Positions 1 to 6,982 of a stretch of 6,982 nucleotides of DNA are shown here, piece after piece (within the stretch, counting starts at the first letter, position 1; every line of letters begins with the position of its first letter). The translations under genes and the position numbers were made by a program. Under the pieces are notes generated by a model. The model ran no database searches. It worked only from the letters and a program-made list of their open reading frames with translations, and had not been told where the DNA came from. This stretch comes from a virus (Duplodnaviria > Heunggongvirae > Uroviricota > Caudoviricetes), in IMG/VR virus record IMGVR_UViG_2778261350_000001, positions 1 to 6,982 of that record; one strand, 5' to 3'.

Positions 1-106
1 GAGCGCGATCGATATCAGAACTGTAACCATTGCCGTTATGGCAATGGAATGAGGCGTTATTACCCACAGTTTCACGCGAGCACATCATGTAAAAACGGTT
101 GATCAC
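1..106 (-). CDS. Partial hypothetical protein; 5' end only, continues beyond window start
   Basis: GTG at 106-104 overlaps the upstream stop (GTGA) and sits 6 nt after GGAGG (113-117 on plus); an in-frame ATG-ATG pair at 88-83 is an alternative start. Frame stays open to position 1 (..[29 protein letters not shown]..). Not in the ORF track because it is truncated. Confidence 0.25.
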
Positions 107-270
107 CGGTTGCCTCCTTTGCGCCACATCGCATTCAGATATTTGTTGTCGTTAACAGAACCGAAACTATTTCTCTTAAGCAATTCCTCTCTCGATGGCA
201 TTGGCTTTACGCGTTGGCGAATAATCATTTCTGCCGGAAGAATGCCAGGATTGTATGCAAGACCTCTCAT
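103..270 (-). CDS. Hypothetical small protein (55 aa), translationally coupled to upstream gene
   Basis: ATG at 270-268 overlaps the TGA of the 267-548 gene (ATGA); GGAG lies 7-8 nt upstream. Hand translation: [55 protein letters not shown]. Below the ORF-track size cutoff; the plus-strand ORF 110-298 looks like its antisense shadow. Confidence 0.3.
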
Positions 271-548
271 GATTTACTCTCCACGAACTGGTCAATAGCC
301 ATGCTAAGTGACACACCTAAAGTCTCGATATGCTGCTGAATATCCTGTAGCGTCTGCTCCTGAGATAACAGTATTTCACGGTTGCATAACTCTTTAACCA
401 GATGCTCAAACTTGCTGTAATAACCGATACGACTTAGTGTTTCTTCCCCTGCATTCTCGCCTTCTTTGATAATTCCTCTTTCGCTAAGAATCAGGTCGTG
501 TTTGGTTCCGGTAATAACGTATTTTCCGAGGTCGATGTTTAGCTTCAT
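267..548 (-). CDS. Hypothetical phage early protein (93 aa)
   Basis: ORF track; GGAG about 9 nt upstream of the ATG at 548; same orientation and tight spacing with neighbouring PL-operon genes. No family recognised. Confidence 0.5.
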
Positions 549-564
549 TGTTAATTACTCCATG

Positions 565-879
565 TTAATTTATTCGTATGCCTGCTCTTTCTTCATCGAG
601 TTTTTTTAGCTTGTATCGCATAGCTCTTACTGAATAAATTGAGCGGCAGGTTGCAATTGCTATTTCTTCTGCGGAGAACTTACCGAAAAGTGATACTTCG
701 GCTCTTGTCCATCGCCTTCCACGAAGTCGGCTAACAATGTCAGCGCCAATCCTTGTTGCTTTCGCCATTACTGCTTTTTCAGTCCTTTCCAGTTTTTCAG
801 CGATAACTTCAACTGGCATTGTTGCCGCTACTTCGCGCAAGAAATCGACTTCCCATTTCTCCCATGGAGTCTTTTTCAT
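565..879 (-). CDS. Hypothetical protein with two tandem ~40-aa helix-turn-helix-like repeats (putative DNA-binding)
   Basis: ORF track. Internal repeat seen in translation: PWEKWEVDFLREVAATMPVEVIAEKLERTEKAVMAKATRIG and RWTRAEVSLFGKFSAEEIAIATCRSIYSVRAMRYKL share a W-x3-E-V-x-(F/L)..E-x-IA..R-x4-V/A pattern, reminiscent of GcrA/SANT-like HTH units. Weak SD. Confidence 0.55.
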   Translation of the reverse strand: MKKTPWEKWEVDFLREVAATMPVEVIAEKLERTEKAVMAKATRIGADIVSRLRGRRWTRAEVSLFGKFSAEEIAIATCRSIYSVRAMRYKLKKLDEERAGIRIN

Positions 880-890
880 AGGCGATACCG

Positions 891-1373
891 TTATTTGATA
901 AGAAGTGAAGGTTTCCCAACTTTGAGTTGAGCGCCGGGGATATTTATTCCTGCTTTTAGTTGGTGTTTGATTGCCAGTTTGTCGGCTTTTATTGTTGTTT
1001 CAAACTCAACGTATTCTGGAGGAAGGGCGCTTGAGTCGATTATTTCTACAATTTCTGACGGTTTGCGGATTGTTACCTGGTGAATACCTGCTCGAATATT
1101 TTTCTTGCCAACCATTTCAAGCGATGACGCTATATATGATTTGATGCTGTCAATCTTATTTTGAATTACTGCGGCTCGCTCATTCAGTGACTTTGCCTCT
1201 TCCTTGAGGCGTTCGGCATAACCAGATTCATTTTTAATGACGGAAAGAAGTTGTTCTATTTTATCGGTAAATTCTCCTTCCATGCCTTCTATTGTGTCAG
1301 CAATCATCTCTGGTTCTAAATCTGAATCCATCAGCTTTGCGTATTCATTGGCTATTTCATACAGTTTGCTCAC
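891..1373 (-). CDS. Gam-like / siphovirus Gp157-family protein (host-nuclease inhibitor-like)
   Basis: ORF track 891-1379 (frame opens with TTG). I place the start at GTG 1373-1371, 6 nt downstream of GGAGG. N-terminal coiled-coil-like region followed by a beta-rich C-terminal part; size and architecture resemble Mu Gam / Sipho_Gp157 proteins that sit next to RecT/Erf recombinases. Overlaps the recT 3' end. Confidence 0.55.
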   Translation of the reverse strand: MSKLYEIANEYAKLMDSDLEPEMIADTIEGMEGEFTDKIEQLLSVIKNESGYAERLKEEAKSLNERAAVIQNKIDSIKSYIASSLEMVGKKNIRAGIHQVTIRKPSEIVEIIDSSALPPEYVEFETTIKADKLAIKHQLKAGINIPGAQLKVGKPSLLIK

Positions 1374-2268
1374 TGGCAACCTCCAGTTTCGCTTTGCATT
1401 CTATGTAAATGGCTTGTACGTTCTGCTGCAATTTCATTCCAGATGTCAGGCGATATGCTTCTGCAAAATATCGCTTCAAATCATCCATGTTTTCTGCCTG
1501 AGCCATTTCATCGCAAAGAAGTTGTGCTTTATCCATTATTTCCTGCTGGCGTTTCCGTTCATCTTCGCGGATATCTTCCTCTGATTTGTGCGGCATAACT
1601 GGTTCAGTCCACACACCTTCTTCTTCGTTTAGTACGTGAATAGCACTATCAAGACGTGATGCCTTAGGCCAATACTTGCTTGCACGCTTTACGACCGTCT
1701 TTCGCGCCATCTCATTCCAGTGATTTACCCATGGTCCTTTATCGCTGAATGCTGCCTTGCTTGTTTTCCTTACAGCCTCAATTTCAGCCAGACTCATCTC
1801 TTCCGTTAGATAATCACCTGCTGGCGTCTTAACTGTGCAGTAAACGCCAACGATATCACCACGATCACCGAAGGCGTTGTATTTATGGGTTGGTGCTTTA
1901 TCAAGCCCGTTTGACTCATAGGTATCGTTAGCATGAACAAGTTTTGCCTGACCCCATGAGATAACACCAGACTCCATTGCAATATGGAGCAATCCCATAT
2001 AACTGATATCAAGGCAAACCATGCCGTCGCGCGGAACTAGATAAGCAAGTTTGCTGGCCGGGTTTAAGGTGATGCCTATCGCCGCAACATTGATGATGGC
2101 GTTCTGTGCGCTGGTTGGATTTGCCAGTGCTGTTTTAGCCAGGTAATCGTTTTTCTGGAAATACTGAATTGCAAACTGGCTTTCCTTAGCCCATGTCACC
2201 GTCTGTTCAGTCAATGCTCCGCAGAATAACTGCTCTTGCTGTTTAACGAATTCAACGATATTGCTCAT
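1357..2268 (-). CDS. recT: RecT-family single-strand annealing recombinase
   Basis: ORF track, 303 aa. Contains the GPWVNHWNEMARKTVVKRASKYWP segment matching the conserved RecT core (Rac RecT: GPWVTHWEEMAKKTAIRR..KYLP, from memory). Not Red-beta-like. ATG at 2268 overlaps the stop of the upstream gene (ATGA); GGAG 7 nt upstream. Confidence 0.85.
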   Translation of the reverse strand: MSNIVEFVKQQEQLFCGALTEQTVTWAKESQFAIQYFQKNDYLAKTALANPTSAQNAIINVAAIGITLNPASKLAYLVPRDGMVCLDISYMGLLHIAMESGVISWGQAKLVHANDTYESNGLDKAPTHKYNAFGDRGDIVGVYCTVKTPAGDYLTEEMSLAEIEAVRKTSKAAFSDKGPWVNHWNEMARKTVVKRASKYWPKASRLDSAIHVLNEEEGVWTEPVMPHKSEEDIREDERKRQQEIMDKAQLLCDEMAQAENMDDLKRYFAEAYRLTSGMKLQQNVQAIYIECKAKLEVASEQTV

Positions 2269-2576
2269 GCAGCTTCTCCATAAATATGTCTGCGTTTGAA
2301 TATTGCGAAGGCATATTCAGCCTTAACTCTTTCGGTTATTGCATCCCAGAACCATTCAGCGGCTTTTTCCTGATAGTTACAGTCATCATCTTCCAGCCAG
2401 TCGATAGCGTCCTTAGTGTGTTCATCTGGTTTATATGAGCGAAGCATTTCGCTTATTGGGTCGCAACGTTTGCAGAGGCGATCAACTTCACTGTTGATTC
2501 GCTCGTAATCTTCATCAGTAAAACTTGCGATTATTTGCGATATTTCACGCTTATCATTCAGAGTCAGAATCATCAT
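2265..2576 (-). CDS. Hypothetical acidic protein (about 102 aa)
   Basis: ORF track. Tandem ATG-ATG at 2576-2571 preceded by AGGAG (rc of 2582-2586); the second ATG has better spacing. Its stop overlaps the recT start. No family recognised. Confidence 0.55.
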   Translation of the reverse strand: MMILTLNDKREISQIIASFTDEDYERINSEVDRLCKRCDPISEMLRSYKPDEHTKDAIDWLEDDDCNYQEKAAEWFWDAITERVKAEYAFAIFKRRHIYGEAA

Positions 2577-2661
2577 CTTTCTCCTGTTCTTTGTGCTGAT
2601 TGAGCATTTTGTTCATCTGACGAATGAATTCTTCGTCTGACCATGTATCCGCAATGCTCAT
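2551..2661 (-). CDS. Hypothetical small ORF (36 aa, acidic C-terminus)
   Basis: ATG at 2661-2659 overlaps the TGA of the 2658-2822 ORF (ATGA). Hand translation: MSIADTWSDEEFIRQMNKMLNQHKEQEKDDDSDSE. Its 3' end overlaps the start of the 2265-2576 gene in another frame; weak SD. Could be a chance ORF. Confidence 0.2.
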
Positions 2662-2822
2662 TGCTTAACGACCTTAATCAGTTGAGTTACCTCAATGATG
2701 TCCTCGCATAAATCAGAGTACTGAAATGGGCCGCAGTTGTGAGAGTTAGTGCGTCTGGCGAAAGCCATTCTTCTAAGCTCTTTCAGGGCTTCTTCCAGTT
2801 CCTCGTAAGTTGGTTTTTTCAT
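2658..2822 (-). CDS. Hypothetical small protein (54 aa), coupled to cIII
   Basis: ATG at 2822-2820 overlaps the cIII TGA (ATGA). Hand translation: MKKPTYEELEEALKELRRMAFARRTNSHNCGPFQYSDLCEDIIEVTQLIKVVKQ. It occupies the slot where lambda has small genes after cIII. Below ORF-track cutoff. Confidence 0.35.
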   Translation of the reverse strand: MKKPTYEELEEALKELRRMAFARRTNSHNCGPFQYSDLCEDIIEVTQLIKVVKQ

Positions 2823-2989
2823 GGCTGTACCTTTTGATTCAGAAACTCAACAAGACGATCCAGCAAGCTCTTAACGCGAGGTTGTTTAAAGTCTGCTCCG
2901 GTTAAAATATTTTTTCGTGAATGCTGCACCGATAAAATTGGGTTGAAAGGGCGAACCGATGCCGCCCCTGCAATAGCGAACTGTTGCAT
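2819..2989 (-). CDS. cIII: cIII-like protein (FtsH inhibitor family), 56 aa
   Basis: Track ORF 2819-3094 contains the internal start MQQFAIAGAASVRPF... at 2989-2987 with AAGGAG 6 nt upstream. The N-terminus MQxFAIAG and the SLLDRL..FLNQ segment resemble lambda CIII (MQYAIAGW...SLLERI...ILNQ, from memory). The upstream leader also resembles the lambda cIII leader. The longer track N-terminus (MEIFFALQCEGFF..) is probably not translated. Confidence 0.6.
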   Translation of the reverse strand: MQQFAIAGAASVRPFNPILSVQHSRKNILTGADFKQPRVKSLLDRLVEFLNQKVQP

Positions 2990-3052
2990 AGGATGCTCCT
3001 TCTGTTTGATTGCATAACGAAAACGCCTCGAGTGAAGCGTTATTGGTATGCA

Positions 3053-3079
3053 TATAAAAAAGCCCTCACACTGGAGGGC
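3053..3079 (-). terminator. Rho-independent terminator candidate between the N-proximal insert and cIII
   Basis: Minus-strand transcript reads GCCCTC-CAGTGT-GAGGGC followed by TTTTTT (plus strand: A-run 3056-3061, stem arms 3062-3067 and 3074-3079). The U-tract is only on the minus strand, so it is orientation-specific for the leftward operon; presumably read through under N antitermination. Confidence 0.6.
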
Positions 3080-3172
3080 AAAGAAGATTTCCAATAATCA
3101 GAACAAGTCGGCTCCTGTTTAGTTACGAGCGACATTGCTCACATAGCAGACTCGTAAATCTGCTATAGGTGC

Positions 3173-3331
3173 TTATTCGCATCGCATGACAACATCAAAT
3201 TTTTCGAGATTACTTTGTCGCAACAATCCTTCTTCTACGCGATCAGCTTTTCTATAATTATCAAATTCGAAATGTTTAATTACTTCTTTCGTTTCTCGCT
3301 CTATAACTTCAACGATGTATTTCTTATTCAT
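3173..3331 (-). CDS. Hypothetical small protein (52 aa)
   Basis: ATG at 3331-3329 overlaps the TAA of the 3331-3600 gene (TAATG). Hand translation: MNKKYIVEVIERETKEVIKHFEFDNYRKADRVEEGLLRQSNLEKFDVVMRCE; stop at 3175-3173. Below ORF-track cutoff; the plus-strand ORF 3215-3442 is its antisense shadow. Confidence 0.35.
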   Translation of the reverse strand: MNKKYIVEVIERETKEVIKHFEFDNYRKADRVEEGLLRQSNLEKFDVVMRCE

Positions 3332-3600
3332 TATTCATCACCTATGGCTTTTTTGATAGCTTCGCGAGCCTTATTAACAGCTCCATACCATTCTGGATAT
3401 GTTGTCGTTGTTCTATTTTCGGCTTGCTTAAGTAATAACTGAAGTGCTTCAAGTAAATCCGGTGCAGCCATAGCTAATCTTCCATTTGCTAAGGCCTCTT
3501 CTGTTTCTTTACCGGATAGGGCCATTCCCGGGTGTGAAAATAAAATTAAGCCTGCAAAATTGGCTTCTCGCCAATTTTTCCTAGTACCTTTAAATTCCAT
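3331..3600 (-). CDS. Hypothetical protein (89 aa)
   Basis: ORF track; GAGG about 7 nt upstream of the ATG at 3600. No family recognised. Confidence 0.55.
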   Translation of the reverse strand: MEFKGTRKNWREANFAGLILFSHPGMALSGKETEEALANGRLAMAAPDLLEALQLLLKQAENRTTTTYPEWYGAVNKAREAIKKAIGDE

Positions 3601-3620
3601 GTTAGCCTCTGTTGTTTATG

Positions 3621-3648
3621 CCAAAAATAAAGGCCGACTATGCGGCCT
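3621..3648 (-). terminator. Terminator-like or attenuator hairpin at the 3' end of the 207-aa gene
   Basis: Minus-strand RNA: AGGCCG-CATAGT-CGGCCT followed by TTATTTTTGG (stem arms at plus 3631-3636 and 3643-3648; T-run is the rc of 3621-3630). Overlaps the TAG stop of the 3638-4261 gene. Confidence 0.35.
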
Positions 3649-4261
3649 CGGAAGGAAGTCCAATCATCTTATTCAAATCTTCTACCCGTAAAGCAGGAAG
3701 TGCTGCACTTGCTTTATCTGCTTCTTTTGGTAGCAACTCTTTGCTTTCAGGCCAAACTTCAATAAGTCGCTTAACTGTTGTGACTGAGTTCAAAGCAGCC
3801 CATACATTTGATTCGATATCCTTTTTCTTGGCTTCAAGTTTTTGTTGCAATGCGCAGATTTCATCAAACCTTTTTGTTATTTCGTGTTCTGCGCTAAACA
3901 TGCATTTATCTTTGGTCGGAGTAGGGAGCAATATATCTTCTCCGTTGCCGTCTTTCCCATATGAATGCCATCCAACCCTTCTGCCAGATACAGTCAGATA
4001 AATCGAAGTAGAACGAACATCGTATGAGTAAAATGGACATCCCAGTTTTTCAAGTTCTTCACTTATAGCTACTAACTTGGATGATAACTGATCCACTACC
4101 TCAGTTTTCTTTTTACCGCCAAACGCAATAACTCTGGCGTCAAGTGCAAGCTGGTTCATTAACTTTGTTACTTCTTCAAGTTCAGTGAAAACCCCAGACT
4201 TAATTAAAGCGTTACGAGCGATTTCCTCTTTCATTCTCGTAGTTAAACGGATTGATGACAT
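3638..4261 (-). CDS. Hypothetical protein (207 aa) immediately downstream of N; function unknown
   Basis: Track ORF 3638-4321 begins inside N. The likely start is ATG 4261-4259 (MSSIRLTTRMKEEIARN...), with GAGGA directly after the N stop codon and 6 nt before the ATG. Hydrophilic, no transmembrane-looking segments, no family recognised. Confidence 0.6.
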   Translation of the reverse strand: MSSIRLTTRMKEEIARNALIKSGVFTELEEVTKLMNQLALDARVIAFGGKKKTEVVDQLSSKLVAISEELEKLGCPFYSYDVRSTSIYLTVSGRRVGWHSYGKDGNGEDILLPTPTKDKCMFSAEHEITKRFDEICALQQKLEAKKKDIESNVWAALNSVTTVKRLIEVWPESKELLPKEADKASAALPALRVEDLNKMIGLPSEAA

Positions 4262-4272
4262 ATTAATTCCTC

Positions 4273-4599
4273 TCAAATAAGTGGTTTGCTGCCTAATTTC
4301 ATTTTCTGGCGACCAACACAAGTCACACCCATTTCACTGCGTGGCTTGCTGTACCATGTGCGCTGATTCTTGCGTTCAATACGTTGCAGGTTGCTTTCAA
4401 TCTGTTCGTGGTATTCAGCCAGCACTGTAAGGTCTATAGGATTCAGTGCGCTTTCTACTCGTGATTTCGGTTTGCGATTCAGCGAGAGAATAGGGCGGTT
4501 AACTGGCTTTGCGCTTACCCCAACCAACAGGGGATTTGCTGCTTTCCATTGAGCCTGTTTCTCTGCGCGACGTTCGCGGCGGCGTGTTTGTGCATCCAT
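4273..4599 (-). CDS. N: Antitermination protein N (lambda-like)
   Basis: ORF track, 108 aa. MDAQTRRRERRAEKQAQWKAANPLLVGVSAKPVNRPILSLNRKPKSRVESALNPIDLTVLAEYH... matches lambda N nearly residue for residue over about 85 aa, including the arginine-rich boxB-binding motif; the C-terminal ~25 aa diverge. GGAG upstream (..caggagaatccagATG). Confidence 0.95.
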   Translation of the reverse strand: MDAQTRRRERRAEKQAQWKAANPLLVGVSAKPVNRPILSLNRKPKSRVESALNPIDLTVLAEYHEQIESNLQRIERKNQRTWYSKPRSEMGVTCVGRQKMKLGSKPLI

Positions 4600-4797
4600 C
4601 TGGATTCTCCTGTCAGTTAGCTTTGGTGATTGGATGGCCGGCGCTGAACCCCGGCTTACTGGTTAGAGCGCCCGCACTACCAGTGACGCTGTCTTGAGGC
4701 GCAGATTGGTTACTGCTTGCCATGAGCGCTGTTTATACATTGGTCGAGCATCAGCCTGCTCATTCATCCAATCCCAAAGCCTTCTGCTTTGAATGCT

Positions 4798-4828
4798 GCC
4801 CTTCTTCAGGGCTTAATTTTTAAGAGCC
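4798..4828 (-). promoter_or_regulatory. nutL: nutL (boxB hairpin 4798-4812, boxA-like 4820-4828)
   Basis: On the minus strand: GGCTCTTAA-AAATTAA-GCCCTGAAGAAGGGC. boxB equals lambda nutL boxB (GCCCTGAAGAAGGGC); boxA differs from the lambda CGCTCTTAA by one base as far as I recall. Correctly placed between PL and N. Confidence 0.85.
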
Positions 4829-4860
4829 TCACCTTCATGGTGGTCAGTGCGTCCTGCTGA

Positions 4861-4896
4861 TGGCTTAAAATTACAAGAAAGATTGTATGTTGTAAA
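4861..4896 (-). promoter_or_regulatory. PL promoter (-35 TTTACA at 4891-4896, -10 TAATTT at 4868-4873, start near 4861)
   Basis: Minus-strand sequence downstream reads ATCAGCAGGACGCACTGACCACC, which matches the 5' end of the lambda pL transcript as I recall it. Hexamers have a 17-nt spacer; OL1 lies in the spacer and OL2 overlaps the -35. Confidence 0.7.
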
Positions 4897-4940
4897 CAAG
4901 AAATATTGTAAAAAGGGGCGTGAAAAACAAACTCCATTGT
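4873..4940. promoter_or_regulatory. OL operator cluster: three 14-bp 434-type repressor sites
   Basis: acaagaaagattgt (4873-4886), acaagaaatattgt (4896-4909), acaaactccattgt (4927-4940); all ACAA-N6-TTGT with dyad symmetry. Same consensus as the OR sites next to cI/cro. Confidence 0.8.
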
Positions 4941-4989
4941 TTTTAAATGAAAAATAGTTTGTTTTTGGTTATCGAGATTGAGGTGGGGA

Positions 4990-6342
<1,353 letters not shown>

Positions 6343-6350
6343 GACATTCC

Positions 6351-6382
6351 CGCTCTTACACATCCCAGCCCTGAAAAAGGGC
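6351..6382 (+). promoter_or_regulatory. nutR: nutR (boxA CGCTCTTAC 6351-6359, boxB GCCCTGAAAAAGGGC 6368-6382)
   Basis: Both elements match lambda nutR as I recall it, located just after the cro stop. A downstream 8-bp-stem palindrome at 6406-6427 lies in the region equivalent to lambda tR1. Confidence 0.85.
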
Positions 6383-6451
6383 ATCAAATTAAACCACACC
6401 TATGGTGTATGCATTTATTTGCATACATTCAATCAATTGTTATCTAAGGAA

Positions 6452-6484
6452 ATACTTACATATGCAACTTACAAGTACTCGCAA
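6452..6484 (-). promoter_or_regulatory. PRE-like CII-activated promoter candidate (antisense to the cro-cII junction)
   Basis: Minus strand reads TTGC(6484-6481)-gagtac-TTGT(6474-6471), then 13 nt, then AAGTAT (rc of 6452-6457). Same geometry as lambda PRE (TTGC-N6-TTGC, 13 nt, AAGTAT) inside the first cII codons, but the second repeat is TTGT. Assigned by positional analogy only. Confidence 0.4.
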
Positions 6485-6740
6485 GAAAGCGAATGCAATT
6501 ACAAGCAACATCCTAAATCGAATTGCTGTACGTGGTCAGCGAAAGGTAGCCGACGCGTTAGGGATTAATGAATCGCAAATTTCACGATGGAAAGACAGCT
6601 TCATCCCAAAAATGGGAATGCTTCTGGCTGTTCTTGAATGGGGTGTTGAAGACGAGGAGTTGGCGGAACTGGCTAAGAAAGTAGCCAGAATGCTGACAAA
6701 AGAAAAAGCCCCGAAGAACGGCGAATTCTTCGAGGCCTGA
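6462..6740 (+). CDS. cII: CII-family transcriptional activator (92 aa)
   Basis: Internal start of track ORF 6402-6740, with AAGGA upstream in a leader identical to the lambda cII leader. ..ESQISRWKDSFIPKMGMLLAVLEWGVEDEELAELAKKVARMLT aligns with lambda CII (..KSQISRWKRDWIPKFSMLLAVLEWGVVDDDMARLARQVAAILT). N- and C-termini diverge from lambda. Confidence 0.9.
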   Translation: MQLTSTRKKANAITSNILNRIAVRGQRKVADALGINESQISRWKDSFIPKMGMLLAVLEWGVEDEELAELAKKVARMLTKEKAPKNGEFFEA

Positions 6741-6774
6741 TGTAGAAAGACTGGATCAATCCACAGGAGTAATT

Positions 6775-6982
<208 letters not shown>

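Follow-up and report, generated by a model that had tools for sequence, protein, structure and literature searches.

Many genes on the minus strand of this phage DNA begin within the stop codon of the gene before them. Are these overlaps ordinary packing, do they mark real genes among very short ORFs, and do they couple the translation of neighbours? The window, that is, the whole 6,982-nt stretch analysed, had been described as the leftward operon of a lambdoid phage, and its gene content and relatives bore this out: it is the pL (early-left) operon and immunity region of a mosaic lambdoid prophage. The window combines the cI, hex and cro genes of phage 434 with a lambda-type N with nut sites and a RecT/Gp157 recombination module. 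No single phage record or complete E. coli genome spans at least 80% of it in one piece, and an Rfam scan of the whole window gave no match above noise. The features are listed below.

1-106, minus strand: 5' end of the next leftward gene, which has a GTG start at 106-104, forms a GTGA with the DUF2737 stop and runs off the window
103-270, minus strand: DUF2737 protein, 55 aa (HK97 gp38 / Sf6 gp23 / P22 orf56 family; Pfam PF10930, 1.5e-30)
267-548, minus strand: DUF5405 / Sf6 gp24-like protein, 93 aa (PF17399, 3.6e-5, and phrog_154)
565-879, minus strand: hypothetical protein, 104 aa (phrog_11492/323)
891-1373, minus strand: Siphovirus Gp157 family protein ('Mu Gam-like'), GTG start (PF05565, 2.4e-37)
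1357-2268, minus strand: RecT-family single-strand annealing protein (annotation in relatives)
2265-2576, minus strand: p103, 103 aa, function unknown (phrog_3486, 1.7e-59)
2554-2661, minus strand: p35, 35 aa (phrog_17766, 2e-13)
2658-2822, minus strand: p54, 54 aa, in the kil slot (phrog_32687)
2819-2989, minus strand: divergent cIII-like protein, 56 aa (phrog_550, 5.9e-19)
3022-3079, minus strand: two terminator-like hairpins between p52 and the cIII-like gene, at 3079-3062 (GCCCTCCAGTGTGAGGGC, then a T run) and 3041-3022
3173-3331, minus strand: p52, 52 aa, whose ATG overlaps the p89 stop as TAATG (phrog_6949, 3.2e-40)
3331-3600, minus strand: p89, 89 aa (phrog_1273)
3649-3630, minus strand: terminator-like hairpin after the Nmad5-family gene
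3638-4261, minus strand: Nmad5-family putative nucleotide-modification protein (PGAP name in homologues)
4273-4599, minus strand: lambda-type antiterminator N (99-100% identical to annotated N proteins)
4990-5394, minus strand: phage 434 hex, 134-aa form (97.8% identical to 434 CPT_434_50 over 134 aa)
5391-6023, minus strand: phage 434 cI repressor (99.5% identical to the 434 repressor)

We are confident that the overlaps are the normal packing of the N-antiterminated pL operon of a mosaic lambdoid prophage, together with the pRM cI-hex pair, and that the sub-60-aa ORFs are conserved protein genes, p35 less certainly than the others. Nothing in the window is unexpected for a lambdoid early operon.

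A script searched for start codons that share bases with the stop of the ORF before them, counting only ORFs of at least 30 aa. The seven overlaps claimed in the initial annotation were all present on the minus strand, and the script recovered exactly these seven:

106-103, minus strand: GTGA, 4 nt
270-267, minus strand: ATGA, 4 nt
2268-2265, minus strand: ATGA, 4 nt
2661-2658, minus strand: ATGA, 4 nt
2822-2819, minus strand: ATGA, 4 nt
3333-3329, minus strand: TAATG, 1 nt
5394-5391, minus strand: ATGA, 4 nt

Dinucleotide-preserving shuffles of the window (n=500) contained 1.97 +/- 1.48 such junctions, with seven or more in 2/500, and the plus strand of the window contained one. A full census of the 14 leftward junctions gave six 4-nt overlaps, one 1-nt overlap, two longer overlaps (p35/p103, 23 nt; RecT/Gp157, 17 nt), four gaps of 11-37 nt and one 183-nt gap holding terminators. 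Overlapping junctions, 9/14 in all, are far more frequent than the roughly 15% typical of prokaryotic genomes (PMC6728339). The pL operons of P22, HK97, Sf6 and HK140 are as densely packed with 4-nt and 1-nt overlaps, with 11 of 17 junctions overlapping in the P22 early-left operon. A high overlap frequency is usual for phage operons. These operons also share the gene order of the window: N, accessory genes, terminator, cIII, kil slot, a small ORF, annealing protein, accessory recombination genes, DUF2737 and ea genes. The window differs from them in pairing imm434 with a lambda-type N, in its Nmad5/p89/p52 island and in having p54 where the others have kil.

The initial annotation had taken the overlaps as flags of real small genes of 55, 36, 54 and 52 aa. 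Three of these sizes are correct, and the 36-aa ORF is in fact 35 aa long. Family matches and purifying selection support the idea for the 55-, 54- and 52-aa ORFs; for the 35-aa ORF the evidence is weaker. The 54-, 52- and 35-aa ORFs matched PHROG families, and their exact sequences have already been deposited as hypothetical proteins on hundreds to over 1000 contigs. Codon-level comparison with diverged homologues revealed purifying selection on the 55-, 54- and 52-aa ORFs and on the 56-aa cIII-like ORF, and the two alternative reading frames of the same small-ORF alignments were full of stops. The pN/pS values were about 0.1-0.3 for p54 and p52 (p52, 0.09-0.17 against Atlantibacter and Cronobacter) and 0.19-0.27 for the cIII-like gene; p54 and its Citrobacter homologue differ at 11/8/34 first, second and third codon positions. 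For DUF2737, dN/dS was 0.15-0.28 against P22, BIS08P22 and Sf6, and the PF10930 match scored 105.3 bits against a gathering cutoff of 25, covering residues 1-51 of 53. The DUF2737 gene carries annotation in relatives; p35 and p52 have none in several RefSeq genomes. The 55-, 54- and 52-aa ORFs and the cIII-like ORF are therefore genuine conserved genes. None of the small ORFs is a recognisable Kil. The significance is mostly limited to annotation, in that start/stop overlaps point reliably to true sub-60-aa genes sometimes missed by ORF-length cut-offs and by PGAP. For DUF2737, p54, p52 and p35, whose roles are uncharacterised, screening for toxicity or interactions would cost little.

That neighbouring genes of mosaic phage operons can be translationally coupled has long been known. 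In the window such coupling would rest on the stop of one gene lying within, or one base from, the next start, with a Shine-Dalgarno sequence (SD) located in the final codons of the gene before. Coupling is the most likely mechanism, as inferred from the sequence: a ribosome ending one gene would re-initiate at the next or clear its initiation site, and the block from the cIII-like gene through p54, p35, p103 and RecT to Gp157 would form one unit of translation on a single transcript. An SD match was found within the upstream gene for every overlapped start, with duplex energies of -3.7 to -11.6 kcal/mol; the remaining ATG/GTG triplets of that strand average -1.8. Since every overlapped start has its own SD, independent initiation could suffice, and the overlaps might then reflect only a compact genome, or follow from mosaic recombination at gene boundaries, and couple nothing. 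The DUF2737 gene fits such an account, as the ATGA belongs to the first two codons of the gene itself and is found even where no upstream ORF terminates in it; in five related loci (L001, L004, L006, L013 and L015) a gap of 10-16 nt replaces the overlap. Against it, the genes with the weakest SDs, p54 (-3.9 kcal/mol) and p52 (-3.7 kcal/mol), always keep zero or negative spacing to the gene upstream, and strict coupling was found in 13 of the 14 similar overlapping pairs tested by Huber et al. 2019 (PMC6728339). The junctions of the window resemble those ATGA/TGATG termination-reinitiation pairs in being co-directional, in overlapping by -4 or -1 and in having the SD inside the upstream gene. 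We consider compaction without coupling unlikely, if still a serious alternative.

Conservation of the small ORFs with their overlaps in related prophages was seen in part: the spacing is kept for p54, p52 and p35 and absent for DUF2737 in the five gapped loci. Overlaps of 4 nt join p54 to its upstream gene in the five Citrobacter-type loci and in BIS08P22; L007-L010 have such an overlap at both ends of p54, and L011 has the upstream one. For p52, the spacing is -4, -1 or 0 across four different upstream genes. The strongest SD of the operon (AAGGAGG, -11.6 kcal/mol) serves the start at 106. In vB_EcoP-611R6 the homologue (CDS 960-1604 of L003) follows another gene and has an identical SD and GTGA, so a module swap at a gene boundary need not break coupling at 106. 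The 106 junction and the zero or negative spacing of p54, p52 and p35 to unrelated neighbours fit translational coupling. They illustrate how, in mosaic phages, a gene can recur with its ribosome-binding site and start after varied upstream genes and still overlap their stops.

p35 calls for more caution. At one end, the ATG of p35 shares bases with the p54 stop; at the other, p35 runs 23 nt into p103. Its relatives are 32-83 aa long and begin at an ATGA in all 11 relative loci read, preceded by one of three unrelated genes (kil, a cIII-like gene or p54), and p35 shares its conserved N-terminus with HK97 gp42.1 and Sf6 gp30. It could be argued that p35 is not a functional protein at all, being either a relay ORF that merely passes ribosomes leaving the kil/cIII block on to the p103 start or a conserved recombination linker that stays open by chance. 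Such a reading would account for the 5' ~50 nt being 86-100% identical between phages with unrelated flanks, for the variable length and for a C-terminus that changes with the downstream module and whose conserved EQEK codons coincide with the p103 SD (AGGAG). It would also agree with the lack of any Pfam or NCBIfam family match and with PGAP/RefSeq leaving p35 unannotated in most relatives. Among close relatives, the N-terminus shows few substitutions, nearly all nonsynonymous. The diverged Atlantibacter locus (L019) argues the other way, since the core motif W-S-D-x-x-F-I-R-x-M is kept there while codons for F, R, L and K show synonymous changes. A 6-bp inverted repeat around an EcoRI site in the conserved 5' part was considered as an RNA/DNA element and dropped because the Atlantibacter homologue has lost it while keeping the peptide motif; its loss also speaks against a relay or linker. 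A further argument for a protein is the likeness of the motif to the N-terminus of P22 Arf, whose gene has the same place, immediately before that of the annealing protein. On balance a relay or linker is possible, if rather doubtful, and p35 as a genuine gene is the preferred reading, on weaker evidence than for the 55-, 54- and 52-aa ORFs.

The likeness to Arf lies in a small acidic ORF preceding the recombination module, as Arf precedes erf, and in a common SDEEFI motif near the N-terminus; p35 differs in that p103 stands between it and RecT. BLASTP aligned p35 and Arf with 6/12 identities (E = 0.005 for a single comparison), and hhalign gave a probability of only 30% over 21 columns. PF17585 (Arf) matched none of four p35 family members at E <= 10, compared to 1.9e-35 for P22 Arf itself. 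With no PF17585 match and so low an hhalign probability, p35 is not established as Arf.

Since small early proteins in this region are often host-takeover factors, the initial annotation had suggested Kil-like functions for the small ORFs. p54 is the obvious candidate. It is similar in size to the Kil proteins of lambda/434 and P22 and occupies their map position between the cIII-like gene and the recombination genes, the kil slot of HK97, Sf6 and 434. It is predicted to form a helical hairpin with an invariant NSHNCGPFQY-DLCE loop (AF2 pLDDT 80). Unlike a Kil, p54 lacks sequence similarity to these proteins: it had no Pfam or NCBIfam match, though both libraries model Kil proteins, no BLASTP alignment to 434 Kil, and neither a Pfam match (DUF5444) nor more than a BLASTP E = 0.73 with P22 Kil. 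Kil identity was rejected for p54 on these grounds, and the Kil-like suggestion is not supported for any of the small ORFs. p54 might still be a functional analogue, a small inhibitor of host division or host takeover, as its replacement of kil and a small predicted hairpin under purifying selection would allow. We regard this as very unlikely, given also that its 72%-identical homologues lie outside kil slots (beside Ead/Ea22-like genes, following replication genes, or a long way into early-left operons). Moreover, a fold search of the p54 model against BFVD gave no match with E <= 0.001, PDB sequence profiles gave nothing below E = 0.28 for p54 or p52, and PADLOC defence models gave p54 only a marginal, implausible methyltransferase-model match (E = 0.0087). 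Host takeover by these small ORFs is no more than a generic possibility.

The H-x-C...C loop of p54 is invariant, and the gene would move between unrelated operon positions in enterobacterial prophages, keeping its upstream overlap. Because p54 has displaced kil in the window, it might act on the host or the phage as an effector of a new kind. Such a reading of p54, as an uncharacterised self-contained small-gene cassette and candidate effector, is speculative and improbable, and so is the related possibility that p35 is an Arf-like peptide common to Erf-, RecT- and ATPase-type recombination modules.

Upstream of p54, the cIII-like gene is the first past the terminators, as in Sf6, HK97 and P22, and has its own strong SD (-8.0 kcal/mol). 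It has the cIII map position and a PHROG CIII family match; the curated CIII (FtsH inhibitor) models, Pfam PF02061 and NCBIfam CIII, did not match, and only the N-terminal QFAIAG and C-terminal L-x-x-LNQ align with 434 CIII. Beyond the terminators, p52 is predicted to adopt a beta-beta-alpha-beta fold (AF2 pLDDT 94), for which a fold search of the PDB gave no match with E <= 0.001. In L015 and L016, p89 alleles of about 50% identity precede p52 sequences that are 98-100% identical.

The p103-RecT-Gp157 module is common to HK140, mEpX1 and vB_EcoP-611R6 at 97-100% protein identity. p103 lies directly upstream of RecT wherever found, and a 41%-identical homologue abuts RecT in Atlantibacter L019, whose prophage retains the chain of a cIII-like gene, a 32-aa and a 97-aa ORF, RecT and Gp157. 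The ATGA joining p103 to RecT is retained in five relatives and is TGATG in L019; indels made RecT dN/dS against L015 unusable. The Gp157 gene, 483 nt long in L001 by PGAP, overlaps the RecT end by 17 nt, and its GTG at 1373 has the SD GGAGG (-10.0 kcal/mol). Further downstream, the 104-aa protein is 99-100% identical in L001-L003 and L015, and the stop of the 93-aa DUF5405 gene lies within the DUF2737 ATGA, a junction also found in HK140, 611R6 and Sf6.

The remaining overlap lies in the immunity region, where hex directly follows 434 cI and its ATG overlaps the cI stop. This junction at 5391-5394 is the cI/hex junction of phage 434, and the two operons show no material difference. The published Hex ORF began at an upstream ATG and had 158 aa (PMC3564112); the 434 genome annotation starts hex at the ATGA, giving 134 aa.

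By megablast against collections of phage and E. coli sequences, the window is a mosaic lambdoid prophage or phage, and no single phage or E. coli record covered at least 80% of it in one piece. A gene map was drawn from annotated relatives (the E. coli E06 prophage, HK140, vB_EcoP-611R6, Sf6, HK97, P22, 434, WWCOL-236 and APC_JM3.2) and from family scans. Leftward ORFs are named by their length in amino acids.

Features of the window
6023-5391, minus strand: 434 cI
5394-4990, minus strand: 434 hex
4990-4600: oL1-3, pL and nutL, as annotated in the matching interval of the 434 record
4599-4273, minus strand: lambda-type N
4261-3638, minus strand: Nmad5-family putative nucleotide-modification protein
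3600-3331, minus strand: p89
3331-3173, minus strand: p52
3079-3022, minus strand: two terminator-like hairpins (3079-3062, 3041-3022)
2989-2819, minus strand: 56-aa cIII-like gene
2822-2658, minus strand: p54
2661-2554, minus strand: p35
2576-2265, minus strand: p103
2268-1357, minus strand: RecT
1373-891, minus strand: Gp157
879-565, minus strand: p104
548-267, minus strand: p93 (DUF5405, Sf6 gp24-like)
270-103, minus strand: p55 (DUF2737)
106-1, minus strand: start of a further gene running off the window
Plus strand: 434 cro and a cII-family gene

The Nmad5-family gene lies 11 nt past N, and many E. coli prophages carry homologues of it.

The initial annotation had listed seven stop/start overlaps (ATGA, GTGA or TAATG), and a script recovered exactly these seven, all on the minus strand. 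Dinucleotide-preserving shuffles gave a chance expectation of 1.97 ± 1.48 such junctions, with 2 of 500 shuffles reaching seven; the plus strand of the window has one. The leftward genes meet at 14 junctions. Nine overlap, by 4 nt (six cases) or by 1, 17 or 23 nt (one case each); four have gaps of 11-37 nt, and one has a 183-nt gap with terminators. At every overlapped start a Shine-Dalgarno match lies within the upstream gene, with duplex energies of -3.7 to -11.6 kcal/mol compared to a mean of -1.8 kcal/mol for other ATG/GTG triplets. P22 has the same overlap density (11 of 17 junctions), indicating that such packing is the norm for the group. Overlaps of this kind are textbook knowledge for lambdoid early operons.

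Four small ORFs had been proposed as genes, of 55, 36, 54 and 52 aa; the "36-aa" ORF has 35 aa, the only numerical slip. Comparisons with diverged homologues support three of the four well, while the fourth, p35, is plausible only. For p55, a member of Pfam DUF2737, dN/dS was 0.15-0.28 against P22 orf56, BIS08P22 and Sf6 gp23. Differences between p54 and its 72%-identical Citrobacter homologue fell 11/8/34 by codon position (pS 0.85, pN 0.19), and pN/pS for p52 was 0.17 (Cronobacter) and 0.09 (Atlantibacter). The cIII-like ORF gave 0.19-0.27 against HK140 and Atlantibacter. In each case, both other reading frames of the same alignments contained several stops. AlphaFold modelled p54 as a helical hairpin (pLDDT 80) and p52 as a compact beta-beta-alpha-beta domain (pLDDT 94). 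Public protein collections already contain sequences identical to p55, p54, p52, p35 and the cIII-like ORF, labelled hypothetical or DUF2737 and coming from anywhere between hundreds and over 1000 contigs. Existing catalogues list the small ORFs as function-unknown proteins. PGAP/RefSeq omits p35 in E06, HK140 and WWCOL-236 and p52 in WWCOL-236, where the ORFs are intact. The 56-aa protein, labelled hypothetical by PGAP, matched PHROG CIII; the CIII models of Pfam and NCBIfam gave no match, and its alignment with 434 CIII was confined to its two ends. An N-terminal MQQFAIAG and a C-terminal L-x-x-LNQ are kept, and the middle is unlike lambda/434 CIII.

The weakest case among the small ORFs is p35. 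It is conserved over its first ~28 residues, and its length (32-83 aa) and C-terminus vary with the downstream module. Many lambdoid phages (HK97, Sf6, mEp and Stx phages) share its 5' ~50 nt (window 2612-2661) at 86-100% identity, with unrelated flanks on both sides. Among close relatives, this segment behaves as a near-identical module-boundary linker, joining the kil/cIII block to Erf-, RecT- or ATPase-type recombination modules. The ribosome-binding site of p103, AGGAG, is formed by the conserved EQEK codons of p35. In favour of p35 as a gene, a prophage of Atlantibacter hermannii with a p103 just 41% identical carries a 32-aa ORF at the corresponding position; W-S-D-x-x-F-I-R-x-M is kept in it, with synonymous changes in F, R, L and K codons. 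P22 Arf, which aids recombination by Erf through an unknown mechanism (PMC12315714), has SDEEFI and its map position in common with p35; p35 did not match the Arf family model, and a profile comparison of the two reached an hhalign probability of 30% over 21 columns.

The initial annotation had also hinted at Kil-like host-takeover factors, a suggestion left without specific support. p54 sits in the kil slot, yet it failed every Kil test run, both by family model and by sequence. Fold, PDB and defence-library searches with p54 returned no match. Its 72%-identical homologues (P0006, in Citrobacter-type loci L007-L011) have no common genomic setting. Most lie immediately upstream of Ead/Ea22-like genes; rightward operons carry some of the homologues, behind replication genes, and others lie deep in early-left operons towards integrase.

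The junctions, too, are conserved among relatives and recur with the downstream gene. Across its differing contexts, p54 overlaps its upstream gene by 4 nt in the five Citrobacter-type loci and BIS08P22; in L007-L010 a 4-nt overlap joins it to its downstream gene as well. The ATGA start of p35 was found behind three unrelated genes: lambda-type kil in E06, Sf6 and HK97; a cIII-like gene in HK140, 611R6, WWCOL-236, SPN9CC, SEN22 and Atlantibacter; and p54 in the window and BIS08P22. p52 is spaced -4, -1 or 0 nt from four different upstream genes. A mosaic joint falls exactly at p89/p52, with p52 98-100% identical in L015 (WWCOL-236) and L016 and the upstream gene only ~50%; the p89-p52 pair lies between terminator-like hairpins at 3649-3630 upstream and at 3079-3062 and 3041-3022 downstream.

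For the GTG gene at 106, AAAGGAGGCAACC-GTGA is identical behind DUF2737 (window 103-125) and behind a gp37-like gene (611R6, 1600-1625 of locus L003), so the downstream gene's ribosome-binding site doubles as coding sequence for the final residues of the upstream protein. The last five DUF2737 codons in the window (KGGNR) are this site, and most homologues elsewhere align only up to residue 52. As a counter-example, the ATGA of DUF2737 belongs to its own first two codons and serves as a stop only with the Sf6 gp24-like gene upstream.

Beyond the observed anatomy and conservation of the junctions, established work on such gene pairs suggests that they would be translationally coupled by termination-reinitiation. 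Strict downstream coupling was reported for 13 of 14 tested overlapping pairs, and most prokaryotes have overlaps in ~15% of their co-directional pairs (PMC6728339). Terminator-like hairpins would divide the leftward transcript into blocks, the longest coupled one probably headed by the cIII-like gene, with its own strong Shine-Dalgarno, and extending through RecT and Gp157. Within it, p103 (phrog_3486) adjoins RecT in every relative seen, with a 4-nt overlap (1 nt in the Atlantibacter locus L019), even at 41% identity in Atlantibacter (L019 3633-3926). p103 is a candidate RecT partner in the recombination module; a Genome Research 2025 survey lists this module type without a nuclease.

cI and hex meet as they do in phage 434. 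The ATGA-coupled Hex start (window 4990-5466 region, minus strand) gives a 134-aa protein whose N-terminus resembles that of an exported protein with a signal peptide. As published, the Hex ORF has 158 aa and begins 72 nt further upstream, within cI, and its "active" fragment, sHex, begins at Glu43 (PMC3564112). This Glu43 directly follows ...ASANS, in line with a remark by the annotators of the 434 genome that the start was published incorrectly. The signal-peptide-like sequence raises the question of whether Hex might be exported. A strong terminator-like hairpin (6706-6738, minus strand) lies antisense to the cII-family gene at its end, where lambda, 434 and P22 have the oop RNA terminator.

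Follow-up and report, generated by a model that had tools for sequence, protein, structure and literature searches.

The locus described here raises the question of what takes the place of the exonuclease in a phage recombination module that encodes a RecT-type annealing protein and no nuclease. The window, that is, the whole analysed stretch of 6,982 nucleotides (positions 1 to 6,982 of IMG/VR record IMGVR_UViG_2778261350_000001), derives from a virus of the Caudoviricetes. An earlier note, made from the letters alone, had proposed a RecT-family annealing protein overlapped by a Gam/Gp157-like protein of ~160 aa and followed by a small protein with two tandem HTH-like repeats. The open reading frames lie where the note had placed them, and an ORF and profile survey of the window sets them in an operon context with cI, cro, cII and N. 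With moderate confidence, the stretch can be read as the homologous-recombination (Rec) module of the early-left (pL/N-dependent) operon of a lambdoid temperate phage of E. coli, in which, as part of the same best explanation, Gp157 would protect DNA ends. The functions given below for the individual module proteins are predictions throughout. The features are collected in Table 1.

Table 1. Features of the Rec module and its left-hand neighbours (positions in the window).
Feature	Position	Strand	Description
p103	2265..2576	-	acidic, 103 aa, pI 4.65; first gene of the conserved block; phrog_3486
recT	1357-2268	-	303 aa, ATG start; PF03837, phrog_148
recT annealing core	1639..2268	-	residues 1 to ~210; single-strand annealing domain
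recT C-terminal tail, 'G-type'	1357..1638	-	residues ~211-303 + stop; EPVMPH...GMKLQQNVQAIY
gp157 (Sipho_Gp157 family)	891-1373	-	160 aa, GTG start; PF05565, phrog_253
p104	565-879	-	basic, 104 aa, pI 10.0; phrog_11492 + phrog_323; trailing 'Abc1-slot' gene
DUF5405 protein, Sf6 gp24-like	267..548	-	PF17399 E 3.6e-5; phrog_154
DUF2737 protein	103..270	-	PF10930 E 1.5e-30; begins the Ea-type accessory region running towards xis/int

The module consists of four minus-strand genes, namely p103, recT, gp157 and p104, which are tightly packed and for the most part overlap. The p103 stop and the recT start share 4 nt (ATGA), and gp157 overlaps the recT stop codon by 17 nt. The mechanically called gp157 frame opens with a TTG at 1379; a GGAGG Shine-Dalgarno motif precedes the GTG at 1373 by 6 nt, and this latter start agrees with the annotation of phage HK140. 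All four genes are under purifying selection (dN/dS 0.04-0.08 over 38-94 alleles; 0.07 for p103, 0.08 for gp157 and 0.04 for p104). Of 80 mosaic phages that carry this Gp157, 75-80 retain the complete block, p103 being found in 75 and p104 in 79 of them. The DUF5405 gene is variable, being present at only 36 of the 80 module-carrying loci, and is hence a neighbour rather than a constant member of the block; the DUF2737 gene occurs at 73. At the DNA level the module is ~97% identical to those of HK140, mEpX1, Kapi1 and Gally, and it was found in at least 265 complete E. coli genomes (coverage >= 80%). An Rfam scan of the whole window gave no matches.

The annealing protein poses little difficulty. 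Residues 31-217 match PF03837 (E 3.7e-32, 111.9 bits against a cutoff of 24) and the protein also matches phrog_148 (E 5.9e-92), so that, as judged from these profiles, the product is a RecT-family single-strand annealing protein, as the earlier note had it. The cognate 5'-3' dsDNA exonuclease that accompanies the annealing protein in RecET and lambda Red is absent from its side. Profile searches found no Exo-, RecE- or YqaJ-type gene between recT and the left end of the window, where only the DUF5405 and DUF2737 genes lie. An exonuclease immediately outside the window would have turned the locus into a standard RecET-like module; none is annotated anywhere in the complete genome of HK140, which carries the same module, and no nuclease domain was found in the ORFs of the Ea regions that lie left of the module in HK140 and the E. 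coli EP91A prophage.

Such exonuclease-free RecT-Gp157 modules are a common and already catalogued type. Zheng, Casjens, Davidson, Amundsen and Smith (2025, Genome Res, PMC12315714) describe the HK140-type Rec module as one that pairs a RecT-type annealing protein with a 'MuGam' anti-RecBCD protein and has no nuclease or SSB, and the corresponding module of Gally has been labelled 'recT-gam-abc1' (PMC9928086). The present module shares gene order, operon position and the lack of both nuclease and SSB with these, differs from them in nothing material and is thus another copy. It falls into the lambdoid class with an anti-RecBCD protein and an annealing protein but no nuclease and no SSB, i.e. 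the P22 class of PMC12315714. Like the module described here, P22 erf-abc1-abc2 combines an annealing protein, a host-nuclease-directed accessory protein and a tandem-HTH protein of ~100 aa in the same order and without a phage exonuclease. Its annealing protein, however, is Erf instead of RecT, and the part of the anti-RecBCD protein falls to Abc2, a RecC-binding protein that redirects RecBCD and has no homolog in this window. Since the module type is both common and catalogued, the observation of the earlier note is correct but ordinary.

The absence of the nuclease could conceivably reflect decay of a RecET/Red-type module. RecT would in that case act unaided at replication forks, and the downstream genes gp157 and p104 would be unrelated accessory genes (morons). 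Exo is indeed present in sister modules whose RecT core is homologous, lambdoid early-left regions are highly mosaic, and a Gally mutant deleted for recT-gam-abc1 could still produce virions and lysogenise (PMC9928086). Yet a decayed remnant would hardly be expected to keep overlapping start and stop codons, low dN/dS values and four genes together in mosaic phages whose flanking DUF5405 gene varies. The order RecT>Gp157 moreover recurs down to 40% Gp157 identity, carriers include viable, isolated phages, and 84 of 246 lambdoid modules are free of a nuclease (PMC12315714), which argues that nuclease-free modules are a stable design. Decay is therefore very unlikely.

A closer look at the slots of related modules shows what stands in the place of the missing enzyme. 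Lambda Red (gam-bet-exo), phi80 (gamL-recT-exo) and Rac RecET occupy the same operon position and follow the same three-slot logic, whereas here Gp157 fills the exonuclease slot and p103, which is unrelated to Gam or GamL, fills the gam slot. The earlier note had pointed to kil-gam-bet-exo of lambda in this position; the gam slot itself belongs to p103, a gene outside the note's finding, and Gp157 holds the 'exo' position. At 74 loci anchored on GamL, the slot after recT is occupied by Exo in 63 cases, by Gp157 in 3-5 and by both in none. In these sister modules, recT is followed by a nuclease of the lambda-Exo type or by Gp157, but never by the two together.

This alternation is mirrored in RecT itself. 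Its core is homologous to that of the RecTs of Exo-containing, phi80-type sister modules (49-62% identity), whereas its C-terminal tail belongs to another, unrelated type: identity to Exo-linked RecTs drops at about residue 210 from 40-57% to 13-20%. Tails are 45-88% identical among Gp157-linked and 48-81% identical among Exo-linked RecTs, compared with 11-20% between the two types. At matched core divergence (~62%), distant Gp157-linked RecTs retain the motif EPV[MA]P and a tail identity of 26%, as against 17% for Exo-linked ones. The last ~90 residues of RecT hence come in two unrelated types that track the downstream partner, Exo or Gp157, which suggests that the tail may be a partner-specific domain. 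The lineages behind this correlation are not independent of one another, and it could stem from physical linkage alone, because the DNA encoding the tail adjoins the downstream gene.

The gam slot is likewise occupied by different proteins. Relatives of p103 with 39-49% identity are encoded directly upstream of RecT in phages of Cronobacter, Erwinia and Serratia, those of Cronobacter and Erwinia having the order p103-like>RecT>Exo, and Klebsiella relatives of the module carry GamL in the slot that p103 holds here. A search of p103 against Pfam, including PF06064, gave no match. The possibility that p103 is a divergent GamL (PF28165) or lambda Gam (PF06064) was rejected, the hhalign comparisons being at noise level (score 11.6 for GamL, with a shuffle mean of 11.0; 0.7% for lambda GamS), so that the genomic slot alone is shared. 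By analogy of position, p103 may be a second, unrelated host-nuclease antagonist.

What, then, is the protein in the exonuclease slot? Gp157 matches PF05565 (Sipho_Gp157) over profile positions 1-162 of 162 (E 2.4e-37, 128.9 bits against a cutoff of 28.6), so the guess of a Gp157 protein was right and assignment to an unrelated family does not arise. The family is very large, comprising 11,827 cluster representatives at E <= 1e-3 in an exhaustive profile search (clusters at 50% identity); a scan of viral contigs with a narrower Gp157 pattern returned close relatives only. The AlphaFold2 model (pLDDT 82) consists of a 68-residue helix and a small C-terminal beta/alpha domain. Mu Gam (PF07352), a Ku-like dsDNA-end-binding nuclease inhibitor with a solved relative (2P2U), is of similar size and build, its 174 aa (160 aa in Gp157) likewise forming a long helix at the N-terminus and then a small C-terminal domain. 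It belongs to a transposable phage as opposed to a lambdoid RecT module, and end binding by Gp157 is a prediction.

Whether Gp157 deserves the term 'Gam-like' depends on the Gam that is meant and on the sensitivity of the method. In hhalign comparisons of deep profiles, Gp157 and Mu Gam align over 116 co-linear columns with 86.8-88.6% probability (P ~3e-6) and a score of 40-42, while shuffled, reversed and block-shuffled controls reach a maximum of 19-22. The signal sits in the C-terminal domain, which gives 81% on its own. These deep alignments with controls supersede shallow ones that yielded only 2.5%. An independent HHpred analysis of another Sipho_Gp157 protein reported 99.4% to 2P2U (PMC10530707), and in phages of Firmicutes, genes for Gp157 and for Mu Gam-like proteins share one position adjoining erf/sak4 (PMC8093625). 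Other searches, on the other hand, do not make the connection: Gp157 has no match to PF07352 at E <= 0.1 in a Pfam search, the two proteins belong to different PHROGs (phrog_253 and phrog_491) without PHROG or HMMER cross-match, fold searches with Gp157 did not retrieve Gam, and HMMER profiles of Gp157, both shallow and diverse, hit only coiled-coil noise among PDB sequences and did not reach 2P2U. Gp157 is also without a Pfam match to lambda Gam (PF06064), and hhalign gives 0.1% for GamL. Hence, Gp157 is probably a very distant Mu Gam/Ku-type relative through a shared C-terminal domain behind a long helix. On these comparisons it is Gam-like in the Mu Gam sense only, at profile-profile sensitivity only, and unrelated to lambda Gam. 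A role in interference with RecBCD or defence, as the note had suggested, is plausible given this remote homology and the published classification; for p104, which the note had named as a candidate too, the one pointer to such a role is its position, analogous to that of P22 Abc1. A literature search found no experiment on any Gp157-family protein.

From these elements a mechanism can be sketched. Gp157 may form a coiled-coil dimer that binds linear dsDNA ends in the manner of Mu Gam and Ku and shields them from RecBCD and other host exonucleases. It could then dock on the G-type C-terminal tail of RecT and thereby bring RecT to the ends, comparable to the recruitment of Beta by lambda Exo. 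Single-stranded DNA for annealing by RecT would be provided by host nucleases and helicases or by replication instead of a phage nuclease, and p103 could contribute as the possible second nuclease antagonist. In its most elaborate form, Gp157 would be the cognate non-nucleolytic partner of RecT, a Ku/Mu-Gam-like end-binding dimer that replaces the exonuclease in a Red/RecET-type machine, is recognised by a swappable RecT domain, caps ends against RecBCD and hands them to RecT with resection left to the host, and p103 would represent a new, Gam-unrelated family of host-nuclease inhibitors. This combined proposal is a tentative possibility.

Several observations could also be accommodated if Gp157 were a dedicated recombination mediator and not a nuclease antagonist, which loads or stabilises the upstream RecT or RecE-like protein on DNA or recruits a host nuclease or helicase, its likeness to Mu Gam reflecting merely a shared DNA-binding scaffold. 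In 6 of 6 distant lineages sampled, gp157 either overlaps the stop of the core recombination gene that precedes it or adjoins that stop directly, and across lineages with 35-100% Gp157 identity it is always tightly coupled directly downstream of RecT or, in other lineages, of a RecE-like protein (phrog_7838/2489). Gp157 is therefore not simply a substitute for Exo. Some modules furthermore encode Gp157 together with GamL, a direct RecBCD inhibitor, which would make a purely anti-RecBCD role of Gp157 partly redundant. The location in the Exo slot as opposed to the Gam slot and the covariation of the RecT tail type fit a mediator as well. Nevertheless, the sole homology signal of Gp157, in hhalign here and in HHpred elsewhere (PMC10530707), leads to an end-binding nuclease inhibitor, and its position in Firmicutes phages is that of true Mu Gam genes (PMC8093625), which makes a pure mediator rather unlikely.

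Names given in databases ('MAG TPA: resistance protein', for example) and the Pfam family description would instead cast Gp157 as a phage-resistance or superinfection-exclusion protein, and p104, an HTH protein in its AlphaFold2 model, as the transcriptional regulator of its gene. The resistance phenotype originally observed in S. thermophilus has, however, reportedly been put down to a cloned non-coding origin fragment and not to the protein. In the present locus, gp157 belongs to an N-dependent early lytic operon distal to cI and not to a moron position expressed from the prophage, Gp157 is consistently embedded in recombination modules, and no module protein matched any of the PADLOC defence models. 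An exclusion function is thus most improbable, and end protection is retained as the preferred reading.

The finding itself alters little, as RecT modules that have a 'MuGam'-type gene and lack an exonuclease are widespread among E. coli prophages and have been catalogued. In the published HK140 and Gally descriptions, p103 and the trailing HTH gene are left out as members, and the labels 'MuGam' and 'Abc1' are adopted untried. What is added is the probable remote homology of Gp157 to Mu Gam, p103 as the fourth gene of the block in the gam/GamL slot, the alternation of Exo and Gp157 together with the RecT tail type, and the HTH protein as a putative Abc1/Mu gp9-like positional analogue. The useful residue consists of testable hypotheses on a family that numbers over 11,000 clusters at 50% identity, namely that Gp157 is an end-protection factor and a RecT-specific partner via a modular C-terminal tail, and that p103 adds a new kind of protein to those filling the Gam slot. 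If true, these would explain how nuclease-free phage recombinases cope with RecBCD, and RecT and Gp157 might offer compact parts for linear-DNA recombineering in recBCD+ hosts.

The last gene of the block, p104, bears out the tandem HTH-like repeats noticed earlier, although not by pairwise alignment, in which the internal repeat scored 21 against a shuffle mean of 21.5 and was not above chance. In the AlphaFold2 model (pLDDT 84.5), a linker connects two three-helix bundles that resemble Myb/SANT-like HTH repeats, and longer relatives in the family alignment carry a third copy of the W-x3-E...EIA...RS unit. p104 matches Mu gp9 (BLASTP E 5e-5, hhalign 72%), a phrog_323 tandem-HTH protein whose gene adjoins gam in Mu. 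For P22 Abc1, BLASTP found nothing and hhalign reaches 32% with one HTH unit of 40 residues, the single weakly similar unit that the two have in common; both also match phrog_323, over partly different regions of the profile. BLASTP gave no support for direct homology of p104, the DUF5405 protein or Gp157 to P22 Abc1/Abc2, and the positional and PHROG-level analogy to Abc1 was retained. As a predicted tandem-HTH protein of ~100 aa at the distal end of the Rec module, p104 sits where an Abc1-type protein would and is, by this analogy, an Abc1/Mu gp9-like positional counterpart. It may act as a sequence-nonspecific or regulatory DNA-binding accessory. The idea of a specific pair of 'Gam-like' and tandem-HTH genes, taken from gp9-gam of Mu, is weakened because an HTH gene also trails 25 of the 63 Exo-type modules. 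In L331, an Abc1-type protein follows Gp157 in place of the p104 type.

The earlier note had described a recombination module consisting of recT, a Gam/Gp157-like gene and a gene for a small helix-turn-helix (HTH) protein. All three ORFs turned out to be real and correctly placed, and Pfam and PHROG profile searches bear out the proposed RecT and Gp157 family memberships (see the table). The best start of gp157 is the GTG at 1373, located 6 nt past a GGAGG, so that the gene overlaps the end of recT by 17 nt, and the stop codon of p103 overlaps the recT start (ATGA). Among 80 viral contigs encoding this Gp157, RecT is found in 80, p104 in 79, p103 in 75 and the DUF5405 protein in 36. The conserved block comprises four genes (p103, recT, gp157 and p104), all of which are under purifying selection (dN/dS 0.04-0.08).

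Genes of the window, followed by comparison loci
Feature	Position	Strand	Remarks
p104	565-879	-	104 aa
gp157	891-1373	-	160 aa; PF05565, E 2.4e-37, full-length; phrog_253
recT	1357-2268	-	303 aa; PF03837, E 3.7e-32; phrog_148, E 6e-92
p103	2265-2576	-	acidic, pI 4.65; PHROG of unknown function
54-aa ORF	2658-2822	-	sole match phrog_32687 (unknown function)
56-aa ORF	2819-2989	-	starts MQQFAIAG..SLLDRL
Nmad5 (nucleotide modification associated domain 5)	3638-4321	-	PF18757, E 2e-70, full-length
lambda-type N antiterminator	4273-4599	-	PF11438
134-aa ORF	4990-5394	-	N-terminal segment resembling a signal peptide
cI	5391-6023	-	HTH_3 and Peptidase_S24 domains
cro	6127-6342	+	
cII	6402-6740	+	PF05269
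Phage Mu (L076)	1483-2326		gp9 immediately upstream of gam
Salmonella phage SEN22 (L245)	4501-6513		p103 > ExoVIII (PD-(D/E)XK/DUF3799) > 189-aa ORF > p104 homolog
L413	1776-4504		RecE-like and Gp157
L414	3261-4501		RecE-like and Gp157
L415	184-1367		RecE-like and Gp157

The claimed lack of an exonuclease was likewise upheld. Pfam and PHROG searches revealed no nuclease downstream of the module within the window, where only a DUF5405 and a DUF2737 gene follow, and the annotation of the complete HK140 genome contains no Exo, RecE or YqaJ, where the HNH and RusA genes of the nin and late regions are the only nuclease-type entries. Ea-type genes fill the interval from the module to xis/int in HK140, Gally and the EP91A prophage, and no nuclease domain was found in the larger unannotated ones. 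The recT-gp157-p104 segment shares ~97% identity with its counterparts in the isolated phages HK140, mEpX1, Kapi1, Gally, Louie and 611R6; of 5,426 complete genomes of E. coli, 265 contain it (coverage of at least 80%). Misson et al. named the Gally genes 'recT-gam-abc1' and still obtained virions and lysogenisation after their replacement by a kanamycin cassette (PMC9928086). In their analysis of 325 lambdoid genomes, Zheng et al. (2025) cite HK140 as an example of annealing-protein type 4 (RecT type) without phage nuclease or SSB and assign its anti-RecBCD function to 'MuGam'; a nuclease is missing from 84 of the 246 modules of their lambdoid panel, and the class 'anti-RecBCD plus annealing protein only', with P22 as prototype, has 46 members (PMC12315714). 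The observation is confirmed and its interpretation largely right, but the module belongs to a known, common type, neither rare nor new, and is therefore of low interest.

In distant relatives and anchored scans, the slot preceding RecT is occupied by p103 or GamL, and the slot following it by Gp157 or a lambda-Exo-type nuclease. The trailing slot holds a tandem-HTH protein of the p104 type, of other types or of the P22 Abc1 type (locus L331). For example, Cronobacter phage ENT47670 and Erwinia phage Midgardsormr38 display the order p103-like > RecT > Exo, and Klebsiella prophages the order GamL > RecT > Gp157 > HTH. Among 74 GamL-anchored loci, 63 contain Exo, 25 of these with a trailing HTH protein, and three contain Gp157 (five counting truncated loci), while none contains both. 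In this slot structure, Gp157 takes the place of lambda exo and p103 that of lambda gam. A relationship of p103 to GamL or lambda Gam was nevertheless rejected, as no similarity is detectable (hhalign score 11.6 against GamL, equal to the shuffle mean; lambda GamS entered as an approximate sequence). In SEN22, a 96%-identical p103 and a p104 homolog flank ExoVIII and the 189-aa ORF in place of RecT-Gp157; the two small genes hence act as conserved bookends, between which the recombination core can be exchanged.

The label 'Gam-like' for the 160-aa protein holds in the sense of a probable remote kinship with Mu Gam, not of membership in PF07352 or PF06064. Mu Gam belongs to PF07352 and phrog_491, and neither Pfam nor PHROG yields a cross-match of Gp157 to it or to lambda Gam (PF06064). 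Several sequence and structure searches gave no connection: the solved Gam relative 2P2U, which a Mu Gam profile finds at 5e-8, lies beyond the reach of HMMER profiles built from the Gp157 family, and comparing shallow profiles with each other gave no significant result (2.5%). According to its AlphaFold2 model (pLDDT 82), Gp157 consists of a short helix, a second one of 68 residues and, at the C-terminus, a small beta/alpha domain. Deep profiles of 143 diverse Gp157 representatives, chosen among the 11,827 clusters that an exhaustive search had found at E <= 1e-3, and of 34 Mu Gam sequences aligned in hhalign at a probability of 86.8% (P = 4e-6), with 116 columns in co-linear order that pair Gp157 26-154 with Mu Gam 35-160, and at 88.6% once the 2P2U fragment was added. 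The score of 40-42 compares with at most 22 for reversed, column-shuffled and block-shuffled controls and with background scores for unrelated families. The signal resides in the C-terminal domain (81% alone, versus 2% for the N-terminal helical halves). A different Sipho_Gp157 protein matches 2P2U in HHpred with 99.4% (PMC10530707), and the position beside erf or sak4 in phages of Firmicutes is taken by Gp157 genes as well as by Mu Gam-like ones (PMC8093625). Taken together, these lines make it probable that Gp157 belongs to the Mu Gam superfamily as a distant member, outside the Pfam Mu Gam family. Experimental work on a Gp157 protein was not found in the literature searched. Foldseek searches with the Gp157 model gave weak partial matches to segments of larger PD-(D/E)XK/RecB-like exonucleases from phages (e.g. 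Tsukamurella phage TIN4, 398 aa, E 7e-3, TM 0.45), which may be long-helix noise or else hint at a shared accessory domain.

The C-terminal domain of lambda Beta binds lambda Exo, and the RecE/RecT and Exo/Beta pairs are partner-specific. In an alignment of 41 distinct RecT-slot proteins, the window RecT shares 40-83% core identity with Exo-linked RecTs of the same family, but only 13-20% from about residue 210 onwards. The tails of Gp157-linked RecTs (G-type; EPVMPH...GMKLQQNVQAIY), present in 10/10 distinct representatives, are 45-88% identical to each other and those of Exo-linked RecTs (E-type) 48-81%, compared with 11-20% between the types. In two remoter RecT>Gp157 lineages (Gp157 40-49% identical), the RecT core is 60-63% identical, as against 62% for Exo-linked cores, and the EPV[MA]P motif is kept, with a tail identity of 26% versus 17% for Exo-linked RecTs. 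Since tail type tracks the neighbouring gene, the analogy with Beta and Exo suggests a partner-specific domain in the tail, with Gp157 as the partner of RecT. Physical linkage alone could also produce this correlation, considering that the tail is encoded by the DNA adjoining the downstream gene. Moreover, the lineages compared are not independent of each other.

Lineages also exist in which a distant gp157 overlaps the stop codon not of recT but of a gene for a RecE-like protein of 742 aa (L413) or for proteins of 232-246 aa homologous to its C-terminus (phrog_7838/2489, 'exonuclease'), often followed by SSB (e.g. L414); RecT is absent near Gp157 in L413, L414 and L415. These RecE-like proteins lack a Pfam nuclease domain and resemble the 'RecE-2' proteins of Zheng et al., which apparently have no nuclease fold (PMC12315714). 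Gp157 is thus a general accessory coupled to a core recombination gene rather than strictly an Exo replacement. Some modules of Klebsiella and metagenomic prophages (L237-L239, L243-L244) encode both Gp157 and GamL, a direct RecBCD inhibitor, and the role of Gp157 may hence exceed simple RecBCD inhibition. A doubling of GamL and 'MuGam' was reported for one phage only, HK639 (2025 survey, PMC12315714); that of GamL and Gp157 may be commoner than reported.

The two tandem HTH repeats ascribed to p104 are no better than chance in a raw self-alignment, yet they are borne out by longer relatives with a third copy of the W-x3-E...EIA...RS unit and by an AlphaFold2 model (pLDDT 84.5) with two three-helix bundles and a linker. 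Although phrog_323 is common to p104, P22 Abc1 and the 99-aa tandem-HTH protein Mu gp9, p104 is nearer to the latter (BLASTP E 5e-5, hhalign 72%), and its structural neighbours form a broad set of uncharacterised phage tandem-HTH proteins of ~100 aa. Between p104 and Abc1, BLASTP detects no similarity and hhalign aligns a single HTH unit (32%), so that 'Abc1-like' describes an analogy of position and architecture rather than orthology. Abc1 itself is a 'poorly characterized', non-essential HTH protein that helps P22 recombination, and a screen linked it to P4-linked triggering of cell death and broad counter-defence phenotypes.

Beyond the family assignments, we infer every functional step, and give slightly better than even chances to the following combination. 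RecT would perform annealing, while Gp157, as a Mu Gam-like dimer probably docked to the G-type tail of RecT, would cap linear DNA ends against host exonucleases. Resection would be supplied by the host, and p103 (Gam slot) and p104 (Abc1 slot) would serve as accessories.

The 6,982-bp window comes from a lambdoid temperate phage and corresponds to its immunity and early-left region, with a leftward series of small genes after N. As a whole it has no counterpart in any collection compared; coverage peaks at 79% for an E. coli genome and at 51% for a phage, each time split into several pieces, as is usual for the mosaic genomes of lambdoid phages. Chi sites (GCTGGTGG) are absent from both strands of the window; the four in the whole HK140 genome lie in its structural region, always on the top strand. 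The 56-aa ORF resembles lambda cIII by eye; Pfam Lambda_CIII gives no match at E <= 0.01. The Nmad5 gene, with a probable ATG near 4261, directly follows N in the early-left operon, and its product has no PADLOC match. The 134-aa ORF belongs to no Pfam or PADLOC family; its ATG shares an ATGA with the cI stop codon, which places it in the rexAB position and makes co-expression with the repressor in lysogens probable.

Follow-up and report, generated by a model that had tools for sequence, protein, structure and literature searches.

Accessory-gene mosaic between N and cIII of a lambdoid prophage and its possible role in host interaction

Which genes fill the segment between N and cIII of this prophage, do they form a single unit, and what might they do for the phage? 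Within the window (the whole stretch of 6,982 nucleotides analysed here), three open reading frames of 207, 89 and 52 aa follow N. An earlier note on this DNA had taken them to be one N-dependent insert of three unrecognisable genes, bracketed by hairpins and occupying the place of ral and sieB. The open reading frames, their ribosome-binding sites, the TAATG overlap and the hairpins were all found where that note had put them, and its placing of the segment in the variable N–cIII accessory region of a lambdoid phage is upheld; several of its other statements require revision.

Layout and gene families of the segment

The prophage is lambdoid, with 434 immunity and a lambda-type N and nutL, and the N–cIII segment is a variable accessory region in its leftward early (pL) operon. 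All features described here are on the minus strand; those that define the segment are the following:

4798–4828, minus strand: nutL, with boxA-like GGCTCTTA (4828–4821) and boxB GCCCTGAAGAAGGGC (4812–4798)
4273–4599, minus strand: lambda-type antiterminator N, 108 aa (PF11438 N36, E 1.5e-26; phrog_271)
3638–4261, minus strand: gene 1, Nmad5 family, 207 aa (PF18757; phrog_1965)
3331–3600, minus strand: gene 2, 89 aa (PF27050, Phage_P22_Y8K6; phrog_1273)
3173–3331, minus strand: gene 3, 52 aa (phrog_6949)
3141–3607, minus strand: cassette-specific DNA, 467 bp, with the 89-aa and 52-aa genes (four-way alignment)
2819–2989, minus strand: cIII-like gene, 56 aa (phrog_550 'CIII', E 5.9e-19), the downstream border of the variable segment

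The nutL site is almost the same as the stretch annotated as NutL in lambda, boxA having a single mismatch, and would give the leftward transcript N-dependent read-through. The TGA stop of N is directly followed by GAGGA (4272–4268) and, after an intergenic gap of 11 nt, by the ATG of gene 1 at 4261. The stop codon of the 89-aa gene and the start codon of the 52-aa gene overlap as TAATG. All three genes are real and come from catalogued families (PF18757, PF27050 and PHROG 6949), so that none can be called unrecognisable, and the region is an ordinary variable accessory slot of a lambdoid phage.

Gene 1 is a full-length member of the Nmad5 family: residues 4–203 align to positions 1–206 of the 206 in the PF18757 profile, with a score of 237.9 bits (cut-off 27; E 1.5e-70), and phrog_1965 is matched at E 1.6e-80. 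Its RefSeq annotation reads 'Nmad5 family putative nucleotide modification protein'. The family name, reportedly originating with Iyer et al., is based on genomic association with nucleotide- and DNA-modification enzymes, an association that bears on the proposed function and not on membership by sequence. The C-terminal signature A-A-L-N-S-V-T-T-x-K-R-L-x-E-x-W-P-E ... L-P-A-L-x-V-x-D-L-N is present in gene 1. Across 29 sequences, down to 31% identity, residues A155, S159, V160, T162, L166, W170, P171, E172, E175, P189, L196, N197 and P203 are invariant, and residues 151–203 form the most conserved block (at least 0.8, except for one block at 0.62). The structural model is a helical bundle in which the tail, from about residue 180, has a pLDDT of 44–56.

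The closest relatives of gene 1 are HK542 gp33 (AFH20414), mEp235 gp37 (AFM76255) and HK244 ORF01, which share 94–96% identity with it across all 207 residues (96% for the HK542 and mEp235 proteins), likewise follow N (Nun in the case of mEp235) and end in the same stop-codon hairpin; these phages differ in being without the 89-aa and 52-aa genes. Lytic phages (Yuavirus SN1 and M6, the N4-like Pollock, and Dhillonvirus SM_S22 and SM_A8) encode proteins of the same family with the C-terminal motif in common, but with only 25–35% identity to gene 1. The Dhillonvirus proteins are moreover longer, with a large insertion, and are encoded antisense among head genes, whereas the Yuavirus gene lies within a thymidine-hypermodification cluster that is absent from this window.

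The product of gene 2 belongs to the Y8K6 family. A PF27050 match is precomputed for the exact 89-aa product and for all 81 homologues, phrog_1273 is matched at E 2.8e-16, and the protein carries the family core motif L-x-AAAPDLLEAL. In 33 sequences L42, A45, A46, P47, L49 and L50 are invariant, and the family is built as a three-block mosaic, with an invariant core between mosaic N- and C-terminal blocks. P22 Y8K6 and ST104 ORF18 (annotated by PGAP as 'XkdD/Y8K6 family phage-associated protein') share the AAAPDLLEAL core and the GT-x-x-W start with the 89-aa protein and lie in the same ral-to-17/cIII segment of the early-left operon, but combine other N- and C-terminal blocks; ST104 also differs in having no 52-aa partner. 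ST104 orf19, upstream of ORF18 and a suspected Nmad5 gene, proved unrelated and resembles a repeat protein.

The 52-aa product matches phrog_6949 over positions 1–52 of 52 (E 3.2e-40), and only 18 representative clusters match it among 1.84 billion proteins. Seven copies of the gene differ by 50 synonymous and 6 non-synonymous codon changes, which marks the reading frame as a real gene under strong purifying selection. A 64-aa open reading frame after an Enterobacter phage Y8K6 gene was considered as a homologue and rejected as unrelated.

Distribution of the modules

A feature of this segment is that its genes are commonly found apart. Nmad5 is present without the 89-aa and 52-aa pair in HK542, HK244 and mEp235, and the pair is present without Nmad5 in mEp043 and mEp213, as well as in 6 of 10 distinct E. 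coli contexts. In place of the 467-bp cassette, HK542 and mEp235 carry about 41 bp. In a four-way alignment conservation of the flanks runs up to 3608 and resumes at 3140, and the ends of the indel are clean; the cassette is inserted into a conserved, terminator-rich intergenic region. Among 5,426 complete E. coli genomes, RefSeq annotates the Nmad5 allele in 211, the full pair is found in 7 and the trio in 4, the trio being counted with at least 80% of the query covered. A 105-bp junction considered as a marker of loci with Nmad5 alone was discarded; it occurs in 1,297 genomes, far above the number of Nmad5 carriers.

The full trio does recur elsewhere in the same order (APC_JM3.2, E. coli S163-2, loci L028 and L034), but the modules are commonly separate, and the proposal of a single three-gene insert does not survive these data. 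Rather, the segment is a mosaic of independently assorting accessory genes, and the expectation that the three genes are always lost jointly is already contradicted. Nor do they stand in place of ral and sieB: locus L028 holds Ral, SieB, Nmad5, the Y8K6 gene and the 52-aa gene in one operon region, and because all coexist there, the three genes are additions to Ral and SieB and not replacements. The Ral and SieB of lambda and P22 occupy the same variable N–cIII segment, but have no sequence relationship to the three proteins, and SieB is encoded on the opposite strand.

Nmad5 is not confined to E. coli. In Klebsiella and Serratia prophages it is the first open reading frame past the repressor, a terminator and a promoter-like site, and in a Providencia prophage the gene called next after the repressor is Nmad5. 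Prophages of at least four genera share the placement of Nmad5 as the promoter-proximal early gene. About 48 Stx2a-phage records show an Nmad5 match that is truncated and split, and in the one such record inspected an IS3-family element cuts the gene. Nmad5 is therefore dispensable, at least for those Stx2a phages.

Hairpins and timing of expression

Pattern scanning and folding place the following hairpins between Nmad5 and cIII:

3620–3649, minus strand: hairpin 1, terminator-like, with U-rich tail, TATTTTTGG; stem 3649–3643/3636–3630, 7 pairs
3142–3167, minus strand: hairpin with an 11-bp stem and without a U tract, directly 3′ of the 52-aa stop and within the cassette-specific DNA
3054–3079, minus strand: intrinsic-terminator-like hairpin GCCCTC-CAGTGT-GAGGGC followed by TTTTTTAT
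3022–3041, minus strand: further hairpin adjoining cIII on its upstream side

The loop of hairpin 1 holds the TAG stop codon of Nmad5. Its folding energy of −11.0 kcal/mol is not unusual when compared with shuffled sequences (z −1.07), and it is conserved in HK542, mEp235 and APC_JM3.2, with one stem mismatch in HK542. The hairpin within the cassette has a folding energy of −14.9 kcal/mol (z −4.69; 0 of 200 shuffles fold equally well). The textbook terminator (3079–3062; −11.1 kcal/mol, z −2.48), at 3054–3079, is again conserved in HK542, mEp235 and APC_JM3.2, and the sequence of the hairpin next to cIII (3041–3022; −11.5 kcal/mol, z −3.56) is also present directly upstream of lambda cIII. The arrangement of a Rho-independent terminator, a G+C-rich stem-loop followed by a U tract on the transcribed strand, is seen at 3649–3630 and at 3079–3062; hairpin 1 is a putative terminator. 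As the pattern scan found 4 terminator-like sites with 2.5 expected, the hairpins are plausible terminators whose number is statistically unremarkable. They do not bracket the trio, as had been proposed, since hairpin 1 sits between genes 1 and 2 and splits it.

The position of hairpin 1 also alters the expected timing. No terminator was found between N and Nmad5; because Nmad5 begins 11 nt after N and lies ahead of the first terminator-like hairpin, it is likely to be immediate-early, and it is probably N-independent. Only the 89-aa and 52-aa pair is behind hairpin 1. The N-dependent expression proposed for all three genes could thus hold for the pair, but not for the 207-aa gene. In this scheme Nmad5 would be made together with N as an immediate-early product, and the pair only once N lets transcription past hairpin 1. 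We draw the immediate-early/delayed-early split as an inference only, because of the z-score of hairpin 1 and the stem mismatch in HK542. A promoter scan saw no promoter belonging to the three genes themselves, a weak negative since the same scan missed pL.

Possible function

Homology to a gene of established function, lambdoid early genes included, was not found for any of the three proteins in profile and structure searches. None has a Pfam match to Ral (PF11058) or SieB (PF14163), no PADLOC-DB 2.0 defence family is reached at E ≤ 0.1, and the 89-aa and 52-aa proteins match no toxin or antitoxin family in Pfam, NCBIfam or PADLOC. NCBIfam, PADLOC and Rfam searches returned nothing, and sequence profile searches of the PDB gave nothing below E 0.5, a line for AcrE1 at E 0.57 being treated as noise. 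Literature on PF18757, XkdD and screens of lambdoid accessory genes yielded nothing on these genes. The structure models (pLDDT 88.4 for the AF2 model of the 89-aa protein) describe small soluble helical or β-plus-helix proteins that match no enzyme, defence protein, Ral or SieB; a Foldseek search of viral structures with Nmad5 returned only other Nmad5 proteins. GRAVY is negative for all three, consistent with soluble proteins without hydrophobic character. Their pI values are 5.8–6.8, and the idea that they mimic DNA was dropped, as none is strongly acidic.

A genetic link to a defence system comes from Dhillonvirus, in which the Nmad5 substitutions K296E and K216E escape Tmn (PMC11846954). 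Deletion of nmad5 gave no escape and left Tmn sensitivity unchanged, the gene could not be cloned, being apparently toxic, and the authors of that study regard Nmad5 as a modification enzyme (PMC11846954). Mapped from the deposited genomes, the Tmn-escape residue K296/K216 aligns with the conserved R165 here, within the signature motif.

Our best guess is that the three genes encode binders used in host interaction or counter-defence during the lytic cycle. All three would be soluble proteins of the cytoplasm, small in size and working through binding, not catalysis. Nmad5 would combine a helical bundle with a highly conserved, poorly ordered C-terminal tail (SVTT-KR-LIEVWPE ... LPAL-V-DLN--IGLP), which is likely to serve for docking on a conserved partner, from host or phage, in DNA replication or DNA metabolism. 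The Y8K6 and 52-aa proteins probably work together, in which case the variable ends of Y8K6 would set target specificity. An anti-defence function is possible; in our reading a counter-defence role is a best guess from where the genes lie, when they would be expressed and a single genetic link found in a distant phage, and it is equally conceivable from that link that a defence senses Nmad5 instead of being blocked by it. Taken as a whole, this account (a modular mosaic, early timing and a binder-type role in host interaction or counter-defence) is moderately favoured. We give less weight to a dedicated DNA-modification enzyme or to exclusion by the prophage.

A sharper version applies to the Nmad5 of temperate phages, which may be the promoter-proximal, immediate-early effector of the leftward operon: a helical adaptor that binds a conserved host factor with its conserved basic/WPE tail, through an interface that is either sensed by KAP-NTPase defences such as Tmn or blocks a defence, and not a nucleotide-modification factor. 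We advance this only tentatively. Were it true, Nmad5 would be misnamed, and the phage–host arms race would involve a further widespread family of phage proteins.

For genes 2 and 3, a toxin–antitoxin-like or obligate two-subunit pair is a comparably tentative reading. Their stop and start codons overlap, and in 8 of 10 distinct contexts the 52-aa gene is directly preceded by a PF27050 gene, with ends overlapping (Nmad5 is upstream in 2 of the 10); the 52-aa protein hardly varies, in contrast to its Y8K6 partner. Against an obligate pair, overlapping gene ends are common in tightly packed phage operons, Y8K6 genes also occur alone or with unrelated 62-aa or 64-aa open reading frames downstream, the 52-aa gene of locus L027 is preceded by a different gene of 130 aa, and the toxin and antitoxin searches were negative.

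That Nmad5 takes part in phage DNA base modification, protecting from restriction, is rather doubtful. Its appeal comes from lytic phages, where Nmad5 is placed in modules for nucleotide modification or replication, in keeping with its name: the Yuavirus SN1 homologue lies between an aGPT-pyrophosphorylase and a thymidylate synthase/hydroxymethylase and adjoins genes for a nucleotide kinase, a radical-SAM enzyme and a PLP enzyme, Nmad5 comes after thymidylate synthase in Pollock, and to the Dhillonvirus authors it is a modification enzyme (PMC11846954). However, the lambdoid, Klebsiella and Serratia loci are without such partners; no thymidylate synthase, kinase, aGPT-Pplase, glycosyltransferase or methylase was found in the 7-kb window or at the Klebsiella and Serratia loci. 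The predicted helical bundle has no enzyme-like structural match, the conserved positions gather in the low-confidence tail and not in a pocket, and in Dhillonvirus a point mutation altered Tmn sensitivity whereas deletion did not (PMC11846954).

It is improbable that any of the genes serves in superinfection exclusion or abortive infection, expressed from the prophage and analogous to SieB or Rex, as the earlier note had allowed. Lambda and P22 do keep sieB in the same segment, and defence genes are frequent in lambdoid accessory slots; yet all three genes are on the pL-transcribed strand with no promoter of their own seen (a point weakened by the missed pL), the PADLOC search and negative GRAVY values lend no support, and SieB coexists with the three genes in L028. 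Least probable of all is one co-functional cassette (an anti-restriction or nuclease-inhibiting, or an exclusion or abortive, system) acquired as a unit under N control, for although the genes neighbour one another on a single strand with little space between them and their order is repeated in APC_JM3.2, S163-2, L028 and L034, each module is common without the other (trio in 4 genomes versus Nmad5 in 211), hairpin 1 parts gene 1 from genes 2 and 3, and no terminator separates gene 1 from N, so that this reading is largely refuted by distribution.

The genes themselves hold little discovery value, being already sequenced and clustered, with Nmad5 already named in the reference annotation. What the analysis adds for a widespread family is a specific mutation, the Tmn-escape substitution on the most conserved Nmad5 motif (R165). 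Cultivable E. coli phages carry the modules singly (Nmad5 only in HK542 and mEp235, the pair only in mEp043 and mEp213) or all together (APC_JM3.2), and the single-module phages, the position of Nmad5 and R165 provide a cheap and well-defined experimental entry.

Early-left region and inferred expression order

On the leftward pL transcript, the three genes that separate N from a cIII-like gene are not a unit. Their independence as modules, their family assignments and their gene order are all well supported. The window, which is identical in sequence to NCBI contig NOOY01000064.1 (assembly GCA_002519865.1), corresponds to a lambdoid prophage's immunity and early-left region and contains the following features.

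6127-6342, plus strand: Cro gene (match to the solved phage 434 Cro, E 1.4e-42)
About 6060-6110 and 4860-4900: operators, part of a 434-type immunity region
5391-6023, minus strand: repressor gene (match to the solved phage 434 repressor, N-terminal domain E 9e-38)
4990-5466, minus strand: ORF overlapping the 3' end of the repressor gene (phrog_2651), with a hydrophobic N-terminus
4798-4828, minus strand: nutL, near-identical to that of lambda (boxB identical, boxA one mismatch)
4273-4599, minus strand: lambda-type N (PF11438, E 1.5e-26)
3638-4261, minus strand: 207-aa ORF; the N stop TGA is directly followed by GAGGA, with the ATG six bases on
3649-3630, minus strand: first hairpin (pattern scan), seven pairs and a U-rich tail, with the TAG stop of the 207-aa gene in the loop
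3331-3600, minus strand: 89-aa ORF, 37 nt after the 207-aa ORF
3173-3331, minus strand: 52-aa ORF, starting within the 89-aa stop (TAATG)
3142-3167, minus strand: 11-bp-stem hairpin directly 3' of the 52-aa stop, inside cassette-specific DNA
3079-3062, minus strand: textbook terminator (pattern scan)
3041-3022, minus strand: third hairpin (pattern scan)
2819-2989, minus strand: cIII-like gene (phrog_550)
2265-2822, minus strand: small uncharacterised ORFs 3' of cIII, of 54 aa (phrog_32687), 35 aa and 103 aa (phrog_3486)

The ORFs, the GAGGA after the N stop, the TAATG overlap and the hairpins described in the earlier note are all present; that observation is confirmed, and its interpretation is partly supported. 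The three pattern-scan hairpins have folding energies of about -11 kcal/mol each, and would act as terminators; the first is of ordinary stability relative to shuffles (z -1.07), and four terminator-like sites were observed against 2.5 expected. The third is identical to sequence directly upstream of lambda cIII, and nothing in the lambda N-cIII region corresponds to the first. The hairpin behind the 52-aa gene is more stable (-14.9 kcal/mol, z -4.7; not one of 200 shuffles equally stable) and lacks a U tract; it could serve in RNA processing or stability, or mark a recombination boundary.

The 207-aa gene starts 11 nt past N and no hairpin intervenes; it should therefore be co-transcribed with N without needing N, contrary to the N-dependent expression proposed earlier for this gene. 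The 89-aa and 52-aa genes sit behind the first hairpin, so N-mediated read-through would be needed for them. The coding strand of the trio showed no promoter-like site, which is weak evidence given that the same scan missed pL.

The window combines a phage 434 immunity region with lambda-type N and nutL; the terminator scan called boxB a plus-strand terminator-like site, a false label for part of nutL. The ORF at the 3' end of the repressor gene encodes 158 aa from its first ATG or 134 aa from the ATG overlapping the cI stop (the call in a further compared locus, L037), and its position fits that of the 434 Hex protein, whose ORF is described as sharing part of its length with the 434 repressor gene (PMC3564112). 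Beyond the small ORFs downstream of cIII come a recombinase of the RecT family (1357-2268) and a member of the Gp157 family; the window showed no homologue of Kil (PF06301) or of Gam/Abc2.

Nmad5 and a genetic link to Tmn

None of the three proteins had been recognised in the earlier note. All belong to catalogued families, none of experimentally known function, and searches of PADLOC, NCBIfam, PDB sequence profiles and Rfam yielded nothing. None is strongly acidic; all have negative GRAVY values, consistent with predicted solubility. The genes are near-identical to annotated genes in HK542, mEp235, mEp043 and APC_JM3.2, and so represent no new kind of system. Our best reading, offered as a guess, is that they would encode lytic-cycle accessory binders for host interaction or counter-defence.

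The 207-aa protein belongs at full length to Pfam Nmad5 (PF18757, 'nucleotide modification associated domain 5'; score 237.9 bits, cut-off 27) and to phrog_1965. Promoter-proximal placement of this gene is conserved well outside E. coli. In prophages of Klebsiella and Serratia, the repressor gene is followed by a strong terminator and a promoter-like site, with this gene as the first ORF beyond them; in one of Providencia, no other called gene separates it from the repressor, and it heads a replication-gene block. In lytic phages it sits in replication or nucleotide modules: between thymidylate synthase and gp42/primase genes in the N4-like phage Pollock, downstream of a helicase-primase gene in eiAU-183, just upstream of the replication initiator in a Vibrio phage, and between aGPT-pyrophosphorylase and thymidylate synthase/hydroxymethylase genes in Yuavirus SN1.

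We found one experimental study of Nmad5, on Dhillonvirus. Substitutions K296E (SM_S22) and K216E (SM_A8) gave escape from the Tmn defence system, deletion of nmad5 gave none, and cloning of the gene failed, apparently through toxicity (PMC11846954). In the deposited genomes the lysine lies in the motif NTDK-K-LIKAWPE; by alignment, its counterpart in the window protein (TTVK-R-LIEVWPE) is R165, a basic position of the family signature that hardly varies. This phage family is widespread, is consistently promoter-proximal in position, and is linked genetically to a defence system. The Yuavirus gene context would suit a true DNA-modification factor, the first in order of the rival readings and a role that the fold, the partner genes here and the deletion result do not support.

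Conservation peaks at residues 151-203 (mean top-residue frequency 0.78-0.84 per ten-residue block, except 0.62 at 181-190), and model confidence is lowest from about residue 180 (pLDDT 44-56). Such a pattern would be expected of a partner-binding tail rather than of an active site. Speculatively, Nmad5 may be an immediate-early helical adaptor acting through this tail.

In the Dhillonviruses LM40P1, SM_S22 and SM_A8, Nmad5 is antisense to its flanking head-morphogenesis and scaffold genes. As annotated, the SM_S22 CDS shares about 200 nt with the scaffold gene, and its 80-residue N-terminal extension looks non-homologous; the true start is probably the shorter one of SM_A8. About 48 Stx2a-converting phage records match residues 34-207 only, in two places. 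In the one inspected (L039, Stx2_EH1965, LC616032, 900-2700), an IS3-family element (orfA 108 aa, orfB 296 aa) interrupts Nmad5, leaving a 152-aa C-terminal ORF; the gene is therefore dispensable there.

The 89-aa and 52-aa proteins

The 89-aa protein belongs to phrog_1273 and to Pfam PF27050 (Phage_P22_Y8K6), by a precomputed match on the exact gene and 81 of 81 homologues. The family includes ST104 ORF18, annotated as similar to P22 orf78, and some members carry the PGAP label 'XkdD/Y8K6 family phage-associated protein'. The model (pLDDT 88.4) is a three-stranded β-meander with a helical hairpin, for which a structure search gave generic matches only. Y8K6 proteins are three-block mosaics, with at least four alternative N-terminal and at least four C-terminal blocks around an invariant L-x-AAAPDLLEAL core (alignment A3; compared loci L002, L004, L005, L006, L007, L011, L012 and L013); the core may act as a recombination joint.

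The 52-aa protein (phrog_6949, E 3.2e-40) belongs to a tiny family: a profile search of 1.84 billion representative proteins gave 18 matches at E up to 0.001, all 49-88 residues long. Seven copies, drawn from different phages and genomes, show 50 synonymous and six non-synonymous codon differences, and a single K-to-R change accounts for all six; this excess indicates that the ORF is a genuine gene. It is intact and under purifying selection, though unannotated by RefSeq/PGAP, in E. coli S163-2 (L008, 4074-4232) and in USMARC-50748 (L009, below the Y8K6 gene).

Of ten different genomic settings of the exact 52-aa protein, eight have a PF27050 gene directly upstream with overlapping ends, and two have Nmad5 upstream of both. 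Such coupling and co-occurrence would be expected of an obligate pair or a toxin-antitoxin system, the second rival in order; against this, no toxin-antitoxin family was matched and Y8K6 also occurs alone, its genes elsewhere having no small partner (ST104) or unrelated ORFs of 62 or 64 aa.

Distribution of the modules

HK542, HK244 and mEp235 carry N (or Nun), Nmad5 and the same hairpin without the pair: about 41 bp replaces the 467 bp of the window (3141-3607), and both flanks align base for base. The opposite arrangement is seen in mEp043 and mEp213, where Nmad5 is missing and N is followed by a small ORF, a Y8K6-family gene and an identical 52-aa gene. This distribution contradicts the single three-gene cassette proposed earlier, the last of the rivals in order. 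The trio does recur together, in the P22-like phage APC_JM3.2, E. coli S163-2 and a few further genomes; among 5,426 complete E. coli genomes, four have a place covering at least 80% of it, against 211 with the window Nmad5 allele, and 155 have some part and seven the whole of the two-gene cassette. As cultivable phages carry each module alone, each is cleanly testable.

The 105-bp junction that follows Nmad5 in HK542 (L001, 3112-3216), comprising the hairpin, the 41 bp and a conserved stretch (window about 3608-3650 plus 3100-3140), occurs in 1,297 of the 5,426 genomes, six times the number of Nmad5 carriers. It is a general conserved mosaic junction of lambdoid prophages, a slot for accessory genes. 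Among the ten settings of the 52-aa protein, the slot upstream of Y8K6 that Nmad5 fills in two is elsewhere taken by Ral or by unrelated ORFs of 83, 106, 121 and 156 aa. One further locus, L028, has N, SieB, Ral, Nmad5, Y8K6 and the 52-aa gene together, so the trio genes supplement ral and sieB rather than replace them; a prophage exclusion function, as the earlier note had offered, is the third rival in order and finds little support.

mEp213 (L004, 1644-3401) has two different N genes, one resembling that of HK244 and the other that of HK620, which enclose the small ORF, the Y8K6 gene and the 52-aa gene; two early-left segments appear to have been joined in tandem.
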